From positions 5,828,001-5,892,000 of the forward strand of contig OX597828.1 of assembly GCA_951406725.2 (NCBI GenBank): a stretch of DNA of 64,000 nt. The letters run 5' to 3'. The notes under the pieces were generated by a model. That model searched no databases and had not been told where the DNA came from. It saw only the letters and a list, made by a program, of their open reading frames with translations. Positions 1 through 64,000 of this stretch are shown one piece after another. Source of the stretch: Octopus vulgaris. Taxonomy: Eukaryota. Position 1 is the first letter of the stretch. The number at the start of each line of letters is the position of its first letter. The translations under genes were made by a program, and so were the position numbers.

Positions 1-469
1 ATCTCTTTCACATCCATGCTTTCACTGTCTCTCTCTTTCTTTACCTTATAACTCATTTTTTCACTTCTTCTAGTCTATCAGCAACCCTGAATATTCTCTC
101 GCTCATTCATTTTTCCTTCATCCAATACATTATCGACATCATGATGATTATTTCATGTAAAGGGATGGGTTCCGTTACAAAATCAACGTTCATTTTTCAA
201 TAGATACTGAAATATATTGAAACATATACGTTCTCCATAACCGACTTATTAAACGAAATGACTATATATTTATAATGAATATTTATCGATCGAATATTTG
301 TTTTATAAACTTCATATATAACACTTTATATAAAACAGACACAAATAAGCTCTTATAGATAAATATTAGATATATATATATATTGCGTACAGGTGTGTTG
401 ATGCCAGGGTATTTCATGTATTCTCTTTGACGCAAGGATCCAAAAACTTATATAAGAGCATATACATAT

Positions 470-802
470 ACTCTTTACTCCTTTTTCAGTCATGTGACTG
501 TGGCTAATCCACTCCAAGACTTATTTTTTGTAAGCCTAGTAATTATTCTATCGGTCTCTTTTGCCGAACCGCAATGTTACGGGGACGTAAACACACCAGC
601 ATCAGTTGTCAAGCGATGTTGGGGGGACAAACACAGACACACAAACATATACACGCACATAAATATATACATACATATATACGACGGGGTCGGCCCGAGG
701 CTATAGAAGAAGACACTTGACCAACATGACACGCAGTGTGACTGAACCCGGAACCATATGGTTCGTAAGTAAGCTACTTACCACACAGCAACTCCTATGC
801 CT

Positions 803-805
<3 letters not shown>
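470..805 (-). mobile_element. tRNA-derived SINE, family A (internal CA/TA microsatellite), with internal deletion
   Basis: Reverse strand reads TATAGGCATAGGAGTTGCTGTGTGGTAAGTAGC...GGTTCCGGGTTCAGTCAC (A/B-box-like head), then a body shared with copies at 10831, 16205, 17599 and 37643. Confidence 0.85.
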
Positions 806-838
<33 letters not shown>

Positions 839-1908
839 TCTTATATAATAAGCTATATCTATATATGAAAGAGAGTGAGAAAGAGAGAGAGGTAGAGAGA
901 TAGAAAAATAGATAGATAAACAAACGCATATACACACATATACAAATACACACATGTACATATATGTTATATCATTCAATTCAGGGCTTTGTGTACTGAC
1001 ATTTTCTGGCACACTTTCGGAATATAGTTGAAAGAAATAGTCTTCGGTAGAAATCGAAATACGTAAGCATTTTGCTTTAGCCAGTATCATATCAATACAT
1101 TTTGTGCAATCGCCCAAAATCCAATTTTTATATATTCGTAGTCTGTCGCTATCGATATGATCAGTATTGTACATGAACCATTTACTCAAAGACGAACGAT
1201 ATGTGTGAGTGTGTGCGAGCGTATGTGTTTATATATATATATAGAAATATATGTACATGTGTGTGTGTGTGTGCATATGTGTCTATTATGTAGTGATACA
1301 GATTTTATATATGCATATATACTTTCATGTGTGTGTAATCATATATATATATACATTATATATATATGTATATATATATGTACACACGCACACACATTAG
1401 CATTAATATGCCATGCAGATAAGAGCAACGCTACAAGAATTATAATAGCTTCTAAGATATTTATGCATAGATTACTGCAAGGAAATTAGCTATAATCTGA
1501 ATGATGTTAATCGCTGCAACTGGAGATAACGCACAAGAAGCCAACATCTTGCAGGCATCAAACAGCAGGATTAACAAAATGAAGCCTACTGCAAGTTTCA
1601 ATAAAGCCATCAGTCATACAGGTTTTTCTATATGCAGCTAGTTGATTATAGTGATTGGATTATACAGCACGCACACAGCTCTTTTTCTTGTCTGTCACTC
1701 TCTTTATGCTTACATTTAGTTCTCTCTCTGGCCATCTTTCCTTTTAGCCGTCTATTCATTTATTTCTGTGGCGAGTATGTATGATTATATGGATGTTCAT
1801 GTGTGTGTGTGTGTATATATATATATATGTTTGTGTGGGTGTGTATGTATTTATGTATGTGTATATATATATCTGTATATATATATGTGTGTGTGGGTAT
1901 TATGTATT

Positions 1909-1968
<60 letters not shown>

Positions 1969-2944
1969 ACACACATATGTACCCAAACTCACACTCATAT
2001 ACATATATACGTACTTATATATATAATATATTATTTTAATTGTGACAAGAGAGTATTCAATTCAACTTAAGGTGTAGAGTGCAATTATATTTATTTGGTT
2101 AAGTTTCCTTATCCTTACTTCATATTTCTCCACTATTCGGCCACTCAGTTAGACCTGTCCAAAACATCGCTGTCTCATTGAGTAACAGACGCAGTGAAGC
2201 ACTGATAATATAGATGTCCATGTTCAGTTCTGTTTTCTCGCGTGTTGCATTATATATGGAAGAACGTAAACTTCTGTTTTTAATTTCTTAACAGAAATAT
2301 AATTTCTTACATCGCAACATGACTCAAATAAGTTGAAGTTCTTGCTGCCAACTAAGACATTATCTGTGTGGGTTCATCTACTTTGAAATTGGAAATCCAC
2401 TGGTACAGGAATATATTCAACGAATTAAGATATAATGTTTCTATATTAGCTGCTTGTATGTTATGAGAATTTGTTCTATTCTGCAAAATATGTAGGTCGA
2501 TGGTATGGTCTTGACTAACTCGTAAATAACTGTAATAACTGTAATCGCTACGGACATTATGTGCTGTTACGAATGCAACAATGTGCACTTTTCTCAATGT
2601 TCCTTTTCCATTCTGCCATCCCAAAACTATATATATTTCGGAATGTAATATTGCATTTATTTCTAGATTTAAAGAAATATGTATGCAATGTGACCAAATC
2701 TTTAAATGCAAATTTGGCTAACCAAAATTCTTTTTTACTTTACATTCCACCGACTTTATTCTCCTTTATAGATGTGCTTCTAGTGATAGACATCATCCGT
2801 TCGAAAGAAACTTAATTAGGTTTTTGCAATAAATAGTAAACGAACTAAGTTGCTCGTCTAATGTTATATTCAGATTTTGGTTCGAATTTTTAAAAATCCG
2901 TGTTATTCAGTTTTCTGATAGTATTATGTTTTATGTTCGTCAGT

Positions 2945-3097
2945 CTTTACGTTCTGAGTTCAAATTCCACCGTGGTTGATTGTGCTCTTCATCATTTCCG
3001 GGTCGATAAATTAAGTACCAGTTGCATACTGGTGTCGGTCTAATCTACTAGCTCCCTCACCCGAAATTTTGTGCCTTGTGCCTAGAGTAGAACAGAA
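2945..3097 (+). mobile_element. SINE family B (Meta-domain-like), 5'-truncated
   Basis: GAGTTCAAATTCC B-box followed by CTTCATCATTTCCGGGTCGATAAATTAAGTACCAG, resembling the MetaSINE central domain; homologous to 38485-38678. Confidence 0.75.
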
Positions 3098-3508
3098 TAG
3101 ACACACATGCTTGCTCACCTCATCTTGTTGGGATCACCATGTATTATCTCATCTTCCTTCAAGCTCGCTTTATTATCTTTTATGTTTTATTATGTTTTAG
3201 GTTTAGCATATTGTGTTTTTTGTGCGGAACACAGAAATAGGTACTGTTCAATTAAAATGATGTCCTAGTGCCTTAGCTACATTCGTCGACACCTTGAAAA
3301 GCACGCACCACAAACACTGTTCTTCGATATGAACACAGTGATGTTGACAATACACATGAATAAGAAATTTACTCATGTGAAACGAAATTTCCACCTACGG
3401 TTCTATGACACATAAAGTACTTTATGAAACTCTTCTAAGAAAATGAGACGGAGGGAAAAATAAAAGAAAAATAAAATAAAAATACCGTTGTAACATCGCC
3501 ATTGTGCC

Positions 3509-3510
<2 letters not shown>

Positions 3511-3584
<74 letters not shown>

Positions 3585-3613
3585 CAGCAGCAGCAGCAGT
3601 AGAAGTAGTAGTA

Positions 3614-3659
<46 letters not shown>

Positions 3660-3757
3660 AAAGGGAAGAAGAAGAAGAAGAAGAAGAAGAAGAAGAAGAA
3701 GAAGAAGAAGAAGAAGAAGAAGAAGAAGAAGAAGAAGAAAAAGAGGAAGAAGAAGTA
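3511..3757. repeat. Compound microsatellite (AGT)n/(AGC)n/(AGA)n
   Basis: Direct reading of the sequence; explains the poly-S/R/Y/L/F ORFs. Confidence 0.97.
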
Positions 3758-3797
3758 TACCAAAAAGGATGACTTTGATGACGATAATAATAATAAT

Positions 3798-4013
3798 CAT
3801 CCTTTCTAGTACTGGTACAAGGCCTGAAATGTGTATAGAGGGGAATGATAGATCACATCGACCTTAGTACTTGACTGGTACTTAATTTATTGACCCTGAG
3901 AGGATGAAAGGCAAACCTAATCTCGGTAGAATTTGAACTCAGAACGGAAAGATGGACGAGATGACTCTAAGCATTTTGTCCGGAGTCCTAACGATTCTGA
4001 CAGCTCGCTGCCC
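3798..4013 (-). mobile_element. SINE family B (Meta-domain-like), near full length
   Basis: Minus strand: GGCAGCGAGCTGTCAGAATCGTTAG...GAGTTCAAATTC...CCTTTCATCCTCTCAGGGTCAATAAATTAAGTACCAG; ATT-repeat tail. Confidence 0.8.
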
Positions 4014-4050
4014 TAATAATAATAATAATAATAATAATTATTATTATAAT

Positions 4051-4116
<66 letters not shown>

Positions 4117-4143
4117 TATAATAACAATAATAACTATAATAAC

Positions 4144-4191
<48 letters not shown>
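4013..4191. repeat. (AAT)n microsatellite
   Basis: Direct reading. Confidence 0.97.
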
Positions 4192-4193
<2 letters not shown>

Positions 4194-4198
4194 ATATC

Positions 4199-4715
4199 AA
4201 TTCTTTCTACTATAGGCACAAGGTCTGAATTTTAGTGGGGAGCGGGGAAAATCGATCTCATCGGCCCTAGTACTTGACTGGTATTTAAATAATAATGATT
4301 TCAAATATTTGCCACAAGAGCAGCCGAAAGAAGGGGATTAAGTCGAATACATCGACCCCGTGTTCACCTGGTACTTATTTTATCGACACCGAAAGGATGA
4401 AAGCAAAGATGACCTCGGTGGAATTTGACTCCAGATGTAGCGACGGGCGAAATACCGCTAAACATTTCGCCCAGTGTGCTAACGATTCTGTCAGCTCAGC
4501 GCCCTATAGAGTATTAATAAAATTCTTTCTGCTAGAGGCACACAATCTGAAATTTTGGGAAGGGGGCTAGTCGATTACATTGACCCCAGTGTTTTACTGG
4601 TATTTATTTCATCGACTCCGAAACGATGAAAAGCAAAGTCGAGCTAAGCAGAATTTTAATTCAGAACGTAGCTAAGCATTTCGTCCAACATGCTGAAGAT
4701 TCTGCAAGGTCACTA
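4199..4715 (-). mobile_element. Three tandem SINE family B copies (about 4199-4288 partial, 4296-4505, 4520-4715)
   Basis: Repeated ACTGGTA(C/T)TTA...ATCGAC...GAAAGGATGAAAG motif and shared heads, all on the minus strand. Confidence 0.75.
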
Positions 4716-4761
4716 CTATAATGATGATGATGATAATAGCAATAATAATAATAATAATAAT

Positions 4762-4794
<33 letters not shown>

Positions 4795-4796
<2 letters not shown>

Positions 4797-5825
4797 AGGC
4801 ACAGAAAAAGCTAAGCGCATGAAAACCCGTGCTAAATCTGTGGCCTTAGATATTCTGAATGATAAATGGCAAGAAAAACCTCTCTATGGCAAATACCCAA
4901 AGAGAGCAAATAATGCAGATGTTGACAAAGCCCTGACCCATCAATGGCTAATGACCTCTGGCTTAAAATCTGAAACAGAGGGGTTTATCATAGCAGCTCA
5001 AGATCAATGCCTACCAACAAGAAACTACCAGGCCAACATATTAAAGATCAGAAGCAGTCCAACGTGTCGTGTATGCCAGCAACAAAATGAAACCATTGAC
5101 CATGTAGTCTCCAAGTGCAGTCTTCTAGCGCCTACAGAGTATCTCAACAGACACGATGGAGCTGCACAATATATTCACTGGGTAATCTGCAAAAACCTGG
5201 ATTTGCCCCATGAAAAAAACTGGTAGGAACACAAACCACCCCCAGTGCTTGAAAATGACCACATCTCACTCCTCTGGAACTTCACCATTCAAACTGACAG
5301 AAAGATAGATGCAAATAGGCCAGACATCATATTAAAAGACTTCAAACAAAGAACATGCCTCCTCATTGATATGACTGTCTCAATCGATATAAACGTATCT
5401 GTCAAGACCTACCAAAAACTGAGCAAATATAAAGATCTTGAAATGAAATCAGCAAAATGTGGAACCTGAAGACTAAAACAATACCTGTTGTCATAGGTGC
5501 CCTGGGAATGATAGCAAAAGGGGCTGATAGCTACCTAACTCAGATACCAGGAAACCCCAAAATGGCAGAAATTCAAAAGATAGTGCTCATGGGAACTGCT
5601 CATATCCTACGCAAAATACTTTCTATGTAATCTCAAGGTTTAAAACTAACATAATTTTCGGTTAAAAAAAATTTTTTTTTTAGACATTCATTAGTACAAC
5701 CCCCCCCCCAAATATATGGCACACTATGCACAACAACAACATGAACTTCCAACCTGTTGTCTCTTGAGGTCTCTGGGTGAGACTTGGAGCCAACTTGTAC
5801 AAATATAAAGCAAAAGTCAAACATA

Positions 5826-5826
<1 letters not shown>
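4795..5826 (+). mobile_element. 5'-truncated R4/Dong-like non-LTR retrotransposon (CCHC knuckle plus restriction-like endonuclease), pseudogenised
   Basis: Translation LKSETEGFIIAAQDQCLPTRNY...CRVCQQQNETIDHVVSKC (CCHC), RHD, NRPDII...LLIDMTV...KLSKY (RLE). TAG stop at 5224-5226, frameshift near 5443, terminal TAA at 5628-5630, 3' UTR, then (AAT)n. Confidence 0.9.

Positions 5827-5916
<90 letters not shown>
5827..5916. repeat. (AAT)n tract: tail or target of the Dong-like element
   Basis: Direct reading. Confidence 0.95.
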
Positions 5917-5918
<2 letters not shown>

Positions 5919-6870
5919 TGATGGTGATGATTATGATCATGATAATAGAAAGAATAAGAAGTTTTGATAAGAGAAAACGGTAGTAGTGCAAACTCGAAAG
6001 GTTTAATAACATTTTGCAAAGTATTCATATGATTATACATTCATGGATTCACGCACAGCCACTTACACATAGCTATGAATATAAACATACAAAGCAGAGT
6101 ATATGTACATTAGTGTACGTACATATGTCCATACCCACTAATATGTATACATGCATATTAGTATGTATACACTCCTTTGCGCCACATCGGCTTACTCACC
6201 TCTCTATATATGACACCGACCTCACCTTCAACCTTCATTTAGCACCAATCATACACGGATTTCCACTCCTCTCCCAGACACTCAAAGTACACACCCGCAG
6301 TCTACCCGCCTCGGCACTCTCATCCATACGCAATTCTCTACACAAACCCGTACGCAGTGTTCAAATCATCATTCCTTTCATGCATTATAACTCACACACC
6401 TGCAACACCATCCCACTCCGCACCCTTCTCTGCTCCCACACACACGCAATCTTCGTTAGCCTTATCACACATACCACTTTATGAGCAGTCACACACAATG
6501 TATAACTCAGTACACACTACACACATCATCATGCACCCTCCCACATCCTCACAAGCACATAGTATCTGAACAGAGACAATATATATATATTTATATACAC
6601 ACATACACACACGCAACACGCATAAACACACGCAAGACACATAGACAAAGATAATTTTTGAATTTTTGTTCACACGTAAACTCTATATAGACGCACCCTA
6701 TTTGACCACAGTGACACACACACACATTCACGCATAAACATGTACACACACCACATATAAAAGTACATATCAACTGCTGCAAACAAAGCACACACACACA
6801 CATTATGCACGCACACACACGTACGTCATACACGCTTCTATTTACACATACACTCACTAAGCATTCTCAC

Positions 6871-7150
6871 ATAGACACACATGCTTGCTCACCTCATCTT
6901 GTTGGGATCACCATGAATTATCTCATCTTCCTTCAAGCTCGCTTTATTATCTCCCCTTCATTGAACTGCTTTTTTCCAATCAATCGCACCACTCCTTTTT
7001 CCACTCTTTCTCTAAATATTTCCTTTTATTCCTTTCTGTTGAAGAGCGTAGTCTTTATAATTCATAAACTTATTTCCCGAGCGTGAAACTAATACAATTG
7101 TTGTCCCTACACCTATATTCGTCTTTGTTATTTCTAAAATTTGAACTATA
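6871..7150 (+). mobile_element. Penelope-like terminal-repeat remnant
   Basis: TTTCTGTTGAAGAGCGTAG (decayed hammerhead start) and TTTCCCGAGCGT...TAATAC motif shared with the 19345-19550 element. Confidence 0.5.
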
Positions 7151-7294
7151 CATACACACACACACATACACACACACACAAGCAACAGGATATCTGTTGC
7201 TTATTTTTATTTTATTCACCTTTGAGCTGCACAGATAATACCGTACTGACGTGGTGCTTCAAACTTAATTATTTCATATATATATATATACATC

Positions 7295-7925
7295 CAATAT
7301 AGGATAAAATTTTCGTAAAAAGTTTATCAATGGTCAGCGTATTAAGAAAATACCTTCAAAGGTTAAATTTATAAACAACTTATAAACAAGGGCAAAAAAA
7401 AAATATTTATTTTCTTATCGTATTTATCGCTGATGACGAGAAAATTCTAAATTAATTAACTCAGAAATAGGGAACGATCCAATAATAACGAATTTATTTA
7501 GAAATCTCTATCCGTTTGCTCTCGAGACGCGTGCTTATAGTGTTAAATTATATGGTTATTGACGATTAAGTCTATTTTTGGCATATTTGGCATTGGATTT
7601 TTTTCTTTTGCCCTTGTTTATAAGTTGTTTGTAAATTTATAAGTTGTTTATAGGAGACTGAATCTCCACATTTTCTCGTTAGGCCTCTCAGAGTCTATAA
7701 AGGCTTTTCCTCCTCTGTTTAAAGGGAAATAACCGGTACTCATTAATATTTATTTGTATTCGTCGAGTTCTGAGCGTTTCCTCACGCCGGTGACGTAGAT
7801 ATTTTGAATTTTGTTTTCATGTAGAGTTTATCGAGCTGTCCACAAGGATATGTGGGTACGAAACCTTGCGTACTTCTTTAAAAAAAATCTACTGTCTTAT
7901 TTTTTTAGGGTGTGTTTCTTTCTGA
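7295..7925 (+). mobile_element. Penelope-like terminal-repeat remnant with inverted repeats and decayed hammerhead
   Basis: 34-bp inverted repeat 7364-7397/7606-7639; CTGATGA-CGAG at 7430 and CTC-GAGA-CGCGTG at 7521. Confidence 0.5.
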
Positions 7926-8097
7926 TATATCTTTTGTTGTTATGTATGTATGTATGTTTGTATGTATGTATGTATGATGCATGTATGTATGTATATATGT
8001 ATGAATGTATGTATGTATGTATATGTATATATATGCATATATATATGTGTATATATATATATACATATATATATACACAGATATATATATATATACC

Positions 8098-8157
<60 letters not shown>

Positions 8158-9709
8158 ATTTAGGTATATAGCTTGTACACTTATATTTATGCATATATAC
8201 GCATGATATTTACTGTCCAATTTTACAAATGTGTATGAATTTAAACATGCACACGCATGTATAAATGCACGTATTTAGAATAATAATATATTAATGATTA
8301 AAATGTCAGATACTGGAAAACACACACATTCTTGCATTAATACACACATTTATGCACGCACACATATACACACATAGGTGCTCGTGAGCTATCAAGAAAT
8401 ATACTAAAGGAAAATTAATTGGTGAAAAAACAGATTGGAAGTACACTTCGGAAATGAAGGCATAATGATAAATTATCACTTTGTTAAACGTATAGATAAC
8501 TGTTATCTGGCATAAGGGGTTGCAATGTTGATGTATGGAACCTAATATAAAAACCAGTAGAATGCTGTGTAAAGAAATATAATATACTGGTGTAACATTT
8601 AGAAAGGAACATCTAAATTGAAACGCAAAATCTCTAATGTAAAAGAAACTTGGGATTACCATAAATAATCTCAAACATGTAAACATCGGAGCCTTTCTAA
8701 TTTGCTGTAGAGCATAGGGAGCATATAATAGTGTGTGGGTCAGCGTAATTAGAGGCTGCTTTATTCTAAAATATAGCTGCACGTTCAAAAGTTTCCCTAT
8801 CAGAGGCAATTTTAGATATATATTTATTGTTGGCAAGTTCTTGATAATGCTATGCGGGTGGTTCAAGTGTTTATTAATATAACGCTTAGACTAATTACGT
8901 TTTCTATTATGGCTGTAGTTTCCTAAAGTTAGGTTGCTGAATGACTATAATTTCAGATTAAATTGATTACCTCAGTAATTTTCTCGTCAGTTTTTATTAT
9001 GCAGAGAACATTGTATCTTCACGATTAACTTAATTTCTAATTATTTTTCAAGTGTGTAACTTATATGATGAAAAATTTACTTTTGAAAGGTAGATTTACA
9101 GTTCCACATATTAGATCTAGATTGCTCTGAAATTTGTCTCGTAAAAACCTTCGTTAAACCACTTGTAGTGTGGCAACGAATTGCTCATTTTAAAATAATT
9201 TTAGAAGGTCCAGCGATACCGGATATATTTCTTTGTTACATTGTGGGTTTGCTATTCGTATTAGCGCTAACAATTTGTGGAATGTAATAGGGATTAAATA
9301 CAGGTAGTACTTGAACTCATTATACTCGGTTCGTGATTATCTAATAATTTAGTTCTTACCTAAGCTCTCAGTCAAAATTGAACAATCAATAATCTTTTCA
9401 TCTTGAGAAGTACACATTGTAACTAAATCTGATGGAGGCTGGGATTATCTACTGAACTATTTAGCTACTCTTTAATGAAAACAAACGCACTGCTTAATTA
9501 AAATACGGTATATCTGATGGAGTTGTATTACGACAACTTAAATAAAATAGCGGCGTTGCTTCAAAACAAAAAGATATTATTTTGGTAAACAGATAAATCG
9601 TCGTAATTTTAAAGTAATTACCTAAAACCTCATTAAACTTGTGATAAACACACTAACAAACACACACGCACACACGCAAAGGCGCACGCATATAAGTATA
9701 CACACACAC

Positions 9710-9771
<62 letters not shown>

Positions 9772-9916
9772 ATAATAACAAAGGGTTAACATTAATTAAC
9801 CAGTAATCAATAATTTCACCAAGTAGAATTCGGCATGAAAAAGGAACATTTCACGGTAAACTAAAGTAATACTTTATAATAGGGCTCAGCAAATCCTAGC
9901 GGAACCCTATTATAAA

Positions 9917-9956
<40 letters not shown>

Positions 9957-10830
9957 GCATACATCCATAGAAACACACATAATTGGTTAAGAATATTCAC
10001 AAGGAATAGGTAAAATATTAAGGACAAGATATAAATAAGATAGCAATAGGTTTCCATCAGAAGCAGTTGACTATATATCAAGGCAGTATCACTCGGTCAG
10101 TGCCTAAGGAGTAGCATTTAAGGCAAGCAATAAGAGGCATACAGAGATAAGGGAAAAATTGCTGCTATGGTTCTAGCAAACAGAACAGAGAACGAAATTA
10201 CGGAGTATTTTCAGTAATGTAATATTTCGACAAGAAATAAAGAACTAAAAACAAAGCGGGGATGATTGTGCAGGGGGTAACACTTTGAGAAAATCAGTGT
10301 TGAAAGTTAGATGTTAGTCCTTGAGCAAAGAAGGAGACTCGATGGAGAGCAAAATAACCATTAAAAGATTTGCAATCGGACAGAAGCAAGCGGGACTGTA
10401 GTTAGAGTCATGGGAAGGTATAAAGGTAGATTTTGAAGTTTAATATTGAACTGAGAATAAGACCGAAATCAGAAGAGGCGTATAAAATGGTGAGAGAACG
10501 AGTGACGTAATATGAGGGAGACAGAGACAGTCAGACAAATAGACAGACAGGGAAGACGAAAGACTAGATAAGTTTGTAGCTGGATGAAAGACCTAAATGT
10601 GAAAACAAATTTTGCATGGTGTTAACATCATTATAATTAAACAGGGAGCACAGGTAAAACACATAGACCTAGACACAAGTAACATAACGTTAGCCTTTCA
10701 TCAGCAGTTAACTGAGGCTCAAATAATATTTTAATCAAATAATATCTTAATCACGAAGATAAGCATTATGCAGAAATATGTGTTTACACGCACCTATATG
10801 TGTTTAGATATGCACACATATATATGTATA

Positions 10831-11208
10831 CTATTTACTCTTTTACTTGTTTCAGTCATTTGACTGCCGCCATGATGGAGCATTGCCTTTAGTCGAGCAA
10901 ATCAACCCTAGGACTTATTCTTTGTCAACCTAGTACTTATTCTATCGGTCACTTTTGCCGAACCGCTAAGTGACGGGGACGTAAACAGACCTGCATCGGT
11001 TGTCAAACGATGTTGGGAGGACACAAACACAAACACACACATACATATATATACATATATAGGACAGGCTTCTTTCCGTATCCGTCTACCAAATCTGCTC
11101 ACAAGGCTCTGGTCGGCCCGAGGCTATAGTAGAAGACACTTGCCCAATGTTCCACGCAGTGGGACTGAACCCGGAACCATGTGGCTGGTAAGCAAGTTAC
11201 TCGCCATA
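10831..11208 (-). mobile_element. SINE family A, near full length
   Basis: Minus strand ...CCACATGGTTCCGGGTTCAGTCCCACTGCGTGGAACATTGGGCAAGTGTCTTCTACTATAGCCTCGGGCCGACC...; matches other family A copies. Confidence 0.88.
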
Positions 11209-12044
11209 AACATGTACACACGAGCATACAAAGCTATACACATACAGAGGCACGTTATATTTCTGTTTTATAATGTTAACTTAGATGTGTATTGAAAGAA
11301 TTTCAAACAGAATTTTACTAATGAATATATGTTCTTATCATTTTATATGGAGAAAATGGCAGCACAATAATATGTATCGTATAAAGGTAGTGTGTATTGA
11401 GTCTTAAGACTATTCATAGATTCGTTTAGCCTTTGCAAAGAACCGCCGGAAATGAATTTACGTTAATAACTGAATTATTTTTGTCATGCTACTCAAATAT
11501 GCATCAACAAATTACATAATTTAAGAGCTAATTTAATGAAAGCTTAAATAAATACATTGATTAAATTAAGAAGCTCTGTCATAATTCGGGACTCCAGGAC
11601 AAACACTGATTTATAAATTGTTTGCATTTGGATATAATTTGCACGCATATTTCAACGTTGAATTTATGCAAATGTATAAGTTTACAGGCAAACAGAGAAG
11701 GAAAACATTTTATTTGAAATGAATTTAGGTTTAACCAATTCAATGCATGCTTCTTCATCATTTTCGACCTCCTTAAAGCAATATGTTTTTGACTAAAGGC
11801 ATTGAAATGAGGCTTTCTATAATGTATTTCATTTAATAATTTTTTAGGAAGATACTTGTATACAGTGTTGCTAAGAATCCAAGTGGCAAGGTGCGTTAAT
11901 TTGTATTTAAAAGAAAATGCAGGCGCGAACGTCTTGATCGTATTCAAACCTTATTTAACATACTACATGCAATCTTTTTTAATGGGATATTTCTAATTAT
12001 CATAATTATAATATAGGATAAATAATTCACTGCCTAGAAAAATA

Positions 12045-12135
12045 TTGACTTCAAATTTTTGCACAAGGCCAGCAAGAGCGGGAATTAGTCGATTACAGGC
12101 AAAGTCGACGTCAGCGGAATTCGAGCTCAGAGCAT
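12045..12135 (-). mobile_element. SINE family B fragment (internally deleted)
   Basis: TTCAAATTTTTGCACAAGGCCAGCAAG...GGCAAAGTCGAC...GGAATTCGAGCTCAGA, similar to the 4296 and 44165 copies. Confidence 0.55.
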
Positions 12136-15100
12136 AAGAGGAAGGAATACCGATAAGAACTAAAGAAGAACCGGATATCTTAACTAAGCTTTTATTCGTA
12201 GGAGCATCTGAAATATCATTATAACTTCAAGAGAAACATCACCAGTCTTATTCCAGGATATTAGCTTTAATAATACTGAATTAATAGGTAGAAGTTATGC
12301 TAATCCAACTTCCGAAAGGACGAAAGTAATACAAATACTTTATTGAACCTTTAAAGGGAAAGTGGTATCCCATAGCGCATGTGTAATTCAAAGCCTTGCG
12401 TACAAATTGTTTAACGTATTAGAAATTTAGTTTGTTGGTTGTCTGACATAATTTCTTACTCGTATTAGACCGTGCGCGTACGAATATAGCGGGATGAATT
12501 TGAAGCAAATTACTTAAGGAAATAAAGATTTATTGTGCTATTCATTAGTTATCATGTTTCGATTTTCGTATAATTATCTTTGAGGAGACATATAAAAGCG
12601 ATTATTCCTGTTTACCATACCCGAGAATACGAACCGTATTGATTCGATATTATTTCACTTCAATGAAGGTTGGGCATTATAACAGTAGAACTGTTACAAT
12701 ACCCAACTAAATGTCTTCCCGGTAATTCGGTATGTTTCAGCATTGAAAGCCTAATAAAATACTTGGAATTATATAGATGATGCCCTACTTCTATAAATTT
12801 ATGGCCTCTCCCAAACGTTAGTGGTGACGTTACTGAAATCCCCATAATATTTTAAATTCAGATCATATTCACCAATAATATACTATCTTATCTTGGCAAA
12901 ACTATGTGAATGTATCGAATAAACTGCAATGGAATTTGTAACGAATATACCTTTATGAAAATAATTAACAGCATTGAGTCAGTGCATATGACAAGAGAAA
13001 TCGATACTATATTACATACATCAGGTTAGTAAACTCAGAGTCGTTGTGCTTACAGACGGTAACGAACACCTTTGTGTAGCCTCAAGAATAACGTGTTATC
13101 CTGAATCATGTTAATACGTCCATATATTTCTAACGACCTTGTCGCATTGGGCAAACGGAGTATTTTCAGAACTGCACTCAATGCACAAGAGCCTTAACTC
13201 TATGCAGTGTTAAGCCGACAAAAAAGAAAGAGATAACGAGTTAGGTATCGGCATTCACAAAGAGATAGCGAATTAGTTATCAGCGTTAACAAAAACCCTA
13301 GATGTTGTCGAATGGAAACGACACGTGTCAGTGTTAAACATTTCCAGCAATCCCGACACCAGAAAATCAAATCAACCTTTAATAGTGAATATTACAAACA
13401 GTTTGAATTATTGATTCTTAGAAAGGCATGTAAGCCTCAGCAATTTCAATATGATTAAAAGCGATAAGGTATTAAAAAAACTGAATCTTTGATTGGTACC
13501 AGTTAAATTTCCGAGCAGAATTTGAATTGCAAAGCAATAGCGGTATCACTACTATCAAATTTCTTCACTCCTCAGCTAATGAATTTATTGGCAAATATAC
13601 ACAGCTCTGCAGCAACTGTTCACCGACATTTTTCTCTTCCATTTTATGATATCCAATTGCTTTAGGTTTGGTTAATGTTGTTACATAACCAGTCAATGTT
13701 CCCATGAAACTTGGCATAACTTCTAACTGTTTAGAATGTTACCGTACTTTCCTCATTTTTTTGGTCCTGTTGATATATTTTGACAACTTGGTGAACAAAC
13801 GAGTCTCACTGATGCTTCACTAATTTAATGCACAAATATCAAGCAACACATGATGTGATTCAGTGGCACTGTTTCTGCAATTCACTTACCTTATTCAAAA
13901 ATATATATATTAGTCTAAACACGTACACATTCACAAATTCACATATATGTGTAAACACACACAAATGCAAGCACACACATACACACACAGACGCGCATAC
14001 ACACATACACACATACGTATGTGTGTACAAATACATGCGTGTGCATAAGTCTGTGTGGCAAGTGTATGTGTGTGCATAAGTCTGTGTGGCAAGTGTATGC
14101 GTGTATCGGTGACTGTGTTTGTACGTGTATGCGCATTTCTATACTTGTGTATGTTGTTGCAGTAAACACTACTTTTATACAATAAACATAGTTTTGTTAT
14201 GGAAGTTATCTCTAGTCGGCTAGTATAACAAAGCATATCCCTTAGTTTCATCTCAATTTAGTGAACCGGAATGGACAAGAAAACGACAATAGCTTTTGGG
14301 ACCGTCTAGCCAGCCAGTTGAATGTAATATCTGAGCCTGATGTATAATAATGTATTTATTATTGCCAAAACAGAATTGATGGTAATACTCAAACGTGGCG
14401 GTTTAGTTTTGAATAGGTGGTAAGGAAAATGTTCACTCTGTAACAGCAAAAACAATGGAATTTCCCTGCAGTATTGTTGGTTCATATTCTATGGAGACAT
14501 CTATAAATCATCAAATTTGCTCATTTACTTGTAAGACAATGTTTGATTATATATACACTTAGATAAAAGCGGATACATGCATACTCATAAATGTACATAC
14601 ATACACATAGAGCCACGCACATACATACACACACAACCATACACACACACGCACAAACACATATTCACATACATGTATATTCATTCATATAACATAAATA
14701 TATATCTATGTGCATGTATACGTACATATAACTTCATCACATTATACATACTAAAAGGAAAAAATGCTACAGTGTACACCAAAAGAATCTGTACATTTTC
14801 TGGTAGCATCAATAATTCACCTGACTTCTGAAAAGAATTATATTATCAAGTTAGAAGGTACCGAAATTCTTCTGATCTCCAAATGGACTTGATGAATGCA
14901 ATGTCTCTTAATTCCAGCTTTATTTGCTATACGAATATATTACCATATGTATACATACATACATACACACACATATTTATATATATATGTGTGTGTATAT
15001 GTGTGTAATGTGTATGTATGCGTGCATGTATCAAATATATACATAATTAACTAATATATATGAAACTTTCCATGACATTTGAATAGTTCATTTTGGCTGT

Positions 15101-15540
15101 ATATTTTTTTGCACGTAAAGAAATCAACATCAGATCATGCATCGCAAATATTTATGGAGTTGTAAGTTATTTAATATTTTAGAGAAGATTCAAAATAAGA
15201 ATCACGGTTACTTATAGAGTTTTCATACAAATGAAACATTAGAGAACCAGAAGGAGCAACACACAGACTAAGTTAATGATATGAACTGTATGAGAAAACG
15301 GTAACGATGGTTTCACATTTTAACTTTCCACACTCCACGTTTTTTTGCAACATAGATAAACATGTGTTGCTCTAAATGAACAATCATACTTATTGAATTT
15401 AATCCCAATTCTAATTGAATATAATTCTAAGGAAAACTGATGATACCTGAAAGGTTCAAGTAGACGCTAAATCTATTCCTAAAATAAGAACTGCAGGAGA
15501 ATCATCTTCCTAAAACTTTGTACACAGGTTTGCTTTTGCT

Positions 15541-15630
<90 letters not shown>

Positions 15631-16204
15631 TACACACACAAACATACATATATATATAGTATCATGTAAAGGGAAGATTCAAGGATGAAAATATAGGAAG
15701 TTAGTAAGCTTCAAGAAAGAAAATGTACAAGAATAGTAGTAAGATAGAATTTCTTAGGAGAATGGGGAAGGAAATTAATGTGGAAGATAATTATTTTGGT
15801 TAGTAGGGGAACATAGTATTCCTAAGTGATTTAGTAGTTCATCACTTAACGTGAAAACTATACAGGTCCATATTAGCGCGCCCTAGCCTACACGATATTA
15901 CAGGCGCACAGAAACACGCGTGTGCGAGCTAACATGTGCCTGTTTAGCTTTCCCGTTAAACAATAAACTATGAAGTTCCCTTATTGACCAAAATCGTTAT
16001 CTTCCGCTTCATCTCCCTCTCTACCGCCTCTCCTAACAAATTCCAGCTTGCTCTTCTGTATGTTCAGTTTCTCTCCTGCTCCTGACATTCCTCCTTGTTA
16101 TTCTTTTTATTTTTACTGTTTAAATGTATTTACAGGGTGTCCCTATATGTATACTTCATTATTCTATAGTACACTCAGTAATGACCCCTGAATCAATTCA
16201 CAAT

Positions 16205-16595
16205 GACTGTGGTAAGTAGCTTGCTTGCCAACCGCATGGTTCCGGGTTCAGTCCCACTGCATGGCACCTTCGGCAAGTGCATTCTACTATAGCCTTGGGC
16301 TGACCAAACCCTTGTGAGTGGATTACGTAGACGGAAACTGAAAGAAGCCCGTCGTATATATGCATATAGATATATATGTATGTGCATAGGTTTGTGTGAC
16401 TGTGTTTGCACCCCCAACATAGTTTGACAACCGATTCTGTTGTGTTTACGTCCCCGTAATTTGGCGGTTCGGCAAAAGAGACCGATAGAATAAGTGCTAG
16501 GCTTACAAAGAATAACTCATGGGGGCGATTTGCTCCACTAAAAGCGGTGCTCCAGCATGGCCACAGTCAACTGATTGAAACAAGTAAAAGAGTAA
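16205..16595 (+). mobile_element. SINE family A
   Basis: GTGGTAAGTAGCTTGCTT...GGTTCCGGGTTCAGTCCCACTGC...GAAACAAGTAAAAGAG. Confidence 0.88.
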
Positions 16596-17598
16596 TAGTG
16601 AACAAGAATACCATTTTCCCCTTACTCTTCCCCCCTCTCATTTTCCTCTATCGTATTCTTATTCTTTTCCTTCACAGATTTAAACATTTACTCACGCATT
16701 TCCATAAATTTTCCTACAAGTTAACATGGGATCCCTTGCGACAATGCAACCTTCAGGTGACTAAGGTGTGTTTGACCTGATGAGCAGCTAGTAGTAACTA
16801 TCCATCGTTTGAATAATTACTACTTCTGAGGTTCTGCTAGCTAGGAAACGTATGTAGCCTGGATTTCATCTCCTTTATTCATAAATATCGAAGATATATA
16901 TATAGGATCTTTGCAGGTGGGCTGCAAATCGTCAAAAACTGAAAATACATTAATGTAGTTCTCCACACTGAATCTCTGGAGATATTTCACTTTTTCTATT
17001 TTTTTTTTTTTATTTTTTAAGTAGTAGAGGGTTCGAATTTGATAACCTTCACCCAGTCAGAAATTAGAATTTGGGAGCTGTCGTTTTGGGCGTCGCAGAA
17101 AGTGTTGTCAACTGTAAGGAAACAAATTGCTGGCAGAATTCTTCTTAATGCACGCCATATAACCCCTCATAAATTTTTTATTTTTCGACATCTTCAGGAA
17201 ATTTTTCTGAATTTGTTTTCTACACATAGGAATTCATAGGTTTATACAAAAATCAAAGCAAAATATTTGGGAGTGCATGATTTAAGGGCTCCTTACCTGT
17301 TATTTTTATCACGCCTCACCACCACTTCAGTGAATGGAATATATTTGTCAGTATATGCTTTCTCGCTGACAAAAGAGTTCTCCTGTTTGGCATATTACTA
17401 TGAAAACAGGCAAGAAGGCGTCTGTTGCAGACGATGGGTAAAAATTACACAAAATTTCTTTATGAATTCTTTATTTATTGATTAATGGCAAAAATGAACT
17501 TCAAGGCATTGACAAGCATATAAACTATATCATTACACCAATCATGAAATCATTTCGAAAAGAAATTGCAGAGACTGAAAATTGGCAAGCTACACAAA

Positions 17599-18077
<479 letters not shown>

Positions 18078-18093
18078 TTATATATATGTGTGT

Positions 18094-18190
<97 letters not shown>

Positions 18191-18499
18191 TGTGCGTTTA
18201 GTAAGAAAAGGGAGGAGCAGATTTTCGATTATCCCAATATATTGTGGGTAATAAAAAATATATATAAAATGAAAGATTGAAAATGCACGCTTTTTACATA
18301 GTTTTATTATATATTTTTTATATATTTTAAAAGTGAAAGACTATGGTGTTTGTCGACCGTTTTCGCTATCGCTAATCGTGACGTTAAAAGTATTGTAATT
18401 CCGTATTTTCCTAAGAAGATTTTAGTTCTTGTACTTGGAAAAAAATTTGGAAATGAATCAAGTAGAAAAATATAAGAGGAAGTAATTGATGATCGTTAT

Positions 18500-19260
18500 T
18501 ATTCGGGACAGGGTAGGTAATTGCCCATTTTTGCACGGGGGCGGATATTTAAATATACAAAACTTCAAAAGCTAATGTTGTTAGAGGAAATACATATAGT
18601 GATGGGTATATAATCAGGAATTAGAATATATAACCAATGTTGGCTCTGCGTCATCTGTATATTTCGATAAATAAATTTTATTTTTAAAAATTCTCTTGTA
18701 CAGAACTGGTTTCTTTGCGCTGGTAGATAGGGAGAACTATATTTCATTGTAAATTGAATGTTAGGATTTATATCATTTAGTATTCATTAAAATTCCAAGA
18801 GTTTATCAATTGTCTCATTTTAAATGATAAAACAATCATCCAGGTATCTTTTCAAGTCCTATCTTATATAATGGAGATATGGATATCCATATTTATTTGC
18901 AGTGAGATTTCGTATATGGTGAATTGAAAATATCCCATTATTAGGTTCGTAAAAACAAGGGCTGATTTCGTCCCCATCTCACTTATGCATTTTTGACGAT
19001 AGTAGGTGTCATCAAATAGGAAATAGTTGATCCAGAAGTTCTTCAGATTACTTTTCCAAGCATAATTTTATTGCATCTTATCCATTATGTGGGACATTGG
19101 TGTAAAGACTAATAACGTCGAAGGAAACCAAGAATATCTCTTCATTAATTGTTTTGGTTGGTGGTCAGGCATATCTAGATCGTCCCTAATTAAACTTTTG
19201 GTATATTTCAGCAAGGGTTTAGAGTATAATGTCTAGAATATTGCTTAGACGGTGGGATTC
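18500..19260 (+). pseudogene. Possible highly decayed piggyBac-like transposase remnant
   Basis: Scattered translated motifs FALVDRENY (about 18714), YVGT (about 19086) and YNV*..LRRW (about 19226) resemble piggyBac motifs in the expected order; heavily frameshifted. Confidence 0.3.
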
Positions 19261-19297
19261 ACAGGCTGGGCCAGCTATAATGGGTCTTAGTTAATAT

Positions 19298-19342
<45 letters not shown>

Positions 19343-19344
19343 TG

Positions 19345-19550
19345 TGGCCTCGAGTGTACCGTTGGCGATTTTTTTCCTCTGTCTTCCCTTCTCTGGATCT
19401 TTCCTTCTCCTATGTTTCCGACGAAGAGCTCCGCTCGAAACGTTAAACCCTCCTTCTTTCCTTCTTTCCCGAGCGTCCAATAATACTATATTTGTTCCAC
19501 GTCCTCAAGTTGTTGTGTTTTTTGTGTGCGTTCTTGTTTGGATTAACTTT
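19345..19550 (+). mobile_element. Penelope-like terminal repeat carrying a minimal hammerhead
   Basis: Flanked by TA repeats; contains GTTT-CCGACGA-A-GAGC-TCC-GCTC-GAAA-CGTT-AAAC. Confidence 0.65.
19414..19448 (+). ncRNA. Minimal type I hammerhead ribozyme motif (core variant CCGACGA)
   Basis: Stem I GTTT/AAAC, stem II GAGC/GCTC, GAAA, palindromic minimal stem III ACGT, GUU site. Confidence 0.6.
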
Positions 19551-20911
19551 ATATATATATATATATAATTCGTGTACTTGGACATTTGGTTAGTGGCCAC
19601 CAAATAAATTTTTCGCCTGTCTTCAGTAATGATAGTTTTCGCCGCGATCTTATACAACAGTGACGCCATGTTTGCTAGCGTATTTAAAGATACGAGTAAT
19701 TCCATACCCGATCCAAAACCCACCATGAGAAAATGACAGCGAAAACAGCTGAGATTCACACCCCTCTAAATCTGTACCTCAAAAATTTCTGAGTTTAGTG
19801 AATAAACACTTAAAGCTAGTTTTAGAAAATATATTCAATTGACATACTTTAAGAGTTTCTTATTGCTGGGAACCTTGTGTAAAGGAAATCATAGTAGGTA
19901 GGTGAATATATAAACTACTATCAGGATTTTCACACAGGCAAAATCACATGTCTCCTTAATGGACAGTACAAGACAGTGATAGTGTTATATGAGTTGAAAG
20001 TGATGTCAAAGTGACTCCTGTTTTAGTAATCTAACCTAAAATCAATTGACTAAAGTCAAAACTATGTTGCAGAGACCAAATTAAATAAAAACAAACTCAC
20101 TAAATACTTTTCTTTCGGAGAAAAATGTATTGTGGGCACATCTCTAGACAGAATATATATACACACACACACACATGCTTACATGCATAGTATATAGAAA
20201 TAGACAAACACATACACATACACTCATATACACACAGATATACATACATACATATATAATACTTATATAAAACATGATATCGGAGCTTTCTATGTTTCAT
20301 TGATTGTTTAATACATACAAACTGCCTTACGGTGAGCAAGCCTGGCCGTGACCCACTCCATACGATCCGATATTATGTAATTGTTCAAACTGGTTTACAG
20401 CCAGCAGAAAACTAGCAATTCAAGTACATTACATGGAAAGAGATATGTTACATGATATGAAATAATGTATTCTTTCTCCAGATTTTTTTTATCATCATAA
20501 TATTCAAAATTTGTAAATCCCTATATTTTGTATATCTATTTTTACTTGCTTATCTGGTTCTCGATATATCAATGTTTTTCTTTCTCTTTTATTTCTCACC
20601 CTCACTCATATTTTGTCATCTTTTTTCCCCCATTACCCGCAGATATAAAGATGTAAATGCACAATGGCTTCTGTGAATACACATTTATAAACACAAACAC
20701 ACTCACACACACGTGCACACACACACGCACACACACTCGCACACACATGTACGCGCACTCACACGCACGTATTAATTTGCACACCCACTAACATATATCT
20801 CTATCTAAATAAATAAATATATATATATATACATATACGATGCAGCATGTGCGCGCTCATGCATGTAAATGAATATGTGAGTGCGTTATGTATGTCTGTA
20901 TATATACACAC

Positions 20912-20949
<38 letters not shown>

Positions 20950-20976
20950 GTATACCTATATATATGTGTGTGTGCG

Positions 20977-21013
<37 letters not shown>

Positions 21014-21856
21014 GTATATATATCTATATATATATATATATATATATAAATCTTTGAATAGATACGTACCTACACAGAGATAAACAAATACAATTACCCA
21101 TGTATATATAGATGTGCTTGTGGCTTGAGAGATATGGCTAATGCAAATAGAGAGAGAGGATGTGTGCGTGTGTGTGTGCGTATGCGTGTGTGTGTATGTG
21201 TGTGTTCGTTTGCCTATGCATCTGTGTGTGAGTATATGTATGTTTCTGCGCAGTAAGTGATAAATTTACTTATGCTGGGATTTAAAAGAATCTATTACAT
21301 CAGATACATTTCGTTGTTGCTGTCTATAAACCTATAGAAGAATCAGAGTATGCTATCAGTAGAGTTCTTTAGATATTTTAGCGAGGAAAATCCATAAACC
21401 TTGTTCGGAATCCTTACAGGCATAATCGACATTAGCCTGTCATCCTTTCAATATGCTATTGATATCAGCAATGCTTTGCTGTCTTCTCTTCTAGGAACAT
21501 CAACTGGATGTATCCACTCCTCTCATTCATTCTATTCCTATATATCTTTCCACCTCTCTATCGCTAAACTATCGATCTATAGATTTCTCTATGTCAGCGA
21601 ATGTATTGGTATGTATGAAAATATCCATGCATGTACTCATCCACAGATGCTTCTTTGAATGCTCTTAAACAATTCCCTCTTTTCATGTAGACCTACCGAT
21701 ATCTCGCTTTTTCTATCTATCTATTCATCTATCTCTCTGCCTCTCTGTCTATCTATTATCTATCTGTTTGTCTGTCCTTCTACATATCTTCGTAGAAATA
21801 TCTCTCCCATCTTCCCTCTCATTCTCTGTCTACCGTTATGTCTATATGTATTTGTG

Positions 21857-21896
<40 letters not shown>

Positions 21897-22569
21897 CATA
21901 TGCATATATATATATGTATATGAATGCATATAGTTGTGTATGTGTATATGTATGCACACACACACACACATATATATCTATATATATATATATATATGTA
22001 TCTGTTCATATTTGAATGCAGGGATTGATTAAGCGAGTGATCGAACGACAGATAGAGGTGCAGACATACAGACATACAATATTTAACAATACATTCATTG
22101 TCCTTCTCTCTGCCTCTGTTTCTCACTTTCTCTCCATCACTCTCTCTTTTTTCTCTCTCTCTGTCTCTCATTCACTCCCACTCTCCCTCTCACTTACTCA
22201 CTCACTCACTCTTTCACTCACTTTCTCTCTCTGTCTGTCTGTCTGCCTGTCTTTCCACTACAGAAACTCATACATACACACATACAGACAATCACATATG
22301 AAGCGGTTGTAGAGAGATGTATCCCGTGTAAAAAATATGTTCCTATAATTCAGCACTTACTAATAGCAGTGGTTATTGTTGTTGTTGAGGCTATCGGAAT
22401 TATTATTGTTGTCTACATATTTATCAAAACTTTATATTATGTTCTACGTTAAAGAATTGTCAGTATTACTATCATCATCATCATCATCATCATCATAAAC
22501 ATAGAAGTCTTTAACTTATCTGTTCATTGTCATCTCCATCTTCATCGTTGTCGTCGCCGTCACCTTTGC

Positions 22570-22663
22570 TGAACTCCTAAGTTCCGGGGACATAAACACA
22601 CCAACATCGGTCGCCAAGTGACGCTAGGGAGGCAAACACAGATACAAACAAACACACACATAA

Positions 22664-22738
<75 letters not shown>

Positions 22739-22890
22739 CATATTTATATATATATATATAAACGACGGGATTTTTTCAGTTTCTCTCTAACAAATGTACT
22801 CACAAGGTTTTGGTCAGAATCTTGCCGAAGAGGCAATTCAGTGGGACTGAACCCAGAAGCATGCATGCGGCTTGAAAGCACACGTCTTAC
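22570..22890 (-). mobile_element. SINE family A, decayed and partial
   Basis: CCGGGGACATAAACACACCAACATCGG...(TA)n...ACGACGGG...GTGGGACTGAACCCAG. Confidence 0.7.
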
Positions 22891-22914
22891 AACGTCTATA
22901 TATATATATATGTA

Positions 22915-23125
22915 TCACGTGACCGACCAGACCATCAGATGTTGTTAAACATCGCTGGTCACAATGCGTTCGCATTGTTTTAGCCTTCGAATGACGCCAC
23001 CCTGCTGGCTAAGCGAGCAGGCCACCAGAAGAAAGAGTGAGAGAAAGTTGTGGCGAAAGAGTACAGCAGGGATCACCCCGCTGCCGGAGGGTCGTGGAGT
23101 TTTTAGGTGTTTTCGCTCAATATAC
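22915..23125 (-). mobile_element. SINE fragment related to 60662-61021
   Basis: Shares AAGAGTGAGAGAAAGTTGTGG(C/T)GAAAGAGTACAGCAGGGATCACC...TTAGGTGTTTTC with the 60662 copy but has a different 3' tail. Confidence 0.7.
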
Positions 23126-23433
23126 ATAAATGCATTTTAGCATACATTTCCATGTTCATTGTAAAATATTTCTTACTCAGAGTGTTATGTGCAAAAAGTA
23201 CGCTGAATCTAATATCTTACATGAAATTAGACTCATTACACGATAATTCTAAATGTTGGTAACTCCGAGTAACAGAGGGGAAAAAAATGATTATTTGTTT
23301 TTACTGTTTGTTTGCGCTTTCTCCTTTGGATGCAAGCATAGACATATTACCATACAAAAGGCTTGTAAATATATACCTCTTCATGAATGTGTAAGTATAT
23401 GTGTATACATGCATACGTACACATACACACACA

Positions 23434-23518
<85 letters not shown>

Positions 23519-24293
23519 TTATATTTATAGAAGTACATACATTAATGATTTTCCATATAAACACAACCATATATATGTGTGTGTGTGAGTGTGTCTGTGT
23601 CTATGTGTATGAGTATACAGTTGTCTATACATGTGTGTTGTCGTTTATGGTATATATGTATACTCCTAAATGGCTTGAAGACATATTTCATTTCGCGCTT
23701 TCTTTTGCTGTATTTCCCCTCTCTTTCTCATTCTCAATGTTTCCTCATTATTTTGTTTGTTTTTGTTCTTCTGTCCATTTAGATACGTATTTTCTTTTTG
23801 TAGTATTCTTATTTCCTTCTTATTCCCGAAATGTCGATTTAGATAATAGACTCCGACTACAAGCAACTTTTAGCGAAAGATACTGAGTTAGACTGTAACA
23901 TCGATTATCTGTAAAAGTGCCAAGTACAACAACTGAGCTTACCTTGTAATATTATAGCAAAATATTAGGGACATGGAGGATTATGTTCTCTATGGCTAGA
24001 CAGAAAGTGTGTCGGTTTTGGAGAGAAATGAATATATATGGGAACTGTCGGTGAATGCATATTAAATCTGGCAGAGAGACAGAAGAAAGGAGAGAATGAG
24101 AGACAGAGGTAGAGAGCAAGATGAAGAAAGGCAATGCGATGCATTGTGAGGCATATGATTTGATGGAGTCAGGGGGAGAAGTGAAAGAGAAGTGGTGCCG
24201 GTACGTTTTTGTGGTAGTAGGTAACTGTAATTGAAAGAGTTATTGCATGAATTTATAGATAGAAATCCTATAAATATCTATGAATACATGCAA

Positions 24294-24335
<42 letters not shown>

Positions 24336-24370
24336 CACGCACAAATACATACACACGTGCATTTTTACAT

Positions 24371-24403
<33 letters not shown>

Positions 24404-25606
24404 ACAATAATTAAGGGTTAAGCAACAAGTTGCTTCGCCACATACCGAAAATTTAGAAATAGCAGCCAAAAGACCGCTATTTCTTTTTCCTACAAAATAT
24501 GCATCCACAGATAACAATATTTGTAAGTCACATAGATAAAAATAAAGAAAATAATGAAATCAAAGAGTCTTCCATTAATTATAGACGCGTTTCTGGATTA
24601 GAATAATAAAATCATATATATATATATTCAGATGTGTGTGAGTACGCCTAAATTTAAAAAGGTGTGTTATATTTATATTATGCGTGATTCTCTGTCTTTT
24701 TGTGTATTTGCTGAGGCCATTCATACACTGTTATCATTATGTTTTATTTCGTAACATGTCTGCAAATCCCTGCATCGATTAAGTAATATTGTATTCAAAT
24801 ACAACGAAGTGTGACATCAAATATATACCTTAATATCAACGCTAAGTTACTGTGGCTATGTCGAAGCCTAGTTCCTGCATATACACTCCATGGTATTTCT
24901 TTCACATAAATTATACAAATACAATTATGACACGAAACTGTATTTTTAAATTTCCAAAAAAATGCAGAATCGTTTCACCTTGAAAATAAGCAAACCCTTT
25001 CTCTTGACTTCACGAAACATTCCTATCACCAAGATCATGATGCATTCATTTACCTTGTGACACTTTCACTCAGATAAAACGTTTATAAAACGTACAATTG
25101 ATACCTGTGTTTCTGTGCATGAGTAAACGTGTTGTGTTTACACAATAGTTAAATTCTGATGGCTTTTATTGTATTGTCGGGGATTTAGTTTTGTATTCTA
25201 TGCCTCTAATTGCATATCCTTATTGTAATTGCGTATTTAACTAATACAAAATAACGGCATTTTTCTTTTCTTTTTGTTTACACACTTTGCGTTGTTCCTG
25301 AAGGGCAAACTACATTCTGATTTCGCTTGCATTTGTATACACAGATAATAGAGAGAATTGGACTGAAAATGAAGTGAATTAAGAATGTGCGTGGAAGAAA
25401 TAAAAGTATATTTAATGAATAATAGACACACAAGGCCGAACAGTTGACGTAATAAATGCCAATCAGATTTTGTTTGCACTGTCATTCGAGAAATATTGTC
25501 TGAGTGTGTGTGTGTGTGTGTGTGCTTGTGTGTTGTGTGTATGTATAGATATATCTGTGTGCTTGTGTATATACACATACAAACACACGAACACACATAC
25601 ATGGAC

Positions 25607-25767
<161 letters not shown>

Positions 25768-25879
25768 GAGAGGGATTAGACAAAATAATGGAATCACCTT
25801 AAAATTTCAAACAAATTTAATTTTAATATGGGGAAGGTCTGCCTTTGGCAGTAATTACATCTTGAATTATACGGGGTAC

Positions 25880-26830
25880 TGAACTATTTCCAAAGGAAAC
25901 TTTATCCCTTCTGCAGCTAAAACAGTCTCCAGCTTTTGTAATGATGATGGTGGAGAATATCGACTCCTTACTTGTTTTTCTAAAATAATATTGAGATCTG
26001 GAGACTGTGATGGCCAGCTAAGATGTTTAACTTTACAAGAATGTTATTCGTGCCATTCAGTAACAGATTCAGCAATGTGAATTGGTGCATTATCATCCTA
26101 AAAGTTTGAGCTTCCCTCCGGAAACAGTTTTACAAACATAGAATGAATTTGATCAGATAAAATGCTTAAATCGTGTTCACCATTAATTCTGCCATAAAGG
26201 GAAACCATTGGGCCGGCGGATTTCCAAGATATAGCCCATCCCCAGATCAACACTGATCTTCCTCTATGTTTAACAGTTGGAAGGAGGCAGTCTGAGTCAA
26301 ATGCTTCTTTTAGCTGTCTCTACACGAATACTCCGCCGGTGGTTGGGAATAAGGTAAAGGATGATTCGCCCGAGAAAATAACATTATTCCACTGCTCTTA
26401 GGGAGTAATTCTGTAGGTTTTTACTCCACCTTAAACGCTCTGCAACATTTGTTTTAGAAAGTAGTGGTTTTCTGATTGCAGCCCTCCCATGGCATTGTAC
26501 AGCTTTGTACAGCTCCCGGCGAACAGTTTTTTTGTGGAAACTGGGTTCTTGAGGTGGTCATTAAACTTTATAGTAATTTTGGGAGCTGTATTTTTATGAT
26601 CCTTACTAACAATTCGCGTAAGAGTTCCACGGTCCCTATCTGAAAGATTTGGTTTTCTTTCGCAGTTTTGTTTCAACGAGGAGCTTTGTCCTTCTTACTC
26701 AAAGGCTGTCATTACTTTCGAGACATTACTTCTTGATACACCAAATAATTTGCCTGTTTTCGTTACGCTAGCGCCTGCCATACGAGCATCAACAATTTGA
26801 CCGCTTCCAAAGTCCGATAGATATGTCGTT
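25880..26830 (-). pseudogene. Decayed Tc1-family (DD34E-type) transposase
   Basis: Minus translation LSDFGSGQIVDARMAGASVT..., WNNVIFSGESSF, PTVKHRGRSVLIWG, F*DDNAPIH, WPSQSPDLNII. Confidence 0.85.
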
Positions 26831-26924
26831 TTAATGAATTTTAATTACATTTTTCTGATGTTATCTAAAACGAAACTGCAATTTTAACAAAACATATTAA
26901 GCAACACTAATACTAAGTATTAGT

Positions 26925-27925
26925 CAGCTGACTGTACTCGAGATTGCTCCAATCTGGCCAACCCCAAGGAAAAACGAGGCTAAGATCATTAGATTCCTTG
27001 GAAGAAAGCAGCGAATGTATGCGAAAACAAGGACGAAAAAATAAACGGAGAATGTTACACAAATACAATAAAAAAAATAATGACAGGACATAACACCCAG
27101 TGTCTTTCGACTAAGGACGAATTAAATTAAGCTGCCGTGTGTGGAAATAAAGCCTTGCAGCAGGGATACAAGATTTCACAGGCACAGGGAGGAATATCGA
27201 TATTGCACGGACGACGGCCGGACTGAGAAAGAAAGATCAGGCTTGGCCGAACACCGGTCATGTGGGGAGAAAAGAGAGAGATGTAGAAGCAAAGAGACAG
27301 AAGAATTAAGGAGGGGTTAGAAAATGACACGGACACAGTGAAGTGAAAAGTAGAGGGAAAGTGAGCAAGAAGAGATGGCAAGGAAATGTGCGAGTGGGGA
27401 AACGAAAGAACGGAGAGTGGAATGAAGGAATAGGTGTGAAAGGGCTGATAGACAGAAATAAAATCGTACAAGATTTAGAAAGATGTATACTTACATATAA
27501 GAGACCAAAGTGTACGTTATCCGCTATATATATATATAGATATATAGATATATAGATATATATACATATATATATATATCGATAGATAGATATATAGCTT
27601 GATTGATTGATGGATACAAAATGGGACAAGAACGCAAAACATCCAGACAGTTAGATGATACAAAAATGGGACAACAAAACATCCAGATAGACGATACAAA
27701 GAAAACATGGACGGGTTATTTGGAGTTTTCTTTCCACTGTCGAGTACCAGATTATCTTCGCAATTTCGGCTGATTATCCTCGAGATTGCTCCAATCTGGC
27801 CAGCCCCGAGGAAAAACTAAGATAAGTGCATTAGATTCCTTGGTAGAAAACAGCGAATATATACGAAAACAAGGACGGAATAAAAACGGAGAATGTTACA
27901 AAAATACAAAAAAATAATTACAGGA
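26925..27925 (-). mobile_element. Penelope-like terminal-repeat element with partial tandem duplication
   Basis: About 150-bp direct repeat CTCGAGATTGCTCCAATCTGGCC...ACAGGA at about 26937 and 27779; carries a decayed rearranged hammerhead. Confidence 0.55.
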
Positions 27926-28197
27926 TATATATAGAAACGTCACACTGTAAAAGATTATTTATTTCATACACGATATCCAGATTATTTCGATTTTATCACC
28001 GACCTACAACTCCCCTCTCTTTTGATATTACCAGGATTGCATGTAGGGTTCGAACTCGGTCACTTTTCGTGAACATGGTAATGCTCCTGAAATCATCTTT
28101 ACGAAAAGCTTGATGCAGAGTCAAAATGTTGACTCAATACATATAAAAATGCATCGAAATTTTCCAGCCTGTCATTCCTTTTTCGAACGCAGGAAGC

Positions 28198-28900
28198 ATG
28201 CTAAGACTGACACGAAATCAGAGAGAGAAGGCCATCAGTTGTCTCCCTTGCTGGTTAATGTCCCTCGCTCATTGCTAATGACTTGAACTGCTGTATTCGG
28301 ACAACTGAGCGGCAGAGGGAACGATACAATGCCACACACGGTTCGAGAGATCGTCCACACAGTGGCTGAGCGAGGGTTACAATGGCTTGTCAGGATCGCC
28401 ACCTGCAGCGACAACACTTGCAGGAACGATTCCGGAGGGCAACGGAATCAGCTAGGCAGACCATAGGGAGTGACCACAGAGAGTTCACCGCTAGTCGAGA
28501 TTTTTCAACCTGTCTTGTCGACATCCGGCTTGGGGCCCCATCCTCACAGATCGCCATCGACGGGCATATCGGCAATAGGCTCAAAAACGTCAAAACTGGC
28601 GATATCAGCAGTGGAGGACGGCAGTCTTCTCTGACGAATGTCGATTTAGCATTTCTGTGGCAGGTGGCAGAGCTAGGCTTTGGAGAAAACGGGGTGAACG
28701 TCATCCCGATGGCTTTGTGGTGGAGAGAAACTCATGAAGAGGACAGAGCATCATGGTGCGGGATGGGATTGCACTCAACCAGAGACTTGGATCGGTGGCG
28801 TTCCAAAACATTGAGGCCAAACATTATAAAATATTGGTGCATTCAATGTACATAAAATTCCTAGAGGTAATCAATGCTAACGGGGGTCACATGATATATT
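28198..28900 (+). pseudogene. Internally deleted Tc1-like transposase
   Basis: MLRLTRNQREKAI, DRPHSG*ARVT..QDRHLQRQHLQERFRRAT, WRTAVFSDECRF, GQSIMV, terminal VINANGGH. Confidence 0.8.
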
Positions 28901-29383
28901 GAATTCATCTCTTTCAATCCAAGACACTCCGTCACCACGTGACACACTGCGACTTCAAACATATTTCAGGAAATGACGTTTCATCATGGAAGAACGGTTT
29001 CTTAGCACTCTTTGATGCTATGGTAGTCTGCTAATAAATCAGTTTGTGTTTAGTATTTGTGCGACGTTTTGATTTTTGTTGTTCAGTATGTGTATGTATG
29101 TAGGTATATATATATATGCATGCATTTATGTGTATATATATATATAGATAGATAGATAGATCGATAGATAGATAAATACATACATATAGATATTACATCG
29201 CATACACTATATATTAAATATATTGCATATGTATATATAGGTATGTATGCGTATAGAGGTAATGGTAAGAAAGAGTGTGGGCGCGTAGGAGAAGTAGAGG
29301 GAGATTGCAGATGAAGAGATAGAGAGCGATCGAGAAAGACAAAGCAACAACGGTGATTAACTATTATCTTGATCAGAAATAAT

Positions 29384-29622
<239 letters not shown>

Positions 29623-30469
29623 CTTCCAGAAAATGTGACTTAATTGATTACACCGATAGATTTCATCTGAATGTGCAGAAGATCAGATATTACATTTGCT
29701 AGCAGGCAAGTGACATTGCATTACCCTTGTCACTGAAAGCTATCTCACTCTCTAATTCAAAACTCTAATGCGTCTTATTCTGATATTAAGACTAAATGTT
29801 TGAAGTATGCCGTATTTTATAAAAAGACCAACGTACTGAAATATTTCTGTATACATTAACAGAGTAGCATCTGATAAACATGTAACAGTCTGTGTTGGTA
29901 AAAAGTAATGTAAAACAATATACAATGAAATATATTCTTCCTCGTAGCATACATTTAATTCAATTGTTTGATCTTTTTGAATTTTCTGTTTTGTTTACCC
30001 AATGCAAGTCAGTGAATCTGTTAAAAGTAAAGCTTAAATGTGTTCGAATATTTCTCAGGCTCTCAAACTTGAAACCTTATACCGTCTCTACTCCTATATC
30101 AATTTCCATCAGATAACTTTCAAAAGGAAAGTTTCTATACAATACATGTATATTATATACTGAATAACATTTAAAATTATATGTTAATCAGATTCTATAT
30201 TACTTTTGTTTACCACTTAGCTACAGTTCGATATTAAAAAATTGGTCGAATAGATAAGGTTTCATAGACATTATCGTAAGTGGTAAGACGTCATTACCTG
30301 TTAGAGTGTCTTGATGAATCTCAGACAATGGCCCTAAACATACATACATACATACATATATACATACATAGATGCATGCATACATGCATACACACATACA
30401 TACAAACATACATACACGTACATACATACACGTACATACATACATAAACCCATCTATGTACGTATGTGC

Positions 30470-30500
<31 letters not shown>

Positions 30501-30530
30501 TGTATGCATATATATGTATGTATATATGCA

Positions 30531-30564
<34 letters not shown>

Positions 30565-30571
30565 CATACAA

Positions 30572-30630
<59 letters not shown>

Positions 30631-32699
30631 ATAGATATAGATACATACATAGATACATATATAAATACATAGACAGAGGCAGATGAATAAGAACATTCAT
30701 AAATACATACAGACACCTAAGATAATTTTTGGTGCGTTTATATTATTGTTTCAATACGACAAAGTAGCAGAGAATATTCTTATGGATGTTTGTCACTATT
30801 GAATACGGCAGCTTATAAAAAGTGTCTTTCTATAACTAATAACTTTCTAGGAACGGAAATGACTCGTCAGCTAGAATACTTTCAATGTTGTGTGCCTATT
30901 TCATCAGCAAACTCTTACCATATTTAACTGCTCAGGGAATCATTGTACTTGTTTATTCAGAACCAAAAGTTTAAATCGCTTATACCGATTATACATATCT
31001 CGAACTCATTTCTATAGTACAGTAATCTACTGTGAAGTACATACTGTACTATATGTATATGTGTGTGTGTGTGTGTAGATAAATATGTATATCCTGAGTA
31101 TGAATTTAAATTGTATGGGGGTAGTTGGGCTCTGGTTTAGGACTTTCAGGGTGGTGAGGAGTGTGGAACCACTTCTTATTATAGTTCACAGATCTACTCT
31201 TCACAAGTCGTTAGCGTCCCAGCTATTGGTTAACTAGAATATGAACCGATGGGAGTGAATGTCTTCTAGTTCTCGTTAGGCTTCCTTCTAAATGAAGATA
31301 AACTCGTAAGCAAAAGCCCCAAATGTGCAGATGGTTTCTGGTTGTCTTAACCACTGTTTTGCAACTCATTTTATAATTGATTGCGCTGGAATGTAGGTTT
31401 CGTGTTGTATAACACTTTATCCACTGAAGGTGAATTCATATACAGAAACATCTTGGACTCCGGAACGTTTGCACAGACTTACTGGGTCCCGGAAATTTTA
31501 GGTCTCAGATGTGATTTCACTACCACCATACCTGTGTGTGTCAATAAAACGAGTTAAGAACATTAACTCAGTTTGGCTGATGGCATGTCTTTGAAAATAA
31601 AAACGGTTTAGGATGTGTTATGTACTATGTAAAGTAAATTATTGGTCTGAAGTAATTATTTACGTTCCCACAGAAGTAACACGAATTGCATGTTTGTAAC
31701 TGCGATTAATTCCATATTGAAGACAATTTCAAGGGTCAAGAATTTTCCAAAACTGATATGTCACCGCAGATGTTGCATGTCACTGAAATGGCATTGAAAT
31801 ATTAAGGAAATGTCACCAGCAGAACCAAGGATGCCACCGCGGAAAATTCTTGTTTTCTCAATTTTCACCAATCGAAGATATCCAAGTCAGATGATGTGTC
31901 ATTTTTTTTCTTATTCTAAATCTCTTTATGCTGTTAGCCATAAATATTATCCTAAATACTAAACTGTTCTTCTTCTATGGATTCCCATTTCTTCCTAAAA
32001 TGCTGAGATGTTATCATATTCGAATCATTCTTTAGCGTTGAAACTCAACCTCATGCTTAACCAGGGCATAAATTAAGTTTTTGTTCTCCATTATTCCAGA
32101 GGGAACAAGTATTGTCATAAGCATTCAAGATTCATTTCGATTAAACCGATACTTGTGTGCAATTCTTACACCGTAACCGAGGAGTAACAACAATCCCGTA
32201 AATGTATCTCTTTAACTGCTCCACCCGTGAGGTTGAACACTCATCAGAAAATATCTTAAACGATTCCTCATTCTTCTGCATATCGTCTTACAAAAGTGAT
32301 GACATGAAAATAGTGTCTTCACTTCATATTTCTAGCTTCATTGATTCACATTTGTACATTGAAACATTTATCCTCTTTTTAATTTTGTGTTCTTCATTAG
32401 TCACACAGAAGTTTTGGATTGATTATCAGTCTTCATCGTTTATGTTTCTTCATGTTAAACATCAGTTACTTTTATTTAAGATAGTTCAGCTCAGTTGTTT
32501 GTAAATTACATCTCCTTCCTAAGCTTCTTCAACAAATATGATTCCTGTCTTCATAGATATGATGAACGTGCTCCCCTCTGTTATCATATCCACGAAATAA
32601 GTAATTTACCCTTGAGTTTACCTAAGTGGACATTTTTCATGTACTATACATCCCTTGTTATTTTGCTAACAGAAACCACCAATGTCAGCATTAATTGCT

Positions 32700-33180
32700 T
32701 CTTCGTACATTCTATTTCCTCCAACATCTTTCCAATTTAGGACTGGATTTTTCGTATTAGTTAGCTATTCACACATTTCATTGAAAACAATTGTGTCCGC
32801 ATATTTCTTAAAGTTATGCAATACTGACCAGCAGATAGAGCTCTCAGATTTACAAATCTAGAAAAGACAAACACGACCAATTTTAAAGTTCAGAACAATA
32901 AATCGGTTTCGTTAATTCTGGGTCTTGAAGCAGAAGCATGAGAATGTATGCTTAAATATAGGGTCCATCACCTTTAGCAACTCGTATTTTAAGAGGTGAC
33001 TTCAGTACATTTCATGACTTTACTGCTGCATAAATATCTGAGTAGAAACACTTAATAGATTTAACACTAGTGACCAAAGCGTTAACAGTATCACTCAGTG
33101 CTCGTAGAAACTTTCCTAACCAGATCTTAGACGAATACACGCAGAGTTTAACATTGCTATTTGAGCTGTGTTTGGTTTAA
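32700..33180 (-). pseudogene. Possible decayed DIRS/Crypton-type tyrosine recombinase fragment
   Basis: Minus translation AMLNSAC...SPLKIRVAKG...TLKLVV...ALSAGQYCITL resembles the DIRS recombinase order SAINTARSA...HPLVxRFLKG...TLKxVMLLALxxGQRxQTL. Confidence 0.3.
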
Positions 33181-34099
33181 GATTGAATTTAATAAAACAG
33201 TTCAATGTTGACGAATGATTTGTATCTGATCAAATTCTGCGACGAAATTACTATTAATGAAGTACCTACAGGCAAAGTACCTACAGGACTTGCAGGCAAA
33301 TCATTGCCTTAGGTACTTTGATGATCAACATAGTTTTACTCATCTCATCGATACGATGTTAGTTGATCCTTTTTATTGTTTTTAGAAATTTAGATAATAT
33401 TTAAAAGATAATAGGTGTGGACACACATATATAAATTACTATCGGAGGTTACTCTACTAAATTCGCCCTCGAATACAAATTGTACCACCGAAAGCTGGTC
33501 ATTGAAAAGTTTTTCTCGTATTATTTGAATGAAGGTTTACTTCTATCACTCCGTAAAACATTTCTCTTTTACTACAACTTTACAATAATAAATCTCCACG
33601 TTTTAGTCGATACCTTAAATTCTTATTTTGTGTAAAAAAAAAGAGATATAAATCACACATCAGCAATTTATTTCAGAATTCTTCAGCGTGTTATTAATTA
33701 CGAACGCTTTATTTCAGGTAAACAAAATGTGTATGTGTTCTGTTATGTAATTACACATAGATTATATTTGGAGAAAGATGAAATTGCTACAGCTCAACCA
33801 CCTTTGAATATTAACTACGTCTTTCACAGTTAACCTTGTTGTGCTCCTTAATAACAGCAACGGAGAGAGCTGGAATATTTAATAACAGGCCTGAATAGAT
33901 ATTAACGGATCTAGAGATATTTTCCTTAATAACAAACATGACAGAATAATAACAGAGTACAGAGATTTTGGTCAGATTCATAGATGAGTGCTCAACCTGA
34001 ACCTTAATATGAAAACAGCTGAGTATTCCACAGTTATGAATATTCTAAAAGCTTTTCTCCAGTAAAGTCAGCTTGACACGGCGTAACTACGATGGATCT

Positions 34100-35000
34100 T
34101 TCAATTACAGATACCCTCTATTTGTTCGTTTTCTGCATAGTTAGTATGCGCAGAGTTTCACTCAAATACGAAGCGGTATCAGATCGTTCCCGGACAAGTT
34201 CTGCTGTGCGCGGTTGCATGAGCAGTGATTTCGTAAAGTCTGCATTACTCTTGAAAAGCCTGCTACAGAGACATTGAAGGTGCTTCGTTAAGCTTACGGC
34301 GACGAGGCAATGGGTCGTACGCAAGGTTTCGAGTGGCTAGGCACTTCAAAAGCGGAAGAACGTCCCTGGAAGACGATGAGCGGTCTGAATGACCAGCTAC
34401 GAGTGTTGACCTCAGAAATATAGAGAAAATTCATCAGATTGTGCATAAGAATTGCCTGAGGACAATCAAAAACGATCGCCACCTGCGGAGATTTGGCATT
34501 ATGCATCGGTAATTCGTCCCCGAGGGCCAGACCGTCAAATGAGAGTTATTCTGCGTCGTTTTGAAGCATGTGATGGAGGATATTCGGAGAAAGTGATAGG
34601 AGTGCAAATCAGTGGATTGTACATAACGACAATGCAACCTGTCACTCACCTATCCTCACTTGTGATTTTCTCTCCAATAACAACGAGCTATCCCTTCTGA
34701 ACGCGTCCTATTTGCCAGATTTATCACTAGCAGGCTGCTGTCACTTCTCCCAAGAAGAAAAGGCAGCTCAAAGGTCACTGTTTTAACATGGTTTTGTCAT
34801 GATCCAGAGTGAATCGCAGAAGGTGTTCCATTTATGGAAAACGATTTCCAAGCCGGATTCCAAAAGTGGCAGGAACACTGGAACCGGTGTATTGCTGGGC
34901 AATGTGTCTATTTCGAATGAAATGATATTAAAACTTAGGTAATTAAGGATTTTCGTTTTGAAACATAATTAGTCCTTGAAAATTTTGATAACACCTTGTA
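34100..35000 (+). mobile_element. Decayed, internally deleted mariner element
   Basis: PATETLKVLR*AYGDEAMGRTQGFEW, FKSGRTSLEDDERS, FVPEGQTV, WIVHNDNA, YLPDL, FQKWQEHWNRCIA; TIR-like end AATTTTGATAACACCTTG-TA at about 34981-35000. Confidence 0.82.
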
Positions 35001-36306
35001 GCTTCGGTGGACTGAATTACTTTTATTTTTGTCTTAGAAAGTCCTAAACAAAACGGTATGCCGCTTGGTGGAAGGCGCTATGAAGAAAGAAAAATTAAGA
35101 CGAAAGGACTAAATTTAATTTAGCTTCAAAGAGTACGTGTCACAAGAGTGAGGAAAACAATGATTTGGAAGAAAAATTTCAAAGTCTGACAACTACGACT
35201 GTAGAAAGATTTCTTTACTTGTGGAAGCACAACAGCATTTTGATGCAGACACTGTGAGTTTTGAGTTAGGTGAGATTGCAGAAATTGTTCCGGGACAAGT
35301 GAGAGAAAGAGCACTATTAAACAATAGATAAAACTAAGACTGGCGACAGAATTGCCAAGCAAAACATTTTGACATTTGACCTCATAACTGCAAAGCAAAT
35401 TTCTTAACATTCTTGAAACGCTATTTTAAATTATTTATCAGATTTAAACAAGTAAAGTACAATTAATTGGAGGTAACATTAAGATTAATGTGCTGCTGAG
35501 CTGCAAAATATCAATTACATGTGATAGGAGACTATAATCATAGAAGGATAAATTCGGGGAAACACAAAAGAACATGAAAACCTTGGTGTTTATTTCTAAA
35601 GGCGCAGCTGAATATGCAGTCGTAGTCAAAACATTTCAAGTCATGACTATCACACCATATTCATTCAGACGAAGGGGATTGCAAGTCAAAGAAGGAATTT
35701 TGTCTGGTCAATCGACCTGGTTGAAATAGTAGTCAGAAACTTAGGAACACAGAAATGTGTTTTCGTTTTCTTTTTTTAATTAGGAAGCATCTGATGGCAA
35801 GGAAAACACGTAGGACATCTATCATTTCAAATACCTCATGTCCACAATGAAAGCTTCTGTGTTCAACTCAATGGGCAGGCCGTAAAATTAATTAAAGTGA
35901 TATAAATACATTTAAAAAATATCATTTCATTACTAAGATGTTTAGAAATTTAAATTATAAAAAAAATTCATAAATAAGTATACATAAAAATAAATCAGTA
36001 AATACATAATTAAATAAAATAGGAAATCTTTAATAGCTTTAAGTAATTAAAGAAGTAATTCAGTTCAAGAAATTAATTGCATTTGCAGCAGTCTTTTCAC
36101 AATACTACACATAACATTTAATTAATACGTTTGATCTGTTACAGTAAATATAATAGTCATTAATATGATAGATATAGCATCCACACACACACACACAAAC
36201 ACTCGCATATGATATATAAGTACACACACGCTTATACATACAAACACATATATACATATGTATGTCTGTGTATATATATATATGTATATATATATATATG
36301 TATATA

Positions 36307-36359
<53 letters not shown>

Positions 36360-36401
36360 ATATATGTATATATATATATCTGTATATATGTATATATGTA
36401 A

Positions 36402-36444
<43 letters not shown>

Positions 36445-37139
36445 TATATACATATTAATGATGGTTTGCATATACATATATATGTATATAAATGTTTGTA
36501 TACATGATACGTATATATCTATATTTGTATATATGATACATATGTGTATGTGTATGTGTGTGTGTGTTTATGTATATGAGGAGAGAGAGAGAGAAAGAGA
36601 AGTACATAAGTGTAGGTATACACGGTATATCTGTATCAGCCACCGTGTGTGTAATTCTATATTACATTTTATGTACTTTTCAATAATGTTATTGCTTCTT
36701 TGATCTATATAGTTTATGATTGTTATAGATGTATCATATTTCATCGTAAGATCCACGACACATCGTTTCATTGCAGACGTTATATATATATATATATATA
36801 TATATATTTCAACTTCATCTACACTCATACACACACATACACACACACGCACACACACATATGCACACACACACACATGCACACATACACACACACACAA
36901 ACACACAAGCACGCACGAATTATGTAGACAGGAATCATCTTGTGTATGTATGTGTATGTAAAAAAAGGTGTATGTATACATGTATGTTTGTAGCTATATA
37001 TTTAAGTATGTATATAATGATAGGAGACAGTAATGTTCGATTCGCAACCAAAATTAAGAATCAGGACTGGATTCCATAATCCTGCCCACAGTCCTGTAGA
37101 ATTCCACTCAGGGCACCAGCCTCGAAATAGCCTAAAGTG

Positions 37140-37507
37140 CGGAATACAAACGGAATAATGATGAGATAAATGCTTGACTGCATAAAGTTTCTAATGCTGT
37201 TATGTAATTTTTCCAGCATTTTGATGGGTAGAGAACCCTTTCGGTCACGAATGACCATGGGATTGCACATACAAAGTTTCCCTCCGAGCTACAAGTCTGG
37301 CCAAGATTGCATTTCGTAGAAGACCAATAGTCGCCCATCCACACCGCCGATGTTATACAAGAGAAAGACAAAGGACAATACATTTCTACAGCTGAGTTAA
37401 CTGAAGTGTTTTACTGAATAACACAAAACAGCCCGTTCCAGGAACCGAACTTATTACCTCATGATTGCGAGCCCATCGCTCGAACCAATGAGCCATGGGC
37501 CTTCACA
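37140..37507 (-). mobile_element. Decayed tRNA-derived SINE
   Basis: Minus head TGTGAAGGCCCATGGCTCATTGGTTCGAGCG...AGTTCGGTTCCTGGA; tail ...CAATCCCATGGTCATTCGTGACCGAAAGGG. Confidence 0.6.
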
Positions 37508-37642
37508 TGAATTTACTATAAAGCTTTGAAAATCACACTTGTTTTCTACTTATTCGCTTAATATAAGTTTATGCACATTTATATAAGTATGTAAGAAAGT
37601 ATATATGAATGTATATGTATTATATATTTTATAATACATATA

Positions 37643-38035
37643 TATAGGCGCAGGAGTGTCTCCCTGGTAAGAAACTGTCTTCCAAATCACATGGTTCCGG
37701 GTTCAATCCCACTGCGTGGCACCTTGGGCAAGTGTCTTCTGCTATAACCTTGTGCGACCAAAGCCTTGTAAGTCGATTTGGTAGACGGAAAAGGAAAGAA
37801 GCTCGTCGTATCTATACCTATATATTTATATATACATGTATGTATATATTTTTGTGCCTCTGTTTGTCACCCACCATCGTTTGAGAACCGATTTTGGTGT
37901 GTTCATGTCCCCGTAACTTAGCGGTTCGTCAAAAGATTCGATAGAATAAGTACTAGGCTTACAAAAATATATCCTGGGATCGATTTGTTCGACTAAAGGC
38001 GATACTTCAGCATAGCCACACTCAAATTTCTAAAA
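37643..38035 (+). mobile_element. SINE family A
   Basis: TATAGGCGCAGGAGTG...GGTTCCGGGTTCAATCCCACTGCGTGGCACCTTGGGCAAGTGTCTTCT. Confidence 0.88.
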
Positions 38036-38484
38036 CTGAACGCAGGTATTTTGGAACGATATTTTCGCATTGTGTCAGCGCTTTTGTTTTTTTGTTTGCA
38101 ACATTTCAGTTACACTTTTCATGAGGAAATATGTATAGAGGATGTTGTTTTAATAGCATTATAGAATATTCTCAATTTAGGCTCAGAATTAGAATGCCTT
38201 TAAAGTATTCGTGTTTTGTTTTTCTGAGACGTTGATTTCCTACCTGTCTTTTTAACAAAAGAAAAAAGATGTTTTGAAGTGTCTGTTTGCAGAACCGACT
38301 TGCTGTTGACAAGTTTGAACATTAAGTGATAAAAACATATAATTCATACTTATGTACCCATACTAATTTTGTACAAATTTTCTAACCTTTTCACCGAAAG
38401 AATTTTCAATGCACTGTCACAGAATGAGGTGAAATAAAATGAGACTTTTGTTTAGAACATTTGCATTATTTATGGTGAGATAAG

Positions 38485-38678
38485 GTTGCAATGTGGCAGA
38501 ATTGTTAGCACGCCGGGCGATATGCTTACGTTCTGAGTTCAAATTCCGCCGAGGTCGAATTTGCCTTTCATCTTTTCGCGGTTTGTAAATTAAGTACCAG
38601 TTGCGCACTGGTGTCGATGTAATTGATTTATCTCCTTTCCTAAATTTCAGGTCTTGTGCCTATAGTAGACAGGATTAT
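38485..38678 (+). mobile_element. SINE family B (Meta-domain-like)
   Basis: TGGCAGAATTGTTAGCACGCCGGGCG...GAGTTCAAATTCCGCCGAGGTCG...CCTTTCATC...AATTAAGTACCAG; ATT tail. Confidence 0.8.
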
Positions 38679-38894
38679 TGACTGAGTTCTTCCCATTCTC
38701 TAATGTTTAGGTTTTCCCCTGTTTTGTTGTATTGCATGTTCCACTAGAAACGTCTTCCCTTTCTCTTAGCGGCATTACTTCTGATTCTGGTGTGAATTTC
38801 GCCTTCGATAGAATTCTTTAAGTTTTGAGGGTTGGCTTCGGTTCTTTCATTAGATTTGTTTCAAGACATCACACTTGCAGAAATTTTAATCGAA

Positions 38895-39250
38895 CGAATC
38901 AACCTCGGTATTTAGATTTTAAACTTGGTATCTAGTCGATCGGTTTCTTTGCCAAACCTCTACCTTATTTGAACGTAAACACACCAACACCGGTTTTCAA
39001 GCGGTAGTGGGGACAAACGCAGACACAAGACACACACGTATAAATGAATGAATAAATAAATATATATGTGTGTGTGCGTGTGTGTGTGTGTGTGCGTGTG
39101 TGTGCGTGTGTGTGTGTCTGTGTGTGTGTGTACGAAGGACTTCTTTCAGTTCACGTTTGCCAAATTCACTGAGAAAGCTATGGGTGTCCAGAGGCTATAG
39201 CAGAAAACACTCATCCAAAGGTTCAACGTAGAGGGAAGGAACCCGGAACA
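38895..39250 (-). mobile_element. SINE family A, decayed
   Basis: ACGTAAACACACCAACACCGG...GGACAAAC...CTTCTTTCAGT...GAGGCTATAG...GAACCCGGAAC. Confidence 0.65.
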
Positions 39251-39761
39251 ACCTAAGACTACGCCTTGTTTATAATTTGTGATTTATAGTTAGTTTTGAA
39301 TATTGGTGTGGAATTAGAAGTTATCGTTTGGGCGAATGCACCATATTGTGCTTCTCAGATTAGGAGCGATGTCAAATAGAACATTTGTTAGTACCTTGTA
39401 TTCGCCGTAATAGTTGACGTTTGTCTGTAAGAGAGATGCAGTTATCTGTTCTGCATTGGCTATGGTATGATTTACTTATATTTTTAAAAATATGTTTGTA
39501 TAAGAATGAATATTTTTAGTTCCACCGATCATCGCTCTCGACCATTTTAACCCACGACACGAATTAATGAGCATGTACGGAAAGCCATATCAAATAGTAC
39601 CTTTCTTTTAATACTGCATGCTTGCAAAGATCTAAAATGTAAGTACAGGGGAGAGTCCTCCTTGCAATAAATATTGGTTGTAACAGTCCCATTTTCCTGA
39701 AAATATACACATACGCACACTTACGAATATAAATGTGTGTGTATACCTATGTGCCTGCATG

Positions 39762-39763
<2 letters not shown>

Positions 39764-39799
<36 letters not shown>

Positions 39800-39900
39800 T
39801 GATGATAATAATAATAAAAATAATAATAATAATGATAATAATAATGATAATAATAATGATAATAATAATGATAATAATAATAATGGTAATAAAAATAATG

Positions 39901-39943
<43 letters not shown>

Positions 39944-39959
39944 TGATGATGATGATGAC

Positions 39960-39996
<37 letters not shown>
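39764..39996. repeat. (AAT)/(GAT) compound microsatellite
   Basis: Direct reading. Confidence 0.97.
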
Positions 39997-39997
<1 letters not shown>

Positions 39998-40277
39998 ATG
40001 TATATATGCATATATGTGTATCTTTCTTGCCATGCACGGACGTTTAAACAGGCGGACGCGTTTTTCTTTCTCTCTTCTATCCTTTCTCTTTCGAAAAAAT
40101 GTTTCTCCCAGTGTTCATTATTCCCCACTCGTTCTGGACTAACGACCATCCATATTTGTTTTTTTCTTTTCTTTTGGTTTCCTTGTATGAGTCCATTGCC
40201 ATTTTTGTTCCCGAATTTGACCCCTCATAGATCCTAAGTTTTATTTTAGAATTTATGGGAACAAATGTCTTAGAAGA

Positions 40278-40340
40278 CTTATATTGTCGTCGAATACTCG
40301 AAATGAGGAGTAGATAGACAACCGACAACTGATGAAGGGT
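40278..40340 (+). ncRNA. Candidate non-circularly permuted hammerhead ribozyme (copy A) within a repeat element at about 40020-40430
   Basis: CTTAT-A-TTGTCG ... ACTC-GAAA-TGAG ... CGACAA-CTGATGA-A-GGGT; all three stems can pair. Confidence 0.65.
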
Positions 40341-40454
40341 CCTTTCTCTGCGTTAGCTTGTCCTGCTTTCCCTCTTTTTCTCGTTGTTAAAATATTTCAT
40401 GTTATTTGCTTATTTAACCGTTGATGACGTATGTATATACATACACACACACCT

Positions 40455-40538
<84 letters not shown>

Positions 40539-40686
40539 TCAACAAAAGAATGAAACCTAGATATTAGACAAATGGACGATTATTTGTGTATGTTATAGTT
40601 TAGAACAAACAGTAAAAGATTGTCGTTATAGTACTCGGATTTTCGATTATCGGAGCGAAGAGCTACGATGCCTTCTCGTTTTAATG

Positions 40687-40747
<61 letters not shown>

Positions 40748-40780
40748 GTGTGTGTGTGTGCATGTGTGTGTGTATATATG

Positions 40781-40828
<48 letters not shown>

Positions 40829-42464
40829 GGAATAACATATATATATATATATATATATAGCGTGAGAGGAGGAGAAAGAGAGTGAGGGAGAGAGGGCGAG
40901 AAAAGCAGGGAGATCTTTGACGGAAACAGGGTTAGAGCACCAAACAGAAAGACTCTGCTCATTCCATGGATTCGCTATTTCCATTCCTAGTTTACGTAAC
41001 ATTTTATGCCCAAGGTTCTCTTTTGTGTAACTTAATGTCAAACATTAACATTCGCCAAATAATCAGCGTAATTTGACACTGATATATGTATACTGCCATC
41101 TGCTTTATATCATACTATATGGCGGAACGATTTAGAATCAACCCCTACAATATTTATCTCAAAAATTCCACTGTGTGTATATGTGTTTAACTGAATTATT
41201 TTTCATATGCTAATGACTGCATAGGTTTTTAATGAATGTGCATACAACAACAAGGTACATGTTCGTTTTCCTTTTCATAACAGTAATTGCATAACCGAAG
41301 ACAAATTCACACATTGAATAGATACGAATAATGAGATGAGCGAAACTGAAACAAAGAGATGTATTAAATTATACTGCGTTGCTAAAGGGACTTTAAACTA
41401 CAGCATGGATGTTTTACGCTCTTCATTGCCAAGGAGAAATATTAATTACATGTTCATGACTAACTCTAAAATCCTCTATAGAATTCACGTTTGCAAACAG
41501 ATGTGAAATCGGAATAAAGCTCATATGTGCTGTGGAGTTGTAAGATAAGAGTATAATATTTTCATCCATATGTTCAATGGAATATACAAGCTACAAGCTC
41601 CATTGTGTTTTGATGTTTCTAAAAGCCATCGTTGCAATCCCTTGATGTATATTAGTTATTTGTTGTTTGCGATAAAAACGTAATTAGTAATACTATCTAC
41701 TCCGTCCTTCCGATAATGAAGAGAGCAATTGTGAAAGGTCGAAGTTGTTAAACAGATTAAGTCATTGGAATCCTTGTCGGCTATCTAATAGGATCGACAT
41801 AATTCTATCATAGCTTGATTAATAGAATTAGACACTGTGCTTTGATATAGTCACTATGGCCGCTTTCCACGTTAGATTGATAGCGCTTTGATCTTGAGGA
41901 AATGTGTCAGAAGAGAACAAAATCTGTAAAACAGCTATCATCAAGACACACAGATTTAACGGTAATCGACTACGAGAGTAGAAAAAATACATTAAGTAAT
42001 TGCATAATTAAATAAATATTTTTCTCGGTATCATATACATATAAACATACACACACAAATCACAAACACACATGTGCAAAGAGAGTGAGGAAGACAGAGA
42101 GAGACAGACAGACAGGGACAGAGAAAGAGAAAAAGAGAGAGAAAGAGAGAGACAAGAGTGAGCTAGAGAGAGAATATTGCACATACGTATATACGCATAA
42201 ATGTATATATACATATATCGATAAATGTACGTATTTTACTGATGTATATTTGGGATTATAGGTGTAAAACATCAAATACATCAATAAATCCAATAAAACC
42301 CCCGAGGAAGAGGTATGCAGCATCTATTATACACTATAGATTACCAATAGGAATATAGCGTATACGTATAGCAATACTAGTATACACATAAGTTACAATG
42401 TATACTTGCCAATGTAGAAAGACGGATATACACACACACACACACATACACACACACACATGTA

Positions 42465-42512
<48 letters not shown>

Positions 42513-42533
42513 CATGTATATATATATATACAC

Positions 42534-42575
<42 letters not shown>

Positions 42576-42634
42576 AATATATATATATATATATACATAT
42601 ATATCGATGTATGTGTATTTATATACATATGTAC

Positions 42635-42687
<53 letters not shown>

Positions 42688-42841
42688 TAAATATAAATAT
42701 ATATATATTTATATATATATATATATATATATGCATATATATAAGGTAGACAATGGAAACAGATATAATAATCATTTATTTATTTATCAGAATCAAATTT
42801 GAGACTGGATTGATATCTACCCGGATTTTTCTCCCTACTTG

Positions 42842-42910
<69 letters not shown>

Positions 42911-42963
42911 GAAATATTAAAATTACTAAGTCTCTCTAAAGGAGATTACGGCAGCATTACTGG

Positions 42964-43324
42964 ATATTAATATTTATTGCCATACTAATATGGCAGTCTA
43001 AATATAAGACTAAAGCTGTCGCTGATTAGCTCCAAGAGGCCATCGCTTCTAGCTAGCTATATGACACACGAACCTGCGTCCATTACAACCTTCGAACAGG
43101 GGAGGTCAGCCGCTTCACCTTGCTAGTCAGACATCCCTGAAACATGTCTGCAGATGTCTGACTAGCAAGATGAAGCGGCTGACCTCCCCTGTTCGAAGGT
43201 TGTAATGGACGCAGGTTCGTGTGTCATATAGCTAGCTAGAGGCGATGGCCTCTTGGAGCTAATCAGTGACAGCTTTAGTCTTATATTTAGACTGCCATAT
43301 TAGTATGGCGATAACTATTAATAT
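42964..43324. repeat. Long palindrome or foldback element, 172-bp arms with a 17-nt spacer
   Basis: 42964-43135 is the reverse complement of 43153-43324 with about five mismatches; lies between TA tracts. Confidence 0.95.
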
Positions 43325-43558
43325 ATATATATATATATATATAACTGAGGAAACTTAGATTACATGGACTCAAAGAATTAGAGGTGTAATCTGAGAAAAT
43401 TGTATAATTGTTTCCAATTATCTTCCCTAGGATTCCCGTTATAGCCACTCTTTGCCTTGCTGACTTGTTTGTCGTTAAAGATATCGTAGTGTAAGTTCAA
43501 ATCATTTGGGCGCTATTGAGAATTTTCTATACTGAGATTCTCTCGATATCATCTGTTG

Positions 43559-43610
<52 letters not shown>

Positions 43611-44164
43611 TAACTGGATGTATGTAATAATGAGAAACTTTAAAGTAGTACATCCGCAGACCTAAGTTTTATTTATTCTCTTAACAAGGAATTAAATTCA
43701 TTAAGCTTGCTTTACTTTGAATTTTAGCATGAAACCTTACACTTCGTAATTCCTTTTGATAAGAGTAAATTGAAGTGATTGACTCTTGTGATAATATTCG
43801 TACCCGAAATACAAACATATCTCAGTATAATCTGATTTCAGCTACTTTGGTATAGAGTATTTCTACTTAAGTATTACCAGTACGACTTTTGTGAGTTATT
43901 CCATTCCGTATATGGAAACGATTGTTGATTCAGTTGAATGAAGCAGCCGTTATGCTGTCTATCTACCTACTAGAAATTGCAACCAAATCCTTCCGAAAGA
44001 AAATTATGAAACTTGTAGAACCCATAAGTGAACATAATCCAGAATACACTCTGCTAAAGAAAATATTAGATAGAGATACTTAGATTACTTTTAATCATGC
44101 ATGATTAGAAAACTGAGCTCCCTCTTCATGTATTGAAATTTTATATAACAGTACAACATAATAC

Positions 44165-44380
44165 TCGTTTCAAATTTTTGCTGAAGGCCAGCAAGTTTGG
44201 AGGAAACGCTTAAGTGGATCTCATCGACCACAGGGTTGACATGATACTTATCTTATCGTTCATGAAAGGGTGAACGGCAAAGTCGAAACCGGCTGCATAT
44301 GAAATCAGAACGTAAAGTCGGAAAAAAAATGCTGCAAGTATTTTCCCCGCACGTTAACGACTCTGCCAGTTCGCTGCCCT
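44165..44380 (-). mobile_element. SINE family B, decayed
   Basis: TTTCAAATTTTTG...GAAAGGGTGAACGGCAAAGTCGA...GTTAACGACTCTGCCAGTTCGCTGCC. Confidence 0.7.
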
Positions 44381-45880
44381 AGTATAACTTAATATTTAAT
44401 ACAATTAATATTGCTAAATGTTTTGACCAAAAACCATTCAGTTATATAACGTTGCTTTATGAATTTGTTTATTATATGCTGAATAGACCTTCGTCCACAA
44501 TTCTGTTGTGGGTTAGTACATCAATCTGTGTGGTTTAAGTAAATGGAAGCCACTAATGTTAACTTGCACTCTGACCATTTGACACTAACGAATGATACTC
44601 TGTGGGTTCAAGTATATAAATGATTTCGCGACATCATTTAAATCGCTTTTTTCGAAATGAGTGTAACCTTCACTATTGGTTCCTTTCTAAGCAGTGCTAT
44701 ATTATTTTACTCATATTAATCCAAATTGTAGTTTTCAGTTTATATTTTTCTTTATTTTGCGTTATTGGTAATTTTTCCAGGTACCTAATAAAGTGAAGAA
44801 CGACAGCCTAGTAATCAGCAAATTCTGAAGTCACAACGCATCGCTAATATTCCATCGATTTTATCACATAGCTTATTAATGAATAAAAACATCATGATTA
44901 TAAGTTGGAAGTAGTATGTTTTAAGAAGTGTATGTTGTAGCATCCATGTTTCTCCTACACATTTTAATTGCCTAAGTTAAATAAATTTGGAATTTAATTA
45001 TTAAAACGTCTTCGAAAATAATTTCATTATTTAAATTATATCAAGTTTGAAGATAGTATTGGAACTTGCCAACAAATAACACAGCACATGTGCATCATTT
45101 TTGGATTGAATGAACGGCACTTAGAAAATAAAATGGTTGTGTATCAAAACTGAGGCACGGTTTCGATTCAACTGTGAAGAAAAGCACTTCAAATACATCC
45201 CAACTAAGTGGAATCGCAGCTATTAGAATTTCCTAAATGTCACCTATAAATTTACTCTTTGTACCTCAGACAGAAATCAATACTTGACAAAACGAATATT
45301 GTATTATTTTCATTAAGTCTTTAATTAATCTTGAAGAGTCTCCGGTTTCAATTTTAATTCTTGCAGATTTATGGTTTATATCAAAGTAGAAAAAAACGTT
45401 ACAGACAAAAAAAGAAAATAAATATAATTATTGTAACATTACAGTAGAGAGAACGATTAACGCTAAAGAATAATTATTATTTTCAAGGATATTGTTTTCC
45501 TCTGAGCAAACAATGAATCTATAAATTTTATGAGAGAGATGAGGAAATAGAAGTGTGATACCCAAACATTCCCCATGAATATTAAATGTATACTTGAAGT
45601 GCATGTATTTCAGATGGGAATTAAGAGAGCATTTCTGCTCTGCACGGAGATTAACTCTTGCATTATGAGTATTTTCACGTGAATATTGTATTATATTCCT
45701 GTAAATTCTGTATTTCCGTATATTATACTACACTTCCCAAAGGTTTGCGCTTTACAGAAAATAATGTTGTACAAAATTGTGAAGGTTTTCTTTGTAGGAT
45801 TCTTCATTTAAAATGAGGAATTATAGTATAGAAACCATGAAAAATTTTAAGCTAATGCTCTAATATACGTGAATGTATTA

Positions 45881-47163
45881 CGAGGGGCGTTCAATAAGTA
45901 ATGCCCCTGACCCACTTCCCATAGCAGTAGAGCAACGAAACTTATTAGTCTTTTCCTACATAGGAACCACCCAGAGGTACGCATTTCTCCCATCGTTTGA
46001 TGCGGCTCTGGAGACCGTTTTTGTAGAAGAACCCAGCTTGGTCCTCCAACCTCAACGTGACTTCAGAAATCAAGGCTGCATCATCTGGGAAACGCTTTCC
46101 TTTCAAAAACAACTTCATGATTGGGAAGAGGTGAAAATCAGAGGGTGCAAGGTCAGGAGAGTAGGGGGGATGGGGAAGAGTTCATAGCCATACACCTGTG
46201 CTTCTGATCTGGCGACAAGCGAGTTGTGGACCGGAGCGTTGTCCTGCAGGAGGAAGATGCCTTTGCTGATCTTGCCCCGCCTCTTGATTTTGATAACTTC
46301 TCTTAATTTCCTCAAAAGTGAAGCATAATAGGCTCCTGCAATTGTGGTACCCTTTGCCAGGAAATCTGTCATCACTACTCCGTCCTGGTCCCAGAAGACT
46401 GTGAGCATGACCTTGCCAGCGGAGGGCTGCACCCTTGCCTTCTTTGGAGGGGGTGAGTCACGGTGCTTCCACTACATTGACTGGGCTTTGGTCTCCGGAT
46501 CATCGTGATGGACCCAGGTTTCATCTTGTGTAATCAGTCTTTTGAAAAATTTTGACTCATCTTCTTGGCACATCTCCAAATTCACCCTCGAGCACTCGAC
46601 GCGTTCTTGCTTTTGGAAAGGCGTGAGCAACCTGGGAATCCATCTGGCAGACACCTTTTGCATATGCAAATGGTCATGAATGATAGTTTCCACAGACCCG
46701 GTACTAATCTTGACCTCATGGGCTATTTGGCGAATAATTATGCGTCGATCTTCCAAAATGGCAGCCTCAACTTGACGGACAGATGCCACATCAATGACAG
46801 AAGGGGGCGACCAGATCTGAGAGCTGTTTCCACAGAGTTCCTACCATGTTTGAATTCACGATGCCAACGTTTTACAAAGTCATATGATGGGGCATCATCA
46901 CCATAAGTTACTTTCATTTCATCAAAAGTCTCCCGTGGTGTGCGTCCTTTCAAATACAAAAACCGGATCACTGCTCGACACTCAACAGGCTCCATTTCAC
47001 ACTTGACTCGGTTCAAACACCTGTAAATCAGAAACCACAATTAATTCAGAGCTGTAATTTGCCACTTACTCTATAGAGATATAAATGATTGCACATGCAA
47101 AACTTCAGCTGGATCAAACAACTGTAAGTGGGTCAGAGGCATTACTTATTGTGACGTCCCTCG
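45881..47163 (-). mobile_element. Full-length mariner transposon (about 1.28 kb) with TIRs and TA target duplication
   Basis: TA-CGAGGGGCGTTCAATAAGTAATGCCCCTGACCCACTT at left; AAGTGGGTCAGAGGCATTACTTATTGTGACGTCCCTCG-TA at right. Confidence 0.95.
45945..46995 (-). pseudogene. Mariner (DD34D-type) transposase, disrupted
   Basis: MEPVECRAVIRFLYLKG..., WIPRLLT, ITQDETWV, LLQDNAPVH, SPDLAPSDFHLF-like, RWEKCVPLGGSYVGKD*; frameshifts near 46800 and 46165, TAG at 46472-46474. Confidence 0.92.
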
Positions 47164-47704
47164 TAAAATGCTAATGAAGCGTCAAATGTGTAACACGAAC
47201 GATAACTCAAAATCTATTAATGCTGACATTTTCCATCCTGTTTTGGAATGTTTGTAAAGAATACGCTGAGTTCTTATTTTAAGATGAAATAGGGAGCTAA
47301 GAAAATTAATATAATATTTCGAGGTTGAATTCACCACTTTTACTGCATTTATTAGTCCTTTACAAATGAGATAGATGTCGCAAATTTCTTACATATACTT
47401 TACTGTACGTGCTTGAAGTGAAACATCGGTAGAATTTTATTTATCATGACGATGAGCATAGCATATATAATTGGTAGGCTGGTAAAAAGTTATATGTCAA
47501 AAAGACATGCACAACATGGAACGAATGGTCAGCACTTACATATTATCACATCAACGTACTTCATTTCCGCTGCCTAATGTTTTTAATGCCATGTGATCTT
47601 ACTCCACTATCAATCAGAGTGCAAAAACAATTATTTTACTAGGTACACATTAGTCGATACCTATATATTTTATTAGAAATTATTTAAATTATGTGTGTGT
47701 GTGC

Positions 47705-47744
<40 letters not shown>

Positions 47745-48745
47745 TCTTTGTATATAGTTTGGTATATCCGTTTTAAAGCGAAATCCTTCATTCATCACTT
47801 TATTTTAATCCCTTCAACGCGGAGATGAGGAATTAACTCGCTTCTGTTATATCAATAAGCTAATTTTAAAACAGTGAGTACCGTGAACAGACAGAAGGCG
47901 TACTCGTAAGGAATTGAAATCACCATTCTACATGTGCTAAGCTTTAAAGAACAAAACTGCCACTACCACCTCATCCCCACACACAATCAAATGATTTCGC
48001 TTATATCTACAGCACATTACAAGAGTTACACTATCCTTCACTATTCATTTTAACATATTCGAGCCTGTGGAACTTGAGGCTTCCGCCCCGGACCCTATCC
48101 CTACTCATCACTATCGGCGCCGAGGTTGCTGTGTCCGCAAGTGTGAGCCCCGTGAGTCAGAGTATTGAATCTACGTCGCCATCCTCTGGGGCAACGCCGC
48201 TTCCATTTTGTCTGCTGGTGCCATGAAAAATATCCTTATATTGTGAGAGGCAAGATTCTCCGTTAATCCGTCTCATTTTACTTAAATCACGTCTCTGGGG
48301 ACGTGAGGGCTTGCTATCATAATTTGTAGTCATTTTTCATGCTAAAATATGTAACTTAAACTTTTCCTACTCATTCCTACCCATCCATCACATCTCTTTT
48401 CTTCCTAATGACTTTCTCTACACATTAAAATGCTAAATCATATTTAACCTTCCTTTTATCAGTATCTGTATACTTGTATATGTCCTTTTGTAAAATATAT
48501 CTTTAACTTGATGCATACTTCCGTTTTCTGCAATAGTTTCGTCTCATTATTGCATTATTATTGTTTGTTCCAGAAGAGGAATAAGTAAATTGGATATAGA
48601 TGAAATCGCGAAATGTGTTGAGTAATATAACACGCATGTTGTCCATATATGCGAATCTTCAAAATTGTATTGTCCATTTATATCTTCTCATTCCTGACTA
48701 AACACTTTGTATTACCTATATAAGTTCTAAACAGGTAACACTTAC

Positions 48746-48814
48746 CTGTGTCGGTGACGAACTTTCTTCTCTATGATGGAATGTTTTCTCATGCACTATA
48801 TTCGAGATGAAAAA
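48746..48814 (-). other. Candidate 69-nt spliced exon
   Basis: Minus strand: long polypyrimidine tract ending ...TTCTCTGCATAG, exon, then CACAG|GTAAGT; one open frame FFISNIVHEKTFHHREESSSPTQ. Confidence 0.3.
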
Positions 48815-49736
48815 CTATGCAGAGAAGGGGAAGGAGAAGAAGTAAAATGAGAGGAAGAGGCGAAGGAGGGGGGAAGCAAATGTGTAGACGCAGAAGAACA
48901 GTCCTAACAACTACAACAACAGCCACAGTAACTACGATGACGACGGAAAGTAAAGAAGCGGAATTCGTACGAGCCGAAAAAGTAAACGGCAGACACAGCG
49001 GTGCAGTATTCGGGTTTCAGAGAGTGGGATCGATAACCTGATTTCGATTCATAGAAATGTTTTTCACTTCGAAAATAAATGATTTTGAGAAAGGAATGTT
49101 TTGTAAAACATAATAGGCCACCTACTCTATATATCTGCGTCGTTATTTGTTGTGTAAAACTCACCAATAATGAAATGGCGTCAAACGGAGAGACAAATCA
49201 GGAAGCCACTTTCCTTGCTGGGGGTGTATATTCTTGCTTTAAGCAATATGATATCGATTTACTTAGTTTCAAGCAAAGAACAAAAAACAGCAACAAAAGA
49301 AAGCAAGTAAAAGGAAAATGAAAGGTTTCTGCGACATTCATACGATTCCAAATGTATCACTGCTGCGCGACATGGAAATTTATACATAGAATCGAACCCA
49401 AGGAATTAGTTAACTAACAGTGTTTGGCAGCAACGGAAAAATTGAGCGAAAATGAGCGAAGTTGAATAAGATATATATTATGCACAAGTCTGAATGCGTT
49501 AAATTCTCTCTATGCAAGCACGTGATTTTGAGCCGTTTGCATGGCGTTTTCGTGAAAGTGTTTTATAGAATAGCTGCGCGTTCAACAACTTCTTAGAGAG
49601 AAACTCTGACGAAAGCCTTTGAATATATATCTGAGTGTGTGTGTATAACTGTCTCCCTCTTTGTCTCTCTCTCCCTCTCAATTTCTCCCCCTCCTCTCTC
49701 TTTCTATAATATATATATATATATATAGATATAGAT

Positions 49737-49779
<43 letters not shown>

Positions 49780-50229
49780 TATGTATATATATTATTCTAA
49801 CCCATTTGAGGTAAGACATTATTATTGTTCACTGATATTTTTTCCTATCTTGTCTGTAATAGATTTGCAACTATTCGGTGGTACAGAAGTATTTTTTTAC
49901 TTCTATCATTAGCGATATAGGCACTCATGTAGTACCCTTGTGTATATATGTACATATTTAATATTGTATGTATATATTTTATTAATTTGCCTGTACGGCT
50001 GATAATTCGCTTACCACTTGTGATGGTATTTTAATAATACCATCCCTATATTTATATATATATATATGTATTGTATAAAGGATCGTGGGAAGGCCAAAAC
50101 AATGCGACGTAAATGCAAAGAAAATCACAAGAAACCAAATATATGAATTAATGTTGACTTCCCTTGCATTCAATATTTCGGGTATATGAACCTCGTCCTG
50201 AAGAAATTAACTAATGTTGCAGATGTGCG

Positions 50230-52270
50230 TGTGTGTGAGTGTGTGTATAGACATGCGGGGAAAGTTTTTGCTGCAGCATCCAGCTAGCTTCCTGTAACTC
50301 TCTTCTGTTGCTGATAGTTGGTTTCCTTTGGTGTATAAGGATGGCCTCGGAGATTCTACGATTGCCCCTGTTGCGATCTGTTTCCCTGATGTGTATTGTG
50401 AATTCCCGGTTGCCTCTTGGAACGCTAGGGGCTTCACTGTCACTTTTGTTTATTAGTTATTTAGTAGCAATCTCATGTTCTTAGATTGCGAATGCATTAC
50501 CTTCGAATCGTAATATGATGTACCGGTCGCGAGTCCAAGAGTGCTTCATGTCAATGATACTAGCTTCTTCGTGTCCACGTGAAACATACCCAAGCATGAT
50601 CTATTTTTGGTATGCTGAGCGTTACACTTCCAAGTCTTCTTTGGGGTATGCTAGTCCGGATGATTTTGGGTGGCATGGGAAGTTATCATGAAGAGAATAC
50701 TTTCTGAACAGCTCACTTCCAATACGTAGGATATTATTTTCTTCATCTTTCAGCACTAAATGAATGTATTTATATTTCCTGCTAACCAAGTGCCGTCTGA
50801 GAGAGTCTATGAGATATTCGAAAGTTTCGTAGATAGAGACAAACGATATCACTAATTTTGTAGAGATTTCCAGTTGATGTTAAAATCTTGCGGGTTTTAA
50901 TGTCTATGGAATGGGTTTCTTCTACAGATCAGTCTAGTATCCCAAATGTTGGCATCAACACTGGTACTGCAAATGCACTGAGGGATAGTGTCTTGTAATA
51001 AGAGGAGAGTTCGTACTGCCATATTTTTTTTAGTCTGGTGTAATATTCTTGGGTCTCTCGGTCTTTATTCACAGTACCTTGTTATGATATATCTTCATCA
51101 ATGCCAAAGTCCTTGTAGCATTCTTTGTGTGGGGCAGGAGAGATAGTGCGACCATTGATGTATAGGTTTTGTGTCGAGGAGACTGACTTTCCCAGTTCAA
51201 CAATTAAATACGAACATTTCGTCTGGCCAGATTTCATTCTGATGTCAGCTTAAAATGCCTATCAGCAGGTATTGGCATGACAATTTTCTCTACTATGGTC
51301 AATGCGACGATCACACGCTACACACGTTCTTTCCAAGCACTGTTGTAAACAGTGGAAGTGAGCTAGAAGATTAGACCTTAGTGCACATGCAAAGACGAAT
51401 TCAAGGTCAATCTGTGCCAAGCAGTTTTACTTTGCGTGTTTCAGCTTGGTTACTATGTCAACAGTCCGGATACTTATTGATCTGACCTCGTAATATTTAG
51501 GCAAGCAATAGGACTGTATTTTTCAGGCATCTTGGTGGTTTTATTCTTGGCCCCGAGATTTATCAATGCCATAGGAACCAATTTGGAATGTCAGTCTGAC
51601 TTTCCAAAATACTTTTGAATATACGTATAAGTGGTTTCCTGTAAAATGTAAGCATGTTATATAAGTATCCAACTATTAGATCCCTTCCAGATTCCTTCTT
51701 GTTATGCAGTTTTCCTAAAGCTACGATGAAAATTTCCGAGCCATTTGCATATCATTCACTGTTGATTCTGGTAGAGTATTCTTCCATTACTGCATTTAAC
51801 CACGATGCATTGAGGTTGAGATTCCTCTTTTCGTTTCAGATTTTCAACCAGAATGATTCAAGATCCTCATAAGAGTCGGCTTTCATGACGGTAATTTTCC
51901 TTTCCTCATCTCCTTATGTAATGTCTGTGGGATCGAAGCAAACTTGTGATTCATATAGACTCGTTTACGTCTGCTCAAGAGCTTCTTGTGGAAAGTCACC
52001 ATACAAATTTGGTGCTTTTTTTTAATAAGATGTGACTAATGTGGTGTAAACTCATAGTTCCTCTTACTCTTTATAATTGCTGTTGACCATCCAATATGGC
52101 AGCGTAGATTGTTGATATTTCCTTTTGTTTTCCACCCAGGTTGCTTCTGTTTAGTACTTTCATCACAGTATATGCTGCAGATTTCACCTTGGTACCACGT
52201 ATATGAGGGCATTAACACTCCAATAATTAACATCACATGTTTCCAGGTGTTCTCCAGTGACATCGTCGAT
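50230..52270 (-). mobile_element. Decayed R4/Dong-like non-LTR retrotransposon (RT and C-terminal remnants)
   Basis: Minus motifs DIRMKSGQTKC (like DIGMEFGLDKC), AFAVPVLMPTFG, HPKS, FEGNAFAI*EHEIAT; same family as 62660-63800. Confidence 0.7.
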
Positions 52271-52713
52271 AACTTTCAGCATTAGAGCTGTTAATTCTTT
52301 TCGTAATGATGTATGTATATATATAGGAGAGATACAGCTATATATATATATATATATATATACAGATATATATATATATATACAGACATATATATGTATG
52401 TACATGTATAAATATAAATATATATATATATATGTATTTATATATATATATATAAACACACATAGGTAAATGCATATATATATATGTGTGTGTGCGTTTG
52501 TGTGTATGTATATATATATATATATGTATTTTCGTTTGTATGTATGTATGTATCCATTTATGTTGGTTGTCGACTCGTAGGGAAGTATGATTCTATACTT
52601 CCATGTAGATAATTAAAGAACACCGAAGAATAGAGTTAGCAGATTGCGATTGATGCTTAGTTTGTAGTCGAGGTAAACGCATTGACTGTATCACAATTTA
52701 CTTACTGTATATG

Positions 52714-52785
<72 letters not shown>

Positions 52786-52796
52786 CATATAAATAT

Positions 52797-52829
<33 letters not shown>

Positions 52830-55800
52830 CACACATACACATATTTATATGTATATATATAAACATATATAGCTCACATAAAAATATTTATATGCATACA
52901 TACATATACATATATATATATGCTTCATGTATCACCTATATATATGAAACATATATCACCAACTATATTGTTGCCTTCAACAATAGTTTCCAAATTTCTG
53001 ACTCACTTAACGGCGCCTATATCTATCATCAGAAGAATTAATTCAGTTTCAGTGCGTGTAATCTGCATAGACTGTGTTCACTCTTATAGAAATATGGTGT
53101 ATACAATTATTAGCTTTATTAATACGTAGTTTTATGTTTCTGAGTGATGAAAATATAAGCATAAAATATTGTACGAGATAATCACCTGAAACTTTATGCT
53201 ATATCCTAATATTCAACATTATAAATATGCATGTTATATTTTATAAAAGATTGCTGTTTAAAAACCAAAATGATTATCTGTCAACCTAGGTGTTTACATG
53301 TTTATGTATCTCACATATCCTGCACTTATTTTAATTGATTTGTTTTTCTTCTTAATACAATGGTGTATTTCAAGCTACGTTGAATCGCAACGGTGTAGAT
53401 ACGTGTATACTATTTGAATATTCAGAATATATTTTCAGATTGAAAGCAGAAAATACTGTGTGGATATAGAGGCATCAATCGTGACATAGACTAATCTAAA
53501 TAATCATAAATATGTTATCATATTCTCATTATTTGTGCATCAGTTTATCAAAGTAGCTAGTTTTGTATGTATATGTCAGGTGGAGCACTGTCAAAAACGA
53601 TGAGGAATCAGCTCTTCAGTGGATGATGATACTCTAGTTGTTCTAAGAATGACTGTTGACTTGCACGGTGATTCTGTTTAAACCGTCAACCGCTTTCTTT
53701 CGTCCACGGCCATCTTTAATCCATTGACAAGGCTACGTCAAGTTGTCTGGGGACCGATGTAGGGGATGTTTGATTGTTTATTCATGCTTCCTCTTGCCCT
53801 GTGTACTGCTTCCTCTTGCCCTGTGTGCGTTTGTTGCTGCCACGTCTCACTCTGTCGAAAGCAGCGTCCACTGGATCCAGTCTTTATACGCATAGGTAGG
53901 TAATTATTCATACCTGAAACCATCATAAGTGCTACTACTACTGGTCAGTGTAGACCTAGGAACAATAATGACTAAGAAGTGTTTCCGCACTCCACAAAAC
54001 CCTGAAACTCTTGAACCAGGGTCACACTCCCGCGAGACATATCAATTACCCAAAACATATTCCTTACTGAATTAATGTGTATATGACTGCGCATTCCAGG
54101 GATACGTGTCTCTTGATATAATTGCCTGGTATAATCAACCTGAGTTTATTTGGTAAATCTGTATATTTGCATTACAGGTGCAATGCATCCGCTAGATTTC
54201 TGCTTGGTTTCCGTCTATCCGGTTCCACTCACTTGGTGTGGATTTTCCAAGATGATCTGAAGTAGTATTGAACCCGGGAATGCTCATAGATATCACTGGA
54301 AAGATTGGAGCCAGCAGTAAACATACACACGGACATACATATAACACCGACACATACGTAATTGATAATTATATATAATCATATTCATACAGGTGTATGT
54401 GCAAAGGAAAATTGAAATGAGCTCCACCGACAAGGTTTTTTTTAAAAATATCCCAACAATGAGTCGCCATTTCTCCGAATTTAGGTATCAGGTTGGCATA
54501 TGCACCTGCTACAACTGAATTTATTTTAATAACTGTAAGCAGCTATGCAGACATTCATATATATGTAGTAAGAGACGTATTGCGTCTTATTTTCTTTTTC
54601 TTGCTTAATCTATTTAACTGTTCTTATGCTCGGAAAACTCTGAATATTTTCTTCGCTGAAATCAATCCCACAAATTCTGTTTTTAACTCTAGTACTTATT
54701 CCGTCTATAGTATCTAAATTGTTGAGGCAAGCACATCAACACTGCTTGTCAAGATGTTCAGAAGAACATGACTACACCAACACGTATATGTATATGTTCG
54801 CAAATAGTTACCCCCACACGTTCACACATACGCAAGCACACACACATGTATGTAGGCGAAAGCGTGATTCTGTAGTGAATTGTTGGCTACCCAAACTTTT
54901 ATATCTTAAAGTGCATTATATTTTTTGTACAGCTAAGTGTGGGAGCCAGACTCAATGTGCAAACCTTTGCGTAGTGTGTGTTCTTTTCACCAAATATTTT
55001 CTGCACATGCGGTTTCAGTACAATTGGTGGATTTGTGTCTTCCAAGCAGGGCTTTGTTCTAGCGACATCATCTCATCAAATAAAAATTCTGTTTAGAGCA
55101 CTGGAAAATCAGCTACATCATCATTCAAACTCTACATATCGCAATATCTTTAATTTTATAGTTTTTTATCGTGTGGAAAAAATACTAACCTAACGGATAT
55201 ATACTAGTTACATAATTTTCTGAGCATTAAGAATTTCAGAGCTGGTGGTTTCACTTGACTCAGTTATGTTATCCAAAACATACATGATCCTCTAAATGTG
55301 GGTATAACAATTGATTTCATAAGTTATTTGAAAGTTATTCTCAAATAATTTGCCTTATGGTTAATTATCACACCTTCCAACCAATCTTCTAAAATATATT
55401 AATCAGGCATATCTTGTTATTTGTAAGTCAACTCAGATGAAAGTAAAATTTTGCATAACCCATGCAAGACCTTGGAATGCTGGGATGATACACAAGTCGG
55501 GTCTTTAATTTCCGATCATCACTAGGTATTTAAGTCCAGAAGAAGCGTCAAATGATTTTCGAAGCTTTAATTCTCGTCGTTGAATTCTCTTCCCAAGTAA
55601 AGAAAAAAGAAAATGATCTTAGCTAAAACGCTGAGAAGCCGTCTCTGATTAAGTAGAAAGTCTTGTTTAAATTCTTAAAATTCGCCCTGAGATAAGTGGT
55701 CATACATTACAAATTACTTAAGTGCGAATTCTAAGGTTTGCCAAAAGTTATCTGACAGTAAAACAAAACCATTTAATTCCAAGATCTATTTATGTTTGAC

Positions 55801-55960
55801 AACTCAATTATTGTAATAAAAGCATCTGAATATGAAACATCATGAAAATTGTTCAAACTGAACTCCGTCTTGAGTGACACATTTTTCCATTCGAGTCAAT
55901 ACAGAATAAGAGATAATATTTATGGAATTTTGACTTACTGTCGGGTGACTTTGTCCAACC

Positions 55961-56009
<49 letters not shown>

Positions 56010-56012
<3 letters not shown>

Positions 56013-56720
56013 AATTGTAGCACAGAAGGTGCTTATCTCTCTCTATATAAACGGCAGTTTGTCTGTGCGTTTTCTGTGTGTCTGTTTTCTCGTACCCTCA
56101 CTCTGACCACGGCTTTCAACCGATTCTGATGAAACTTGACACACACATAGCCCAATGTCATAATTCCAAACTAACGCAGCGAAAATTTTGAAAAGTTCCC
56201 CCAGTTCTGAAAAAAATCGATAAATTCGATATGGGGTCGAGAATCAGAAACCCAAACCACAGACCGTCTAGGGGACGCAACTCCACCTTTTTTAACTCTC
56301 AAAAAAATTTACCATCATTTTTTTTCCATTTTTTTGCTATTTTTTGGCTATAACTCTCTAAAAATGCTTTATAGTTATTTCCCTTACAAACCTGAGCAAC
56401 GCCGGGCGATACTGCTAGTAAGTAATATAAAAGCAAACAAAAAAGGTTAGATCCACTGCAACATTTAAATTTAACTTGTCAAAATATTTTCGTCGATTTG
56501 AACTCGCGACCTCCTCACTGAGAACATTTCGTGCTGCATCTGAATTCCGTGCAGCACGGAAGTTTTTGATGATTTAAATTTTTATTTTGATGTGAATCTA
56601 ACAGTTTTAGTTTGTTTTTCAATGTCTTATAAACACCTTCCACTCTGCAATTTATTTTTTGTTTCAGCACACGATCTCAGATCAAGTCACTTGCTATGCA
56701 AGTACATCTCCGTAATATAT
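56010..56720. mobile_element. Penelope-like or foldback repeat interrupted by a Helitron
   Basis: Flanked by TA repeats; central hairpin CGTGCTGCA/TGCAGCACG with loosely inverted flanks; hammerhead-like motif at 56476-56525 on the minus strand. Confidence 0.4.
56036..56418 (+). mobile_element. Non-autonomous Helitron
   Basis: Starts TC after a host A, ends CTAG before a host T, imperfect subterminal GC hairpin CCTGAGCAACGCCGGG, no TSD. Confidence 0.8.
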
Positions 56721-56879
56721 ATATAAGTGAACAGAAAATGGAGAAATATTGATTAACAACGATGACTAACATCAATTATTACTTTTTAATACAAATAGAC
56801 TATATCTCATCTACTAAGCCCGCCATATATATATATATATATATATAGTGTGTGTGTGTGTGTCTGTCTGTCTGTCTGT

Positions 56880-57050
56880 GACGGTGATTGTGTGTCTGTG
56901 CTTGTCCTCCCAACATCGCCTGACAACCGATGCTGGTGGGTAACCTAGCGGTTCGGCAAAAGAGTCCGATAGAATAAGTACTACGCTTACAAATAATAAG
57001 TCCTAGCATTGATTTGCTCGACTAAAAGACTGCAACAAATAAAAGAATAA
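56880..57050 (+). mobile_element. SINE family A, 3' half
   Basis: CCCAACATCGCCTGACAACCGATGCTGG...GCGGTTCGGCAAAAGAG...GATAGAATAAGTACT. Confidence 0.75.
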
Positions 57051-57109
57051 CAGACTATATATATACATATATGTGTGTGTGTGTGTGTGTGCATGTATAT
57101 ATACGTATA

Positions 57110-57155
<46 letters not shown>

Positions 57156-57494
57156 GCTTATATCTATGTGTGCGCGCGTGTTTATCTTCATGCATTGGGG
57201 TATTTAGTTTGAAATTGCGTAGAGTTGATTAAAATCATGGAAATTGTTTCTAACCAGATTGTAAAAGAAGTGAATTGCTAGAACGTCATGTTTACTGTGT
57301 TCATACTACGAAATGTTGCTGTGTACAATCTAGCTATGCGCAACTTATTTAGCGATTTTAAATATAGGGCTGTTATTGTCAACAACGAAAAACGAATTAA
57401 AGCGACGAGTTTAAGTCACTTGAGGAATTGAAGCAGTGCAAGTATGATTAGAAATTCTACATTGCTTACAGGCAATCAAACTGTGCAAGCATTT

Positions 57495-57805
57495 ATATTA
57501 TGTACCGTATTAACTAGGTGTACTTATTTCTTATTTTTCTTTTATATTTTCCCCCTGTAAATACCAAAGCTTACTCTAATAGTTTTTACAGTGTGTTCTC
57601 TGACAACACACATTCGTTTGTTCGCAATTGAGATATACATTTTCCTCTATATATTATGTACCGTATTGAACTAAGGCGCACGTATTTCTTATATTTCTCT
57701 TCAGTTTTCCATGTCACAACTAGAACATATTCTTACAGTGTTTTACAGAGTGCATTGTATCAATGCCCGTTTGTTTCTTGGAAATCGTGATAGGTATTTT
57801 CATAT
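57495..57805. repeat. Diverged tandem duplication, unit about 155 bp
   Basis: Both units begin TATATTATGTACCGTATT and share TATTTCTTAT...TTTTACAG...CGTTTGTT. Confidence 0.7.
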
Positions 57806-58012
57806 GGAAAATGAAGACGTTAAGGAGATTAATAAAATGTGAACGGGGTTATATGCTTTTAGATACGTCCATTTTCAAGCTCTTTTATAATAATTCTCCA
57901 TACCATAGATTATGCCGCTCTTTGTGAAAAGACTACGGTTTTGCTGGAATACCGTCTGGCAGAATTTTTATTCTAAAAAACCTGACCACAGTAATTTTGT
58001 TCTATATACCCA

Positions 58013-58084
58013 TGGGCATATGGTGTAGTGGTTAAGAGCACGGGCTACTAACCCCAATATTCCGGGTTCGTTTCCAGGCAGTGA

Positions 58085-58129
<45 letters not shown>

Positions 58130-58270
58130 CAACAACATCGAAAAATATCTTAGGAATGAGAACCGAGGTTTCAAATTTCCCCCAAGACACCTGAAGAAGG
58201 CTAGAGGTATTCCAGCCGAAAAGTTGTGTTAAGGATGAGGACAATATCCGTCAAATGTAAATAATGTAAA
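58013..58270 (+). mobile_element. tRNA-headed SINE-like element with (AAT)n linker and hammerhead-bearing tail
   Basis: A box TGGTGTAGTGG at 58021, B box GGTTCGTTTCC at 58065, (AAT)n, then a hammerhead motif. Confidence 0.7.
58186..58230 (+). ncRNA. Minimal type I hammerhead motif (probably decayed in stem III)
   Basis: GACAC-CTGAAGA-A-GGCT...AGCC-GAAA-AGTT-GTGTT. Confidence 0.65.
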
Positions 58271-58416
58271 TTATGCCCAGTAATTTTGTTATACCTGGTA
58301 GTTATTGTATCAGACACTTTTGCTGAACCATGAAGTCACAGGAACGTAAAAACACAGCACAGTTTATTAGCGGGGAGGGAAGACAAACACTAAGGCACAA
58401 ACATAATACATATACG

Positions 58417-58454
<38 letters not shown>

Positions 58455-59240
58455 AAGGGAGAGAGAGAGAGCGAGAGAGAGAAATTCGTACAAACATACA
58501 TATACATGACTGAAGTCAATAGACACCCTTTGTAATCATACCCTTTGAATTTTCAATGCAAGGATTATATTAGGCCTTATTGCTTTACATTAATGTTGTT
58601 AAACTGTTATTAAATTATTTACGGCAAATATACATATATTTATATATTTATTGTTTTGTTATAGTATCTAAATTAATTTATGTTACTTTTTAGGACCTGA
58701 AGAGTGGCTAAATACCTTTAAATTGGAATTATGATGAATTTAAATTTTTTTAAATGAAATTTTGATATTATCTATTTATATATTTAGTCATGTGACGCGC
58801 GTACTCATTTTAATGTTTTGATCTGTTATGGGATTTTTAGAATAATGATTATAAGATACCTAATTAATTTCTATGTGGTTATTATTGATAATATCTTTTA
58901 ACCATTGATGAATAACTAAATAGCGGTTTGTCTCTTAATTCTAAATATATATATAATATATTGAGAATTTTGATTTAGTTTGATAAATAAAATTTTTCCC
59001 CTGTTAGCTTGGAATTATTACATTCCCTAACTATTAATTATATATATATATATATATACATATAAATTAATAAATAAAATATATGCATACATAAATACAT
59101 ATATATATATATATATGAGTACAGGACACCACAAATAGACGTAGAACTCAACGAGAAACGAAAACGTAAAAACAAACATGGAAACGGACTTTTTTAACAA
59201 AGAAAAAACAGAGTACAAGACAAACAATACAAGGAAAATT

Positions 59241-59302
59241 CCCCTTCATCAGCTGTCCCTATTTCGACTCCATGCGTGTTTCGAAGGTAAGGACAGAACA
59301 CG
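59241..59302 (-). ncRNA. Candidate non-circularly permuted hammerhead ribozyme (copy B) within a repeat element at about 59115-59480
   Basis: Minus strand CGTGT-T-CTGTCCTTA-CCTTC-GAAA-CACG ... TAGGGACAG-CTGATGA-A-GGGG. Confidence 0.7.
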
Positions 59303-59534
59303 ACTCGTCGAACTAGCCCTTCCTGCGAAAGAATTAAATAAATTTCCTTTGCAGAGGGGTAAAAACAAGGAAAGAAAAAAATGTGACAAAAACAGGACGT
59401 AAAAACAATACAAATAAAAAACAAAGACAAAATAAAAATACAAATACAAAAAAATACAGTACAATTTATTGCATGACTGAGCGCCCTCGCGTTGTTTCGT
59501 TTCTTTTCTATTCTCCAAGAAAGTTTATATATAT

Positions 59535-60645
59535 CTGTAAGTATAATATGTGACAATTATTCGGTAGCCATGATAAAATTCCGAGTTTAGGATATCGGGG
59601 CGGTAACAACGCCGGCATCTCTTCAGTTATCGGCCATCGAAAAAGGTACTATGGAAATTACCGTTAAAACAAAGGGAAATTACTCTATATCCGCTAAGGA
59701 CACGGTTTCGACGAAGAAATACGTAGGCCCTACAGGGGGTAATTACTAGGCCAGGTTCAATAATCACACCTTGAGCTTCAGGCCCCAAAATGACCACATT
59801 ATCCAGTCATATATGGTCTTTAAAAGATAAAGGTGTCACTTAAAACATGCATTGGAAGATCTTAGCTAAGTATAAGCCCTACACCAACGGCAATGGAATG
59901 TGCGATCTTTGTGATATGGAAAGGTGGCTCATCTGAAAAAGCAGCTTAGACTCTGCCACGAGTCTAAATTCAAGAACTGAACTTTTTGGATCATGTCCAT
60001 ATGGGCCTAAATATTTGTTACGTTTTTGGTCCCCCCCCCCCGAGATTACAGATAGCACTTGCTTTCTATATTGTGTCCACATACAAGCTTTTTATCTCTC
60101 TATATTTTTACTTATATTTCTTATATATTCTTTATATTTTTTTACATAATTATAGAGATATTGTTTTATAGTTTTATTGCTCTTATATTTATTTTACACA
60201 TAATTGTTCTCAATTCTACCTTCCACCCTGCATTTTCCTGTGCGTATATAGACGTGTATATGGAACTTTTTGTGCGAGCGTGAGGATGTGTGCACGTGTG
60301 TGTGTGCGAGCGCGTATGTGGGTATGTATACATTTTTTGGCGAATGTGTGGATGAGCATATGTGTGTTTCAAGTGAGGGTGAATGAGTATATACATATAG
60401 GCGCATGTACGTAGGTGTGCGGGCAAGCATGTGTATGTATGGACATGCTCCTTTACGCGATTACTATGAATATTTTTACTCCCTTAACTTTACTCCCTCT
60501 CCTTACTTAGCGGGCATTCTAATAGCTCTTTTGTCTTAATAACGGTTAATCACACAGTAGTATTTATAGCATTTTTCCGATGGCCCGATAACTGAAGAGA
60601 TGCTGGCACGGGTTTCAACCTCGACATTCGAAACTCGGAGTTATA
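59535..60645 (+). mobile_element. 5'-truncated Penelope-like element: decayed GIY-YIG endonuclease C-terminus flanked by inverted pseudo-LTRs
   Basis: KKYVGPTGGNY*ARFNNHTLSF, TTLSSHIWSLKDKG, WKILAKYKPY...CDLCDMER...LNSRTELF at about 59700-60000; inverted repeats at about 59577-59645 and 60572-60643, each with a CTGAAGA hammerhead core. Confidence 0.8.
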
Positions 60646-60661
60646 TATATATATATATATA

Positions 60662-61021
60662 TGGGTAGCACTCCGTCGGTTACGACGACGAGGGTTCCGG
60701 TTGATCCGATCAACGGAACAGCCTGCTCGTGAAATTAACGAGTGGTGTACCCTTAACGTAGTTCTCGGGGATATTCAGCGTGACACAGAGAGTGACAAGG
60801 CCGGCTCTTTGAAATACAGGTAAAACAGAAACAGGAAGTAAGAGTGAGAGAAAGTTGTGGTGAAAGAGTACAGCAGGGATCACCACCATCCCCTGCCGGA
60901 GCCTTGTGGAGCTTTAGGTGTTTTCAGTCAATAAACACTCACAACGCCCGGTCTGGGAATCGAAACCGCGATCCTACGACCGCGAGTCCGCTGCCCTAAC
61001 TACTGGGCCATTGCGCCTCCA
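60662..61021 (-). mobile_element. tRNA-derived SINE, full length (resembles octopus OR-type SINEs)
   Basis: Minus head GGAGGCGCAATGGCCCAGTAGTTAGGGCAGCGGACTCGCGGTCGTAGGATCGCGGTTTCGATTCCCAG with A and B boxes; inserted in a TA tract. Confidence 0.85.
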
Positions 61022-61767
61022 CATATATATATATAAAAGCAATGTTGTCAAATTTAGAATGTTTATATAAGTTTGTGTATAGCAAAGCATATGTATTTGT
61101 AAGCTTGCGTATCTGTGTATGTGTAAGTGAAAGTATGCTTGTGCTTAAGCACGCATACACACGACGGTATGTATATGTATCAATTCAAACTTGTGTATGT
61201 ATACTGGCCTCTATAGATGCCAATAACATCGCTACAAGTTTTTTTCCCCACCCCTCCTTCGTTCCTTTTTCTCTCTTTCCATTTCTTTCGTTCCCCCTCC
61301 TTGCTCAGTATATGAGAATTGCTACATAGATGAATTTTAGCTTGCGTGCGAGACGGTTTGCGTCAATATATGTACACATGCTTCTATGTGTATAATTTAG
61401 ATTCATATTCATACGTCTGTATATGTATGTATGGCGTTTACGCGCATCCTTTTGTGTATGTTGATATATATATGTGGATTTTAATATAAATATGTATTGC
61501 AGTATTTATAACAGGTTTAATTTCTATGCATTAATTTGTACTGTCTTCATTAACGGCAATAGGTTTATTCCTCGGTTTTTTCCTCGGATTTTATAATTTT
61601 TATAAGTGTTTTTATATATATATATACATATATTTTTGACCTTTTTGTTTATCGCTCGAAGATTGGCCGTTTTTTCTAAAGGGCCAATCAAACAAGTCCA
61701 TTTCATTTTAAAGGTGTAGCGTTTGTAAGAGTATAGATTGAATTAATATATAAGTTCCATTCTAGCA

Positions 61768-61814
61768 AAAACTGTCTGATGAACGGCAACGAGAAACTCA
61801 GAGTAACAGATTTT
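61768..61814 (+). ncRNA. Minimal type I hammerhead motif in a PLE-like terminal repeat (about 61500-61842)
   Basis: CTGT-CTGATGA-ACGGCAACGA-GAAA-CTCAGAG-TA-ACAG; GUA site, predicted cut after 61805. Confidence 0.7.
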
Positions 61815-61841
61815 GTTGAATTTTCTGCTGCTTAAAATAAA

Positions 61842-61908
<67 letters not shown>

Positions 61909-62659
61909 TGTTATGTGAGAGCTAACAAACGGACGACCAAACGCACGAATGAATCAATGAATGAATGAACTTGCATATGTGACCATCAAAATTATCCTGC
62001 TCGTTTCCAGTTAGTATATGTAATTTATTGTGAAGTGCATGAAGTTATTAGGTTATAGAATAACATCAGTAACACCATGGCTACTCCTACAAATAACAGA
62101 ACAAACTTATTTACTTATATATTTATATTTTTATTTACTAACTTTGTGTAAAATTACATTCGTTGTTTCTTCTTCATTTCTGAATGACATATTTAAAGAA
62201 TTATCTCTCAAAAATAATAATACTGCATAAAAAAACAAACACAATTCACGAGTAATAAATCTTAACTACTTTTATCTGTTTATCGAATTTTCTCTAATTT
62301 CTATAGTGAACAAATTGAGGATATTAATATGAAATGAATTGCTGTAACTCAAATACGCACTATAATTACCTTTCTTTCTTTCTGGAGATAAAACTTAAAT
62401 ATATGAGATGACGCTGGTGGTTTCAACGATCATTACTAAGAGACGGGCACTAAGTGTTGACGGCTTTCATTTTACAATCAAGGATACGACATTAATAAGC
62501 AGCAACTTGTGCCTTGCCACTTTTTTGTGCTTTACTTTAACTCACATGGGTACATCTCTTTACTCCTTACTAGTGACAAGGAACAATTTGAGTCAGATAT
62601 CATTTACTACCAAGAGAAAAAAGCCTGTTATTCCTTTCATTGATTCCATTATCATATCT

Positions 62660-63800
62660 GTTCACTAAACTCTGACCAGTATGTCCCATCTTATTTTTGT
62701 TTACGACCTGAAATTGAACTGGCCTTAAAATCAATCACATAAAAACAAAAACAATAACCCAGTGTGTTTCAGATGTTGGAATCGAATGAAAGTTGCTGAG
62801 TCCAAACGGACACTTCTTTTAAAAATAAGTTATGCAAAAATGTGTCCTCCTCTGACTATATAACCTCCACAGCCGGATAATAATTTTAAGTATCTTGGAT
62901 AGAATGAGAGTGTCAGATATGAGGAACCTATAAATTAGGTGAGGACCAGGAATCAATACCTCGGGAGAAGAAAGAGAATATGGTCACCAGGACTCTCGGT
63001 TTACAAGTTTATTGCCCATAACATCTCTGTACTGCCTATCCTCACGCCTACATTTGGTCTTCTGAATTGGTCTATGTAAGATTTCAGTAAGATAGATGTT
63101 CGAACTCACAAGCTCCTCAGTGTTACAGGAAACTTCAGCATCAGTGAGACATACAGAGTCTATACTTCACACACAAGTCTAGCACCCGTGATCTCAGTTC
63201 TGTATTGATGTCATATGAAGCACGTATTTGTCATTCAAATAACATCTACAGCTGAATAAAGAGACCAGTAACTATCTTGTCCCAAGTTTGTGATCATGGA
63301 ATCAGCAACATTATTAGGAGAGCTAATGAACTTTAGGAGAGGTAATGAAATAAGGGCTGGTACGGACCTCTTCCCAAAGAGTATTGGTACAATCTCTTTA
63401 TGAGAAGAACAAAGTAAAAACTGAACCGGTTTCCTAAAAATATAGTATGTGAACACTTGACACGGAAAGCACAATCATAGAAGGAATTTATTATACCAAA
63501 AGCTTGCCAACGGGCACCTTCAACTTTATGACATCTTACTTCGAAGGCCGCCTCCTTGCAATTCAAGATCAAGAGATCCCCACCAAGTATCTACTGCATA
63601 AAATCAAAACTGAAGGTAGTATTACGAAATGCGTGAGAATGTTTCGCGATATCATCTTCCTTTGCGGCCCATGCGATGCACAGAACGGTTTGGAAGAGGT
63701 TAAATATAAGACAACGCCTACAAACGTAGCTGGTGTTATTGAGGTTGATGGGTCAAAAGAATAAGGATAGGACTTAAAACTTCAAACCGCCACCTAGTTA
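62660..63800 (+). mobile_element. Decayed R4/Dong-like non-LTR retrotransposon
   Basis: SHLI..DLKL (RT xDD region remnant), FKYLG, IAHNISVLPILTPTFGLLNW, TSYFEGRLLAIQDQEIPTKYL...KC. Confidence 0.72.
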
Positions 63801-64000
63801 AAAGCACAATCGGACAGATATTGTTGTGCGGACCACAAGAAAAAATTATATTGTGAAAATCAGCTGCTCTCTGAACACGCATATGGTTAGAAACTTACAC
63901 GAGGACGTCTATTTACCATTAATAAGGAGTTTGCAAATCCAATACCCACGACACGCTTCATACCTGTTATTAGTATTGGAGCAACAAGATACATACCAAC

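Follow-up and report, generated by a model that had tools for sequence, protein, structure and literature searches.

The 64,000 nucleotides of the Octopus vulgaris genome analysed here, referred to as the window (GenBank assembly GCA_951406725.2, contig OX597828.1, positions 5,828,001 to 5,892,000 of the forward strand), contain at 40278..40340 a group of short strands that resembles a hammerhead ribozyme with its parts in an unfamiliar order. The locus raises the question whether this is a real hammerhead, how its strands are connected and what kind of element carries it. The initial annotation described a hammerhead core in non-circular strand order, a predicted cut after 40283 and a second, divergent copy in the same window, here called copy B, the first being copy A. 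The strings quoted for copy A are present, stem I (40284-89/40323-28) has six Watson-Crick pairs, stem III (40278-82/40303-07) has four and one G-U pair, and both cores are in place. A descriptor that demands both cores, five pairs in stem I and four in stem III in the order site-GAAA-CUGAnGA matches the window only at 40329(+), which is copy A, and at 59252(-), which is copy B. Dinucleotide shuffles of the window (n=400) gave a mean of 0.0025 matches, and none contained two. The hammerhead-like motif in the window is real and not due to chance, and the annotated strand order stands. Nucleotide positions follow standard hammerhead numbering, and the predicted cut lies after 40283 as annotated. 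Rfam models gave no match in the window at the gathering score, and the eight weak matches in 39900-40700 included no hammerhead.

Copy A, at 40020..40435 (+) between TA-rich and (AAT)n tracts, belongs to a non-coding repeat family, family A, and is truncated at its 5' end; the extent in common with other copies is 40020-40409/40435. Copy B belongs to the young family B and lies at 59040..59464 (-), with G10.1 at 59322, the predicted cut after 59297 and the core at 59252-59246; a short inverted piece of the family-B unit (59463..59534, +) is joined to its truncated 5' end. The flanks of the two copies are homologous, as had been annotated, and the architecture described below is common to both. 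The alignment set comprised 189 copies, of which 134 full-span copies were kept and 55 partial ones were excluded from majorities. Majority sequences were taken from nine groups of 3-46 copies, with the single-copy groups G and H outside the counts and one ambiguous C2 cell set aside from the covariation counts. Since MAFFT failed to align families A-F with the version found in Naiad elements upstream of GAAA, blocks were anchored by sequence motif.

Stem I pairs in 53/54 cells and stem III in all 44 called cells of the nine subfamily majorities. The decisive helix is stem II. Five leader bases pair with the five bases directly before GAAA by Watson-Crick pairs in 45/45 cells, with double changes in three of five columns, and this score was reached by none of 100,000 shuffles. 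Such shuffle counts overstate independence and are no probabilities, because the nine subfamilies are related and stem II has only two sequence types among them, GAGCA/UGCUC and GAAGG/CCUUC. Because the leader pairs with the strand before GAAA, the chain opens between A9 and G10.1, and two extra helices lie there. In the closing helix Pc, the bases after A9 form 4-6 Watson-Crick pairs with an upstream CCCU tract in 9/9 subfamilies, and one column occurs with both A-U and C-G. The hairpin Ph occupies the gap from this tract to G10.1 without a spare base on either side; it folds in 9/9 subfamily majorities (-8.6 to -11.9 kcal/mol). A9 is neither joined directly to G10.1 nor separated from it by 1-2 nt, but enters Pc, while G10.1 follows Ph. 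As no spare bases surround Pc and Ph, stem II, Ph, Pc and the core would meet in a perfect four-way junction that keeps A9 beside G10.1. A further helix, P0, is formed between leader and G-C linker in 53/54 cells, three of its six columns being doubly changed; it might connect stems I and II at their outer ends and so replace the usual loop contact. As read from the sequences, the split-core molecule is an S-G-C circle opened within block C, with the order Pc - Ph - stem II 5' strand - P0 - [III, cut, I] - [II, GAAA, III] - P0 - [I, CUGAUGA] - Pc. CUGANGA, GAAA, U16.1-A15.1 and a base other than G at position 17 (A, C or U) are kept in 9/9 subfamily majorities and in both window copies. G10.1-C11.1 is likewise kept family-wide while the stem sequences vary, and the core bases are invariant. 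Nested folding programs did not recover the split-core fold (z -0.7 to -1.2 and +0.9).

In copy A, all parts lie on the forward strand. The 5' strand of Pc (40219..40225, with an altered junction base) is followed by Ph (40226..40258, -8.1 kcal/mol), whose end abuts G10.1 at 40259, the first base of the true stem II 5' strand (40259..40263). The 5' strand of P0 (40265..40270) and the GAA strand of an internal loop between P0 and stem III (40271..40277) lead into block S (40278..40289), which consists of a stem III strand with U16.1 at 40282 and A17 at 40283, the predicted cut 40283/40284 and the 3' strand of stem I. Block G (40295..40307) holds the stem II 3' strand (40295-99), GAAA (40300-03) and the other stem III strand. 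It is followed by 40308..40322, with the AGUA loop strand in 40308-40315 and the P0 3' strand in 40316-40321. The stem I 5' strand and the CUGAUGA core occupy 40323..40335, with A9 at 40335, and the 3' strand of Pc (40336..40341) lies directly 3' of A9, where the initial annotation had seen a bulged "extra A" and one strand of stem II. This A is instead the first base of Pc.

Copy B passes a descriptor of the split core and copy A fails it. In copy B stem II is intact and P0 has 9/10 pairs, whereas in copy A two of five pairs of the true stem II are mismatched (the third and fourth), and P0 keeps five of six, having lost its first, terminal pair. The competing hairpin UACUC/GAGUA, annotated as a possible alternative conformer, exists in copy A and is its predicted minimum-energy fold; it is no conserved switch, as five of the nine subfamilies have it disrupted and only A, D, E and F keep it. 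Copy A is probably a decayed relic that would be poor, slow or dead as a ribozyme. We consider it likely, with some reserve, that a non-coding retroelement with a self-cleaving split-core hammerhead in its master RNA gave rise to copy A, which has since decayed.

How P0 is accommodated in space is a separate question, as P0 has to connect the far end of stem III with the tops of stems I and II. For family A, we lean slightly towards a two-copy, strand-swapped fold over a bent fold of one copy, and this leaning stands outside our confidence in the reading just given. Two antiparallel copies swapping strands would presumably require no bend. The one-copy fold, in which the P0-III loop bends sharply and P0 returns as a strut to the tops of I and II, is a serious but less probable alternative. 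It is favoured by the uniform spacing from GAAA to the core (24-26 nt in 9/9 subfamilies) and by the loop of the octopus Naiad, which in the record covered is a 3-nt bulge with tandem G-A and a U-U, permitting a bend. We take this loop to match the textbook definition of a kink-turn. Against a one-copy fold, the loop is AGUA/GAA in A, C, C2, D, E and F (in E as the majority; some E and D copies differ), which we assume to be a non-bending bulged-G motif; in copy A (40271..40277 / 40308-40315) it presumably corresponds to the bulged-G/sarcin-ricin type. Furthermore, Naiad_EuTe has just a one-base bulge in the part of its record covered, so that stem III and P0 form 15 pairs interrupted by one base; this nearly continuous helix would be too long to fold back, which argues on geometric grounds for two copies. 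Dimeric cleavage has been reported, in the part of the source covered, for the hammerheads of axolotl retrozymes (PMC7229834). A single kink-turn reading for all subfamilies fails, with B4 lacking the tandem G-A and the bulge length varying in A-F.

If the master RNA cuts itself after position 17, the 5' ends of inserted copies could reflect the site. In family B, 71 copies were anchored 149 nt downstream of the predicted cut; 20 of the 61 at risk have their 5' end within -2..+27 of it, compared with 3/64 in the neighbouring downstream and 3/41 in the neighbouring upstream bin (Fisher p 4e-5 and 0.002), in bins that were chosen after family B had been inspected. In family A the cut bin holds 10/28 and its neighbours 4/18 (p 0.26) and 8/36 (p 0.18), a non-significant trend in a mixed sample, where 34 of 70 copies end at +58 or beyond and many come from a sister family with the same anchor. 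Most ends lie 5-24 nt past the cut and not on it, so stalling of the reverse transcriptase at the fold fits too. Read-through of the site, seen in about two thirds of family-B copies, requires uncut or re-joined RNA. The pile-up may be an indirect footprint compatible with the predicted self-cleavage. The same read-through (41/61 of the copies reaching the ribozyme) would suit a fold of hammerhead descent that no longer cuts and serves as a signal, e.g. one bound by the element's reverse transcriptase, and so would the known alignments, which in the part of PMC10085705 covered have no insertion of more than 1-2 nt between CUGAnGA and the stems. Yet the falling away of the family's 5' ends at the predicted cut and the retention of the core bases, of U16.1-A15.1 and G10.1-C11.1 and of non-G at 17 despite varying stems speak against a non-cutting signal, which we regard as unlikely.

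Still less probable is a type-SGC hammerhead whose stem II is formed by the GGGN strand after a bulged A, as the initial annotation had proposed with GGGU/ACUC. Both window copies satisfy the descriptor under this drawing. In copy A the strands are pairable (three Watson-Crick and one G-U pair), and since this pairing is better (-1.2 kcal/mol) than the damaged leader pairing (+1.2), copy A alone might use it. Family-wide, GGGN is pairable in 34/36 cells, beyond most shuffles (1,569/100,000 reach it). However, only 17/36 cells are Watson-Crick and two are mismatches, the duplex energies of -1.5 to +0.7 are far weaker than the -4.6 to -5.4 of the leader pairing, and the GGGN strand already has its upstream Watson-Crick partner in Pc. 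In Naiad_Ovul, the coral-group records and others, as far as the supplement was covered, the leader matches the strand before GAAA and the post-A9 bases do not. The annotated topology fails on these points. A type-SGC molecule with a leader-trailer closing helix had been our own first reading and was dropped after the leader stem II reached its full Watson-Crick score.

The claim that A and B are distant relatives in one family under structural selection was to fall if related copies broke the pairings as often as neutral sequence. Individual inserted copies do decay neutrally (non-CpG changes in family A: core 17/350 vs flanks 170/2975), while selection is visible only between subfamilies, where the covariation upholds the claim. 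Chance pairing within a neutral repeat would account for this decay and for only 3/46 family-A copies (21/34 in family B) having an undamaged core together with all 16 pairs of the three stems. Yet compensatory changes have occurred in stems I to III, in P0 and in one Pc column, both from subfamily to subfamily and from phylum to phylum, and given these and the shuffle control of the window its probability is negligible.

The same strand order and pairings were found, read by eye, at eight published 3' ends of Naiad elements in the part of the PMC8557442 supplement covered. These were eight of 38 "ctgatga" occurrences (nos. 25-62), among which two others have an apparently canonical order and the remainder are mostly coding sequence or from other clades. 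The fold occurs in Naiad_Obim, Naiad_Ovul and Naiad_EuTe, in three records preceding the Naiad_Aacu, Naiad_Anas and Naiad-1_Movir headers, in one further record and, with a short stem I, in one preceding Naiad_Mley; in the portion covered, Naiad_Omin has no split-core end. Stem sequences vary freely among these records, and subfamily B4 has exactly the stem I given there for Naiad_Ovul. According to the sections of PMC8557442 covered, Naiads lack canonical hammerheads, eight being flagged "HHR_half_core", Naiad_Ovul included, and are said to have been long inactive in cephalopods. A pattern for the octopus-Naiad version has 315 matches in the genome (G000) vs 0 in the control. One of 30 such loci (L412) has a reverse-transcriptase-like tail ~1 kb upstream of the ribozyme, which gave no Pfam match, and a search for a Naiad reading frame among 20 other GIY-YIG matches found none, 17 belonging to a family with C-terminal GIY and three matching nothing. 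BLAST of the A-F units against the Naiad ends returned no similarity except one off-target match. By sequence comparison, the units and the Naiad ends have the ribozyme architecture in common without homology at BLAST level.

The genome comprises 2.8 Gb. A tight GAAA...CUGAYGA pattern matches it 3,538 times, vs 0 for the reversed control, and a second pattern 247 times vs 3, some of these from an unrelated repeat. For family A, a first look gave 2328 candidates, the best others being 83-89% identical to copy A (40 scored); family B has 3815 candidates, is 92-97% identical and is younger than family A. The units are non-coding and, from tandem spacings, about 750-830 nt long, family A ~750 nt. 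They have TA tracts at the end, variable 5' ends and run-on past their own 3' end into the start, a terminal redundancy compatible with circular RNA. Inverted truncated partners with both 3' ends outward occur at 7/30 family-A loci, two of them near-duplicates. The units share with Penelope-like insertions 5' truncation, partial tandems, inverted partners, a tail and a microsatellite target, and such forms, including the (TA)n preference and the 3'-end ribozyme fold, characterise Naiad in the portion of PMC8557442 covered; unlike Naiad, the A-F units are non-coding. Coding in antisense was dismissed, only low-complexity frames occurring among the 40 longest listed. No ORF was seen attached in sense to an A-F unit; 6/230 loci had PLE-like protein matches.

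Several side observations concern these units. In both unit types the starts (L036, L002 and L138) have a donor-like GTAAGT with a pyrimidine tract behind it, and in B also CAG, cf. the retained 5'-UTR intron of Penelope. An intron in family B was rejected, with 76 donor-like matches and no spliced junction in 430 loci. At L094, L258 and L270, inverted partners are joined through self-complementary strands of stem I or III, which suggests template switches guided by the ribozyme's own pairings. Family B sequence also appears in runs labelled organisms C and D (X16-X20), of which X18 (organism D) covers 25/29 bins.

As to the mover, Naiads are said to be long inactive in cephalopods, yet family B is young. 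The genome has an intact family of 781 amino acids, with reverse transcriptase and C-terminal GIY-YIG, most copies being 94-99% identical. Its cysteine linker suggests Neptune or Nematis. The family has TA ends like the units and inverted partners in 6/40 loci, and no homology to the units was seen at BLAST level. The units seem not to be the family's own end, as they occur in only 3/20 GIY loci and in antisense; in widened GIY loci they occur in 4/20 (those three included), and in further loci in 2/40, without a direct junction. Assigning family-B units to this mover is suggestive only. At L181:3459-5107 an inverted ribozyme-bearing unit is joined without spacer to such a PLE ORF, truncated at its 5' end, a single case at an older locus and possibly a chimeric insertion. 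This young Penelope-like family with reverse transcriptase and GIY-YIG, seen at L184:2745-6180, has many intact 781-aa frames, and in its 3' end a hammerhead-like core occurs in degenerate form (UUGAUAAG...GAAAC), together with repeats rich in CCAAT/TGACGT.

Under our preferred reading of a retroelement with a self-cleaving master RNA, cleavage would follow position 17 (40283 in copy A) and release RNA of unit length, which may become a circle. A Penelope-like reverse transcriptase might prime at (TA)n and copy the unit RNA; copying would end just past the cut or, where the site is uncut or has been re-joined, continue across it. The genome's intact RT-GIY-YIG family is the probable mover of the young copies.

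Further traces of hammerhead-like sequence and retroelements were noticed. Two copies in the window, 59644-59573 (-) and 60573-60646 (+), are 78% alike and show the classical hammerhead order, CUGAAGA preceding GAAA-like bases. Another abundant repeat, which contains CUGAWGA-AGGCUG...CAGCCGAAA, lies at 58150-58250 (+) and at L061-L086; a 205-aa frame of this repeat at L071 looks, we assume, non-LTR-like. A common motif with GAAA before CUGAAGA occurs within an inverted repeat at L273:5224 and L289:5110, at L289 ~500 nt past the end of a PLE ORF. Window positions 5400-5520 (+) resemble the end of a non-LTR retrotransposon ORF.

Compared with known systems, the split core has every conserved core base and the three stems of type I, II and III hammerheads (Rfam; PMC3088659, as far as covered). 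Unlike in these, its strand order is no circular permutation of theirs, the cyclic order CUGANGA - GAAA - site being reversed, and the Rfam models miss the fold. With type-SGC (HRIMA-1 and variants; Eckert et al. 2023, PMC10085705, here and below for the parts covered) it has in common the cyclic order site - GAAA - CUGAnGA, a short link between stems I and II, an extra helix near their outer ends and a pseudoknotted core. It differs in the split block C, the stem II strand far upstream, the opening at A9/G10.1 and three extra helices (P0, Pc and Ph). In the interaction helix of type-SGC the G-C linker pairs with the 3' trailer, whereas here the linker pairs with the 5' leader and the trailer with the Pc 5' strand. 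Judged by these features, the units are not type-SGC as defined. Eckert et al. assume that the CUGAnGA block cannot be interrupted; neither octopus nor metazoans are mentioned in the text and supplement of PMC10085705 as covered, and unlike its examples the split core sits in high-copy animal retroelements. Core insertions in hammerhead variants are of 1-2 nt, with no helix junction, in the part of Perreault et al. (2011, PMC3088659) covered. Like animal non-LTR retrozymes (PMC7229834; preprint 10.64898/2026.07.22.740005, both covered in part), which are proposed to be moved by Penelope-like elements via circular RNA and some of which act as dimers, the units are non-autonomous and bear a ribozyme. 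Retrozymes have type I hammerheads in tandem units of ~150-450 bp, while the A-F units are dispersed, mostly truncated, ~750-830 nt long and split-core. No description of the split-core wiring was found in the literature searched, in which few subscription papers were in scope. It appears to be a previously undescribed variant of the known hammerhead class, surprising at the level of the family. As the rule of the uninterrupted CUGAnGA block is broken, existing descriptors and Rfam models miss a whole class of such folds.

A wider joint reading can be offered tentatively, and we regard it as rather doubtful as a whole: a novel hammerhead opened at A9/G10.1, rebuilt by a four-way junction and acting as an obligate strand-swapped pair would be the Naiads' missing ribozyme across animal phyla, and a parasite family into which it was carried would have outlived the Naiads here by changing to another Penelope-like clade for its mobility. 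If the obligate pair is true, only tandem or paired transcripts would cut. The non-circular permutation, previously seen in metatranscriptomes and one bacterium, is now found in animal genomes at thousands of copies. The open A9/G10.1 junction could be a new attachment point for sensors in RNA engineering, and as the natural RNAs are short, every step is testable in vitro. With the split core it can be tested directly why Naiads appeared to be without hammerheads and what role ribozymes have in Penelope-like retrotransposition.

Follow-up and report, generated by a model that had tools for sequence, protein, structure and literature searches.

A predicted hammerhead ribozyme with a split core in non-coding Penelope-like repeats of Octopus vulgaris

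The window analysed here, a 64,000-nucleotide stretch of the Octopus vulgaris genome, carries on its minus strand a 5'-shortened copy of a non-coding repeat, family B, within which lies a hammerhead-like motif (Table 1). A preliminary description had reported three hammerhead strands there, the cleavage strand first, then the GAAA strand and last the CUGAUGA strand (c-b-a), in a presumed retroelement setting. Both claims hold: the strands lie at those minus-strand positions, in an S-G-C order that departs from the nested, circularly permuted order of types I-III, and the motif lies within a Penelope-like non-coding repeat inserted at (TA)n. Stems I and III pair in the window copy as described, the tips of stems I and II are joined through a short linker, and the predicted cleavage position, 3' of U59297, agrees with our re-reading of the strands. 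The interval 59241-59302 contains the core with both of these stems intact, but the motif does not end there: with its added helices it continues to 59359 and spans 119 nt. All hammerhead core letters are present (CUGANGA at C3-A9, G12-A13-A14, and the A15.1-U16.1 and G10.1-C11.1 pairs). Relative to the family majority, the window copy has substitutions at 59343, in hairpin V, and at 59262, in helix P0, each costing one pair.

A descriptor consisting of the cleavage strand, GAAA and CUGANGA in that order, with a stem I of at least 5 bp and a stem III of at least 4 bp, matched two sites in the window: this copy (copy B) and a second, near 40283 (copy A). The same descriptor produced 2 matches in 200 dinucleotide shuffles of the whole window, and the scaffold is therefore not a chance occurrence. 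An Rfam scan of the window gave no hammerhead family among the 150 of 249 matches listed, all of which were microsatellite-driven miRNA.

Table 1. Elements of the motif and of its repeat in the window
Feature	Position	Strand	Remarks or basis
Helix IV 5' strand (CCCCU), partner of the strand that follows A9 directly	59355..59359	-	also in nested MFE fold
Hairpin V, separating helix IV from the stem II leader	59323..59354	-	
Stem II 5' strand, leader GAAGG	59318..59322	-	G10.1 = 59322; pairing counts across families
Helix P0 5' strand, counterpart of the type SGC helix linking stems I and II	59307..59316	-	
Kink-turn-like loop, non-bulged side (GA then GU)	59303..59306	-	
Stem III 5' strand and U17 (GUU triplet)	59297..59302	-	predicted cut 3' of 59297; strand reading
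Stem III pairing	59302-59298 with 59279-59275	-	U17 = 59297
Stem I 3' strand (6 bp), then the 3-nt linker leading to stem II	59288..59296	-	
Stem I pairing	59296-59291 with 59258-59253	-	6 bp, extendable to 9 bp
Stem II 3' strand (CCUUC), G12-A13-A14-A15.1, stem III 3' strand	59275..59287	-	GAAA = 59282-59279
Kink-turn-like loop, bulged side (CAUG-GA), and P0 3' strand	59259..59274	-	
Stem I 5' strand and core C3-A9	59246..59258	-	CUGAUGA = 59252-59246
Helix IV 3' strand (AGGGG), earlier taken for stem II	59241..59245	-	
Family B copy, non-coding, 5'-shortened, 3' end in (TA)n	59040..59464	-	tandem unit ~813 nt
Inverted 72-nt tail of family B element at the 5' junction	59463..59534	+	ends in TA repeats; Penelope-like inverted structure
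Copy A, decayed, second family, same wiring, other helix sequences	40215..40341 (start approximate)	+	predicted cut 3' of 40283

Family B is a young repeat, with 2448 candidates in the 2.8-Gb genome, of which the 40 scored are 96-100% identical; the family of copy A has 1478 candidates. Family B copies are non-coding and 5'-shortened, end 3' in (TA)n, and occur as partial tandems and inverted pairs, as has been described for Penelope-like elements (PMC8557442). At four loci with more than one unit (L018, L019, L024 and L025) each unit carries the hammerhead motif; the upstream partial unit at these loci starts inside the motif, at about -35 to +48 from the cut. No open reading frame combining an N-terminal GIY-YIG domain with a C-terminal reverse transcriptase (RT) was found in the family B loci. 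Across the genome, a loose pattern of GAAA followed 22-28 nt later by CUGAYGA matched 8322 times, as against 247 for the reversed pattern, and many descriptor matches are ordinary type I hammerheads of other elements. We assigned 266 anchored copies to 16 motif-defined groups, with 103 of the 266 falling in none.

Families B, F and A share a splice-donor-like motif at the end of their tail (CCAAGTAAGT or close; L019:1041-1052, L154, L038), which sits where longer insertions meet (TA)n and is decayed at 59520-59530 of the window. No splice joint from this motif to the CAG before the leader was found when contigs of three presumed RNA runs and one other run, which show neither ends nor levels, were compared with part of one unit. 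A splice-acceptor role for that CAG was dropped; the triplet belongs to hairpin V and is absent from families A, C and G2.

The decisive question is which strand supplies the 5' side of stem II. The preliminary description had used the G-run after CUGAUGA, giving GGGG/CUUC; this helix can be drawn in the window copy (4 bp, 2 of them wobbles) but shows no covariation, the trailer after CUGAUGA making 20/50 Watson-Crick pairs with CCUUC across 10 natural copies, one per family, which is under the permuted mean of 26.5. A leader strand upstream of the cleavage site, by contrast, makes 50/50 Watson-Crick pairs in the same copies, with five different helix sequences. Permutation with the register re-optimised gave the leader a mean of 32.8 and a fraction of 1e-5 reaching 50; because the most intact copies were picked by hand as representatives, and because the families are related, this and the other permutation fractions given here are not true probabilities and overstate significance. 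Pairs were counted by script on structure-anchored strands, since a cross-family MAFFT alignment misaligned the 5' half; the leader test on majority rows gave 30/35, with the rows of families C and K garbled, and natural copies were used instead.

A larger sample gives the same picture. Stems I and III are intact in 99 unique copies; the leader makes at least 4 Watson-Crick pairs in 70 of these and the trailer in 1, and when wobbles are counted the figures become 72 and 57. In families I and K the trailer makes zero pairs with the strand before GAAA, in J and G2 it makes at most 2 bp, and in A, B, C and F it makes 3-4 bp with wobbles. The Watson-Crick partner of the pre-GAAA strand sits 20-28 nt upstream of the cut site. 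Because it is the leader and not the trailer that supplies the stem II 5' strand, the backbone opens between A9 and G10.1. The covariation of stems I-III proposed as a test is thus present for stems I and III and for the leader version of stem II, and lacking for the G-run version. On this reading the transcript suggested for assay, 59320 to 59230, would cleave poorly or not at all, because G10.1 (59322) and helices IV and V are absent from it. In family B, G8-A9 and the next three bases (59247-59243 on the minus strand) repeat the leader sequence (59322-59318), and this repeat, which the other families do not have, could displace the leader from CCUUC as a possible off state.

Stems I and III are formed by 42/42 and 35/35 pairs in seven family majorities. 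All three helices around the core covary, and the catalytic letters together with an NUH triplet at the cut site are kept in 10/10 families while every helix sequence differs. Sequence comparison places the parts, from 5' to 3', as IV5'-V-II5'-P0-III-cut site-I-II3'-GAAA-III-P0-I-CUGAUGA-IV3'. It also reveals compensatory changes in P0 and stems I-III and, less strongly, in helix IV.

Helix P0 makes 47/50 pairs (permuted mean 39.6, fraction 0.0001), continues stem III across an asymmetric loop and runs directly into stem I, with conserved linker lengths around it. Kink-turns have a 3-nt bulge followed by tandem G-A and A-G pairs between two helices. The loop between stem III and P0 has GA on both strands in 12/14 family majorities, B3 and B4 being the exceptions, and a 3-nt bulge fitting this rule in B2, I, J, K and G2; in the window copy the loop is 4 by 2 nt. 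Hairpin V adjoins the leader in 9/10 copies when the 52 nt before the leader are folded alone. Helix IV, placed next to V, makes 39/45 pairs (permuted mean 30.0, fraction 0.0008); when its partner was sought freely 18-50 nt upstream the count was 46 against a permuted 45.9, which is not significant and makes this the least secure of the helices. It has only 3 bp in family G2. The path A9-IV-V-II has zero linker bases in B1, A and G2, forming on paper a perfect four-way junction, and family I has 1-2-nt linkers around helix IV. The nested minimum-free-energy fold of the window copy (RNAfold) recovers IV, V and stem I and prefers another rod that does not include P0, II or III. Competing inactive folds are likely since nested folding favours this other rod, bearing in mind that nested folding cannot score pseudoknots.

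We judge it likely that the motif is a hammerhead with its core opened at A9/G10.1, cutting itself as a monomer, and that it rides on a non-coding Penelope-like repeat likely copied by a Naiad-type RT. In the hammerhead crystal structure a sheared A9-G12 pair lies next to G10.1-C11.1, with a sharp turn at G8-A9 (PMC11300833, available text). In Penelope hammerheads one more base is retained at the A9/10.1 step (PMC4209133, available text), so this step tolerates insertions. Helix IV would stack on helix V, bridging the A9/G10.1 gap, and because the two would form the other arm of the four-way junction, stem II could stay stacked on the A9-G12 pair and hence on the core. The tips of stems I and II would meet P0 in a closed three-way junction replacing the contact between loops I and II, with the kink-turn bending P0 back from stem III. 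The wiring may be regarded as a circular permutation in which the ends of type SGC are joined through the kink-turn strand and the chain is reopened inside block C. All helices fall within 119 nt, so the assembly into dimers that had been put forward as one option is not needed. If the motif cuts 3' of U59297, RNA of unit length would be freed from tandem transcripts. Linear cut RNA, copied from a fixed 3' priming site, would then yield short insertions that begin immediately 3' of the cut; longer and tandem insertions at (TA)n would come from RNA left uncut or re-ligated into circles.

The c-b-a order itself is already in print, as the preliminary description had suspected: the available sections of Eckert et al. 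2023 (PMC10085705) define type SGC as cleavage strand, GAAA strand, CUGAUGA strand. The opening at A9/G10.1 differs from the six published block orders, and those sections treat the CUGANGA block as uninterruptible. The octopus motif resembles type SGC (HRIMA-1 and the SGC variants) in its block order, its linker of about 3 nt between stems I and II, its intact core and the helix that joins the other sides of stems I and II, which corresponds to P0. It differs in that block C is split, the stem II 5' strand preceding the whole motif instead of following CUGAUGA; in addition its ends exit via helix IV, and it has hairpin V and the kink-turn-like link between stem III and P0. The SGC descriptor given in that source requires CUGAUGA(U)G and would miss the octopus motif. 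The SGC data come, according to the available supplement, entirely from assembled metatranscriptomes, whereas the octopus motif occurs in thousands of copies in an animal genome.

Metazoan non-LTR retrozymes offer a second comparison. As described in the available text of Cervera and de la Pena 2014 (PMC4209133) and Li et al. 2026 (bioRxiv 10.64898/2026.07.22.740005), these have been proposed to derive from Penelope elements, to be non-autonomous and to be copied by way of circular RNA, and they share with the octopus repeats the arrangement of non-coding tandem repeats with one hammerhead per unit. According to the same two sources, the minimal hammerheads of retrozymes and Penelope elements are of type I, have a weak stem III and act as dimers; the octopus motif is not type I, its stem III is full, its split core is pseudoknotted, and the monomer is predicted to be the active form. 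Our search of open full-text literature found type SGC only in Eckert et al., no core opened at A9/G10.1 and no ribozyme fold described in Naiads. Neither this wiring nor a Naiad fold appears in the available parts of PMC13725137, PMC10162972, PMC3088659, PMC6765202 and bioRxiv 10.64898/2026.07.22.740005, the first of which mentions hammerhead variants with additional helices, citing Weinberg 2015.

Naiads are Penelope-like elements that insert at (TA)n and form tandem and inverted 5'-shortened copies; a canonical hammerhead is not reported for them in the available text of Craig et al. 2021 (PMC8557442), whose supplement labels Naiad_Ovul 'HHR_half_core'. Compared by eye, the majority sequence of family G2 (20 copies) matches the final 200 bases of both Naiad_Obim and Naiad_Ovul as given there, and the split-core fold thus appears to close the 3' ends of both published Octopus elements. 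No such core was seen by eye in Naiad_Mmer. At 3 of 10 loci an RT motif precedes the G2 motif by 1336-1459 bases on the same strand; two of those RT frames give RVT_1 matches (E 2e-4 and 1e-5) that fall short of the Pfam cut-off. G2 copies are 82-89% alike and older than family B; the RT remnants, seen with G2 only, are decayed.

Family B shows the same habits, namely (TA)n insertion, partial tandems and inverted 5'-shortened copies with a tail. It carries the fold seen at the 3' ends of Naiad_Obim and Naiad_Ovul, and it differs from these elements in encoding no protein and in its helix sequences. A Naiad-type RT is likely to copy family B, given the shared fold, (TA)n target and element arrangement. 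We found no autonomous partner of family B: RT-motif searches gave 10 and 14 matches, and the ten loci fetched at length were all decayed. In the loci examined, no in-frame match to two REL-endonuclease-like pieces from other loci was present upstream of the motif, a result that speaks neither for nor against a connection with HERO.

Insertion junctions bear on whether the motif cuts. We counted on the reverse strand, where each locus is listed once, the junctions at which (TA)n adjoins the 5' end of a copy. Between about -21 and +10 of the cut there are 86, at least 63 of them at -1 to +10 and at most 23 in the 20 positions from -21 to -2; 80 more lie at +12 to +42. Junction density is highest just 3' of the predicted cut and about five-fold lower 5' of it. 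Start points read by hand at 53 loci fall at +1 (1), +2 to +4 (10), +6/+7 (19) and +8 to +10 (23), making a pile-up that is broad and not sharp and that is helped by TA microhomology at +8 to +10. Structure should not stall the RT at +9, since the partners of those bases would already have been copied. Taken together, the pile-up lends modest support to cleavage. Most copies run through the site, so that cutting would be partial or the template re-ligated. A V-prefixed pattern for copies starting at the cut retrieved 15 loci, mostly from a GUC subfamily, and is too biased to count. GUU, the triplet of the window copy, is a weaker cleavage site than GUC. No example of an active hammerhead with a junction at A9/G10.1 was found in the literature searched.

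These observations could also be explained if the fold were kept as a structure bound by protein or recognized by the RT, which does not cut or cuts only with the help of a protein. The passage of most copies through the site uncut, the breadth of the junction pile-up and the preference of RNAfold for an alternative nested fold would all fit such a role, as would the low in vitro activity of Penelope-element hammerheads (PMC4209133, available text). Yet binding alone would leave the constancy of the catalytic letters and the NUH triplet in all ten families unexplained when every helix changes, as it would the roughly five-fold fall in junction density just 5' of the cut, and we regard this explanation as unlikely. 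Assembly of the active form in trans or between tandem units, for instance of one unit's CUGAUGA strand with another unit's hairpin loop, as in the minimal Penelope hammerheads, for which dimers are described (PMC4209133, available text), would spare a monomer its three mutually crossing helix sets and draws on the fact that units occur in tandem and in inverted pairs. It has to contend with partners that all lie within 119 nt when units are about 813 nt apart, with the absence of a short palindromic stem III, and with conserved linker lengths around P0, which a monomeric cage would require. SGC ribozymes, whose helices cross in the same way, moreover cut co-transcriptionally from single-copy templates (PMC10085705, available text). 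We give this arrangement little credence.

The motif might instead be a plain type SGC hammerhead in which the G-run after CUGAUGA forms stem II following one extra A, and the leader and helix IV belong to a resting fold. According to the available text of both sources, Penelope hammerheads commonly have such an added base at the step from position 9 to 10.1 (PMC4209133), as has SGC-1 (PMC10085705), and the trailer reaches 3-4 bp with wobbles in A, B, C and F and, wobbles included, 4 bp in 57/99 copies. The same helix is impossible in I and K, is limited to at most 2 bp in J and G2, and lacks covariation, its 20/50 pairs falling below the permuted mean; this interpretation is very improbable. 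We consider somewhat more likely than not a broader reading in which the wiring lies outside the six published block orders, combining the A9/G10.1 opening with a four-way junction and a kink-turn cage, is active as a monomer, represents the ribozyme that Naiads supposedly lack, and drives large families of non-coding octopus retrozymes.

If the split-core hammerhead is real, it would be a new wiring of the most studied ribozyme and would break the assumption of an uninterruptible CUGANGA block. It would account for the 'half core' of Naiads, ending the apparent exception of a Penelope clade that spreads without a hammerhead, and it would mean that thousands of ribozyme copies per genome escape the descriptors and Rfam models now in use. 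The port left free at A9/G10.1 would offer engineered hammerheads a new attachment point for switches.

Several further elements lie in the window and at the loci fetched from the genome. Adjoining the family B element is a decayed Penelope-like endonuclease end (59540-59990 on the plus strand, 59626 on the minus strand and 60592 on the plus strand, with frames KKYVG..., TTLSSHIWSLK... and CDLCD), flanked by inverted repeats that contain remnants of an ordinary type I hammerhead; we take this endonuclease end to belong to a Hydra-like clade. The ordinary type I hammerhead of another very common repeat is present at 58191 (plus strand) and at loci L061, L066-L069, L077 and L079, of which L068 and L079 also carry pieces of Penelope-like open reading frames. 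A further type I family was seen at L074, L076, L086 and L087, in the last two behind RT-like frames of a non-LTR element. At 4672-5418 (plus strand) lies an open reading frame fragment of a non-LTR retrotransposon with zf-RVT-like and REL-endonuclease-like parts, 92% identical to a piece at L077. Transposase fragments at 46115-46840 (minus strand) are, judging by their motifs, presumably Mariner-like, and positions 42964-43324 hold a 172-bp inverted repeat whose arms are 97% complementary and 17 bases apart.
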